In this document: positions 1 through 64,000 of the stretch, piece by piece | Numbering within the stretch: the first letter of the stretch is position 1 | Layout of the letters: every line of letters starts with the position of its first letter | Assembly (NCBI GenBank): GCA_010093605.1 | Contig: MU004199.1 | Span: 806,001 to 870,000 of the forward strand | Length of the DNA: 64,000 nucleotides | Reading direction: 5' to 3' | Source: Lophium mytilinum | Lineage: Eukaryota | Translations under genes and position numbers: made by a program | The notes under the pieces: generated by a model | What the model was told of the DNA's origin: nothing | Seen by the model: only the letters and a program-made list of their open reading frames with translations | The model's database searches: none

Positions 1-94
1 CTTGGAGGTCCTGGCGCAGCTTGTTGAAGTAGTCGGTGTGCGGCTGCTCCTCCCGCTCTGCTTTCAGCTTTGCGTATTGGTCCAGGAGCGACAT
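1..94 (-). CDS. 5' end of an unidentified gene running off the left edge (MSLLDQYAKLKAEREEQPHTDYFNKLRQDLQ...)
   Basis: ATG at 94 and an open frame to the window edge with protein-like composition. Confidence 0.55.
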   Translation of the reverse strand, partial: MSLLDQYAKLKAEREEQPHTDYFNKLRQDLQ

Positions 95-387
95 GATCGT
101 ACACGATGGAACTGATGAAGTGGTTAGGACTGAGTGATATGCAAGTAAGCGGTCGCAACAGCTTTGGGGTGGTGGTTGGCTGTTTGTGGTTGTGCGGGTT
201 GGCGGAGGCGTGGTGACGGGACGTGACGGATGGCGGTGCTTCTCAGGACATTGTCTCGAGAATATGGATGCATTTGGCATTCACCGCAAGGGCATTGATG
301 GTGTCTGATTGGCCACGTAGCGATGGTCACGTGCTGGCCATACACTTAGAGCTCGACGGGTTTGCTGTTGGTCGGGGTAGGCTATCT

Positions 388-2496
388 CTAGTCCGGTCTC
401 TTTCCATCTGCCCAAGTAGGCACAACTCCTTCACAAACTTTTACGTACGCATCCCACTTCCCTCCACTCACTTCGCCCCTCTCCTTCTCCTTGGCCCACT
501 CCTCTTCCACCCCCTCCGTCGTCCAAAACATAGTCCAGTTCCCGCCAGGCAGCTTCCACGTCCCGACACTCCTCTCAAAGTACCATTTGTTGACGGGATT
601 ATTTGATCGACTCCGCCAAAGGACGCCGTCTGGGAAGCATTGCCGAGTTAGGCAGCGCCAGACTATATCTGCTACACCCCCGGAGCCCTGGGATTTCGTC
701 CGGACGGCGAACTTATCGAGATAGGGGATGGGCGGTTGGTTTGGTGACGAGGAGGGTGGATCTTCCCATGTGCAGATCGCGCCACCTTCGTAGTCGCCTG
801 CAATAATGACACCGGCAACACGGCCACGGATGCGCTCGAGATAAGCGTGGACGTCAAGTTTGCGCTGGAAAGAGTCGTCGATGAGATCAATCAGACGTGG
901 GAAGTCGATCCGTGGGTCGTTTTCGAGAGTTATACAAGTGTCCGAAGGAGATGGGGGTTCCCAAGGAGCGGCGGGGATGATGGTCACGGGGATTCCTTTC
1001 TTGAGAAATGTGGGAGGATTTGCGGTAGGCATCCTGGGCCGATGATGGGGAACTGTTTCGTCAGGGAGAGAAGAGGAGACCATCGGTTTATCGGTAAGAA
1101 GGTTATGAATCAAGGGGTTCTTTGGCCGACGGGTGCGCACTCCAGTAGGGGCAGTTTCATCGTCTGGTTGCGGACGGGATGAGACGGCGGCAGCGGTCGG
1201 TGTGATTATCAAGGCGGAGGAAGACGGCGGTAAAAGTTTCAGGGCCCTTTGAACGACATCGAGGTTCTTGGTGTGGCGGTTGGGCTTGGCCTGTGCGAAG
1301 TTGATGTTGCTTTCCACGAATTTGGAAAATGGATTGCTTCCTCCGAACAAAGATGTGGGCCCTCTTTTTGTCCGCGTAGTATGTACTCCTGTGAGCTCGT
1401 TCCTAACGCCTCGATATTCTTGATCTAAATTGATGAAAACATGCGCGTTGTCTGGTCGATCTCTTGATGTAATACCTCCTAAGGGGTCCAGTATGAGGAT
1501 CCTGTCGAGGAGAGGTCTGTCCTGAACATCTAAAGCATTCAAATGAGGAGGCATCGGATGTATATCAGAACCTTGCATACTTCTCGCTGTGATGCCTGCA
1601 AACTCCCTCGTCAACGCTAGAACGACATCATCCGGCTCAACCCTCCGCTTCTGGAGATTCTTCGTGGTGTACGCGATCGGCGGAATGACAGGAATGATTC
1701 CATCCTCCAACAATGGCAACAACAACCTATTATTCTTGACCTCCACCCCCCCTCGTACATGTACCGTAGTAGGCATCTCATTCTTGACGTCTTCCACCCC
1801 CAGAGCATGTTCGACAACCATGACACCCGGTTCATTAAACTCATGCAATGCATCCACCACCCTCCCCACCTGCTCAGACACTGTTGTTTCCCAGATCTTG
1901 TCCAACTCCAAGCCCTCTGCCACCTCTTCCCCATCACAATCAAGTACAACTGCGATATTCAGTCCCAACCTCACCAATTGGCTCAAAGTCAGCGCAATCC
2001 CACCCAACGTCTCCTTATCCAGCCCTTGCGGCCATCTCAGCTTGACCAGCGCGATATGCAACGGCTCCACGGTCTTCGGAATCCGTTCTGATGGAGCTTC
2101 CCTCGTAAAGGTGGGACTCTCCTCCATGGCCCTCGCAGGCGCATAGAGATTCCCCAAGTTTACACCCGTCTTATGTAGCTGCCATGAGTCCTGATTCACA
2201 TTTTCAGCTGTGGTTTGTCCGCTTTGGCTCTTCCTCGACACCGCCTTTTCCTGCTTGAAATGCTTTAGATAATTCCGACTATCCCTCCTCGCCGGCGATT
2301 CTTCCAAGTTTCTCACGATCCAATCACGGTCTGCGCGTCTTTGGAAGGCGGGTTTGAGGACTTTCGTGGGAGGGGTGAGGAGGGACTCAGTTTCGTCTCG
2401 AGCGGGGACTGATGCACTATCACTTGAAGAAAAGTGTAGACTTCGAGTAAATGCATTTAGACAGTGTCTCATAGATATTGGCTGTCTCATAGGCAT
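388..2496 (-). CDS. ARG2: mitochondrial amino-acid N-acetyltransferase (N-acetylglutamate synthase)
   Basis: 702-aa intronless ORF; Arg/Ser-rich presequence-like N-terminus, kinase-like domain, C-terminal NAT domain (YLDKFAV, WRSRSNNPVNKWYFERSVG). Confidence 0.93.
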   Translation of the reverse strand: MPMRQPISMRHCLNAFTRSLHFSSSDSASVPARDETESLLTPPTKVLKPAFQRRADRDWIVRNLEESPARRDSRNYLKHFKQEKAVSRKSQSGQTTAENVNQDSWQLHKTGVNLGNLYAPARAMEESPTFTREAPSERIPKTVEPLHIALVKLRWPQGLDKETLGGIALTLSQLVRLGLNIAVVLDCDGEEVAEGLELDKIWETTVSEQVGRVVDALHEFNEPGVMVVEHALGVEDVKNEMPTTVHVRGGVEVKNNRLLLPLLEDGIIPVIPPIAYTTKNLQKRRVEPDDVVLALTREFAGITARSMQGSDIHPMPPHLNALDVQDRPLLDRILILDPLGGITSRDRPDNAHVFINLDQEYRGVRNELTGVHTTRTKRGPTSLFGGSNPFSKFVESNINFAQAKPNRHTKNLDVVQRALKLLPPSSSALIITPTAAAVSSRPQPDDETAPTGVRTRRPKNPLIHNLLTDKPMVSSSLPDETVPHHRPRMPTANPPTFLKKGIPVTIIPAAPWEPPSPSDTCITLENDPRIDFPRLIDLIDDSFQRKLDVHAYLERIRGRVAGVIIAGDYEGGAICTWEDPPSSSPNQPPIPYLDKFAVRTKSQGSGGVADIVWRCLTRQCFPDGVLWRSRSNNPVNKWYFERSVGTWKLPGGNWTMFWTTEGVEEEWAKEKERGEVSGGKWDAYVKVCEGVVPTWADGKRPD

Positions 2497-2552
2497 TGAG
2501 GTCCTACAGCATGTCTAGGATTCTCAACTGATTAGCTCGTGCGTTCATGAAA

Positions 2553-2559
2553 TGAGTCA
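2553..2559. promoter_or_regulatory. Gcn4/CpcA (cross-pathway control) site TGAGTCA upstream of ARG2
   Basis: Perfect consensus 57 nt upstream of the ATG of an arginine-biosynthesis gene. Confidence 0.6.
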
Positions 2560-3151
2560 AATCGACGGATGTTGTTACCGTCGTCTTCCCAGTCCCCAAG
2601 CCCCGCAATTGGGCTTTGCAGCGAATGTTCATGCTTCATGCTAACTTCCGGGGCATATACCGCTCAATTACCATCAACATACGTACGTTGTGAGGGTGAA
2701 AAAGTATCGTGGTGGAATTTGCGGAGTCGAACTGCAAGAGTCACATGCCATGCAGTTAAAGTTTGGCTGCATCCGATAAGATAAGAGACAGGTCGGGCCG
2801 ATGTCGGGAGGGGCCGGAGGTGCCACATTTGTACGTCTGTCTGCGTCATCCCCGCGTGGACATTTGGGTGAATTATCGTTCTTTGTTGACCGAGATGCGC
2901 GCATTTTAATAAGCAGGTAACGATCGCGATTTGAACTCACCGAGCAGCGAGCCGTTGAAATAATCTTACACGGACGCTTTCCGCTGTGGCACAGTTCCAC
3001 CTTTCCTTATAAATCTATAGCTATAAGACGTTCAAATAGCTATTCAATTCAGTCCACTTTTCACAGACTACAAGCTCACTCATCATAAACTCCAAGCTCA
3101 CTTTACTCAATTGATCCACCAAGCCCTTTTCAATCCCTACATCAACTCAAA

Positions 3152-4193
3152 ATGTCTCCCCAACTCTCCTGGATCGGCCTCGGAAACATGGGCAGGGTAA
3201 GCTTTTCTATAATCCCAATTGCTCTTATATCCTAACATGTATCCTCAGGGCATGGTCTCCAACCTCGTAACCAAAGGCCCCTCCACCTCCCCTGTCGTCC
3301 TCTACAATCGCACCGCCTCGCGCTCCGAAGCCCTCTCCTCCAAGCTCCCCAAAGGCAAAACCACCATCGCAACCAGCATCGCCGGCGCCGTCAAACACGT
3401 CGACATCATCTTCATCTGCCTCAGCAACGACGCCACCGTCACCTCCACCATCGACACCATTCTTGAGCAGGACATAACCGGAAAACTAATCGTCGACTGC
3501 TCCACCGTCGGCCCCGAAACCTCCAACGCCCTAGCAAAGAAGATCGAGGGCAAGGGCGGTGAATTCGTCGCTATGCCTGGTATGTCTCCCCCTGGCAACA
3601 CGATCCCTCATCTCAGATCACAAGACTGACCAAACACGCCCACAGTCTTCGGCGCCCCCGCCATGGCCGATGCCGGCTCCCTCATCTGCGTGCTCGCGGG
3701 CCCCAAATCCGCCGTGCAAAAACTCCTTCCCTACACCACCAACGTCATGGGCCGCGCCAACATCGACTTCAGCGACCAACCGCCCGGCCAAGCCACCCTG
3801 CTCAAGATCATCGGCAACACCTTTGTGATCAACATGGTCGAATCTCTCGCTGAGGGCCACACGCTCGCTGAGTCGTCTGGGCTGGGCACCGACAACCTGC
3901 ACCAGTGGATCTCGGTCATGTTCCCAGGTCCCTATACCGCGTACTCTACCCGTATGTTGGCAGGGGACTATTACAAGCGCGAGGAGCCGCTCTTCGGCGT
4001 GGACCTCGCGCGAAAAGACGCGGGGCATGCGCTGCAGATAGCGGAGCAGAACGGGGCGAAGCTGCGGGGGTTGGAGGTTGCGGACCAACATTTGAAGGAG
4101 GTGAAGGAGCATCTTGGGGCGAAGGGGGATCTGCCGAGTATATACGGGGCTGTGCGGAAGGAGAGCGGGTTGAAGTTTGAGAATGGGGAGTAG
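3152..4193 (+). CDS. NAD(P)-dependent beta-hydroxyacid dehydrogenase family protein (3-hydroxyisobutyrate/6-phosphogluconate dehydrogenase-like), 3 exons
   Basis: MSPQLSWIGLGNMGR Rossmann motif, then a GTAAGC intron; DCSTV, PVFG and LKIIGN motifs; second intron near 3580-3645. Confidence 0.9.
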
Positions 4194-4281
4194 ATTAGAT
4201 GAGCAATGGACTATGCTAGAGGAATGAAAGAAACGTGAATTCATTGATCGTTCTCATGTTGATATCGTACTGGATGGTAGT

Positions 4282-6591
4282 CTACACCCTGCCCCTCTCC
4301 ATGATCGCCGGCCTGCGCAACGGACTGCTCTCCCAGTTGTCCACTGGACCTGAGTCATCCATGTCCATTTCGAGAATGCTGTCCATTGGTAGGTCGTCCT
4401 CTTCACCGCCATTTGCATCCGCGTTTTCTGGTGAAAGAATAGGGCTTACCGCAATCTTCGGCCGACTTTTGAACACATTCTCGTACTCTGCCTTCTCGCT
4501 GAACAGATACTCCTTCGGAGTTGAATCTCCCTTCGGCTCCTCCTCAATCGCTGTCGACTTCCGCGGCGTCTCGAATTGGTTGACTGGGAAAATCGATTGT
4601 CGTTTCGTCGACATGGACTTCCGGGACTTGTGCTGCGGTGCTAATGAGACACGAGCCATCGATTGACGAGTTCGTTCGGCTAAGGTAGCTCGTCGGTCTA
4701 GGAGAGTCTCTTGGGGGATGACGGGTAGCGGAGGCAAGGATGGCGGGCTTTCCTCAATCGTCTCGGGAAGCTGGAAGGCGCTTGCGTGCGCCATGGACAT
4801 CCGTGCACGTTCTGTGAGAGATAGACGGGGCTTTTTGACCGGCGAGGGGGTGGCATCGCCGATTGAGGAGATAATCTGTTCGGCAAGGAGGTCTTCTTTG
4901 CTAATGGGGAGCTCCGGAGGTGGCGGGGTTGGGGAGCGAGGAGGAGGTGGTGGAGAAATCGGCCGAGTGAACTTTCGGGGGACTTCTTCGTTTTCGTTGC
5001 TTCGTGGTGGGAGCGATGGCTGTGGTTGAAAGGCTGGAAGAGATGGGAGTGTCCCATTGGTGCTGCCGATGAGAGTAGCTTCTGAGTCGATTGGCGTACT
5101 TGAAGGCTCGTATCTCCGGGCAAGAACTGGAACCTTGTCGAAGAGCTGCTTCTTGGGTTCCAGTTTCGGAGCTGGCTTCGGGGCAGGTCTCGCGTCAACT
5201 GCATCCAGTAATTTCTTTGGTATGGAATCCGACCGTGACTTTGTCCTTTTGATAGGCGATCTAGACGGAGAGCCGCGTCTTGGAAGTGATACGGCAGCTC
5301 GATCTTTCCGTAATTTTGATGCTTTGGAGAGTTCGTCATTCATCTTAGAAATGATAACCTGGTATCTTTGAGATGTCGTCGGGCCCTTCGCAACAACCTC
5401 ATCCCTACATTTGCCAATTTGTAACTTCAGGTGAGCATCGAATGTGCAAACCGGAGCAGCGCTTCCTTCGCGAGGAGGTGGCTTCTTATCCTTGGCAGAT
5501 GACGGACGTGATTTGATTTGATCGTGGAACTCCTGCCATCGAATAATCCGGCTCTGCTGCCGCTTCACGCGCGCTTCTAGGCTCTCCAATAAGCCTTCAT
5601 GCATGCCCTGACCTTGCAATGTGCCACCTTTTTCGACTCTTGGCCAAATATCCTTGAACGATTTCTGAAGAAAGACGTCGTCTGACTTTTCATCATCCCC
5701 ATACAGCATGGCATCTATCCATTTGGCATCCCCAGACCAATTTTCGCGCAACTGTCTTTTGACTGAGGCTGTGTCGACATTTCTGGAAAAGGTGCGACCC
5801 GAATGCTTTTCCTCCCGGCAGTTTTCAATACGCTGATTGATATCATCGGCCTTGCTATCTAGCAAATCGGAAAATTGCACGTATCGTTTCCTCTGGACTT
5901 CTTTCCTTGCCAGGGTAGCCTGTAAAGTAGCCTTATGCGCAATGGCCAGCGGCAGCAAGGAGCTCTGTTCGCTGACACTTAGCAATGGTGCAGTAGCCAG
6001 AGTCCTCGCGATTGGTTCCTTCTTTGGGCCTCGTTTTCTTGTCGAAGCTGTCGTCTTCTTTAGCACAGCAGTCGAAAACACCAGCAACAGTTCCATGAGC
6101 TTCTCGTCCTTGCATTCGTCCAGCATAGTCTTCCGGAGAACTGATGCTCGGCCGAGGACTCCATTCTTCTTCAATTCGTTCAAAGAGCGATACAGGGCGG
6201 CGCGTAGGTTTAGGGATTGGAGAGGTTCGAGGGGTGGGAAGAAGGGTTGAAGTTTCTATAGATATGTTAGCATTTGATATCTTATTATATAGGCTATCCT
6301 CACCTCCCGCGTCTCTTCAGCATCCCACATTTGGAAAAGGCGAAATAACGCCCATTCCACACATCGAATACGATTCTTTTGGTTTTGTTGGGCGTTCTGC
6401 GTGGTGAATGTTTGCGCGGTAATTGCTGGCCAATCATCGCAGAGGTCTAGATCCAGCAAATGGAGGTTGGTGAGGAACAGGGCAGTGTTTGAAGGTCTTG
6501 TGGGTCCAGCAAATGCTCTGGCGGACACGCTGCGGGAGGCATTCAGGGTTGCGGAATGGGCTGCGCTCGACGCGGAGGTAGAGCGAGACAT
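4282..6591 (-). CDS. HAUS augmin-like complex subunit 6 N-terminal domain protein, 2 exons
   Basis: FLTNLHLLDLD, CVEWALFRLF, KLQPFFPPLEPLQSLNLRAAL and LRKTMLDECK motifs; coiled coil, then low-complexity tail; intron about 6247-6302. Confidence 0.8.
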
Positions 6592-6876
6592 GGTTTGGGT
6601 GTTCCTGAGTCCATGTATGAGGCAGAGACTCAGTGTATCAATGGGAGAGTGACGCGGTGTTGTGGGGGATTCATTGTCGTGGTGTTGAAGAGCGGTAAAC
6701 AGAAGTGACTCTGTCTTGGCGCGGTGTTTCGCGGGGAAACTCAACACCAAATCTTGTGGTGCCCAAACAACACCAGTCTCCACACAAACTTGTCGCAGTT
6801 TACATAAGGGCATTTCCCGCTCATTTTGCCCGCCCGTTTCTCTTCAATTGCTCCTTACACCCTGGTAGACATTACA

Positions 6877-7826
6877 ATGGCCGATCATGGGGCCGAGTAC
6901 GTGCCACCACCACCGGAAGTGAACGGCCACGATAGTACGTTTTGCAGCGGCCTGTCAAATATATACAAGACTGACCGTACACCACAGAAACCAATTCTGC
7001 CACTGAAAAGGTTCAGAAGCTATGGGTCCTCGAGAGTGGTATGTTGAGGGCGGGCACAGATCCGTACGCAAGACTCTGCACCAAACTATGTCCAGATAGT
7101 ACTCCAAGACTAGACTGACACCTTTGCATAGAAATCGACGAGCTCAAGCCGCGCCCTGAGGAGTCCACTGCATCCCCGGTCCCCTTCTTCCACTTCATCG
7201 AGCGCCTGAAGACAACTAAGCGCGCCGGCTGGGAACGCATGGGCATCATCAAAGGCGAATCAATTAGCGACCACATGTATCGGATGTCTATCATGACCAT
7301 GATGGCTCCTGCATCCGTCACCGACAAGCTCAACATTCCGAGATGCACCAAGATGGCTTTGGTGCACGATATGGCCGAGGCGCTGGTGGGAGACATCACT
7401 CCTGCGGACAAGATCGATAAGGAAGAGAAGTCACGGCGGGAGGAGGAAACAATGGACTACATTTGCACCCGGCTTCTTGGAAAGTTTGGTGTTTTCTCCG
7501 CAGGGGATATTCGCGCGGTCTGGCAGGAGTATGAAGATAGCGAGACGGCGGAGTCCAAGTTCGTGCACGACATCGACAAGATGGAGCTGCTTCTACAGAT
7601 GGTGGAATACGAGCGGAAGTTCGAGTGCAGGCCAGATCTCGGGGAGTTTGCGTGGGTGGCGACCAAGATCCACATGCCAGAGATCAGGCAGTGGGGTAAA
7701 GAGGTTCTAGATGAGAGAATCGCTCTCTGGAAGGCGGCTGGAAAAACACCAAGCTGGCCTCAGAAGCAGCACGAGGAGCCGTTCCTGCAGTGGGCGAAGG
7801 ACATCGGTCTTCCTATATCCTATTAA
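6877..7826 (+). CDS. HD-domain 5'-deoxynucleotidase (HDDC2/YGK1-like), 3 exons
   Basis: LKTTKRAGW, ESISDHMYRM, ALVHDMAEALVGDITP, FVHDIDK; two introns between 6935 and 7130. Confidence 0.9.
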
Positions 7827-9191
7827 GGCATGGCGAACGAGCGGTTCTCGTACCTGCGTGTTTGATACCATTGTTTCCTTGGCATCTGGAGTCCTGATTG
7901 CATAGACGGGAGGCAGCGATGCGGTTTGATTATGAAGCTGGACGGGCCAGACGATAGATTCCTCGGCATGAATTCACCTTTTTCTTACGAGTGATAGACA
8001 TGCGTGTCTTCTGATTGGTGAGAACCGGTATACGTCACGTGAATGACCAATTTAGTCAGTAATCAAAATCTGACAATATAGTAATCCTAGATGGATAGAT
8101 CGACTACTTGAACGACTTACCCCCTTCCCGTATCCTCCCTTCCTAAACCCGATGTTCGTTGTTGTTGCTATGGCCTCAGGTGATTCCCCTCGGTCCTACG
8201 GATAGCGCATCGATCTTTCGTCTCTCAGACCACAACGCGCTAACACCTGTGCGCCATCACCAACCACCACCTGCACAATCCCCTTGATCCGAAATGACCA
8301 GACGACGATGGCGCTGACTAGCGAGAGCCGCCTCGGCGCCGCTCACCGTATCCCACGCCCGCGGAGCAATGGTCAGGTGTCAAAAAGAGGTGCGGATGCG
8401 AAGGAAACGGAGCATGACCTCGACGATGCCTTCTCTATTGTCCACAGGTAATTTCTTTGATCGATTTCCCTCTTCTATCAATCGCAACAAAGGCGTGGGG
8501 TGACGTCTGGCTGGGAATAAGAACGCCTCCCCACTCAACCCCAGATGGCACCAGGCCCGGACCGGACGTTCCCCGCAAACCCATCGCCTTCATTAGCTGG
8601 AGAGATCATCCACCACCCCTAGCTCCGACTGAGTTCGAGCTCTAGGCTCGGTGCCATGCCACGTCTTACCCCCGTACTGCAGCAAATCTAGGGTGCATCT
8701 GAGACCACTGTCGCGAGGCTCGTACCGTCTCAGTTATCCGCAGCGCCGTCCCGGGGCTAGATACGCCATTTTCGGTATCAAAATCGACATTTCTCTCGTG
8801 TGCAGACGGCTCGGGGAGTATTGGGCCATGGAATGAATGCCGCTCTATCATTCCCTTGTGTCCGTTCGCCACAGAAGGGCCTTCCCCAGGTCGCCGAACC
8901 ATTGGCATCACGGGGACCACGCGGGCTGTTTGCGGGGAAATAACGCCAGTGAACTTACCACTTCACCATTCGGGCCGCGTCGACTAAGGGTATCGCTGTC
9001 GGCACTTCAATTGGCGCGAGACTTCGCTTGCTACGCTCTGAAGTGGCCGTTTGCCAATGTGCTCTGCCTCTATGGGCTTAGTTGCACCCGGCGAGCGCCT
9101 TCCCGTCCACTCGTATCTGCTCCTTTGATCCAGCAGGTTTCAGAGCCTAGTGGATCCTCCCGTGACTTGCCTGGAGATGGTCATAGACGAT

Positions 9192-9223
9192 CTCCACTGC
9201 GGAGTCCCCAGCGGAGTCCCCAG
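9192..9223. promoter_or_regulatory. cluster of CreA/Mig1-type SYGGRG sites, including a 12-bp tandem duplication (GCGGAGTCCCCA x2)
   Basis: Five SYGGRG matches on both strands in about 30 bp, 160 nt upstream of an acetate-transporter-family gene. Confidence 0.5.
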
Positions 9224-9383
9224 GTTCCGCATTCTTATTACTTCAAGTACAGGTCTCCCCCGTTTAGTTTTGCCATCGTCATCCATTCTCGACGTGTATA
9301 CTTTCCTCTTCATCGCCCACCAGTGCTTCTTTGATACCCTAAACCCTCTCCTTATCTACGCCTCAGTTTAATCAACAGTCACC

Positions 9384-10563
9384 ATGTCTCACCAACCAGA
9401 CAACTACTCGACGACGCAAGACAATGCCAATTTGACTGCGCCTGCTCCTCATCGAGGCGGCCATAATGGAGCTCCGCTAGAGAAGGACTTTACCAACGGC
9501 ACCAATGGTATGGCTGGTTGTCTTTAACGCGACGACTCGCCTCATTCTAACTGAAAATAGGGGGCTATCACCAGCATCTCGATGCCAGCCATGGCTCAGA
9601 TGAAGCTCTGCGGAGGATCCAAACCGCAGGCAGCATCTCAATCTCCCCTGAGCTCTTCGAGAAAATCTATCTGTCCCCTCAGAACCGCATCCACGGCGAC
9701 CTACGACGAACTTTTGGCAACCCTACTCCCTTGTAAGCTGATTCGACACTATCCACAATCACGTAGTAATCCGACTAGGGCCTTGATTGGTTTCCTCCTG
9801 AGTCTGTCTCCGTTGTCTTGTGATCTCATGGGCTGGAGGGGTGCCGGTGGTTCTGGCGCTGCTGGAATCGCGTCCTATTTCTTCTTCGGCGGTCTGTTGA
9901 TGATTCTCGGCGGTCTTGGAGAGGTATGTCACGCCTTGGCTCCTTCACTCCATCCTATCCATTACTTCGCTGTTGCAATTCGTTTCACCGTTAACACTAA
10001 ACTCAGTGGGTCATCGGCAACACCTTCCCCTTCGTCGTCTTCTCCTCCTTCGGCGCTTTCTGGATGACGTGGGGCGGAACCCTCCAAGTGCAATTCGGCG
10101 CCTACTCCGCCTACGCCACGGATCCAGCCAACCCGGCCACGGGCATCACCTCGCAAGGCTTCCAAGCCTCCTTCGCCTTCTTCTTCCTCGCCATGGCCCT
10201 GATGTGCTTTATCTACCTAATCTGCTCGCTTCGCACCAACATCACCTTCTTCTTCATCTTCTTGACGCTCGTCATTGCCTTCAGCTGTCTCGCAGGCGCG
10301 TTCTGGAACACCGGAAACCCGGCCCGCGCTTCGAAGCTTCTGGTTGTTGCCGGTGGCTTCACGTTTGTGACTTGTGCGTGCGGTTGGTGGATCTTCGCGG
10401 CCATCATGCTGGCGAGCTTGGATTTCCCCATTCAACTACCTGGTGAGTACAGCTCTTTTGCAGTCTGCTTGGATGTGGATGCTAACATGCCACAGTCGGC
10501 GATCTTTCGCGTTACGTCAAGGGCGCCAGTGAGAAGAAGGCCACCAAGGAGCATGACGTTTAA
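9384..10563 (+). CDS. GPR1/FUN34/YaaH family acetate/ammonia transporter (AlcS-like), 5 exons
   Basis: ELFEKIYLSP, TFGNPTP, FFFGGLLMILGGLGE, GNTFPFVVFSSFGAFW, CSLRTN; several TM helices; four GT-AG introns. Confidence 0.9.
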
Positions 10564-11158
10564 GTGCAAGTGCGTGCAGAACAGCCCGATAAGGTGGAAG
10601 GATCTATGCATCCTCGCCTACTTCGAGGCAAAATGGTTTCGTTTTCTTGGACGGATGATATCCAGGCAGTTGACGGGTGCGTACTCAGTTCAGCTTGCAC
10701 GTTCTCCTTGGGGGTCAGGAAGATCGAAAGATCAAAATGGTGTAGTAATTTGGATTGTAAATAGTAGAATGGTGGTATCGAGACGGATGAGTCGTATGTA
10801 AATAACTACTGCGTTACCGCATTAATTGTCGCTTCATGAATGCTTCGTCGTATGAGTCTTCTCTGCCTGGATTCTTTCGAGGGACACGTTTCTTCTGACA
10901 TCGTGATGCTTTCTCTCCTAGCCTCAACAGTACCTAAGCTCACCCCTTCCGACCGAGCCGCGCAAACACCACGAACCCCGGCCGGATCTCCTATCATTCG
11001 CCGGACTCTCCGGCGGCCTAATGGGAGCCTCCTGCTCGAATGTTTCAGCATGTGCGCTTCGCGTCCCTGCGCTCAGGCCCCCTTTCACTGAAAGTCTTTT
11101 CCTCCTGCCTCAACGGGCCTATCTCTTGGCGTCACGCTCGGGCGAATGGGATGGGCGC

Positions 11159-12721
11159 TCAGTCGTCACCCCATACGTTCCTCTCGCCCTCTAGCTCGAG
11201 CATTACGGGGCTTCTTGCGTTTTCCCGCGCTCGCTCTCTCTCTCGCTCTTCTTCGTCGTCGTCGTCTTCTTTTGCTGATTCCATCTCGCCCCAGTAGGCT
11301 GCCGAGTCGTCTTCTATACCCGTTTCTGAGGAGGTTGGGACGGCAGAATCGAGGAGGGATGTTGGGGGCGGAGAAAGGGGGAGAAGTGTTGGCGAAGGAG
11401 CGCGGTTGAGAGCTGGTTCAGAGTAAGTGGGTGGTGGAGAAGAGGCGCGTTGGGACATCTCTGTGTTTGGAGGCTGTGCTTCAGCAGGAGGTGCCGTCGC
11501 TGGAAGGTGTGATGGCGTGGACGCGGACGATCGAGGCCATTTGAGGTTCAGGAGGTTGAGAGAAAGACTATTTCGTGCGTTCGATGGACGTGCAGCGTCT
11601 GTGTCCTTTGACGTTGCGACGGGAGTAGCGCTCTTCTCTTCGTAGGATATAGCGGGTACATTTGGGTCCTCTCCAGCGTCGCTATACGGAAACGATTGCG
11701 TCTCTGATACCCTCTTTTGATGTGATGGTGTCTCTCTCTTTCCTTCGCTGACCTCGTCGATGCTTCCAGGCCTATACTTCGCTGCCGCCTTTGACGAACT
11801 CAAGGTCGATCTCGCTAACGGCGCAGAGGTGTTCGACAGTACTCCCATACTCTGGCTATGAGTATGCGTCCTCTTCTCCACAGGCCCAGGCGGTGGATCC
11901 ACGGAGATCACAACCGTCACGTCGCGCCTCGTGCCACACTTCAAACACTCCGTCGTCCTCACCACACTCTTCGTCTGCGTCTCCGAAAGATACGGCGGCG
12001 CATCAAACCGAATCTCAAACCTATCCGCCCGCCCCTCCGGCCTCATTCCCTCCAACCCACTCGCCTTCGGCAACACGACGCCCGCTCCTCTCGTCGCAAC
12101 CGGCACAACCGCCTCCACAGGCCCATTCACAAGATGCTCCACAAACGGCACCAGATTCAGCTGCGGCGTCCTCCTCATCCTGTCCTCAACCTCCAGCCTC
12201 AGCTTGTAGTCCTCCATGCTATGCAGATACTGGAAATACTTCGCGAACATATCCCCATACCACGCGCGCACCTTCCGCCCCTGCTCCACTAAATCCGCCG
12301 GGCTTTTCGCATACGTCGGCCACAGCGCGTCCATCAGCGTCTTCTCCTTCAGCGCCTTCCGCACCATCAGGTCCTCGCGGCAGCTCTCATACAGCTTTTT
12401 CTCCAGCCGCTCGTGCAGGTCGAAGCGCGCGTACCGCACGACGAGGCCGTGTACGAAGGTTGCGTCGAGGCCGTGTAGGCGGAGGTAGTCGTCGAGGGTG
12501 GCGAGGTCTTTTTGCGCTTGGGCGTTGGCGGGGCGGAAGACGGTGGGGGAGAGCTCGGTGCCCATGCACACCCAGCGGCTGGGTTGGGAGGGGATAGCGG
12601 TGGCGGTGGAGAAGAAGGAGCGGATGGGGGCGTATTCGGCTTTGAAGTAGGTGTAGAGGAAGTCGGTGATGTCTTGGGGGGTGAGGGGGGGCATGGCCAT
12701 GCCGCGGGGGATGGTGGTCAT
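11159..12721 (-). CDS. hypothetical protein, 520 aa (helical N-terminal half, CxxC, disordered C-terminal half)
   Basis: Long intronless ORF with coding-like codon use; no family recognised. Confidence 0.7.
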   Translation of the reverse strand: MTTIPRGMAMPPLTPQDITDFLYTYFKAEYAPIRSFFSTATAIPSQPSRWVCMGTELSPTVFRPANAQAQKDLATLDDYLRLHGLDATFVHGLVVRYARFDLHERLEKKLYESCREDLMVRKALKEKTLMDALWPTYAKSPADLVEQGRKVRAWYGDMFAKYFQYLHSMEDYKLRLEVEDRMRRTPQLNLVPFVEHLVNGPVEAVVPVATRGAGVVLPKASGLEGMRPEGRADRFEIRFDAPPYLSETQTKSVVRTTECLKCGTRRDVTVVISVDPPPGPVEKRTHTHSQSMGVLSNTSAPLARSTLSSSKAAAKYRPGSIDEVSEGKRETPSHQKRVSETQSFPYSDAGEDPNVPAISYEEKSATPVATSKDTDAARPSNARNSLSLNLLNLKWPRSSASTPSHLPATAPPAEAQPPNTEMSQRASSPPPTYSEPALNRAPSPTLLPLSPPPTSLLDSAVPTSSETGIEDDSAAYWGEMESAKEDDDDEEERERERARENARSPVMLELEGERNVWGDD

Positions 12722-13214
12722 GGTTGCGGTATGAATTGATCGATGTGGGAGAGAATGGCGGGGAGGACTGAAGAGAGAAATGGGAGAAGAAAACGGGAAA
12801 TGGAGGTTTAAAGTGAAATCTAAGCAGATGATGAGGCCACGATACCTCAGAATACAGTGGAGACTACCAAACCTTTGATTGTTGCTGCTGCCTGGGTTAG
12901 GTGCTGTATATGAGGAAGCTTCTTGCGCAGCTGCTAGGGTCGGGACGCGGCAGGAACACGACGTAGACGGCGGAATACGAGAACTACGTAGGCCTTGTCA
13001 GCCACCAGCCCCAACGCGGGCAACCGTAGTGGCAGAGCTGGTGTTGAAAGAGAGCGGGGAGGCCAATGAGGTGACGTCGTGAGACAGGATCGCCACTTGG
13101 GTGTGGCGCAGCATGGCATCGGGTAATTTACTTTTATTTCGATTTTCAATTAGACCTTCTTAACAGAGCTAACTCAATTATCTCAGGGCTTTTGCATAGG
13201 TCAGCAGCAATATA

Positions 13215-13437
13215 CAGCACCTGTATGCGTCCGGTGTAGCGCAGATATCCAGCCACGAAGTCAGCCGCAAAAGAGGGATAATCTCGAGATTAACGCCTCG
13301 CGGTACCTGGCTTTTGAGAGGAGTCAGCTTAGCCTCAGTAAGACACTGTTCAGAAAGGGGCTTCCTCCGCTCTAATCCTGTCTAGTACTCCCGTGGCGTA
13401 AAATCGGCGCTAGGCCACCGGACGCATACAGGTGCTG
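13215..13437. mobile_element. 223-bp MITE, Tc1/mariner-like
   Basis: Perfect 22-bp TIRs (CAGCACCTGTATGCGTCCGGTG at 13215-13236, inverse at 13416-13437), TA on both flanks, no ORF. Confidence 0.85.
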
Positions 13438-13980
13438 TATAAGTTGACTGGTGACGTGCTAAAGATCCCCAATACCTATACCACCACATCAACCTTCGTC
13501 CTTTCTTCCTCCTGCCCCTCAACCACGCAGCCATCATCAGCTTCAAAGGCTAGAGCGAAACACATGCGAAGTGCGTCTGCTAGGTAGCCAGGCATTCCAT
13601 AAGCATCATTCAACTCCACTCAATCTCTTTAACTCATTCTCCCGCGTCGCAGACACGAAGCGGATGTCGACCGCATCTTCCTCTCCATCCCTCAAGCTCA
13701 TGACTTCGTCTACCGATAATTTTCTATGACATCAATGCTCCAACACCGCATCGTCACTGAGATCCCTGCATGTACCTCCCACAGGTGTCGCGCGAAACCC
13801 TGCTCCCCCAGAAGCCACTTCCGCTCCCCCTTGTCGGTCATCCTACAAATGGCCAGTTGCGCGCAGTCTGGACAGCGTTACTCCCGCCACACGTTCTCCG
13901 CCCCGCTCCCAATTCACACCCCTCAATCCATGACATCTCGTTCCCAAGATCTTGAAAAGGCGTGCCCCACCTTCTCCTGT

Positions 13981-14565
13981 TTACACAAACGCACGGCCTT
14001 GATACACGCCATTATACCCCTCCACAGGCTCACTCATTTGGTGGAAAACCATTTGCGCAAGCTTCGCATCCCGAAGCAATCGCAAACCGCGAGGATTCAC
14101 CACCTGGAGTACCACACCGATAGCGCCCTTGTAGCCGCTATCCATGACACCAGCATTTATCAGTGCACCGGAGCGAAACAGTGAACTACGTACTAGAATC
14201 TAGCCCATTAGATCCAGAGGCATATCCACAAGTTCATTGAACTCGATGAGGTAGGATCCGCAGCATATATCTACGCATTCGCTGGGGAAATCAATGTTTG
14301 TACCGGGGATTTGCTGGGTACTATTATTGGACGGGAGCACCATCCCAGCTACGGTGCTGCTAGATTTCGAACGAGGCTCAAAGGGGATTTCGTCGGTGTC
14401 AGCGGTTTTGCGGTGCGTGGTATCAAAGTTGATGGTGCCGGACGATGACCATTTCATAACTCGCCTGACCGTAAGGTCGATCCCGCATGGTTGAATTTGA
14501 TGCTCAGCTGAGAGCAAGTGCGTAATAACCTTGCGATTAAGCGCAATCCGACCGCGGACAATCAT
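13981..14565 (-). pseudogene. archaeal-type dUTPase / dCTP-deaminase-family gene with one in-frame TAG
   Basis: QIQPCGIDLT...YLIEFNE...LMG*ILVRSSLFRSG...GVMDSGYKG...AKLAQMVF...GYNGVYQG; the frame continues intact past the TAG at 14200-14202 to TAA at 13981. Confidence 0.85.
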
Positions 14566-15166
14566 CTTGCAGTGATCAGCAATGACTCGGTGCCGATTAC
14601 GTAGGACTGAGCACACCGTTATTCTGTGACTAGACGACGTGTGAGTGAAAGTGGATCATTCAATGCTGCGCCCACAGTTAAGATCTCGGGAGCGGGCATG
14701 GAAGAACCGTGAGGCCGACGGCAGCTGAGTAGTCAGCGAAAATACCTACCTCCTTTTACTTCCTACAATGAAACAAAGAGTGCACTGAAACGTAACTACA
14801 AAGCGCTGCTGAAAGACTAACGATTGAACAAAGGCCAACAACGAACAACCTATCAAAGAATACGATTGAACCATTACCTTGGCTGCAATGCTTATCCAAT
14901 GCATCAACTCCTAGGCCGTAGTATGGCTCAACAGCTGAGCCAGCTTGTATCAAAAGAACGTCACTTCTTGAAGGCCATCCATCGCAGTCTTCATTTCCAC
15001 AATGATTGTATGTTTCCCTTTCACAAAACCTATAAGCTGAAGAAATACTAACATTCTACGTCTAATCACTCAGAACTATCCGTAATGCCTAAAGAATCAC
15101 CCAAGGGCTGCCCTCTTGCCCATTTGAGTGTCTACTCTGAGTTCCTAAGTCTCGAGTTCTAGTAGG

Positions 15167-16228
15167 TTAACTCCAGGGATCAGTGTCTTCGCCGGGAACG
15201 CCGTCGCCATTTTCATTCCTCTGTTGCCACAGCGCCTCCTCGTACTTTGGTTCTATAATTCTAATGACCTCGTCTAGCGCACTTATAAGACCATCGTGAA
15301 TGGCCTCTAAATACTTCCAGTGGTCTCTAGGGTCAAACGGTTGATACTTTTCCGCGATGAACATATTTGGCACACCAAACGCATGCGCAATCCTGTTCCT
15401 TCTTGGCCCCATACTCCACTCAATATTTAGACAATACTTAACAAACAAAGGCGCTTTTATATCGTCTATCCACTCCGTCTTGAGGCTGACTGAATCGTTT
15501 CTGATCGTTTCGTTCAAAATCTTAAGCGCGCTGTCGAGACAGATGAATCGTTGATTCATCGCATCTTTCAGCACCAACTTGAATATTTCTCCGTAGTCAT
15601 CCTCGTCTACTGTGTGTTCAAGGTTTGTATACTTATCTTCATCAAATCGTGCCCAGTTGCTGAGCGTCCTGATCATCTCCAAGTGCATTTTCGCATACTC
15701 GGCCGTCCTCAATACTTTGTTGCACGTCGTATAGTCCACAGGAAGATCTCCCGCTGCAACCGAGACCGCCGCAGTTTGGACATTATTAGAATCTCCAGTC
15801 GCCCAGGAATTAGCACCCGCGAGTCTAGAATCGTTCTGACGAAACATCGATTCCGCGGCTAGTCTATCTTGTCGGATTTGGTATGAGCTAGGAGTTGCTG
15901 AGGTTGTCTGGGTATTGATCACCGAGCTTAGGAGCCGCATATAACCGTCTATGGTATCTCGGAGGTCTTTTACTCCGTCTTGAATTATGCTTCCTTCATC
16001 AGTGTTCCCGACATCTTCGAGGAAGGCGTCCCAGTCTGAGGGAATGGTCTTCTTTACTTTTTCGAATTTCGCCCGGAATGCGTCGAGCTCTAACGGAAGA
16101 TCTCGCACTAGTCGTTGGGTATCTGTCCTTCCTGTCGTTTCTATCAGCTCGTCAATTTCGTCGATCATCTCCTGGACAAATGCAGCAGGCGAACTAAGTC
16201 TCGGCCTGGGGCCTCCCGAGGACGCCAT
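15167..16228 (-). CDS. 353-aa protein: N-terminal helical domain plus putative HEPN (HepT/DUF86-like) ribonuclease domain
   Basis: Intronless ORF; R-x4-H motif RNRIAH at aa 277-282 (15383-15400) within a DUF86-like helix pattern. The CDS is well supported; the domain call is by eye. Confidence 0.65.
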   Translation of the reverse strand: MASSGGPRPRLSSPAAFVQEMIDEIDELIETTGRTDTQRLVRDLPLELDAFRAKFEKVKKTIPSDWDAFLEDVGNTDEGSIIQDGVKDLRDTIDGYMRLLSSVINTQTTSATPSSYQIRQDRLAAESMFRQNDSRLAGANSWATGDSNNVQTAAVSVAAGDLPVDYTTCNKVLRTAEYAKMHLEMIRTLSNWARFDEDKYTNLEHTVDEDDYGEIFKLVLKDAMNQRFICLDSALKILNETIRNDSVSLKTEWIDDIKAPLFVKYCLNIEWSMGPRRNRIAHAFGVPNMFIAEKYQPFDPRDHWKYLEAIHDGLISALDEVIRIIEPKYEEALWQQRNENGDGVPGEDTDPWS

Positions 16229-16639
16229 GTCTCCTAGCTCCGAATCTGTGCGGTAACCGGTTCTGGTGAGTTTACTCTCTTATGTGCCTCCTGAAGATCT
16301 CTCGTTTTTGCTGATAGATATTTAGCGTTCCCGTGCTTCGATGGCGTGTTGAATGTCTGCAATACTATACATATACGTTAGACATAATCACAAAGCAGTG
16401 GACAAAGGTTTAAACCCCAAAACAAAAGCGAGTCGACGAACAATCCATCAAAGACGATTCTCGAACAAAGGACATTTAGAGCCCTATGTGACTTCGACCT
16501 GTCTGCCATAATTTCAATTCTGCCTCCCAGTCTACGAAACTAGAATTGTAGTTTGCTGGCGCTTGGTTCTGAATAGAGTATGACAAAGACCCTAATCCTA
16601 CCCTTTGAACATAAGTGATATTCAGTTTTCAGACTAGCA

Positions 16640-16815
16640 GCCCTCAATAGGCTCTTCAACTCAGAATATGAAGTTAAGTTCCACGCAGTGGAAATAGACT
16701 ACCTTTTGACCAAGCTGATACCTGCTCATTGGGGCACCCCTGACACTGGTGTTGACGGTGCAAGAGTGAAGTCAGAGCATTGAGATATCCATGTGTCTAA
16801 ACCTATGGCCCCGAC
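16640..16815. mobile_element. degenerate copy of the ~215-bp MITE family
   Basis: AAGTTCCACGCAGTGGAAATAGACTACCTTTTGAC and GTGTCTAAACCTATGGCC align with the internal sequence and TIR of the copies at 20264 and 48515. Confidence 0.55.
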
Positions 16816-17123
16816 AAAGACGTAAAGCACCCGAAAACGTAAATGGGGAGACTTTCAGTGGCTTCATGAAGAACATATCGTTCCATGATAGATAAATATC
16901 ACCATCAGGAAGAGTTGCCGCAACATGCTGTCTACTTTCAAGGCATAGCCGCTGTCTCGAATCCCACCCTCATAGAGTGGAGATCCAGCGCGGGATTTCC
17001 GACCTGAGGGTTAAGTGGTGCAGGAGAAGAAGATTCTCGTTCAGCTTAAGCTGGGGTAACGGAGCGGAGTTTGAGTACCGTACTTTCTTTGTGTTTGTTA
17101 GAGGAAAGGAACATAATTGCTCA

Positions 17124-19740
17124 TTAGTGATCGTTCTTTGGGCCCGACCCACGCTTTTCTTCGTCCTCCGTTGTTCTAGCCTTGCGCGACGGTCTCCAAT
17201 GCCTAATCATTCGCAGTTGCCTTCCCAATCCAATCGCGACATATAAGGCAACCCACCACTCCGACGGCGTAGTCTTTGCACGGTCAGGTTTGTAACTACC
17301 AAGCCCCTTTCCGCGATCTTTCCACTTATTGTCTTTTTCTTTCTCCATTGAGGCGAGGACGTCTTTTCGGACTTTCTTGTAGGCTGATTGAATAGCGCCC
17401 ACCAGATTGTTCAGATTCATGACCAATATGTAGGTTCCGAGCGCGACGGCAGCAGTCGTAACAGCAAAGCTGAGCTTATCAAAGCCATCGCTCATGCTCC
17501 AGAGGGCCACGCAAAACCCGAGTGGCAGGAAGAAGATAGTGACGTATGTGAGCAGCTTTACGTTCTCTGCTAGGCGAGTGGCTTCCCGGGCTTCAATAAC
17601 GCTGCTGGCGTTGAACAACTGTATTATCATATGTTAGCTTGGTGTAACAAGTGTAGGGAGACTTGGGCGTACGCCGTCCCGCAATGCGATTGCTCTACTG
17701 TGTAGATCTACAAATCGGGCGTGAAGATCGCGCAGCCGGTGACATTGAAAATCCACGTCTCGCGAGGACTCTTCAATTGTCACGTGCTCTCCCATTACTG
17801 TGCCATCACTGTCGAGTTGCTGTGTGCCAAATTTTGTCGTCATCTGATCTTGTAAAGCTTGAAGCTCGCTCTCTTTGGCGCTCCAGAAAAAAACCCACTG
17901 GTTGATGGCATCCTGGATCTGTGTTTGGAAGAGCACAATGCTATCCACATACCAAAAGTAGAGCCGCGACCTCGAGAAGGTCTCATCGTCAAACAAGAGC
18001 TGGTCGTGCGCCTCGGGATCAAGGATGGAGCTTTGCAGGCTGCGATCGAGATACATAACGATTACTTCCCAGGCATCTGCTGCGCCGCGAAGACCCTCAG
18101 CTATTATCCGCAAAAATGTGCTCGGATGGCCATCCGGATCCTCTATTTCGAAAGTTGCAGGACTCAACAGGACACCTGTCCAGTGAGGAGTTGACAAGGG
18201 ATTCTCATCTACTTGGGATAAGCCATCATCGATTGCCTGAGCGTCATCAATTCCTATTTGGAACGTAAACGCGGTCTGTTGGATGAACAGATCGTCAGTG
18301 CCATATAATTGCCCAGACTTCCAGGTCGACTCCCTCCAAAGCGGATCCTCGGGGTCCACCACCCGGTGATAAACAACATGAAAAGTTGGAGGAGTGACGT
18401 GATCCGAGTCGTCTATACCCACCATGGCGATTTGAAAAATGTCATCATGGGGCATATAAGGATTTTGCAGGGGCCGTGGGTAGCAATACAGATGCAGCCC
18501 GAAAGCCCACTTTGCGTCGTAAAAGCTACCAGTTTTGGTGAAAAAGAGCTCCCAAACTTTATCTATATTCTTGTGCTCCAGTTCTTCCGCGGAGAGCACG
18601 CTAGTGACCGCAGATGCGAGGTTTTGGATGTGGATCAATCGATGCCATGGTGAACTAGAGTGAGTTTCGATGACGCGCGCCCACCCGTCCTCCCCGTTGC
18701 ATTTCAAAAGCTTAACGCGCGACGGGTCAATCGTCAGCCATTGTTCCTCAGCATCAAGAGCAGGCCTGAAGTCTGGAACAGAAGAAGGCAGATCGTATGT
18801 AGCGGAAGAACCAAAATCATCCATGTCTGTAATCTCGAATGATCCCCCAGCTTGGTCCAATTTTTCGAAAAGCGATTTTGCTTTTCCCAGGTAGACCGTA
18901 GCCTTTTCCTTTGTATAATCCGCAAGGATGGACCTCTCGAAGGCTAGAGTGTATCTACAGTCGAAGGGAATCGTCCACAGCGGGCCGAGCACAGCTCGAA
19001 GCTTTTCCTGATCAACGGGTAAAGGATTCGCTCCGTAGTTGTTATGATGAGATCGTACGAAAGAGTAGGGCACACTTCGAACCGTTCTACTATCATCCCA
19101 TAATGGGTTAACGGGGAAGTCTCCATTGGTATCGTCCAGGTGATACCAGCGTCCATTCAATTGTTTGAGTTCCCACTCGGGCACATAATCTGGCCGCCCA
19201 ATAGCAAGAGGAAAGAAGTTCTTCCAATGTTTCGGAGACTTCCCTATTGGCCTCCCTGTACAAATATTAGCAAGGTGAATTGGACGTGATAGCTAGTAGA
19301 ACGAACTGTAACGATTACATACAGTACATCCAATCGGGCCCCGCTACTGTACCAAAATTCGGCTGCGAGGTAGATAATGGACTGAAATTGTGCCCAGGAG
19401 CGTAGCTTATGGGAAAGGGGGCCTTCTTAGGGCACTCTAGGGGGACATAGAAGGTAGATTGCGGTGCAGGGAAGCCTAGCTCTGCACATTTCCAATTTTT
19501 GCGTTCACAGAAAGTGGTCTCGTCGTCATTCTCGATGAACCGCTTGGGAGTTTCGATGCTAGTAATAGCCCCCGTAGGGCGTGGTTCAGCAGGCAATTCT
19601 GAAAGCAAATTGTGTGCCCCAGCTGCGTAGGAATTTTTCAGCTCTTGCAGAGTATTTCCCTGGTCCTTCAGGCAATCTCGGATTTCCTTCAAAACAGCCA
19701 GTATTTCATTCTGAGCCAAATGTGGCACCTGCTCCACCAT
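17124..19740 (-). CDS. fungal CorA-like (Mg2+-transporter-like C-terminal 2-TM) protein, 3 exons
   Basis: Introns about 19257-19323 and 17620-17670 join three ORFs in frame; LLFDDETFSRSRLYFW, LFNASSVIEA...NVKLLTYVTIFFLPLGFCVALWSM. Confidence 0.8.
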
Positions 19741-20263
19741 GACTCGGTATGATGCACGGACAATACTTAAGTAGGATATAGCGCGAGTTAAAAGGCAATG
19801 GAGAGAAGGCTACTTAGCTTGGGGATTACGATTATAAGTACTTGTGTGTTGGCAGTGCCAAGGAGAAACTTGGGTTAGACTCTGACCTCAAGTGCTCGTC
19901 AGCTCCGATAAAATGCGCCCATGCAAGGATAAGTCGCTACACCCTGAAGAACATAGCAATCCCTGGAGGTTCATCGTCGATCTGAACTGTTGCGCTAAAA
20001 TCCACCAAAAGGCCCAACTTAGGACTCTCAAACCTGATTGCAAAACGATTTACGCCTTCGGAGTGGTAGATTGTTTTTTACATCATGGTCGGGTTATAAT
20101 CGTACACCACGTTTCCGAGAATCATGAGGAGTAGATAAGTCCACATATGAGGTCAAGGTCCGAAGAGCTTCGAACGATTATTTTAGTTTCAAATCCAACT
20201 CCCAGACTCCCTGTCTGAACATACCAAACATAAGAGACCGATACGTAGCAACCCTTTGCATTA

Positions 20264-20476
20264 CAGTGACAGGCCACAAGCTTAGGCACACTGGTATGCC
20301 ACTGCTTGGGGCACCCCCACAGTGTTTTGAAGGCTCAAGGGCGGTGTCAAGCTTCAAGTAGTGCCTATTAGACTGCCTCTTGACTGATTGCCTGTTCAGC
20401 TGCCAGGCTACCCCTAACAGTAGTGTGGAGGGGGCAAGTTAGAGCCGAGTGTGCCCAGACTTGTGGCCTACAGCTG
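20264..20476. mobile_element. MITE family copy 1 (opposite orientation to copies 2 and 3)
   Basis: TA|CAG...CTG|TA ends, subterminal GGCCACAAG..GGCACA inverted repeat, internal similarity to 48515 and 54648. Confidence 0.8.
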
Positions 20477-20541
20477 TACAACCAGCACAGCTATAACGCT
20501 AATCCCACTCATCGCACTGTTGATACTGCCTATATCTGCCT

Positions 20542-21871
20542 TTATGGCATCGCATGCCTTGCTGGGGGCTGCGCCATCTCCACAGGCTGCTGCTGCTGTG
20601 CACCTACCGGGGCCCCAACTTGCGGCTGCCCTCCCAACTCATGATACACATCCTGCGGCGGTGACACTACGCCGTACTGCGGCTGCACATTCGCATTTCC
20701 CCATCCCGCATGAGATGGTGCGGCATATATCGGTGGCGGCGGGCTTGCGGGGCTGGGGCCCATCGATGCCGGCGTTGTGGTGGCCATTGCGAGTTTCTCG
20801 GGCGGCGAGGTGTAGTATCCACCTGCGCCGCTGGCGCCTCCTCCGACGCCGCCGGTCATGAGAACGGGAGGGGCATGGAGTGTGGAGGGGCCGGCGGCGG
20901 TATTGCGACGCTTTTTCCACCAGAGGAAGAAGCTAAGGGCGCTTGCAACCCCGAGGAAGATGAGGCCGCCTAGAACGCCGCCGACGATTGCTGCGATGGG
21001 TGTCTTCTTTCTCGGATGAATGGCGGGAGATGGGGGTGGAGTAGGAGTTGGTGTTGGCGTCGGTGTCGGTGTCGTGGTTGGGGTTGAAGTTGTGGTAGTA
21101 AAACCGGACGTTGAGATATCTGTAGTAGCTGGGCCTATGGTAGTAGCCGCGGCTGAGTCTAGAGTGGTGGCCGCGGCTGAATCGAGAGTAGTGGCCGCGG
21201 ATCCAACTATAGACTGGGTCAACAAGACAGTTGGGTGACTAGGACGGGGCAAAACTACATACTTGCAGGTAGGTCGCTATAATAGTCTCGAATGAAAGTG
21301 TATGAATCGCGTGATTCGGTCGCACATTCGGGGAAGAAGGAAGTATCTTCTTCACCGGGCGTACTTACCAAGTAGTCGTAGACACAGGTATAGCCACTCC
21401 AGACTTTATCAGCGGTGCTAACACATTCGAAGGGAAGACGCAGGGGAAATACCAGGTTATTGACGCGGCAAAAGAGGTTGTGTAGTCCTTAGAGGTGGAG
21501 GCAGAGACCCCGTAAAGCGTATCGGCGTCACAAGATGTCCCATAAAATCCCCAGTCGGTGGACCAACAACCTCCGTAAATGCCATCACTGGCAGTGTATT
21601 CTCCATAAGCGGTTCCGAGGCAGGTCCAGACATCATCTGATGTTAGACTTGTATTAGTTTGAAAGCCTTGTTTGAAGTATGGATGAGAATACAACGTACA
21701 GGTCGATTCTCCTTCTGAAGTAAAGTAGCCTACGAAATCAGGGGAAGAAACTTCGTCCTGTCTCTTTGCAAGACGTGGAGCAGCCGTTATGATGGGTTCA
21801 GGCACTGCTCCGGCCGTAGCAATAGAACCAAGTAGGGCAGGAAGTGCAGCTAACATGTGAAGGGGAAACAT
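20542..21871 (-). CDS. type I membrane protein: signal peptide, Cys-containing ectodomain, Ser/Thr stalk, one TM helix, Pro-rich tail (Mid2/SKG6-like); multi-exon
   Basis: MFPLHMLAALPALLG signal with a KR site; SAAATTLD repeats; AAIVGGVLGGLIFLG...WWKKRR; tail VYHELGG; exon boundaries approximate. Confidence 0.75.
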
Positions 21872-23283
21872 TTTTGAGAACGATGAATGTGCGATGAATG
21901 GTATGAAGAGATGAGGAGAAAAGAAGCTGTCCCTGCGCGTACGGCAGGGACCTATTTAAGACCATACTTTCAAAGGCGCGAGGCTGGCACCCTCGAGTCC
22001 TTGAACATGAGCTGAAGTCTGCGCCCCTGGTAGATTGTACGGGAGGCTGGATGCAGCTCGGTAGTGGGACAGACTCGAAGGTTTTTCCTGAGCCTTATCT
22101 GGCTGTGGCTTGATCGAGACGTCCTGAAGAGAGAAACACGGCGCCGCCCAGGCTTCTTGATCTGCGCCATGAGTTTCCTGACTGGTCACCAGCGGAAGAG
22201 CAACACGGATGGCTGGTGCAGGAGGGATAGTGACAGGATCAGGTATGCAAGGCTGAAGTTTGAATCCCGCCTTGGCAATATTAGCATGCATGCAGATCAC
22301 GGGCGGAAGATCGAGCGGTAGGTCGTCGAGAGTTGATTGGCGCATAAAGTCTGCCCAGATGGTCGGTTCCGCTGCCACCCCGGTGCGTTCTGGCCCCTTT
22401 CTCCCAAATGCCTCTCGGCGCCTCTCGATCTCCACGCCTCGAATGGTTTTTTGAGTACAAGGGGCCTGATTCTGGACGAGGTATCAACTCTTCTGTGCAT
22501 ATCGATTCATTCGCCGACACCGAAACCATATGGTTTGTTGCTCTTCGCCGACATTTTCTTGGAAGCATTGCCATAGTGAAGCGACTTGCTAACTCACCCT
22601 TGGTAGTTCCCGAAGACAAAAGGGTTGGTAACGAGACTGCTAGAAAAAGAGACGATGGGTAAGAATATCTGCCGCTCACTCAATACGTCAATAATGTAGG
22701 GTGTAAGGCCGTCGCATACGATGGACACTTGTCTTCTACGCCTTCAATGCCAGGATCCTCTAGCAGTCTCAACATTGAGTAACATTTAAGATCAGCTGCT
22801 GTAGATGACGATTGATCTCGCGCAGCGCAGTATGGGCTCCATGCCGGCAAGGCGCTCCTTGTCCGATTTTTGAGCTTGATGAGCGTGTTTATGCCACTGA
22901 AAATTCTACACGCGCCGGACTTGATCATTGATAATGTCTCGATTCCAACACCAACCTGTCCATAAAAGAACATACTCGTCGTGAAATATTGAGAATCCAC
23001 CAGTCCATGGTTCGAGGTCCTTTTCCTAGGACAATCGATTGACAAGGCTGAGATCTAGGCCTTCCATTCAGCCGTGAGGTGGCGTCTGAAGGTTTCAATC
23101 GCGACACGAGAATGACACCACCTGCATAGACGCCTGCGTGGCAACAGATCCCTACCTCTGGGTTTGGTACTATCAAGTCGAAATGGAACTGAAAACGAAG
23201 GTTCTTCTGTATGGCAATAGACTTTATTACCACAAAGTCTCGAACAAATTACTCGAAAGAACTCTATGAACACCCTACGGACT

Positions 23284-24332
23284 TTATACGGCGGGTCTCG
23301 ACTCCTCTCGTAGTATTCCGACGTGAATCACGAAGCCTGAGTTTGCTTTCAGCGCATCAATTATTAGCTCATCTGGGACTCTCCAAACGTCGAATGACCA
23401 ATGGAAGGCTTTAAGCCATGACTCGAACACCTCGAAAGACCTGATTTGCTGGGCTACAATACAAATCGTTGGCTTTTGGGTCTTGCTGGTCGATCGAAGA
23501 CGACAGATCTGAGCACATGTAGTTACGAAAGGCTCTATAAGGGCGTCGTTGTAGATACAGTCGCATGCAATAAGCACATCGACACCAACAGGATCGTCCT
23601 GGTCGCCACTCGCTTGCTGTTGGCCTAGGAAGCGAGGAATAGTAGCGACCGAGTCCAGCTCCCAGTCTAAGAGAAGCGTCTCGATGTTTGAGATCGTATC
23701 GTCCTCCTTTAATCTGGTTGATTTAGCCTTCTTGGAGCTTTGTTTACGCTTAGTGTGAGGTATGGCTTTCTCGGGAAAGTTCTCAGCCAGGTTCTGCTTC
23801 AACAGCTTGAGCACGTAATCTTGATCTGTTGCCACGTATTTCTTGACCTGAGGTGCAAGTGAGAGAGCTACAATGCCTGCGACGCCGCAGCCTAGCTCGA
23901 GGATAATAGCCTCCGAGCTGAGGAACCCATACTTCGCAAGCACGTTGTTCGAAGCAATCCATTCAGCGAAGAGAGGCGTAACAGACCATACAACTAAGCT
24001 CGATGTTAGTATATCCAGAGGACGTGAAGAGCATGAAATTTGAGACGCAGACCTGCCCCCGTCGTGCCCTCTTTGCGGTTTGACGACAGCAGAGTAGGAG
24101 ACTGGTGAATAGAAAGGTCGCGGCCAGCAACCGTCAGCTCGAGCAACGTGGCCTTGGAACTGACGAAGCCTAGCGACCGAGAGGGTATGGCTTGTGAGAA
24201 GACAAGAAAGGCCTCTGGATTACTTTGGGCTTTAGTCAGGTGGTCACGAAACCCGCAGCATCCGGATGATGATTAGATACCTTCTTCGGGATCGGTCACT
24301 GGATCGCCCAGGGCTCCCAACAGTTCCTCCAT
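23284..24332 (-). CDS. protein-lysine N-methyltransferase family 16 (RKM5-like), 3 exons
   Basis: GTTGAVVW, ILELGCG, ATDQ, LDWE, ACDCIYN motifs; start MEELLGALGDPVTDPEE. Confidence 0.85.
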
Positions 24333-24914
24333 GGTAGGCTGCCGAGAGTTGTATACGAAGTCCCAACAAGACACTCTTTTGAGGCAGCAAATGGGGTGCG
24401 GAGAGCGAGAGGCTGTGTCGTTGGCAAGACTTTTGGCGCTTTGCTCGGCTTCACGTGGTCCGTGAAGTGTCTAGTATGTTAGACAATGTGCTGTCGATGT
24501 CGCCGTGTCCGAATCGAAGAAACAGATAGCACGTCGTCGACTCTGGGGTATAGATAGGTTGTACGACGGGGTGCGTGAGAGTCAGTGGTGTGGAGGCTCG
24601 ACCGACTTTCCCCAGACCAGGGTTGTCCGTGCCATCGTCATATGGGCGAGCTCGGACCTCACAGCGCGGGCAATCCAGCCAGCCAGCTCAAGAGTCGCCT
24701 CAACACCAAGACACGCCTCATCCACCACAGTGCCCCCTCAAGTGTCTCACTATCCTACTGCCTGTACGACGCTTCAGCTCGTCGCTCTCAATCACCCGCC
24801 CACTAGACCTCGCCGTCGCAGCTTCTCTCCTCGAGTCCCGCTCCGTCTGGTACCCACAGCAACCGCCCTCCTCCATCCCTCGACGCACTACCAGCGTTGT
24901 CGCAGGTCTCCATC

Positions 24915-27331
24915 ATGGTCGCCAACCCCAAGACTTATATGCCCTCGGCGAGAGCCATCAAGAGCGGCCCCTTCACCGTCGAAGCTCCCGGCTACGAGAA
25001 GGTCGAGGGCGAGACGATCCCGCGCCGAAATGTCAAGACCAAAGATGCGCTTAAGTTGCGCCCGCGAGAGGATGTTGCTACCATCTTCGATATCCTGAAG
25101 TACTCCTCTGCCAGCTTTGGAAATGCTAAAGCCATCGGCCACCGCACCATCATCGATACCCACGAAGAAACGAAGAAGATCAAGAAGATGGTCGATGGCA
25201 AGCAGCAAGAGGTCGACAAGAAGTGGACATACTTTGAACTCAGCGGTTACAAGTACATCAGCTTCGTTGAGTTCGAGAAGCAGGTCCTTGCGCTGGGATC
25301 TGGTCTGACGAAGCTGGGATTGACCAAGCAGGACCGCCTACACATTTTCGCAGCAACGAGGTAAGCTCCGAGGATGCCCATCATTATCAATATTTCGCAA
25401 TGCTAATCTTTCCCAGCCCGCAGTGGATCTCAATGGCACATGGTAATTATTCACGATGACCTCTGCGTAGCATAAGAACTGACATTTCGCCTTCAGCCGC
25501 CATATCGCAATCAATGGCCATAGTCACCGCCTACGACACTCTGGGAGAGGAGGGTCTGAAGCACTCGATGAAGCAAACACACGCCAAAGCCATCTTCTTA
25601 GACCCGACATTGCTACCGAAGCTTGTTAACCCGCTCAAAGAGGTCAAGGACATCGAAATCGTCATATATAGCACCGTCAACAAGGCCAATCAAAAGGACT
25701 TTGACACCTTGAAGAACGCTCACCCAGACCTAAAGTTCTTGAGCTTTGATGAGCTGCTGAAGCTTGGCGAGGAGAACCCCGTTGAGCCGACGCCACCTTC
25801 GGCTGACGATCTGTGTTGCATTATGTACACATCCGGATCAACGGGAACGCCAAAGGGTGTCAAGCTCAAGCACAGCAACGTGATTGCTGCCAGTAAGCAA
25901 AGTTCGGAAACATATGGTATGCAACACAGCTAACCACTATTAGTCGCTGGCGTGGATGTCATTGTTGGCGAGTATCTAGGCCCCGGCGACTCGCTGCTCA
26001 CATACCTACCTCTTGCCCATATCCTCGAATTCGTCTTCGAGAATGCTTGTTTATACTGGGGAGGAACCATGGGATACGGCACTATCAGGACTCTTTCAGA
26101 TGTTTCTGTGCGGAAATGCAAGGGCGATATTCGTGAGCTCAAGCCTACAATTCTCGTTGGTGTTCCACAAGTATGGGAGACCGTCAAGAAGGGCATTGAG
26201 TCCAAGGTCAATGCTGGGAGTGCCATCACTAAGAACCTCTTCTGGGGTGCTATGGCTGCAAAGGGCTTCCTTCTGGGATCTGGACTTCCAGGATCCGGCC
26301 TTCTCGATGCTGTTGTCTTCAACAAAGTGAAGGAAGCGACAGGAGGAAGACTGCGAATTTGCATGAACGGAGGTGGACCAGTCGCGAAGAGCACCCAGCG
26401 GTTCATCTCTCTAGCTATCACTCCCATGATTCTCGGCTATGGGCTGACAGAAACGAGCGCGTAAGTGAAGTTTATGAATTTCGAATTCAGAGTCTGACAA
26501 AATCTTAGAATGGGAGCTCTGATGGACCCGCTGTCGTGGACAGGAAGTGGTGCACTCGGCGAGATTCCCGGGTCTATTGAGATGAAACTGGTCGATTTCG
26601 CTGATGCGGGTTACTTCTCGACGAACAACCCTCCACAGGGAGAAATCTGGATACGAGGTGGAGGCCTGAGCGACGGCTACCTTGATCTCGAGGAAGAAAC
26701 CAAGGAATCTTATACCGCGGACGGCTGGTTCAAGACGGGCGACATTGGCGAGTGGGACGCCGATGGCAACATCAAGATCATCGACCGAAAGAAGAACTTG
26801 GTCAAGACTCTTGCCGGCGAGTACATCGCACTTGAGAAGGTAAAATGAAAAATCCCGGTTTAGTGACCACATGACTAACATGGATTTCAGCTCGAATCTA
26901 TATACCGCTCTTGCCCTGTTGTTGCCAACATCTGCGTTTACGCGGCTGACGACCAGATGAAGCCCATCTGTATCATTGTCCCTGCGGAACCTGCTCTCAA
27001 GAAGGTGGCGTCGGATGTCGGAGTAGAAGGTGACTCGCTAGAGGAGCTGGTGCACGACAAGAAGGTGAATGCGGCTGTTCTGAAGCAGCTGCAATCCACT
27101 GGACAGAAGGCAGGGCTAGCTGGGTTCGAGATTGTCGCTGGTGTAGTCCTTGCCGACGAGGAATGGACGCCGCAAAACGTAAGCTCCTTAGATGAGTATC
27201 GCGCTGAATAAAAATAATCATTCTAACTCCAATCACAGGGCTTGACCACCGCCGCCACCAAGCTCAACCGGAAAGGCATCTTGAACAAATACAAGAAGGA
27301 CGTCGACGAGGCGTATGGCTCTAGTGGCTAA
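24915..27331 (+). CDS. long-chain-fatty-acid--CoA ligase (FAA1-like), 7 exons
   Basis: IMYTSGSTGTPKG, YLPLAHI, GYGLTET, WFKTGDIG, IIDRKKNLVK; six GT-AG introns. Confidence 0.95.
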
Positions 27332-27891
27332 ATCTCCGCGCCCAGAAGATAGAATGGCAGGCATAGGTTTGGATTATCGTGTTTACGCGTTAACGTTGCT
27401 TCAGCGGAGTGATGGCTTCTGGGTCTCTTTTTCCTTGGTTTCTGTATGGTGTCAAGAGCAGGACCGCGTGGAGGAAAAGCCCATGATATGATGGAATTTG
27501 CAACACTTGTACTTTATGCAACCTCCCCCACCCCAAACCTCATTTGAGTATTTAGGTAGGATTGTTTAATAGCATGGATTTTACGTGATTGGTCTCTTGG
27601 GGAGTGGTGGTGGTGTATGGTGTTGTGGTTGTGTGTTTGGAACGCCGATGTCCTAACCACGGTAGGTCTTCTCGCTTCGAATCATGATATTGAACTTCTC
27701 TATATTGTCAGTGCCGCACTCTGTCTCTCAAAGCATAGCCTTCGTGCGCATATACCCCGCCAACCTCTTCATACCCTCTCAGCTCATCTTTTCCATTACG
27801 CACATCCCATACCTAACGAAAGACGAACCCCAACGAAGAACGCATTGCGACACTAATAATAATCCATAAGCTCTCCAGCCAAACTGCGCAC

Positions 27892-28221
27892 ATGCTCCCG
27901 CTCCCACCTTTCTTGGGCGCCTACCCAGCGCTTGCTACACTTCCACCCGCCACGCCCACCTTCAATATCAACGTTACTACTATCATCGCACTTTTACTAC
28001 CCAATGTAATCACGACCGTGCTACTTGTTGTTTTGGGCTTTATTCTGGTTCTCATCGCCGTGGTGCAGTTGTTCCGGTGTGTACGGGAGGCGAGGAGGGA
28101 GGGGAATAGAGATGTAGAGGTGGACTTGGAGGAGGGGGTGGAGTTAGAATGGTTCGAGCTTGAGGGGGTGGAGGGGGAGAGCGAGAGGGATATAGAGGGG
28201 GATGGGGAAGGGGGGAAATGA
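27892..28221 (+). CDS. possible small single-pass membrane protein with acidic tail
   Basis: 109-aa ATG ORF with a long hydrophobic stretch; the purine-rich tail may be compositional. Confidence 0.35.
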   Translation: MLPLPPFLGAYPALATLPPATPTFNINVTTIIALLLPNVITTVLLVVLGFILVLIAVVQLFRCVREARREGNRDVEVDLEEGVELEWFELEGVEGESERDIEGDGEGGK

Positions 28222-28380
28222 GGAGTGGGAGTTTCGGGGTAGACGAGGAAGAGGAAGAAACGATGTGAGGCCGGGGATGGTGATGATAGAGATGGAACCT
28301 CCGGGAGGGCTTCGGCGAGGTGTGCGGGCACCCAGAAAAATACCGAAGATACACCAATACGCAGTCAGAGTTTTCTACCT

Positions 28381-29742
28381 TTAGCATCCACATAGTGCCC
28401 AGTCCTCGCGCGGGATCTTCCTCCTGCCCTTTTCGATTACACGAAGTGGTGACACTAGGCTGAATCTTCCTGCTTGGGCTGAGCCCTTCTCTTCGCGAGA
28501 GGAGTCAAGCAGATCATCCCAAAACCATGTCTCCTCCCCTCTAGCGTCTGGGAGTCTTTTACGAGGCACTTCGTCCCGCAGTATCCTCGCCATAAAACCC
28601 TGCATTGCAAGAAGACACTCGGCAGCGTCGACGTTGACAGTGACGTGACCCGCACAGATGAGGACCCTGGGTCTAAGCTTCGGTGGCAAGGGTACCACAT
28701 CGATACTGCGCCACTCCTCTCCTATATCCGAGTGGACAAGAGACTCAAACGTGAGGCCATGAGTTGGAGGGCTACCGATTCCATCCTGCGCCGCGCCGGC
28801 CATTTTCTCCTCTTGATCTGCCACATCCGCCACATCTTCGACCTCCGCGTTCCTCTCTTCAACAAAGTCCAGCACCTTCGCCAAACTCGCCCACCAGTCG
28901 CAAAGCACCGATTCTTTCACCAAGATCACCGCGGCTCTAGGCTCTTCTCCCCAAGGCGTGTCTCGGGTTTCTTGACTTTCGGTCTCGTAGAGGCTATCAC
29001 CTACGCATAACAGTCGCGTCTCGGCGTCGAACCAGGACAGCGAGTCGGGTGTATGGCCCGGAGTGTGGAGAATCTGGATGTTGGTTTGCAGAGGCAAGCC
29101 ACCAAGTGGATCCTCGTAGGTCACGTACGAAAGATCTTTAGCCCACGTGATTCGGTACCAGGGGGCGCGGAGATTGAGACGGTCGCAGAGAGAGTGCCTT
29201 TGCAGCCTAGAATAGGGGCTTAGGAAATCTATGGAATTGGAGGACGCGAGCACGATTGTCGGTTGCTTTCTCGTAGGTTCGTGGGCGAGAGGAGGTTTGG
29301 AGGTGGTATCCACGCCATGTCGGTGGCTTGCAGAGACGGAAGAGGGAAGCGGGGGGTCAGCTTGTGGCAGATGTTCAATTCCGAGGATGTGATCATAGTG
29401 GCAATGTGTCGTGATGACCACATTTGGCATTCGGCTACCTGGATTGATGGTGTGCTCGAGGAACGTGCCGATGTTCCAGAACTTAGGCTGGGAGCTCTGG
29501 GAAGATGAAGAGGAGTAATGCGGGTTTGGGATATTAGTCCCGACGCCCGTGTCGCTGAGGACGATGATTGAGAATGTATCGGAGGAGCAGATTTTAGCGT
29601 AGATGTGCGGATGCTCACCGAAGTTGTCGTTCTCACGGATCAGGTACGCGGAAGGGTTGATGCGGCGGATGGTAAAGGGGCAGGATGGTGTGGAACGAGG
29701 CAATGGCAGTGTGGAAGGCGATGACCGCGTTCTGGAAGACAT
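28381..29742 (-). CDS. metallo-beta-lactamase-fold hydrolase
   Basis: SDTG, THCHYDH (HxHxDH), HTPGHT, VGD, AGH motifs. Confidence 0.88.
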   Translation of the reverse strand: MSSRTRSSPSTLPLPRSTPSCPFTIRRINPSAYLIRENDNFGEHPHIYAKICSSDTFSIIVLSDTGVGTNIPNPHYSSSSSQSSQPKFWNIGTFLEHTINPGSRMPNVVITTHCHYDHILGIEHLPQADPPLPSSVSASHRHGVDTTSKPPLAHEPTRKQPTIVLASSNSIDFLSPYSRLQRHSLCDRLNLRAPWYRITWAKDLSYVTYEDPLGGLPLQTNIQILHTPGHTPDSLSWFDAETRLLCVGDSLYETESQETRDTPWGEEPRAAVILVKESVLCDWWASLAKVLDFVEERNAEVEDVADVADQEEKMAGAAQDGIGSPPTHGLTFESLVHSDIGEEWRSIDVVPLPPKLRPRVLICAGHVTVNVDAAECLLAMQGFMARILRDEVPRKRLPDARGEETWFWDDLLDSSREEKGSAQAGRFSLVSPLRVIEKGRRKIPREDWALCGC

Positions 29743-30233
29743 CGTTGATTGGTTCTCGAACAAGATAGAAGGCACAGTCCTTATTCAAGTACTCTATATT
29801 TCATAAACACAAATGCAATCTTTAAAATTGCTCGTGAGTCATGATATGCCCGAAAGTCAACACTGCAAAGGGCTTGAACGTCCTGGTCTTCCTTACGTCA
29901 CCTTGTCGCCTAAGTCTAGCTTCGACTACTATCAGAGCATTCCGAGCCAGTCCAACGTTGATGTCAAGAAAGGAGGCCTCAAAATCAGGCCGTGGAAAAC
30001 CCTAATGCTCTAAAGCTACACGCATCTGTCGGAGGTCTCGTAAATGACCTTGTTTTCATCAGAAGTAAAAAAAGGAGAAACATGCCGATTTAGATAGAGT
30101 AACCAAGTCCGTCTTAACTCCGTCTGAAAGCGTCGGTCGCTTTTGGTCTAAACCTAAACGCAACCACCGTGCATCCTACCTCTCCACACCTCAAATGCTA
30201 TCCTCTTAGATACCCACTTCTGGTAGATACACC

Positions 30234-32131
30234 ATGAAAACCCCAAATCGAGCTTGCCGCACGTGTAAGCAGCGTCGCGTCAAAGTAAGGCTTCAAAGTG
30301 CACTAGCGTCTCAATACGCGGTACTCTACTAACTTCAACCCAGTGCGACGAGGCACAACCCGTATGCAATCGATGCCAAAAGGCAAACCTGGTATGCCAC
30401 AGTGCCGAGGAGCGCAAACTTATCTTCTTAGACGAAAACGAATACGCTATTGGCAAGCGGAAACGACCGCGTGGACCGAACACCAAGACGGCCGCAGTAT
30501 CAATCATTCGGGACACTTCCAGACCAAGAACCAAGCTCAACTCCCAAAACGTACCAGCCAAACCTTCTATTTCTTTACGAGACCCGAAAGATGTCGAAAA
30601 TGTAGTCTCAGTCCCAACGCCGCCGCCTGAATCACAGACGAGCTCCATACCCCTGGCCTTTACCACTCCCTTAACCGAGCAAGCCCTCACCTACTACTCT
30701 CGCTGCTACATCGAATCACCTCCGAATCTTCCTGAAATCGCCGATGGGCACCTATCCCGCGTGTTAGTCTCATCCTGCTTCTCGCGTCCACATTCAGTTC
30801 TCAGCCTCGCCATCGCCGCCGTCTCCCATGCGACTTTCGGGCGGGCACGTGAGAATCAGGTCGCCCTCGCTGTTGGCCGTAGCACGTACTCAAAAGCTTT
30901 GACGGCGACGAACCAGGCGCTACGAGATGTGGAAGGCGTGGTGCTGGACGAAGTATTGCTGGCGGTCATGCTGCTCAGCTTTTATGAGAACTCGGTTATG
31001 GAGAGGAGCCAGGCTAAAAAGACTGAGACGAGCTCTGATCTTATGAGGAACAGGCAAGGCGGCGAGATTCAAGATATAGCAGCGCGCAGTTTCGCGCACC
31101 ACAACGGCGCAATGGCCATGTTGAGTCTACGATGCCAATCAAGTCACCGTAAGGCGGAAAGTCTAGAGCTAGACAAGCTAGTTCGACGGCAGCTGCTGAG
31201 ATCGCTGCTATTGAGAAGTATGCCGGTTCCGCCTTGGCTGCGAGATGGAGAGAAGTTTGGAGAGTGTGGTATCGCGCTCGGGCTGGATGATTGCATGGTA
31301 AAATCGGCCACGCTACGTTATCAAACAAGCACCATCGCAGCGGACTACTTCGCCGGGCTTTCCTTGTTGGGCAGACACGAGGAGATGACGAGACTTCGAC
31401 GGCTGCTGGTGGAAGCCCAGACACTAGATGATCTATTGGTCCTCTGGTCGAACAGTCTACCGCCTGAGGACTGGTACACTACCTTTGCTATAGAAAGAGA
31501 TGGCATAGATGAAGCTGGCAATATGGTCTTTGACGGTATTGTTCACGTATACCCTACGGTAGGCCACGCGGGAATGTGGAACCGGTATCGTGCCCTACGA
31601 CTGACCGTCAACGACATCAAGCTCAAGATCCTCTCCCTTCTTGCTGGATTTCCAGAGATCAACACCGCGTCTCTAATAGGAGCAGTCCATCTAAGAATCC
31701 AGCATCTTGCCAACGAGCTTTGCGCCAGCGTCCCGTACATGCTTGGTCTACTTGAAAAAGGCCGAGAAACTGATGGCGTCGCTATTATCACATGCAAAGA
31801 CATGGGATCCCTTAAATGCGCTGTCAAAGGCGCCACGGTCTCGTTCCTTTGCTGGCCATTGACAATGGCAACTATGCTGTCAACAATACCAGCAAAGCAC
31901 CAGCGATATCTTCGAGAACGCCTGCTTGACGTGAGCGAGATCGTTGACGATGGTGTATTAGAACGAGTTGCTGCTGGCTTCTCCTCTCCATCGGACAGTT
32001 CCACGGAGACGGCTGCGTCAGCAACAGCGCCTCAAAATGTTGAAGTAGGCACGCGCAAAAGCTTCCCCTGGTCTGCTCAGCCTAGCACAGGATTCGATCT
32101 GCTGCCTGGTTTGTCGAATTGGACGACATAG
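30234..32131 (+). CDS. Zn(II)2Cys6 transcription factor, 2 exons
   Basis: ACRTCKQRRVK | intron 30285-30343 | CDEAQPVCNRCQKANLVC, followed by a fungal TF middle domain. Confidence 0.92.
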
Positions 32132-33357
32132 AAGCTCAAGCGATGACACTCCAGCAATTATTGATCCCGAAATGCAAGCAGTATGCATCGCAAAGATACA
32201 CATTGCTTCGCTATACCACAACGTCCCGCTCGTGTAGCGAGGTGACAAAGACTCGCCGTTGACTTATTAGAGCCAACAGGCGTCTTACGATAATGGTTAC
32301 CAATCGACTAAGAAACTCACCACTATTCAGTTCTGTAGCACTACTCTCGCCAGAACCACGGTACAGGCCGCTGAAGCGACAAGCTCAGCATTTACCTAGA
32401 GATAGACCACAAAATTTAGATATCATGTAACAACAAAAAACCCTCCTCTACATACTTCAACCCCATTCTAAACCTCCCAACACAGGAAAGGCCGAGACTA
32501 ACCTCACCGTTCGCCTTACACGCCACTTCACATGCTTCCCTATCTCCTCTAGTCCGACGACCTCTGCTATCTAACCCTCTTTCCTATGTCGGTATCCCAT
32601 CTCCGCCACCATCCCATCCCATCCTCTCCCCTCATCTGCCACATCCCTCTCCCTCATTTGTCGGATATTAAACCCACCACCCGCCACCCAACACCCACCA
32701 CATGCCTCCCCCCATCAACCCCAACCCCAAAATCTCCGATCCCAGCGCGCGCCCATGCCGCCCCCTGTCCGGCACTCAACCCCACCGCCACCACCGGCCC
32801 GTGCGCCACCCACTGCCGACAAGATGCCGTGAACAGCCTCACCTGCACCTGGCATCCCCAAGGCCAAGCGCCGCGCCGCCAACAGCGGCGATCGTCATCA
32901 GCACCTCGCAGCTTACAGATGCAGCGCCAGTGTGCCAGCCACCGCCCCGCACGATACGAGTCGCCGCGTGCTGATCCGGAAGGATTTCACGAGGCGCCGC
33001 GGCGGTCGTGACGGGGGAGGGGGTAAGATGACGACACGTGACGGAGCGAGTCCAGGGATCGACGGCCAACTTTTTTTTGGTTTACAGCGGTCGTCAGGGG
33101 GGCGGATTTGTGTTTGCGAGGTTCACGTTCGCGGTACGTAGACGGCGGTGGGAGTATCGTGGCACAGACTTGTTTAGGGTGTGCTGTAGAATAGCCCCAA
33201 GCCAAGAGCAGGCAGGGAATCCCGCGACAGATAATATGATTTGAGATATAAAACGCCCAAGATGACTTATCCTCTCTAATTTTCGCTGCGCTGCGCGGTT
33301 CAAACACCCTAACAAACTGTCATATCAGTACACAATACTCCGAGCCGCCTCCCGGCT

Positions 33358-35959
33358 CTATTGCACCCCATAGCCTCCCTCAAAACCCTCCGCTTCAATG
33401 TCCCACCCAAAATCCGGACTGCCGCCTGTGTAAATGAGCGCCTCATCTAGATTCATCGGCCCAGCCATGCTCGTGGGACTAATTTCAGACCCGGCCTCCA
33501 AACCGGAGACGCTGGGCGGCTTGTCTGGCGAGTCTCCGAGCGAGAGGCTGCTGAAGAGGCCTTTCATGTCGCGGAGGTCCTCGGAGATTTGGTCTTTGGG
33601 CTCCGTCGTGCGGTCGTGGCTGAACTCCTTGATGGAGCGCACGATGGGCGGGCAGCCTTCGTCGTTGGGGAACCACCATCTCGTCACGTCGATGCCCCAG
33701 TCGTCTGTCATGCGCGTGCGGTATGTGGCGGGGTAGATGTAGCTAGAAGCCGCACAGGTTCGGTCAGCAAAAACAGGATTCGGGATTCGGGAAACTTTTG
33801 TATCACGAGGTTGGTGTTCGGAAAGATGTATAACAGCGCATCTTAAGTTTCAGATGCGCCGGGGAGGTTGATTAAAGCGTTGCGGGGTGCGGAGTGGAGC
33901 AGGACAGGGAGCGGGAATGGAACAAGGGACCAAGGAAATTGCGACTACGTACCCAGAGGCTTCGATCTTGGCGAGCTTATGACGAAGCCAAGTAATATGT
34001 CTGTTGTCTTTCGGCAGAAAGAGAGTTGCGATCCCGAAACTGGCTTGTGCCTCTATGAGCGCGCCGGGCGGGGAGTGCGGATACAGTTCGATGGCTTCGA
34101 AGATCTGGCAGGTCTTGTAGGCTCTCGCGACGGTTTCTTCCGAGAACGGCAGGCGTAGAGCCATTGAAGTTTGCAGCTTAAACATTAGGTCTATAGCCCA
34201 GAAATCGAGCAGTAGGTAGTTTGTCGTCCAAAGCTCGCCACCTCTGATATTATTTGGAGCGTATGGGTCGACCGGATCTTCCGGATTGCGCGGTGGTGCT
34301 CCGGAGAAATCTGTAATGAAAGCATTAGGGTCTAGAAGTGCTGGATCGATGTCTTTTTCGTAGTTTTCGTAGCGGCTAGTTATCTCGGCGAATTGTGCGG
34401 CGAAATCTTCGTCCCCAACGACTCCTTTCCCCTTCTTCGCAAATAAGATGGCAGTGTCGGTTGCTAGGAGGCGAGAGTACGAGAATCGTTCTTCGTACTT
34501 CATGGTCAGATCATTCGGGGTATCGCGAAGGCGCTGTACGTAGTAGTCATGGCAAGCGTCAAACCAGTCTCGTCCTAGAACAGTTTCATGGTTGGATTGG
34601 AACCCCACGAAGAGGTCGAACCGTATGTACCAAAGAAGTGTCTTGCGTAGAGTTTCGCTCTGCATTATCGTTTGTGGAGAGTATAGTTTAGTCAAAATTT
34701 GAAACGCAGCCTTTTGGTGTCCCATGAGATTTATCCAGTCTCCTAGCAGCTCCTATGTCTAACATCAGCAGGCATTTTAGCATTGCTAGGAGAGTAGATT
34801 ACCTCAATGCTAGCAAGCTGCAGGATGGTTAATAGAGTCGCTAGTCCGTGTTTCCTATTCTTCAAGATAGACTGCCGGAGCAAAGAAACAGACTTGTTGT
34901 AGTACTTCAGAAAGTTATCAAGCTTGCCGTCTGGTTTCGTAAGAGTATGGTAATACGCAGCAAACCCAACAACGGCGTACAGCAACGGCTCATTCTTCAC
35001 CGCTATTTCTAGAAACGTCGTCTTGAGGAAAGCCTCGTGGTCTCGCTTGAAGCAATAATGGTGGTGAGACATTTTAGTGCGGTGGAAGTTCAGATAGAAC
35101 TTGACATCCTGGGGTAGCTCTGGCCAGGGACGATTCGATGCTGCTTGTTTTGCTGCCTGCATGCTAGCCGAGCGAGAAAGTGATGGTCGAGACGTGGGAA
35201 CTGTAATGGTCGTCGATCCCTCTGTCGATGGTGACGGGCTCCGATCATGAGTTAGTGAGGGCGTATCTGAAGGTTCTCGAAGTGACTGAGTCGTCGATCT
35301 GCGACTCAAAGGGTACATATCTGGAAGGCGGCCTTCGCCATCTTCGTCGTCATCTGGAATTGGTGGCAGCAGTTCCTTCGGGTCGTGATCGTACTCTTCC
35401 CCCGAGGACCCATTCTCTTCGGGCGAAGACTTGGATTTAGTCCCGCTTCGACTTGACTTTGACGAGGTCGAGGGCTCCGGATACACACAATCTCTGTTTC
35501 CCTTTCGACAGCCTATGACAGACAGTGGTCAGCAAAGCATCGGTACTCTGTGTCTGAGAAGCACGTACGTTCGCAGATGGGATGCATCTCATCACACTGT
35601 CATGTCGATCGTCAGCCTGGCCGACGGGTAAATTTGCTCAAACATACCTTGACCCGCCTGTTCCTACAGGTATAGCAGCCGCTTCGCGTTCTGCGATGCT
35701 TGACATGCTCGCCGGTCTGAGTAGAGCGTCGCCTCGCACGCGCACTGCCTGGCACAGAAGGCATCTCTAGCGCCCGGGGGTCATCCTCGTAGGCCACGTA
35801 GGTCTGATGAAGGTGTTCGTTGGACAGCTGTGGCTGCATGTGGTGCAGGCCATGCTGATAGCCATCCTGGGAGTTTACGGGAGGGACATTGCCAGGAACG
35901 AGCGGGTTTATACTATAATACTGCGGCAGATTGGGGTTCTGCTGGTAATAGCCGTCCAT
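33358..35959 (-). CDS. Zn(II)2Cys6 transcription factor with a fungal-specific C-terminal domain, about 5 exons
   Basis: RTRSGCYTCRNRRVK/CDEMHPICE/CRKGNRDCVYP split by introns; EPLLYAVVGFAAY, WYIRFD; preceded by more than 2 kb of GC-rich upstream sequence. Confidence 0.9.
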
Positions 35960-38436
35960 GGCTGAGTACAGCAGAGGATGTGAGCGAGGTTTCGAAGTGA
36001 TGGCTGCAGGTGGTGTTGACCAACGTCATCCGTGCCCGAATGCTCAGTTAGGAAAGTCGGGGCGGCGATCGAGGGTCGGTGGACTTTCAGGCGACGGGCA
36101 GGAATTTGGGGTCAGAAGAGTCGACAAGGAACAGGGCGGACGGGCCAAGATAGGCTGAAGTGAAATGCGATGATGGGCGGGGCCCTTGCTAGCAGACGAA
36201 CGGACAGGAAGCGCTTTATGAACCTGGCAGATGAAGTCCGCTCTGTGGGGAGTGCTCGGCGATGCTGGGGCGGTGGGCAGAGGGCACGCCGCGGCCGGTG
36301 GGAGACGGCGCGCTGAAACAACCGGGAGCGACGGAGGATATGAGGCGGCGCACAACAGTGTTTGAGTGCCTGAGCTACTGCCTGTGACAGACGACGGGCG
36401 CGGGGACGAGATGGAAGGGCCCTTTTGCGTGATGCAGGCCGGGGGTTTGGACCTGGGCCAGCGACTGGCGCCGGCAGCGCTGCTCCTGACTGGCCTCTCG
36501 AATGGCACAGCGCCTGGAGGATGCGTGTGGTGGTGGTCGGCGCTGCAACGGGAGTCCCTGGGGTGGTCTTAACTGCGATAATATATGTAGGGCATATAGC
36601 CAGGGAGCAGCGGCGTTGAGGGCCTGGGACCAGTTGCGAGCAGCTTATCGACGAGCGTGCCGCGGGGGGTCCTGGGGGTTCTCTGAGCGCATATCGAACG
36701 GGCAAGCAGCTAGCTGTTGCGGGCGAGGGCTGGCCTGGCCCCAGCGGCGGCGTGCACTGGCGTGTGTCTCTGCGCTCCATGCTCCCCCGGTGCTGATCCA
36801 GCTGTCAAGTCTCCCTGCGCCGTGGTCGGTGCAAGGACGCGGAACCATCCAGCAGCCATGCATATGGGACGATCGCGATGCACCGCCGCCAAGTCTGTAT
36901 AGCAAACTTTGCCGCGAGCGTGCCAGGTGGGACAACCGGCGCGACGCCTCCGCAGCACCGCGTCGCCCGCAGAAGCCTAATGGAACTCCCCGCTGCACGA
37001 CGTTGAAGTTCTCCGTCTGCGGCTGCTGCTGGTACCAGGATCAGACGGGCCAGTGAGGACTTCCGAGGCTGCTCTCAATGTATAGGGCGGCCGGGACAGG
37101 TCGTGTGGCTTCAGACGTCGTCTCGAAGAGGAGTGACGACCGATGCAGCCATGTCCCAGCACTCTGACCAGCTTCGGGACCTCGCTCGATCCGTCTCTCT
37201 CCCTGCTGCGGATGAAGCAATCCGTGTGGCCGAGCGTTGCAGGCGCTCCCAAACGTCTCCCAGCCAGCCGCGACGCCCTCCCTTTGGGCGATTGCTATAC
37301 GAATCGGGAGCGTTGGGCGAAAGCCGCCGTCAGAAACTGCCCTCAACATAACGCCAGTTCGGCAGACGATTCGAATTGCCGTGCGGCCACACGCCTCGAC
37401 GTCTGACCCCTGTCAGCTCTCGAGATCCAGCGCCCTGGAAAGCTAGAGCAGCTGCACTCTGCGCTCCGAGCACCCGTGGGAGTGCCATGGGTGGCCGAGT
37501 GCACGCCTTGCACTGCTTCAACCGTGTTGCTTTCGAAGCTTGGGATACTCACGGTGCCCAATGTCGTATTCGTAAAGTACAATAGATTGTCCCGGAACGC
37601 GAGGCCCAGATACATACTCGGGCGCCTTGCGTGCCGCACACGTTTAGAAGCGCTGCTGTCTGACCATGCACTGCTCCTGGAGTACATGCTGCGTGATAAA
37701 ACCCGGGCTGTATAACGGAAGAGGCCGTGTTTCAGCGGCGGCGGGTCGCGGAAAGAACCATCTGGCGCCCGCCGGTGTCTCAGTGGTGGGGAGCTGCCGT
37801 GCCCAGCTGTACGTCATGTAGATTATACAGTTGTGGAGCGCGCGGCGCGCCCTGATAGCCTGTCAGGGCCCAGCGAGGTCGGTGTCAGCAGCCGTCCAAC
37901 GATCCGCCCACAGGTGCAGCACAAATGCCTGACCTGATATGACGGCATGCCATGCCCAGCACCGAACGGTCTGATGTGACCTGGAGAGAGCGGTGCATGA
38001 AGGTGCGTGCTGGCGCTGTGGGGTTGACGAGCCGACTTGACCATTCTTGGGAACGTGGGCGGTGCTAGAGCGGCCGGCTGTCTGCTCTCGGGATGGCATG
38101 CGTTTGGGCCCTCCCGCGTCTGTGGAAGACTCCACGTGCCGGACAAGCTTATTCTCTGCGACGTGTTTGCCGTCGCCATGAGAAGCCATGCTTCGAGCAC
38201 CCTAGAGAGAGCGGGAGTGCGGCCAGTTCGAAACTTCCGTATTCCGCACCGCAGACTAGGTGTCCATGACTCCAGTGCGCGACCGCCTCCTGGCGTCCAT
38301 CATCCGCCGAGCCTTGCGCGCTCTCCCGTCAGCGCAACTCCCGCCAGAGCCTACATTTGTACATACGAAGCACCCTGGCCAAACTTAAAGTCGCACCAGG
38401 GTGGTGGCGGACGGCTCGGATGAATGTGTAAAAAGA

Positions 38437-39169
38437 GGGCAACAGAATAACATGCCAGCAAAAATCACCTTGGCGAAATAACATGCCAGAAATTCAAGCG
38501 AGACGCCTCCGTTGCCGCTCCAAGCCAGATTTAGCTATAGCGCTAAACTTCAACATCTATGCAGAATTTTCCGGCATGCACAACTCACAGCCACCTGCTC
38601 AGCCATCACGTGATGGCTGAAAGCACCCGCAAGGACACACAGCTTAGGAATTCCAGCTTGCAGCAGCTGGTTTCCCCGGTCGTATGTCCTCCATGAGTGC
38701 TCAGGATGTATGTAAGGTGTGTAGAAGGAAGAAAGTGCGAGGGGGGAGTGCTGGAAGATAAGGGGCGGGCACGTGGATAGCACGTGCAGAGGCTTGCTGG
38801 CCGGGCAACCGACACACAATATAACATTCAGCCGCCCCCCAGCCCTCCTCTCTCCCTCTTACACACCTCCTAAGTACTCACAGAGGACATGCGACCGGGG
38901 AAACCAGCTGCTGGAAGCTGGAGTTCCCAAGATGTGTGTCGCTGGCGAGTGCTTTCAGCCATCACGTGATGGCTGAGCAGTGGTGCAGGCTGTAGTGAGT
39001 TGTGCAATGCCGGAAAACAACTTATGGACGCTGGGAGCCGGGGTGTAATGCTGATTTGCAGTGGTCTACACTGGATTTGGCATCGCTCTAGGCCGGTAGC
39101 GTCTGCAATGCGTTTGCTGGCATGTTATTTCGCCAAGGTGATTTTTGCTGGCATGTTATTCTGTTGCCC
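38437..39169. mobile_element. 733-bp non-autonomous Mutator-like (fold-back) element
   Basis: Perfect 53-bp TIRs (38437-38489 and 39117-39169), 9-bp TSD GTAAAAAGA (38428-38436 and 39170-39178), long imperfect internal inverted arms. Confidence 0.9.
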
Positions 39170-41955
39170 GTAAAAAGAAGCAATATCTCAACGGCAGCTA
39201 GGGCCGTCAGACGTTCCAACGGCCGGGCCTGAGCAGGATGATCCCAAAAGCCAGACCGCGGAGATAAAAAGACAGAGGGAATGAATGAAAATGACCACAG
39301 ACACACCCTTCATGCCCGTAGCCCCTTGCGCACGCCAGCATGAATTTGGCAGCCTAATTCGGGAACGCCAGATTCGTGAGATCGAGATGCTTGCGCGCGC
39401 CGTGACTCGAAGCAGTCCCATCACGGAAGATGCGCACCCCACGCCCCCAGCGCTCACGCAGGCTCCTGGGATATCCACCTGTTACCCAGGTCGCGTGGCA
39501 GTCAATACTCCGTGCTCTTGTGGATGCTGTCTGACTGCGAGGCCGTGACGGTGCTGGCGTTCTTTTGAAATAAGACTTGCGCATCTTGCTGGGAATATCA
39601 AAAGCTGTAGTTTCTTGCACTATCACAATGCCAAAGTCGCCGGGCCGCGGAATGCCTACGGTCAGCTTGTTGTCTTTCGAAGCCGTCTACCTATGACTTG
39701 AAGTCAACCTAAGTGCCCGGGCCGAAGTTCGTCCGATGCGCCTTTCCTGCTTGGGAACAGCGGTACTTGCGAACGAACCCGCCTCAATTCAATCTGGGAT
39801 TTTCTCTTTCATCCTTCCTCTTTTATTACTCACATGGTTTATAACATGCGCGAACTTGTAAGCAGGGTTCATCACAGTTTGCGCTGGGCAAAATGATCTT
39901 TGGACTGGGATCCAGCTTTTCGGGGGTTGACAACCCAAAGCCTATCCTTACGACTCACGTCCTCACAAGGCGATGGATCTTTACACTTTGCAAATTGCAA
40001 GGAGAACCATGTTCCTGAACAAACGCATTCATACATCATCAGCCCATCCTAATTTCCGGTCCCTATTGACACAATAATGACTCGCAATAACCCATCCCAA
40101 ATCGAGCATAATCCTTTCTATTATTGGCACAGGATCCGTACAGGTATCGGAAAGGGATTCGAGTCGTTGGATTTGGGTAGCCGCCGGGCCGACACGGTGA
40201 CCCGCGTAGCAAAGTCCGTGCGGGACTAGAGATTTACAAGGAATCGGAGCCTGATCTTACTACTTTATTCGTACGACGATTCATACGAGGATGATCTTAC
40301 TGCTGTAGCCTGCACTATATGTCGCTCAGGAGTAGCCAAGATGGAGGTGCCATGTAAGCAGTCATCAAAGACTACCACTAAATCTAAATTAAACCATCAC
40401 GCACTGCTGCGGTGCAGTCCTCGCTGCATGCGACTTCAGGTTTACATACGTTTGTACATCTATTACACCTACACTTAACACCGTGCTTATCCTAGCGCCA
40501 CCAACGCAGAACACGCTGGCAGCACCGCTAATCGCCAGCCTTACACGCCGGTTTGCCCTCAAACTCGAAGTCAAACCAGAAACCGCGCTTGCAGCTAGCA
40601 ACCTAAATCCCACAATACCTAGCCAGCCTTCACGCTGGGTGGAGAAAAAGTGGCCCGCTCAAAAAGCCCTCTCATACAACTGTCTGCATGTGCATGAAAT
40701 GCTTCAACGGCTTCCAAACTGGCCCAGGGTGAAGCGCTTCCATCACGCTCAATTTTTCAAGACTGCATTCAAGTGCCGCAAGCAGTGGCATACACGTAAA
40801 GACAGAAGAGGACAGTTTGGAGTGTGCAACTTCTTCCTTGCCCCGCGTGGTGGCCTCCAAAAAGTAGCTGCATATCTAGGCACCCGCGCCAGCAACAACA
40901 TGCTCAATCCAATCCAGGTAATGCCTGATCCCTTCCACATGCACAAAAAACAAGGCCACCACAGGAACGTGGACATGCTGGCAAAAGAAATAAGCATATC
41001 GCCCATCAAACGGAGCGTCCCGCACCCATTCCTCAGGTACAGATCTACGAAAAGCAAACTCCAAAGGTCCCCCAATTGCTTGCCCGCGGACCACAGATAC
41101 AATCATCATACATATATGCAATGCTCCCATCGCCAAACATGACTGCATAATCTACCAAAACGCCCCAACCCAAATCGGCAGCCCAAAAAAGTAATACGAT
41201 CCCACCAACGATCCATGGCTTAGATTTCGCACCACTCACAATTGCGCTTTAATGCTTGTCCTCGACACGGCCTGATCGGCCCCCCGAAAAATGGATGCGC
41301 CGCACGACCTCAAAAATTCGGGATCCCGTACATTACCAAATCCACCAACCCCGCAATCCTGAACTGTGCCTGTTGTACAACAGACCGCACACCACAGCAC
41401 CTGCTACAGACGCACAGCAGTCACAGACGGAAAAAATGCTTAGAGGCTGCGGTGCCCTCGCATCAAGAAGCGAACATGCCTAACGGTGCCTACCTGCTTA
41501 CCTGCCGTACCTTAACACGACACACGGCAAGCCGAAGAACCATCTTCGGGACCGGTATTCCGATCCCGACGGGGGCCAATCTACGAAGTACCAACTGCTC
41601 AATCACGGGCAAGGTGGACAAATTAACCCAATGCATAGTGCATTGCGAGCAGGAATCGCGATCGGCCGCATGGTGGCAACCGGCAACAGTATGGACCTCG
41701 GGAGGCACAGTAAGTACTGTACATCTACAGATCGCCACAGCTGCAAGATCCCAACACTACTGTCGTATCAACACTACCACAAGGATCTTGAACACTCTAA
41801 CAAGGTTTATCCACACTACTAACCAGGGCCCTCAACTCGAAGGAGTTCGTTCACTCGCCTACTTTACCCGGATCGGGCCGCTCTAACTCGAAAAACGCGG
41901 CGTAACACATATCGCCGGCTTGCATCGATCGTCGCGGGAAGCGTTGCATACACGC

Positions 41956-42057
41956 CTTGCAGCGACAATCCTGCAGACCTTGCAGCGAACAATCCTGTAG
42001 AACTTGCAGCGACAATCCTGCACAACTTGCAGCGAACAATCCTGCCAGACGTGCAGC
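41956..42057. repeat. minisatellite, about 4 copies of a 23-24-bp unit CTTGCAGCGA(A)CAATCCTG
   Basis: Tandem units read directly, alternating GCGAC and GCGAAC variants. Confidence 0.85.
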
Positions 42058-42911
42058 ACTCCAAGACCGCTGTTTCGCTTACTTTACCCGTATCCAGGTA
42101 AAATCAATCTAGAACGATTGAGTAGCACACACAGAAACCCGGGATGCAGCGCAGGGGGACTTGGAATATCTCACACGCACGTGTCACCAAAAGCGCAAAC
42201 CCGTAACCACACGCTCTCCGCGAGAAGGGAAGAAGTTGTCATGATTTAGTCGTGGTTGCGCAAGATAGTTCTCCCCCGGCTTCCAGATACACAGCACGCT
42301 GACTGCCGCGACGTCCCCCGTTTCCTACCATCCCAACCCAACCCATTCCTCGGCACCATTCCCAAAAGCCGCTTTCAACAAGAGACCGAGAGAGACAGAG
42401 ATAGTTCCCCCCAAACATTCCGAGTCGCCTGTCCTACCCAGTCCCAATGATACCAATCCGCTAATCCATCAGACTCCATTCTGTTCAGCCTTTCGCTGCT
42501 CGGCACCGTACATGAATTTGGTGCCCCCGTCCATAAATGCATTTGACATTCTCCCCACTCCGACCCAACTCGCTCCAGATCCGAAAAACACCCGATGCCG
42601 ACAACGCCTTGCGCTTCGTAAAAGACAATGAAAGAGATTCGACAATGGCAAAAAAAAGATGGTGCAGATAGCTTAGAGACGCCGCTTCGAGGTGCAAAGA
42701 CCACATGTGTGAAAGGAAAATGCTGTTCCAAATTTCAAAACTTACAAGAAAGTAAAAATATCGTCTCAAGGTGTTTAGTTGTGTAGTGAAAGGAGTATAA
42801 CAGACCTGTTCGTAGACCATTTCGATGCTACACGGATAGAGTGAAAACTTCGGTGTCGACGACGAATGCCGGCAACATGAAAGTTATGTGACGTTCTTAA
42901 GTGGAGATTGA

Positions 42912-44982
42912 CTAGGATACGGTCGATGGCCTCAGATTTGGCAGGGTGTCGGCATCGGCGACCTCGGATTGATCAGCCGACTTTTCGTCCACCCCTTGAC
43001 CTCTGCAAAGAGGGCAGGAGTTTCGGCCTGTTGTGAGCCACTATAGCAAAGACTATTAGTTCTGACCATAACGCCAGAAGGAAGAACGGGAAACATACCT
43101 GATCGATACACTCCCGGTGGAACAGATGTCCACACTTGATTAGATTTCTTGCTTCCTGCCCAACTTCGAAGTCGCACAGGCAAACCAGGCACCGTGCTTC
43201 CGGCGAAATGTCGATGCTCTCGAAACCATCTGTAGATTGAGCAACCAAGTTTCCAGCAGTACCACGTATCCAGTATAGCCCCGGTGCAGAGGCAACGTCA
43301 TCTTCACTCGCGACAGGCGGCTTGGCCGGTCCCAACAATGCAGATAGAAGCAGCATGTCTTCGTATGTGGGCGAGTCGGTGAAAAGGCTAGGGGTGGTCA
43401 AGATCGGGTGATTTTCGGGATAGCTACCACCCAAGACGTAGATGATCCAGCTTCGTGCCCCTTCTCCAGGGGTATGATCTGGCTCCACGACACCATTCCT
43501 TCTCGAAGCACCAGATCCAAAACGCGTGAAGTCGGACTCGCTTAATCGACGCTGTCGAGGGGTGCGCTGTTGAGACTGCGGCTCTTCTGCGGTGGCCTCA
43601 AGACTCGATCCGGTAGGTCTTCGTGCAAGACTACCCCGCCGAGAAGGAACAGTTGAATGGACAGACGGGGGCGTGGAGGCTGCCGAGAGTGCTGGAGTAT
43701 TGGTACCTGACGAGACGGCTGACAGACCAGCACTAGCAGGAGTAGAAGGGGGAGGAAGTGGACCCGAAGGAGAGTCAGTAAACGTGGACCAAGGCCGAGG
43801 TCGTTCTGGAGATCGATGATGCCTTTGGCTGTCGTAGCCAGCTGGGAAGGTGTTCATACCCCCTAAAGAAGCCCGACGTCGGTGGCTGAATCTAGTGCTA
43901 TTCTGGGGCTGCCGTAGGATACCATCAATTGTGTTTTCGCCGGATGGAGAAGCTAAGGGGGTTGGAAAGGTGGAGAGAGCATCAAGGAATGGTGGGATAT
44001 TGTCGTCCAGGGGAGAACCGCTGCCCGGGTTGATGGATCGAATTCCAACGATTATTATAGGAACCATACGTCCATCAGGTCCGTCGTCATCGCTAGCCCG
44101 ACTTTCGGGAGACCCCATGCCACTGCTCCGACTGCTTGTCGACCTCATATGTCCTTCATTCCTGCGGTTTGTTGTTGATGATCCAAATCTGAACATGCGA
44201 AAGAAGTTCAGAGGTGCCGGGCCTGCCCCTGGTGTATTAGCCCCATCCTCGTTTTCATTACTGCTTTGCCTCAGGGCCGAAGCTATCCTGCCGCTTTGCA
44301 GGGCCTGTAAGAAACTGTCGAATGTCCCATCCTCGCCATCCCCAGCAACATTTCGGGCTTCTGAAACAGCCCTATGGTCATCACCCATCAGAGATGCTGC
44401 AGTTGCGGCTGCTGCCACGGATAATAGCCGTGATAGCATGGCTGCCTGATCTTCTTCACGGCCTTGAAGCGGTGATCTCCGTCGTCTCAACTGACTTGTC
44501 ATGCTCCGTATTCCTCTGTCTGGCCTGAGCGATGATAGTCTGTCTGACATGGACGCAGTCCTCGAGAGGTCACGTCGCGGGGAGGAGAGGCGGGGTAACT
44601 CGAGATTATTGGGAATCTGTTCGAAGTTGAGATCCAGGTCTGGCACCTGGACGTGCGGCAGCAAGCCTCGTTCGGTGGCGGCATGTCGAGGGGTACTGGG
44701 GCGGCGATAAAAAGGGTAGGAAGGAGCAGATATAGAGTCGAAGGCGGGTTCGGTGCGAGGTCGGGTGGTGCTGCGGCGGTGAAAGAGGCTTGGGATGGAA
44801 GCGTAGAGGGAGGATCGGGTCCTTGTCATCCGCGAGGGGCGACGGGCGAGGTCGGTAGCGTAGGTAGATGAGCCAGCATCTGATGCAAGCGCTGGGCGGT
44901 CTGGTAGCACCCACGAGGCAGGGCGACTTCTGCTGCGGCGCTCGGGGGCGTCAGCCGCACCTCGAGAGCTGGCTTGGCCCAT
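42912..44982 (-). CDS. RING-H2 E3 ubiquitin ligase-like protein, 2 exons
   Basis: CLVCLCDF...CGHLFHRECIDQ | intron | WLTTGRNSCPLCR; N-terminal MGQASS myristoylation-type motif. Confidence 0.9.
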
Positions 44983-45313
44983 CTCGGAGGAGCAGCGTGG
45001 TGTTGAGGAGGCGGAAGAGGGTGGTGAGGGGGTGGTCGTGGTCGTGAGGTGTTGAGTGCAGGCTGATGTTCCAAGAACTGGACGGGATGATGAAGCGCTA
45101 GACGCTGGTCACGTGCAGCAGAGTTGTGAGGTGGGATGACCAGGGCTGAGAAAGGTTGCTCATCGCTGACTGACAGCTGCCACCCGATTTCTTCTGCTTT
45201 TTGTCTGCTACCGCTCGAGCCATCACCATATGTACATGTGCACCGCAACGGAATAACCGCTGCGTCTGGATCTCTGCCACGCGCTGGGACCACGGCCAGT
45301 CTCTATTGGAAAC

Positions 45314-46690
45314 ATGCAGTACTTTGTCCCGCCCTTCGACAGTAGCCGGCAAACGACACATTCACTGCGCGCCAGCCGCTACCAGAAGCTCCATACTAGC
45401 GGCCGGAAGAGGAAACGGCACGAGGACGACGAAGACCCTCCAGAATCTCCAGATGATAGCACTGACGCGGGTGCGACCTCAAACACGCAATCACCCAGTG
45501 CCAGGGCTTCAGTTGCGTCCTTGAGCGCTGCAGAAACAGCCCAGCTGCGTGTCGCAGGCCTACTCCCCCACGAAGGTTTCCAGGCGCCCAAGAAACCATT
45601 CCCACATGCACCTCTACCCTCCAAGCTTCCGGGATCTAGGACTACCGCTGCACATGTGCAGAGAGAGCTTGCGGCGCTGAAGCCGCCGTTGTATGCTGTG
45701 GCGGCGGCCAAGGCTACGCAGCGTGTCGACGGTGTCGGCCAGCAGGATACGCTACGGCAAACCCATATTGGCAATCTCACCACCATGCTGCACCGCTGTT
45801 TGCTTGAGGGAGATTACGAGCGTGCCGGCAGAGCTTGGGGCATGCTGTTGAGATCCCATGCCCGCGGCAGACCAATAGACGTGCGCCATAACGGACGTTG
45901 GGCGATTGGTGCTGAGATCCACCTGCAACGCAATCGCATCTCGAGACAGTCTCAGCCAGACGAGCACGTTGAAGATTCTGACAGCATCCAGTCTCAGACG
46001 GATCGGCACCCTGCCAGCACTGAGGAGGACATTTTCAGTGAGGAGGGCTTCAGACAAGCGCGCCACTACTACGATCTGTTGATATTGCAATACCCGGCTC
46101 GTAAAATGCACGCGCACGCCGTCAACCAGGGTCACTTCTACCCTGCCATGTTTTCGCTATGGATCTACGAAGTCTCGCAGCAGAGCAAGATTGCCAAAGA
46201 ACGTCTAAAATCCGCTCCCCATTCTTCCAAGTCTCATTCAAGAGGGTCCGACGATTCCGATATGGATGAGTCTGATCACAAGAGCGACGTTGTCGGTCAC
46301 GATAATAGATCACTCAATGGCTTTCCTTCGGATGAGGAACGGCAGATTATGGTTGTAGAAATGAAGCGTGCAAGGGAAATAGCCGAGCGTCTCGATCAGC
46401 TTCTCGGCGCGCCACCATTCGACAAGAGACCAGACCTCCTCCGACTTCGAGAAATGGTGGCACGATGGGTTGGTGATCTGATATATCAAGACGACCCAGG
46501 TCCGGGCCCGATGGATGAGGACGGAATGGAATACAACTCTTTTTCCGATCACAGCGACGCATATGAAACGTTTATAGATTCAGTCTCTCGGTTCGAAGAA
46601 GGCCCGCTTCCTGCAGACAGGCACAGTGAAGAGGACGGCACCCAGGATTCCCACCGCGCTACAGAATATAGTGCACTTGTCTGGAACTGA
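45314..46690 (+). CDS. Rrn11-like RNA polymerase I core-factor subunit (tentative)
   Basis: 458-aa ORF; HIGNLTTMLHRCLLEGDYERAGRAWGMLLR...WAIGAEI and YYDLLILQYP; basic NLS-like RKRKR. Confidence 0.65.
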   Translation: MQYFVPPFDSSRQTTHSLRASRYQKLHTSGRKRKRHEDDEDPPESPDDSTDAGATSNTQSPSARASVASLSAAETAQLRVAGLLPHEGFQAPKKPFPHAPLPSKLPGSRTTAAHVQRELAALKPPLYAVAAAKATQRVDGVGQQDTLRQTHIGNLTTMLHRCLLEGDYERAGRAWGMLLRSHARGRPIDVRHNGRWAIGAEIHLQRNRISRQSQPDEHVEDSDSIQSQTDRHPASTEEDIFSEEGFRQARHYYDLLILQYPARKMHAHAVNQGHFYPAMFSLWIYEVSQQSKIAKERLKSAPHSSKSHSRGSDDSDMDESDHKSDVVGHDNRSLNGFPSDEERQIMVVEMKRAREIAERLDQLLGAPPFDKRPDLLRLREMVARWVGDLIYQDDPGPGPMDEDGMEYNSFSDHSDAYETFIDSVSRFEEGPLPADRHSEEDGTQDSHRATEYSALVWN

Positions 46691-48514
46691 ATTAGGCGCC
46701 TCGGCAACCAAGCTGACAGGTGAAAAATCACACTCAACGTCTATACATAGTCAGCGATGCAGCTTGGCCCTAGCTTGATGCACGTCCAGGTGCACTGTTG
46801 GTAAGCTAGCTGGCCACAGATTCGGGAGCTTTGCGGACGGTATCAAGAAAGGGAAGTTCCCGAACAGCCCACCTGCCGAGAGATCGACCTTGACGCAGAA
46901 CATAACACCGTGCATGACTGACGTCCAACACTACGGCCCACCGGAAGCAAGTCCGCCCTGGAGGTGTGCCACCTATCAAACTCTCTAGATCCGTGCTGGA
47001 CGCGTTGACCCATTGTCCCATCCTGGCTTTCAGGTCCCCGGGTTTCCGGTGGGTCGGTGAATAGATGCTTTCCGGTCCGTTTTATCCCTGCGCCCATCCG
47101 GGAGCTAAAGCTAGCGATATTAAAAGGCGACGATCTTGAGACATGGGAGAGAGGAATCCCAAACCTCAAGCAAGGCTAACCCTCGAGGATTCGTTAGCTT
47201 GGGACGCAATATCCATACATTTGCAGTGCATAAAGGTTTCAATAACGCCGCTCACGATAATCGGATTCACCGTCTCGGATCTCGGATAGACGATTACCGG
47301 CTGACCACCTCTCAAGTTCCAACTGTCCGTCTCTACCATTTTTAAACCGCTAGCTGTCGGACCCGGCAGGTGCTTGTCTTGGTTGCGCTCAGCGTTGGCC
47401 GGATAATATATGCATCACCAAGTATGCATGCATCATTTCCGTCGTCTCGAACCTGAACACTGTAAGCTAGAATGTCCGAAGTTAGGTCTCTTCCTTTAGA
47501 AGGACGTAAACTCGCATGTCTTGAGACCGTTCAATTCTCTAGTCGCCGGTGCATTGATAAGGTTTGAAGTCTCAATAGATCTGCGTGTCGCGATAACGGA
47601 TATTATGTGCATCCGTATCACAAACGAAGCAATCCTTAGTTTGTTGGTATCCCTTCCATTTTACCGCTTGAGGTGTCGCGTGCTTCGACACGTCGAAGGT
47701 AGGTGCTCTAGTATTTCCACAATACTAAGTTTTGTAAACATCCCAAATGGGCCTTTCGCCTCTGCCGTCTTCATAAATTTGCTATGTCCCGAAATCGCTA
47801 TCCAGGATTACTCACCTAACACATTCGGCCTCTGGCAAGTTCATAGTCGTCCCTGGTGTTGCCTATTAATTTCATTCGGCGATCAATCGATCTCGAACTC
47901 GGATAGCTTAACCCCAGATCTTGACTTGTACCGAGTTGACGGAAAGCAGGTTTGAACCTAGCAAATATGTAAACTCCTCATATCAATGATCCTAAATCCT
48001 AAGCGCTTCATGTCCATGGCATTGATTTGACGTTGATTGTTGATGTCGCTGCCGCAAGGTCAAGTCGTCCCCATGCGATATCGCAAACGAAAATTACCAG
48101 CCTGACCTCATACTATTGCGTCAGAGAAACCTTCTGCTTTATATGCGAAAGTAAAACGGCGCAGTAAGTACTCTCTGAACTATTGAATCTTAGCGATCCT
48201 GGCTTGATCGAAAATCTATTTATTTGTTTGAAGAATTTGGCTAAAGTATCACTCCCATAGGCTCGTAGTCCCAACGACATCTACCTCGAATGGCGCTCAA
48301 TACTCCTTCTTGCCTCCCAGTATCTACGAGCGAGGCCCGACGGCCCCTCCTCATCACTGTCGTTCCCGCCGAGCCGGCCGGAAAAAAGTACGAGATAGAA
48401 GAGCGAGGCTCAACGGACACGCCGGGTCATTTCAAAATACACCGTGAGATTCGACAGAAGTTTGGACTCGCTGTCGAGTACCAATTGCCCTTGGGTTCCA
48501 ACGCGTACCGCTTA

Positions 48515-48730
48515 CAGTCCTAGGCCACAAGTCTGGGCACACGGACTTGGCTCCAGTTTGCCCACTCAGCACCACTGTTGGGGGCAGCCTGACTGCTGAG
48601 CAGGCAACTAGTCAAGAGGCAGTCTAATCTGCACTGCGTGAAGCTTGACATCGCTCTTGAGTATTTGCAATCCTGTGGAGTACCCCAAGCAGTGGCGTAC
48701 CATTGTGCCCAGACTTGTGGCCCGTCACTG
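48515..48730. mobile_element. MITE family copy 2
   Basis: TA|CAGT...ACTG|TA ends; GGCCACAAGTCTGGGCACA inverted at both ends. Confidence 0.88.
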
Positions 48731-49151
48731 TATCCCCGGACCGCCCCCACCACGAAACGATCTTTGAAGTAGTACAGCTCACCTTTACAGTACTCGTCCA
48801 TACGTCTAGGCACACTGCACGCGAATGCACCATCACTTGGGCGCTATTTTTGAGGCTGGACCCCAATGTCAGTAGTCTGCATCCACCATAACATCATCGT
48901 AGAATCTCACAAGCCCGCAGGTGGACCGCGGAGCGATGACGAGAAAGACATCAGTAGCAGTTAGCAGGCACCCTTACTTCAACTCATCCATAGGCCATGA
49001 TAAATGTGAGTAGAAAGTTCGTTGGTATATCGACTCCGAAATATCGCCGGCAAATTAAAATTTAGAGAACTACGAGGATTAAATCTTTGTTCAGCATTTG
49101 CTTCCTTGGCGAGGCTCCACCGAAATCCCGACGACATTATCGGAGAGCGAA

Positions 49152-49982
49152 TTATGAACCGCCATTCTCGACATCCTCAACCCTCGCAGCCCCATTCGGC
49201 TTATACGGCGCCTCATCGCCTGAAAGCGCAATCTGCCCATCCACCGGCAGCAGAAACGACGCGCCCCAGACAAGCGTCAACGCAAACACAATCGTAACCA
49301 GGGACCCAAACGTAACCAGCGCCGGAGTCGTGTTCTTCGCATGCAGCGTGATAATCAGCGGCGCGCCGGCCCCGAGATTCGCAAGATAGAACGTAGCCGG
49401 GAAAAGCACGAACAGCCCAAGCATCGGCTTCCACCCCACCGCGCGTGCCTTCAAATGCGCAGCAGCCACGCTGAAGCACATGACCTGCGCGGCCTCGAGG
49501 ATGCCGATGCAGAGCGGGTAGTTGAAGACGCGGAACACATGCGGGCCCCAGTACTCGTAGGCGCCGCCGTTGATGCCGACCATTTCGAAGACGCAGGAGG
49601 TGAGCAGCTCCACTCCGGCCCACTTGAAGAGGTCGAGGCGGGAGACGCCGTTCGGGATGGCGCGGATCAGGGGGACGGCGACGGAGGCGTAGAGGGTTAC
49701 GTAGCCGCTGTATACCCAGATCGGCTGGGGGATGTCGAACGAGGTGAAGAGGGACCAGATACCGGGCGAGTAGAAGTAGAGCATTAGGGATTCGTCGTAG
49801 AGGGGCTCGGCGAAGCCGCCGACGGCGACGGCGAGGACGAGGATGAAGTAGAAGGGGGTTTGCTCTCTCTTCCATAGCAGGCCGGTGTAACCGAGCATCC
49901 CGGCCCATATGAGATAGCTGGCGGAGACCAAGATGATTTGCATGGGCTGGGAGAGAGGATGGTCAATTGGGGCTGAAGACAT
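49152..49982 (-). CDS. 276-aa polytopic membrane protein of unknown function
   Basis: Intronless ORF with strong G/C third-position bias; about 6-7 hydrophobic segments with embedded acidic residues (EPLYD, FEM). Confidence 0.85.
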   Translation of the reverse strand: MSSAPIDHPLSQPMQIILVSASYLIWAGMLGYTGLLWKREQTPFYFILVLAVAVGGFAEPLYDESLMLYFYSPGIWSLFTSFDIPQPIWVYSGYVTLYASVAVPLIRAIPNGVSRLDLFKWAGVELLTSCVFEMVGINGGAYEYWGPHVFRVFNYPLCIGILEAAQVMCFSVAAAHLKARAVGWKPMLGLFVLFPATFYLANLGAGAPLIITLHAKNTTPALVTFGSLVTIVFALTLVWGASFLLPVDGQIALSGDEAPYKPNGAARVEDVENGGS

Positions 49983-52848
49983 GGTAGCGATTTCTTAGTT
50001 CTTTCTTGTCCTCCTGTTATCGAGTATTAGCTATTGCTGGTATTGCTACAGACTATGATGTCCAGATGCTATTAAAGTAGGGTAGCAAGGAAATCGAGAT
50101 AGCTTACGAATAAGGTAATGCGCAGTAGGCCTGCTTAAAGATACACAGCGGTAAGCTGTAGTGGAAAAGCTAATATAGGGGCTAACGATTCAGAATGAAG
50201 TGGCTACCTAGAGGTGCGTTGGTATAGCTTTATTGTCACAGTATTTTGACCTCGGGTGAACATTCTGATTTAGATGACAGCGAAAAACAATAGATGATAC
50301 ACCGTGAGCGGAGAACCTTGTCATGTGATATTTATACCGAAGACCATCCGTTTTTCTGGCCTCAGATTCGGACCTACCTAAAAGACAAATTCCGATGTTG
50401 TCCCTAGTTTGTTTCCCCGGATTGATTCACGCGGGGTCATTTGCGGAGGTCGTGGGTTAGTCCAGGGGTTTCTCGATGCCATTCCAATATGTCTAGCTCT
50501 TTTCTCCACGCTCTTGATCTACATTTTCATTAGACCGCTGGCAATATGAGCACTTCTGGTAATTATTTTCCACGGCCTTAGTTTACGAGATCGCGTATAT
50601 AACATTATTAGATGCGATTATCGGACCTATCTCATGGTGTCTCACTATTATATGTTCCGGTGCAGGCGATTATAAGCTCGCTCATAGACTAGAGGCCTTA
50701 CACGGTACCAGCCAAGCAAGCATCATCTACTTGGATGCTACTCTCTGGCACTAGACACCGCTCTCCGGAGGTTCTTCACCATGCGGCCGGTGGGACAGGA
50801 GCTTCCAAAAGTCAGCCCAGAATCAAGGGCGTCGAGTTTAGTACCCACTGCATCAAGCTGTACATCGTACTCGAAGCTTCGGAAGAATCCAGGGACATCC
50901 TAAACGATATCAAAACAGTGTACGCATCCTATTTCAGAACAGCTTTGAGCTGTAGAGCATGAGCTTTACCGATGATCTTGTTCAGAGGATCCCCTTTTGA
51001 GCTCCGACGATGGAGTTGCTCCGAATGCTCTGGAGGTGCCTTAAATCAGTTAGCGCTGCGCCGGCCACGATGTGTCCTACTGCTGAGCTCGGAGTGAGAG
51101 GTATAATGGGGATGATGGCGTTTGAAACACCGCGGCTCGTCGAAATTGCTGGTATCTCCATATCGACCTTGCACTTACTCTGGAACTTCGGACAAATCTT
51201 ACATTTGGTAAGCACAAGACTGAGATCCAATGTCTAATGCACCACACCCCTAGATGTCACATCGGGAAAAGATTACATCCCAATACTCTGGAGGGAAAGT
51301 GCTTCAAAGCCTGTTTCGCAGCGCTCAGCCTTTCACATCGAGGACGGATGATTATCAGCCCTTCGGGGGTGCCCCAAACGTGTTTCCATCGGTCCCAAAC
51401 CTATGCGCTGTAATGCTAGTTCTTGGAGCTACCTCGTCAACATCTAAGGCCTATTTTACAAGCGTTCCGACTCCGACACTAGGGTGCGACTTTGCCAACG
51501 GGTTCAAGGATGTGCCACGGTGGTGTTCTATAGCAAACCCATTAGCCCGTTAAGCCGAAACCCCATCAACGTGAAAACATCATTAGCTCTGAAGCCAATC
51601 TCACCCGAACCTAATTCACGGTATTCTGATTTCGGCTTCAAGCCAAGTCTCTCCTACAGGGTTGGAGGACCTCAGACGGTGCTGTACGTGTGGTAAATCT
51701 CAAAGATCGTCACGCAGATTTCATATGCATTTCACCATAGCGACTGGTGCCTAATTAACGGCCCGCGAACTTTGAGGTCATGATACAACTTTTCGGAGTA
51801 GACTGGGGAGCCTTTGAAGGTGCTTTGTAAGTATTGTAGGATATTGTTGAGTGTGTTCGGGAGTGCTTTGAAGTGTACGAGAGTGGACAGAGAAAGATGG
51901 TAGAAAGACATAGGTAGAGGGAAGAAGGTCTCACTGGCGCTAGCTGCGAGTGAGAGCTGCTGATATGCCCCAGTGCGGGAACATAGTTGAGGGACGTGGG
52001 ATGGAGGAAAAAGAGAGAGGCTGAGTCGGGTGGAGGTGTCCGAGTGGGTCTCGTGTTTATGCAGCGCGGCGGTAGCCGATTTGCGAATTGAACTGCTTGG
52101 GATGGAGCTATTCGTTATACTATACAGGTAGCATACAGGACCTCGATGGACGGCATGGAAACGTGGCTAGTGAATGTACGTCTCCTCCCCGAATTCCAGC
52201 AAAGTACGGCGCACTTTCTATGGAGCTTCCGATTAGAGGGATCGCCCGGATGGGCACATACTCGCCATAAACTCCCAGTCGTAGGTAGGAGCTCTAGGAT
52301 ATCTACAAGATGTACAACTCGGATAGAGAATTCTCATCATCAACCCTCACTATTACACATCCTAGGTACACCGTCTCCTGTCAGAAGGTGCTCCCGGAGG
52401 CACATCAGTCTCGTGAGCAAAGGACCAGGGACTTTTGCTGTGTCTTTGCACACCCACAATACCTGACGCAAATCACAGTCAGGCGACGAACATGGTCATC
52501 GATAGTGGTTGGATTAAGCTGCATCCAGCAATGTTCAGCTGCATTCTGTGGTGCAGAATGAAAGGTGGAAGACGAGGGATATGATGCGAGAGGGAGTCAT
52601 GTCCCTATCGCTTCTCCGGAGGCATTTCCAGGATATACCGAACTATGAAGTCAGACGAAAGAGGTAATTGGGCACTGAAAGAAGAATGTATGTAGACTAA
52701 GAAGAAAAAAGACGGTTTTTCAATTCTTGTGGTAGACAAAAGAGTGTAGTCTTCAAGCCTAATAACAATACCCCCAGATCCAATTCTGGTTATACATCTG
52801 GGTGGCTTCTCTTGGAATCAGACTCGTCTGCAAGATCTTTGTGCAGCT

Positions 52849-54180
52849 TCATGATGAGGTTTGTCCCTCAATATCAGCCTCCGTATCCGAACCGACTGCG
52901 TCTTCGTCACCGCTGGCTGTGGTTATCTGTCGATGTTGTACTTGCGGTATTGTCAGTATGACAGTGCTCGAGTTTCGCAGTCTAATTAAAATTGCAGCTG
53001 CTGAATATATAACTGACTCTTCTTCGGAGTCATCGCCGCGTACGGGAAGTGCTGGTGGGGGTGATTGGGTGCTTAATTCCGTGCTTGCGTTATGGTATGA
53101 GGATCCTATGGGTGCCGCCGAAACCGCGGGAGTATCGGCACGCCCAAGAAAACTTTCGGTAGTGTGTCTATTTAATGTTGTGGAGACGTTCGTGATCTGA
53201 TTGCGGTCTTCGGGTTGCCGCTCCTCTAGATGTTGCCCGCCAGATAAGATCGCGCGCTTCCCGGGACTGCTAGCACTATCTAGCCTGATGCGGCTCGATG
53301 GAGATGTGCTCGTTTCTGTAGTAGTCATCGCGGCGTGAGTCGTTCCGGGCACGGAGGCCGCCCCTGCTTGGGATGATTGAGGTTGTTCTAACATAAACCC
53401 TATCTGAGGGGCATTGGGACTTTCTTCAAGGAGAGCGCGGACTTCATCGTGGGTGAAACGTCGCTTTATCAACGTTTCCAAAGTAATGAGCCTGAGAGTG
53501 CCGGTGGGGTGTTGTATCCCGACATGGATGGCGACGCCACGATAACCCTTCAGAAACCGAAACGCAGGTCTCGTCTTGGAAACATTGCGTGCGTTGGCGC
53601 CGCACACCGGGCAATGGAGTTCCACAAATTGTTCTGACATCGGTTCTTTGATGACCGTAGGGAATCTCTTCAACACCTCATCGAGCGGCGTTGTTGGAAT
53701 TACGGTGTCTGCAAACCGACTCGGGTCAGGAATCCTGGCTGAGGCGGTACTGCTAGATGGAGCAAGATTTGGGGCCGAGACAGGAAAAGGGACGCTCGAG
53801 TTTTGCGCAATGTCGGTCGAATGTACCGCTGGAGCGCCGGTAGAGCGCGAAGTGTCGGGCATCAGGGGCTCTATGAAATCATCCTAATCTAGTCAGCATG
53901 TGCTATGAGTTTGAGGGAATCGATGGTCCGGCGGCTGATTGGAACTGAGAAATCGAGCTGCGGCAAGATCGAGGAATACTTGGCGACCTTCCCGACGCTT
54001 TTGGGTGTAACATACGGCTTGGTCTTGAGTGATGTCGGCCTGAGTCATAATGTCGGCGTCTCCACTATCCAGATAGCACAAGGCCTGGTCGCTGAGAAGG
54101 TCCTGCTCCTTATCGAGGTCTTCGTTCTGGCGCGGCCGGAAACTCTCCGCTACTTGCAAAACCTTCTTATAGCGACTTAT
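52849..54180 (-). pseudogene. decaying paralogue of the 56237-57317 gene; exon 2 still open for 337 aa
   Basis: Both exons align with the neighbour; expected ATG reads ATA (54178-54180) and expected splice donor reads CTCAGT (53944-53949). Confidence 0.6.
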
Positions 54181-54424
54181 GGCTACGTTTGATGAAGTAT
54201 AGCGTATGTTGATGGAGTAGAAGTTGTAAAACTGGGGTTGGGGGGAAAGATGATGATGGCGAGACCATAGCCATAAGGAAGTGAGGTAGTATGCATGGTG
54301 AGATGTGCCTGCCGTAGGTATTCTTCGCTGCTCCTCCCCGAAGCTCACCGTTGTAACGACTACCTAAGTATCCAAGTCCCATACTGCTCTTTAAGAGATT
54401 GAGGAAGTGACCGCCTGGCTAATA

Positions 54425-54520
54425 CAGTCCTGGGCGGTTGAAGGCGCGGGCTTGGGAATGAAGCTGACACTGTTGTGCCCCTCTGACTGGCTGTTGGCTT
54501 GATTCAAGGGCAGTCAGTTG
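54425..54520. mobile_element. truncated, degenerate MITE family fragment
   Basis: TACAGTCCTGGGC is identical to the left end of copy 3; internal ACTGTTG and TCAAGGGCAGTC matches. Confidence 0.4.
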
Positions 54521-54647
54521 GATGAATTCGTGCCAAGAATCAAGATCTAGGATACATACGCTATTTTCGTTGGGACTGCTAATGTACATTAGCTGTTCAT
54601 TTTCTATTTTCGTGAGGGTAACTAGGAATGTCTTCTCCGCCTTCATA

Positions 54648-54867
54648 CAGTCCTGGGCCACAAGTCTGGGCACACGGACTCAGCTCCAACTTGACCTCTC
54701 AGCACTACTGTTGGGGGCAGCCTGGCTGCTGAGCAGGCAATAAGTCAAGAGGCAGTCTAGTATGCTCTACTTGAAGTTTCACATTGCCCTTGAGTCTTCG
54801 AAACCCTACCTACGGGGGACCCCAAGCAGTGGCGCACCGGTGTGCCCAGACTTGTCGCCTGTCACTG
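54648..54867. mobile_element. MITE family copy 3
   Basis: TA|CAGT...ACTG|TA ends; TIRs and internal sequence closely match 48515-48730. Confidence 0.88.
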
Positions 54868-56076
54868 TATGAACGCTGGCTTCTAAATGAATCTCAGCAT
54901 CGTTTCATGGGGTCGCGTCGTTATAGTCATCGTTGTTATCTATTGCTACGTTCGAATGTTGTGGATCGTCGCTATTCTCTGATTCAATGTTAGCTGCTGC
55001 CTGCGTTGGAGTCAAAGCAGACCCACATACATCACGTAATTAGACACCGGGAATATATATGGCCCTTTGGTAGGGGAGGCTTACGGCATGTAAGCCGCAT
55101 TCGGCGAGACATTAAATGAAATCTAGTATCGGTATTATCTTGGAATTTCGGGATCTTGATAAATCCATTCGGGCGAGGAGGGAAATGTAAGCACCATTTT
55201 GGAGAGAAAGAAAGTAACCGTGAGGATATACATGAAAGCTAGAGCGACGAAGGAACAGAAGCTGAGAGTCGCGACAACGAGGAAGTCTTTCTAGACTACA
55301 AGAGTATCCATTTCAACGCCTGCTGCATAGAAAGTCATTTCGATCGCCCTTTTAAGGCTGTAGCTGTCTCCTCCAGATTCCCCGATACGTCGAATAGGAA
55401 ATACATTGCGGGCTTCCGCGATCGACAAGGGCGTCCCGCGCCTTGTTAAGACGAGCTACTGCCGGAGGTCCTTGACCGCAGGGATTTTCCCGTTCAGCCA
55501 TGATTACTTCAGGATCCCACTAAGAGCGACAAACTGTATTTCAAAGGCGACATCATGGCCATGAAGACAAATATGGATATAACGAAAAACTTAAAGGTGA
55601 GAGTAAACGGAATAGTAGAATACGGCATTGCAAAATATGCGGTTGCGAGCGCGAAAGGGTAAGGATAAAGTACCTGGAAATAGTCAATATTGCCGGGATA
55701 AAGTCAGAAGTTCGGGTTGGCATACTAGAGCGGTAAACTCTGAAGTGGCCCCGGCGAATTGGGATGCTCTGCTGCTTTCGATTGTGTGAGTCAATTGAAG
55801 CTACGCGAATAAGTTGTGTCAGGAACGTTGGTATACACAGCAATATGTTGCTGCAGAAGAGTAACATAATGTAACGAACTTACAGCTTTGCCTGCTCCTT
55901 ACGATAATATTCGGGTTGTTGCGCCCGGAGACTATCTGCTACTTGCGACACCTTCCTGGAGCGATCCATGGCTACTTTGATGGAGGTCACAGTATGCTGC
56001 TGAAGTAGCGGCTCTACGAGCTGTAGAGCACGGAAAAGTTTTAGATATCGAGTTCATTGATCAAGCTTTTACTTCC

Positions 56077-56177
56077 CCGAATCATTCCCTTCCCAAGATG
56101 TTTTCAACGGCTCCAGAACTCCACCGAATCAAACCTTTCCCAAGATGTTCTTAAAGGCTCCAGAACTCCACCGAATC
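56077..56177. repeat. 47-bp tandem duplication just downstream of the 56237-57317 gene
   Basis: TTCCCAAGATGTT...GGCTCCAGAACTCCACCGAATC occurs twice. Confidence 0.8.
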
Positions 56178-56236
56178 CACCAAATCACCCCAGTTCCCAG
56201 AAATAGACCGAAAGATGCAGCCGGGTCCCTTCGAAC

Positions 56237-57317
56237 CTAGAAGTACTTCCTTGGTTCTGACTTGGTCCAAGACATGATGTCGTCACGGTAGTTCTTGATA
56301 TCCCGTTCCAACCACATCTTGTCGTTTTGGGTGTCCGTTCCCATTTCATCTTCCTTGTGGTGCTTCATCAAGAGATTGACGCGCTTGGGGGGTGCAGGTC
56401 GCTTCTTGCGACCAGATGATCCCGGACGAGGAGGGGCGGAGGTAGGCAGAGCATCCAGCATGTCTTTAGATCCCTGGTTGTGTGGCGAGAGGATGCTAGA
56501 TCCCGCCGAGTCCGAGCGGCCGAGCTTATCAAACTCCTGGGAGAAGGGTTCGATGTCGCCAGCCGAGAAGGGAGGAAGCTGGGAACCGGTCCCCTCAGAA
56601 GGAAGCAAGCAGGGAATCTTCTCAATCTTTGGAGCACCCGGGGCATTGAAGTTGAGTGCGACTATTTCGACCGGGGTGAGTTGGCGGAGAGTCATCTGTT
56701 TGATTGCTGCTGTGTCCCTGTTGGGATTGGATCCATGACTGCTGAACATGTGGTTGGAGATTCCGTGGATGCCTTTGAGGTATTTGAGAGCCCCAGTTTG
56801 TGGATCTGCGATGGCATTGCCCTTGCAGTGCGGGCAGCCGATCTCTGCAAAGGTGCCGTCGGACAGTTCGATAACCGTTGGCCATTCCTGTGAGTTATGC
56901 TTGACGATGACGCCGCCTGGGGCCGGGGCAACCGTGACGTTGGGTGGGACGGGGACGTTGAGGGCGTTGGGAGTAGGAGCAAGGTCTGGGACACTGGGAA
57001 TAAGGACCTGCACGTATTTCTCCTTCATGAGTTAGCGCGGGGCATGAGAGGATCGTAAGGTGTGGTGCCATAGGTGAACTTACGAAGCGATAGAGAGCCA
57101 TGTCGACGAAGCGTTTGCGGGCCGCATCGCGCTTCTGTGCCCATGATGCCGCTTTCTCAGGAGTGGTGTAGCCTTGGATAATCGTGTCCGCTCCTCCGCC
57201 TTCTTCCATGTACGCTTCTGCCGCGTCTGACCAGATTCGGGCCTCCACTATGTCATGCTCATGCTGCCAGTCACGAAGATACTGGAAAGCATTCCGAGCG
57301 TGCTTGTATCGGCCCAT
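56237..57317 (-). CDS. uncharacterised protein with a helical N-terminal exon and a C-x2-C-x24-H-x4-H putative zinc finger, 2 exons
   Basis: ATG 57317 (MGRYK); phase-0 intron 57023-57083 (GTAAGT...GCTAAC...AAG) joins the two ORFs. Confidence 0.75.
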
Positions 57318-58472
57318 ATTGAACGTGAGGCCGTGCGATGGTGGTGAAGGATTGAATTGGGCAGCTTTCTGGAGGGCGATTGAAGATGATAGGAGGATGA
57401 TAGGAGGATGGGTGGAGGAGGGCGGGTTGGAGGCGGGCAATTGAAGCTTTAGTGGATGAAGGACGGAAGAAGTTAGCTGGTGACCTTATATAGGAGATTT
57501 GCGCGAGAGCTCCGCTAGGCAGTAGCCTCGTAAGGCAAGTGAGGTGAGGTGTAGTGAAAAGAAGGTGAAGCGAAAGTGAAGAGATAAAGCTGGGGAAGAG
57601 ATTGTGATGGGGAACTTATGCGTTATGCAGTGAGCCAAGATCTCGGCATAACCTGGGATAAATTAGAATGTGAGAGTAAACCAATTTTAAGAGCTTATAA
57701 ACTAGAATATTCTGGCAGTATTCCATCTTCCAAGCGAGGTTCGCACCAAACGCTCAATCTCTGAAAAGCTCCAATGGTCGTGTGGTAACTAGACATCGTC
57801 ATCTTACCACTTTCGGTGGCCGTTGTTGACTAGTAAGCTTGCGAGTGGCTTCCCTTCTTCGAAGTTTTTGTTTTTGAGTTCGATCCCCGCTGCGAACCTT
57901 TTTCTTTTTGCACGTTTTTTTAGATCACTGAAAACTGAACGTGTACCTTACGCTGTAATACCAGGTTCTAATAAAATCGTTGCTACTTTTTCTAATCCTA
58001 TAGGCTTACCTACTAGCTGTATAAGAATAAGGTAAGTTAGAAGCCGATTCTGTGCTCCTTATATTATAAACACTAAATAGAAATAAAAGAGACTATAGAG
58101 GCTAGCAGCGTTGTATCACCGACGACATTTAGTGTTTAAAACGTTCGCGAGACCTTAAGTAGTACGCTAGGAAAATATAATACCACATGCCAAAGGAGTT
58201 GATTCCGGCTACAAGCGTTGGTGGTGCATCGATGAGGAGACGCCAATGGCGTTGAGGCATCCGACCTAAGGTGTACTTTCGCCAGTCCATGACCAACGGT
58301 ACGTCATTGGGGAATGGTCAAGCTCGAGCGAAGCATTCGTGCCTCATGTGTTTGATACAGGGGAAGAGTAGAGAAGGTTCTTTTGATGAAGTGGAGAAGG
58401 CAAAGGGGGGATCCGTATCTTAGTAATAGGGCATTACAAATCAAAATTCGTCGCCAATCAGATAGCCCAGAA

Positions 58473-58483
58473 ACGCGTCGCGT
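58473..58483. promoter_or_regulatory. double MCB element (ACGCGTCGCGT) upstream of CTF8
   Basis: Consensus MBF site 50 nt upstream of a replication/cohesion gene. Confidence 0.5.
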
Positions 58484-58532
58484 TGCCATCGTCTTCACAT
58501 ATCACTGCAATTGATCACGATTCCATACAAAC

Positions 58533-58973
58533 ATGCCGTCTGTACCTCTCCACCTACCCGGAGCCAATTCCTCTACCCTCCCCGCCCCAAACCCTCTCCC
58601 TACCCTCCTTCAGACTCCTTCCGGCCTGGCTCTCCTAGAGCTGCAGGGCACCATCCATGCCCCCACCGCCGAAGAGTCAGTTCCTTCAGCCGACAAGTCG
58701 CTAGCAGAGATCGGAAAGCTAGTATTTCCGCTGTACTCGGAGTTGACCGGGCAAGAGGACACGAAATGGATGAAGAGGGTGTATCTATACGTGGGCAAGC
58801 ACCAGAGGATGACGGGCGAGGTCAAAAAGCTAGGGAAGCCGTTGGGAGTGCTGGCGCGGCGAAAGGCTGAAGACGACGGTGAAGAACTGGAGATACTGGA
58901 GGTAGTGAGGTACAAGATTGTGTTTTCTTCGAGACCGGAACCTGTGGGCGGGGAAGTTGATGGAGCGGCATGA
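58533..58973 (+). CDS. CTF8: chromosome transmission fidelity protein 8 (Ctf18-RFC subunit)
   Basis: LALLELQGTI, LYVGKHQRMTGEVKKLGKPLGVL, YKIVFSSRPEP. Confidence 0.92.
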   Translation: MPSVPLHLPGANSSTLPAPNPLPTLLQTPSGLALLELQGTIHAPTAEESVPSADKSLAEIGKLVFPLYSELTGQEDTKWMKRVYLYVGKHQRMTGEVKKLGKPLGVLARRKAEDDGEELEILEVVRYKIVFSSRPEPVGGEVDGAA

Positions 58974-59786
58974 TCCTCTATCTGGCAAGCTCGAGTGGTA
59001 GCAACGCGCTCTACGAACATGATTGGTTACTATGGGAAATGTCTAAAGCCCTAGAGTCATCTGAGAGACCTTGGAGACTTTCGGAAGAGGTGACAGGGCG
59101 TGGAGGCAGCGGTCAGGTATGTGAATATGTACCATGCTATCAACAACGAAAAGAAATCTCAATGCATAGTCGCAAGGCCCTCCAGCATATCAGCATGACC
59201 TCGGGCTACGTCGCTCGTTTGCGACGAATTGCAGCCCGAGTAGACCAGGCAGGTGTTCCAGTGGCCCGAATAAATAGGTCGACACTTCCTATGCGGCCAG
59301 GTCTCAACCTTGTGAAGAGGCTCTGTCCTACAGTGGACTGAGGCCAACATGCTCAGATCAATTCAATAGCGTAATAGTAAATGTGGCCTGCTTCATCCTC
59401 AGCCGCTGCTTATCAATACGCAACCCGCTAAGAGAGAAATGCTGCGATGGCCACTCCGCCGGAGATGGGTAGCTTTGGCGAATTATGACTGGGGTAAGAT
59501 GCCAAACACCCCACACGATGCAAGCTTTGCCAGGATCGCGGCGCGCATTCAGGTCGCCTCTTTGGAATTCGTCGACAAGGGAGGACTCTGACCACAAAAG
59601 CGCCCAATCATGGGTGCAGGTTGATACCTGTCGACATTCAGCCACCGTGAGGAGTGCATACTTGCTGATAGCCTTGACCGATACGTCCGTGAAGGCCAGC
59701 CGCAATTTTCCGCCCCCATGATCATCTCACACTCAAAAGTCGGGGACTTTCTTCAATGGCTTTTCCCTGCTTACACTAATGCCACC

Positions 59787-62700
59787 ATGAAACTTCAGTA
59801 TGCCAATAAGCTTTCGCTCTAGTCCGTCCTTTGTGACTGTGATTTTGGGCGCTCAGTCGTACGATCGAGATATCAGAGTCGAGTAGGTCCATCAGCATCT
59901 CCAAATCCCGAGTTCTGCTCAATAGCACAGTGTCGTTGCGGTGCCTGCCGTTGGCGCCGACCCCATTTCCACTTGGCGGGCCGGTGGAAATACCAAATCG
60001 AACACTTGGCTTCAGGAAGACCTATTGAGCAATCTTCCCATTGCGCGAGTCTTGTTCTACGACCATGGACATCCAGCCGATGGTGATGGGCTTAATCAGC
60101 TCGCGCGCCGTCTACTTGAGCACATTCTGACAATTGGAGTCTCATCCGGTCCCGTTCTTGCATTCATGTGTCACAGCACCGGTGGACTAGTTGTAAAGCA
60201 GGCGCTAGTGCTCGCGCAAGACGACGAAAGATATGCTCACGTCGTTGCATCTACCGTCGGAATCGCCTTTTTTGGTGCGTTTGTTCGAGCCGTATGACGA
60301 TGCGCGCATGCTGATCCTGCCAGCTGTCCCTCATAGAGGTTCTGAGCTTCTCTCCGATTCTACCTTCTCTGTCGATGTGCGGAAAGCTACGAACACCGAC
60401 TGGCGGTACGACAAGCCTCATAGTCAGCCGGACACTAAACGCTGCTATAGATTTCAAATGCCATCCGCACTCTGCAGCGAACTTAAACCAGTCATCTACG
60501 AAGCTGCCAAGGAGGGCGAAAGCCGTGAAGTCAGCTACCTTGTTGGACTTGCTGAAGCGTTTTCCACCCTTCTCAATTCTATACAACAAGAGATCCGAAT
60601 TTGGTCGTTTTATGAAAGCGTGCAAGCGGGACTTACTACAAAATCTCGCCCGGATGGATCTCGAGAGCCCTGGTATGAGGACGAAGACGATCTTATTGTC
60701 TCGGCTGATTCAGCGAGGCTTTGGAAAGAAGACGAAGATCTTGACGTCGGGCTCCCTTGCGATCACTACGGGACAGCTTCGTTTGACACCATGTATTCAG
60801 AAGAGTATGGCAGCATCCAGCTAGAAGAATTTCCGGACCGGAAATACAAAGCAGCTCTGTGTCAGCAACTGCATAGCCTTGTATCTGAGCGATATTGGCC
60901 CATCGGAGATCCAATGCAGGAAGTTCAGGCAGAGAACACTTTCTTTTTCCAGACTAGAATGGGCATAGAGTCTTCCTCTGTCTGCCGGTCATTCTCTTCA
61001 CTACTTGACAACGATTTCGGTGACTTCTTGGACCAAAATGACGAGAAAACTGTCGAAGCAACACCCATAAGGCCGATTTATGTACCTCAGCCGGCTTTTG
61101 AAAGTTCAAAAGCTAGGAAACAGCCCCGTGTATCTGCTATGAAGTCTTCCCTCTCATCCAAGAGCCATCTCACCCCAGCTTTGAACGAGAATAAAATCTC
61201 CAGGAGTTCCATACGTTCATCTAGTGATCATGGCGGTGATGGCGCCAACCAGCATGAACGTTCACAAGGCCGAGTGAAGGTGAGATTCAAACCGGAAGTA
61301 TCTCAAAACGATATCTCGCCACATACTGGTACCCCAGTGATTTCAGAAGTCCGCCTGGCTTTAGACTCTGGAGATGAAAAAGAGCCTGAACCTCAGCCAC
61401 AGAATGCTGCAAGCAATACTCCAAAGCGAAGGCCTTCCACAAACGGATCCCCTAGTTACACTGAATACACCCCTGCAGCTAAAAGAGACAGCGTGTCTTC
61501 TGGACCAATGTCACATGCCTTTTGGGGCTTCGAAACGTCGGTTACCGAGACGCCTGTGTACCGATACCGCTGGATACACGCGCCATACACTCATACTGAA
61601 CTAGCCAAAGTAATATCCAGACTCCCGCCATGATCATTGTTACAATTGCGGCGCTGATGGTTCTTCTAGACTATTCTGGAGAAGATAATAAAGAAGATGC
61701 CTCCAAAGCAACAACAATTTGATGTTGTCAGCGAAAAGTTTTGGTTGAAAAAGCAAAACACTGCTACGCACTCCTCGCCTCATGCTCGATACTTGCATTC
61801 GACGTGTGAGTTTATTGGTTAGTTCACGCATGCCTAGTCAATCAAACGCGCGTTTCACTGAAGCTCCCTAAGACGCAACCATTAAAGACCTGCCTATCTC
61901 CGAAGAGCTACGAGAGCTTCTCAGTGAAAAAGGAAGCAAAATCGTTTCAAGCCTCTCGGATTACATAAGTAGGAGCAAGGAGAAGGAACGAAAACGTGCC
62001 CACCGTCAAGAAGATACTGGCATATGCAAGGCATCGCAGATGGTTTTGTATCTCCGTAAGCACCTTCACTCGTGTCTACTCAAGGCGGCCAATTTACTAA
62101 ACTCTTTCCAGCATACCTGCACTGGGAATCGTTCAAGCATCTCAACAGACGCGAGGTGGTGATCAAAGAACGCATGAAGGCCAATCGCAAATTACTGAGA
62201 ACAGCCACCTGTATGCGAAATGATCCCGAGCCTTTTGAAAGGCCTCCCAGCATCATAGATTTACCCTCTATGCCAGACGAAAAGTACTCTTTCGGCCAGA
62301 CTGAAGCGATACCGAGCGCGGAGCAGAAATCCGTAGAGGACGATCTCATCGACGACGTTAGCACGTTCAAGAAGATGAAAGGATACATCGAAAATTCTCC
62401 GGAGCTTCGCTTTCTGTGGCACTACATCATCCCAGGTGATTTACTGCATTCTCGCCGTTCTCTCGACCAATACATGTACTCTACTCTCCCGGATACCTCC
62501 GCAAGAGACAAGGATCAGATACTGCACAAATGCACACGGCAAGGCATCGGCAGTCTTTCGAACGAGACCCCGGATTATGAAGACGTAGACAGCGTCCATG
62601 ATCAGGGCAACGATGTTGATGAAACAGGAAATGTATTGGTGGTGGATCAACTGTGGATGTGGGTAATGGATGATGGTAAGCACTACATTTCACCTCAGAG

Positions 62701-64000
62701 CAGCATTACCGGTGGCAACGTCGGCCCAATATCAGGACGTACCCAAGCGCAGAGAGCCATACCGCGGCCTTCAATTTAGTCCCATGACCAAGTCGAAGTG
62801 TTCTGAGATCCACTGCTAGCTCTTTGAATCTTGCATATCCCCGGTCGACCTAAACCTATCTAGGTGGAAGACTTCCCTCCCCTTAACAAAACGTACCTTC
62901 CAGTCAAGCTCCTTCATTGTGTTGCTCGAATATCGCTGACATATACCAGCGTCCGTAGTGACATTTTTCCCTCCCAAAGAAGTCGATATGCCGAACAACA
63001 AAGACAAACCTGTACCGGCACATTCGTCTGCAATTGACCTGGATCCCTCAAACTCCGTCTCAGCAAGGCTGATCGCCGAAGGAGATCTTCGAACATGTAT
63101 TCAACGAGAAATAGAGGGCAATGAGGACCCATTCAAGAACCAATGGGACCTTGCCGCCTTCATAGTGAAGCACGTCGTCACTGCTCTCTTCGATAGATTC
63201 GAGAACAGCGGTCCGCAAGCATTGCGAAATTTTGCCGAGTACATTGACAGACTAGTAAGCTACGAAACCTTTTCCTCATTCGCCATCACTAACATCACTA
63301 GATCGAAAAACAAGCTACATCTTGGGCATCTCTGAATCTGCGTCGTGGATTGAGTCTCGCAGACTCGAGCAAGGAGATTAAGCAGGTCTTCCAGGATCTC
63401 CGAGATCTGCGTGAGCTTCGCGATGTTGAGGACGAGCTGAGAATCATCACCAAAATACTGAGCAAGCAGAATGTGCATATTTCGAAGATGCAACGAATGT
63501 ACGACAAGCATCTCGGCGCTGGAAAATCGAGAGGCGCAGCATATCTGCAAGAAGCGCTTGGAATCATCGGGCGCAAGCAAGAACAAGTGCGACGAATGAC
63601 TATGAACATGGAGATGGCAAAGAAAGGGTTTGAGGAGCTTATTAACTTGCAGCAGAATCAGATATCAATCAACCAGGCGGTGGCGGCGGGTAAACAGTCG
63701 CGCGCTGTGACAATCTTCACTGGTAAGTCACTCGTCAAAGGATATGGCTGAAAATGGTGCGTTCGACTAATGCCTGCTACAGTGTTCACCGTCTTCTTCG
63801 TAAGTGTCTCGTGCCAGCCTTCGCAAGAATTCAATTAACCACAAGCGCTAGCTCCCGCTTTCCTTTTTCACTTCCTTGTATGGTATGAATGTGTCTGAAT
63901 GGGGTGGCAATGCGGGGACAGTCTCAATGAAGGTCATTCTGTCGACAATGCGTAAGCTCTCCGACCTACTAACGTGCCAACCTTCCGCTTACCCAAATCT
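59787..64000 (+). CDS. large multi-exon protein: N-terminal alpha/beta hydrolase (SesB-like) fused to a fungal CorA-like domain; truncated at the right edge
   Basis: WLQEDL..ARVLFYD, CHSTGGLVVKQAL, VPHRGS; then YLPYLHWE, RRSLDQYMY, VVDQLWMW, FTVFTVFFLPLSFFTSLYGMN; start position and some exon limits approximate. Confidence 0.8.

Follow-up and report, generated by a model that had tools for sequence, protein, structure and literature searches.

HEPN domains, as set out in the sections of PMC3710099 drawn on here, are four-helix up-down bundles of two alpha-hairpins, in which helix 3 ends, ahead of the loop, in an Rx4-6H motif with a polar residue (N/D/H) after the arginine, and helix 2 carries a conserved acidic residue, typically as Ex3[KR]. 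According to the same sections, eukaryotic lineages have time and again gained and expanded HEPN domains, and the families found in them include the KEN domain of Ire1 and RNase L, Las1, Swt1, C6orf70, sacsin and others. Two described families close to the locus reported here are HepT/DUF86 of the HepT-MntA (HEPN-MNT) systems (PF01934; structures 7ae6, 7ae8 and 7ae9) and RiboL-PSP-HEPN (PF18735). HepT proteins carry their elements in a set order, namely a DA..R/IGEA helix, a W, RNxxxH, D...W and a terminal amphipathic helix, an order that a preliminary description of the locus had given and that we found to be correct on fetched HepT sequences.

That description concerned a stretch of 64,000 nucleotides from Lophium mytilinum (contig MU004199.1, positions 806,001 to 870,000; the window), and in it an intronless frame of 353 residues at 15167..16228, encoding a putative HepT/DUF86-like ribonuclease. 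The coding sequence (353 residues plus stop, no intron) is as described and lies on the minus strand, which had been left unstated; the protein contains all of the peptide strings quoted from it, and R277 and H282 had been numbered correctly. The candidate is a real gene. Its frame is uninterrupted for 370 codons from stop to stop, 353 of them counted from the first ATG, and the chance expectation for an open frame this long, calculated from the base composition of the window, is ~0.009 across six frames. A Mytilinidion resinicola 'uncharacterized protein' of 364 residues (P0002) is a collinear orthologue, with 69% identity end to end, the same starting methionine and an alignment without sign of an intron. 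Because this orthologue aligns over its full length and so long a frame is hardly expected by chance, the intronless model is supported. The GC3 of the gene (0.52) falls inside the range spanned by neighbouring genes (0.48-0.71). A sequencing run of uncertain kind (X1) gave contigs at 14000-14634 (depth 114), 15074-15282 (depth 3.3) and 16880-17000, the second of which spans the stop codon of the candidate, with the remainder of the gene uncovered in this run; this coverage does not bear on expression.

The protein is known so far, on the basis of homologue searches, from L. mytilinum, M. resinicola and one fragment, and thus appears to be lineage-restricted. An exhaustive phmmer search of 1.84 billion cluster representatives at E<=0.001 returned three proteins: the query, a repeat protein (P0003) and a fragment (P0004). 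The fragment, of 139 residues, is 41% identical over residues 168-245 and ends before the motif. The bacterial repeat protein was rejected as spurious, its match being confined to residues 130-171 of the S/T/A-rich linker. A word-index search recovered the M. resinicola orthologue only, and a profile search gave no members beyond those from phmmer. No match was confirmed among the four candidates of a shorter-protein search with residues 165-340, or among the 349 pattern matches of an alignment-based metagenome scan, and a metagenome scan for the pattern EWSMGPRRNR gave zero matches. The known family is therefore three sequences, two of which cover the motif.

The protein can be divided into three regions. 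Residues 1-110 (15899..16228, minus strand) form an N-terminal region of low-confidence predicted helices (14-34, 37-61, 66-73 and 77-108); this region contains the longest block identical between the candidate and its orthologue (residues 35-56) and has no match in Pfam, NCBIfam, PADLOC, PHROGs or PDB. Residues 111-164 (15737..15898, minus strand) are rich in S, T, A, Q and N and are modelled at pLDDT 29-47; the matches of this stretch, to the repeat protein and to a flagellin (E 0.46), are low-complexity artefacts that we rejected. Residues 165-345 (15194..15736, minus strand) form the candidate HEPN-like domain, as delimited from the AlphaFold2 (AF2) model, fold searches and ESM Atlas neighbours. 

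The following sequence features lie in this last region. The motif RNRIAHAF, running from R277 through H282 to F284 (15377..15400, minus strand), is of the Rx4H type with N after R, and R277-N278-x3-H282 fits the definition given in the sections of PMC3710099 cited above, Rx4-6H with a polar residue after the arginine, in the candidate and in its orthologue alike. The orthologue reads RNRLAHAY, differing at I/L and F/Y alone. The preliminary description had asked whether R277 and H282 are conserved, and both are kept in this orthologue, the one other sequence that covers the motif. Residues 266-279 (CLNIEWSMGPRRNR, 14 residues up to R279) are identical in the two proteins, and no other block in the C-terminal half is fully conserved over so great a length. 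A further block, LKDAMNQRFICL (residues 220-231; 15536..15571, minus strand), is identical in the orthologue and mostly retained in fragment P0004. Within it, D222 is unchanged in all three known sequences and is a candidate for the helix-2 acidic residue. Compared with the Ex3[KR] form, E240-x2-R243 is Ex2R, with E240 replaced by G in the fragment, which counts against a HEPN domain, and D232-x3-K236 has H in the M. resinicola orthologue.

Structure prediction was run on the three-row alignment, from which HEPN sequences were deliberately withheld because adding them would have imposed the fold. The full-length AF2 model (pLDDT 45) was too poor for structure searching. Residues 165-345 (pLDDT 59, pTM 0.54) gave a low-confidence prediction of an up-down bundle of four helices: three helices (166-194, 212-243 and 248-266), then the short motif-bearing helix 276-283, a loop, and a last helix (300-339). 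In this model the motif falls after helix 3 and before the loop to helix 4, in a stretch of pLDDT 49-55; the shortness of its helix, bordered by G-P and G-V-P, counts against a HEPN domain. The modelled domain agrees with the HEPN arrangement outlined in those sections of PMC3710099, though not specifically. Foldseek searches with this model returned nothing at E<=0.001 against PDB or BFVD; its best structural matches are generic four-helix bundles, and the HEPN toxin 7ae6_A stands at rank 2 in PDB (E 0.62, prob 0.63, TM 0.38/0.44). A homodimer with a composite active site is typical of HEPN RNases. A homodimer prediction for residues 165-345 scored 0.00, below the mark of 0.32, but the fold of the partner was itself uncertain, and the result counts neither for nor against a dimer.

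Protein language-model neighbours in the ESM Atlas, where scores under 0.9 were taken as leads only, point to HEPN. For the whole protein, the neighbour ranked first is a cluster from archaea, 'putative RiboL-PSP-HEPN' (0.81). For residues 165-345, eight of the ten named clusters among the matches listed are HEPN families, all at 0.80-0.83: Csm6 HEPN (0.83), RiboL-PSP-HEPN (0.83, 0.82 and 0.80), RnlA/LsoA HEPN (0.82, 0.82 and 0.81) and Cas13a (0.81). A HepT-like cluster also appears among the structure neighbours of the Atlas's own model (TM 0.48/0.54). This signal may depend on the same motif; still, of the independent hints at the idea put forward in the preliminary description, none is better than this concurrence of four kinds of HEPN family.

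The family libraries gave no direct match. Pfam at E<=10 returned no HEPN-clan or other significant family for the whole protein, two sub-ranges or the orthologue, and NCBIfam, PADLOC, PHROGs and PDB, the last searched by sequence and by profile, gave no HEPN match. For PF01934, which has a curated cut-off of 23.5 bits, there was no row at E<=10 for any of these four queries; a HepT HMM built here (HMMER --max) scored 3.7 bits for the candidate and 12.1 bits for the orthologue.

The candidate shares several elements with HepT. The motif is of the RN[RK][IL]AHA[YF] form, and the RX4HXY motif of HepT is matched by the orthologue in full and by the candidate with F284 in place of Y. A W stands a few residues upstream of the motif, D...W follows it and an amphipathic helix ends the domain, which is predicted all-helical and finds 7ae6_A at Foldseek rank 2. 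The collinearity noted in the preliminary description is thus present as an order of elements, but the spacing is off, with 13 extra residues before the W and 11 between AHAF and D..HW in the hhalign alignment. The domain also differs from HepT in its size (~180 residues versus ~120), in much longer helices and in a 164-residue N-terminal extension, and the gene is eukaryotic, monocistronic and without an MNT neighbour.

We asked how much of the likeness lies outside the octapeptide. A profile of 23 HepT sequences, against which the family reached Prob 87%, was rejected as circular, 13 of the 23 having been chosen for the exact octapeptide; against it the real alignment scored 37.7 and column shuffles 38.0 +/- 2.6, with 71 of 150 shuffles reaching the real score. 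An unbiased profile was built from 38 sequences, with HepT genes found in 66 genomes by means of the Pfam model and carriers of the exact octapeptide excluded. With hhalign, the fungal C-terminal alignment (residues 160-345) matched this profile at Prob 52% and a score of 29.8 over 46 columns; these include the last helix as well as IEW, the motif and D..HW. When all but the eight motif columns were shuffled, the scores came to 27.0 +/- 2.8, with 29.8 reached in 21 of 150 shuffles. In HMMER with filters off, the candidate's 3.7 bits compare with 3.0 +/- 2.4 for motif-keeping shuffles, 146 of 500 of which reached the real score. As a true negative we used the AAA+ N-terminus of DnaX clamp loaders, which carries the same octapeptide; it scored 31.2 against the unbiased profile (Prob 62.8%), and a three-sequence version of this control scored 28.5. 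Because motif-only shuffles and the DnaX control score alike, the collinear W, D...W and terminal helix give no measurable support. The HepT/DUF86-like assignment does not hold up as membership in PF01934, given the missing family match and flanks that align no better than shuffles.

The octapeptide has a wider distribution of its own. A scan of prokaryote genomes for RN[RS]IAHA[FY] gave 120 loci, of which 63 are DnaX-type DNA polymerase III clamp loaders (PF13177 and PF22608 confirmed on both of two tested), 13 are HepT (PF01934 confirmed on all three tested) and 44 are other frames, mostly short. Since clamp loaders outnumber HepT by 63 to 13, the octapeptide alone is not diagnostic. In the 63 clamp loaders, a conserved RNRIAHAY immediately precedes the Walker A loop, and many of the contigs that carry it are labelled Opitutaceae, Verrucomicrobiota or Bacteroidota. 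The DnaX octapeptide is a ready false-positive trap for motif-based HEPN or HepT calls.

Profile comparison has little power between HEPN families. RiboL-PSP-HEPN (24 sequences) matched the HepT profile at Prob 10.5% and a score of 23.5, against 17.7 +/- 1.1 for its own motif-keeping shuffles, none of 60 reaching the real score. Because two accepted families reach just Prob 10.5%, profile methods are nearly blind at this distance, and a negative profile result therefore counts much more against HepT membership than against a HEPN fold. Against the RiboL-PSP-HEPN profile, the fungal family scored 25.6 over 13 columns (SMGPRRNRIAHAF) at Prob 16%, and only three of 100 motif-keeping shuffles (20.3 +/- 1.9) reached this score. 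RiboL-PSP-HEPN also resembles the fungal domain in its length (~185-220 residues), the placement of the motif ~two thirds along, a long last helix and its prominence in the ESM Atlas, as first neighbour of the whole protein and in three of the ten domain rows among the matches listed; RRNxIAH, which compares with the fungal RRNRIAH, occurs in four of 25 fetched members. The differences are an alignment of just 13 columns that exceeds the shuffles at low probability, no Pfam match and no RiboL-PSP domain in the candidate.

The gene sits in ordinary fungal core genome. The window also encodes N-acetylglutamate synthase, HAUS6, an HD-domain nucleotidase, a Gpr1/Fun34/YaaH transporter, a lysine methyltransferase, a metallo-beta-lactamase-fold protein, a fungal transcription factor, a RING protein and Rrn11. 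The preliminary description had seen no MNT-type antitoxin nearby, and indeed none of the 61 stop-to-stop ORFs of at least 75 codons in 9000-22500 matches a nucleotidyltransferase (MNT) family at E<=0.001; the same is true of 33 larger ORFs elsewhere in the window, and smaller or heavily spliced genes could escape either search. The next gene downstream, in the same orientation at a distance of 601 bp, is a DCD-family dUTPase homologue (13984-14565, minus strand), an enzyme type unusual for fungi. Read through with X, its frame matches Pfam DCD (1.8e-18), NCBIfam NF002598, 'deoxyuridine 5'-triphosphate nucleotidohydrolase' (1.5e-35, 122 bits; cut-off 130), and PDB 9w59, 'probable dUTPase' (9e-25), a type of homologue named in prokaryote libraries. 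The frame is broken by a single in-frame TAG (14200-14202), which is a nonsense mutation or the mark of a pseudogene rather than an intron, because the family model runs straight through it. Nor is the TAG peculiar to the assembly, since the X1 contig at 14000-14634 shows no differences, though X1 possibly comes from the same strain.

Upstream, at 17124-19292 (minus strand), an open frame of 552 codons is followed directly in frame by one of 169 codons that has a hydrophobic stretch (…YVTIFFLPLGFCVALW…) and a basic tail. The two frames have no Pfam or NCBIfam family above threshold and a lone weak FUN14 match (E 0.003), and may represent another lineage-restricted gene. GC is 0.475-0.49 across 14001-20000, a stretch that takes in the candidate, the dUTPase-like pseudogene and the upstream gene without a family, versus 0.53-0.56 in the flanking 10-14 kb and 20-22 kb. 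An HD-domain protein (7119-7823, plus strand; Pfam HD_3 1.7e-52, YfbR-like 5'-deoxynucleotidase 1e-09) lies ~6 kb from the dUTPase-like gene, and the presence of two nucleotide-pool enzymes in one neighbourhood is probably a coincidence.

We consider a divergent stand-alone HEPN-type RNase to be the single most likely mechanism, unproven and, in our estimate, somewhat short of an even chance. The conserved R-N-x3-H-x-[FY] motif, the topology of the model, the language-model neighbours and the weak structural echoes of HEPN favour it; the lack of statistics beyond the motif, the DnaX false positive and low-confidence models of a generic bundle count against it. The available analyses neither confirm nor exclude that the candidate is an RNA-cutting HEPN enzyme, and it is by inference that we speak of a HEPN fold, of catalysis and dimerisation, and of any part in conflict or stress. 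Under this mechanism, the C-terminal ~180 residues would be a very divergent HEPN-type four-helix domain, in which R277, N278 and H282 would sit at the distorted terminus of helix 3, ahead of the loop leading into helix 4, and would make up a metal-independent RNase site such as has been described in HEPN proteins. The histidine would activate the 2'-OH and the arginine would stabilise the transition state, giving a product with a 2',3'-cyclic phosphate, and the invariant D222 in helix 2 could be an auxiliary acidic residue. The N-terminal helical region of ~110 residues and the S/T-rich linker may control activity or partner binding, and would stand in for the separate MNT antitoxin of bacterial HepT systems. 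A bolder version, which we think unlikely, is that this protein is the first of a new HEPN family restricted to fungi, an antitoxin-free stand-alone RNase effector that is restrained in cis by a novel N-terminal helical module and freed in stress, mycovirus infection or non-self encounters, and that may have arrived with the neighbouring prokaryote-type dUTPase gene.

Almost as much weight, again less than even, goes to a protein that has no relation to HEPN, namely a helical-bundle or coiled-coil protein specific to the lineage (such as a scaffold, adaptor or regulator), in which RNRIAHAF is a chance or convergent, non-catalytic sequence. Such a protein would account for a sequence-profile signal that reduces wholly to an octapeptide also conserved in DnaX clamp loaders, which obtain equal HepT-profile scores; it would fit the generic four-helix bundles among the best structural matches, the absence of a family match in any library searched and a setting of ordinary housekeeping genes rather than a conflict or NLR cluster. 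Against it stand a motif that has every HEPN hallmark (R, a polar N, a four-residue spacer, H and an aromatic at +2), that belongs to the best-conserved block of the C-terminal part and that is placed in the topology as a HEPN motif should be, as well as the HEPN toxin at Foldseek rank 2 and the eight HEPN clusters, of four kinds, out of ten language-model neighbours among the matches listed. A further reading, a HEPN-derived fold that has lost RNA cleavage, as has happened in some HEPN families, and now acts in binding or regulation, would suit a gene among housekeeping genes with no toxin-neutralising partner visible, and the sections of PMC3710099 drawn on here describe inactive eukaryotic versions such as the Swt1 dyad. 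According to the same sections, however, such domains usually lose the Rx4-6H motif, and with R, N and H intact and conserved here we regard this reading as very unlikely.

The least probable reading, to which we give only a slim chance, is a subset of the HEPN RNase mechanism: a true HepT/DUF86 (PF01934) member, horizontally acquired and enlarged by insertions and the N-terminal extension. Its attractions are the collinear elements, over which hhalign aligns 46-67 columns (ILNET/IGEA, W, motif, D..W and terminal helix), the RNRLAHAY of the orthologue, and a prokaryote-type DCD-family dUTPase homologue as the next downstream gene. These are set against the empty PF01934 search at E<=10, flanks that add nothing over shuffles, the lack of a prokaryotic relative among the 1.84 billion representatives searched by phmmer, the lack of an MNT partner among the ORFs searched, and a GC3 that is unremarkable beside its neighbours. 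The candidate also has F284 at the position of the Y of RX4HXY, which we take to be the residue AMPylated in HepT systems.

Like the KEN domain, Las1, Swt1, C6orf70 and sacsin, as covered in those sections of PMC3710099, the candidate is a eukaryotic protein with Rx4-6H in a helical domain. Unlike them, it is a stand-alone orphan in a few Dothideomycete-like sequences rather than a conserved core-function gene, and it has no sequence match to these families in Pfam at E<=10. Among the matches listed in a full-text literature search, there was no stand-alone HepT-like HEPN protein in fungi, although the supplementary family lists of PMC3710099 could hold fungal entries.

With three sequences known, this orphan gene has only limited wider biological importance at present. 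Should the HEPN reading be wrong, it is an ordinary orphan gene and a warning that a perfect HepT-like octapeptide, collinear residues and hhalign probabilities of 52-87% can stem from a motif alone, as the DnaX control shows to be possible. If the HEPN reading is true, filamentous fungi would have a previously unrecognised HEPN family with its own self-control, a new family within a known superfamily, and the protein would add to the evidence that eukaryotes have repeatedly adopted RNase effectors from prokaryotic conflict systems.
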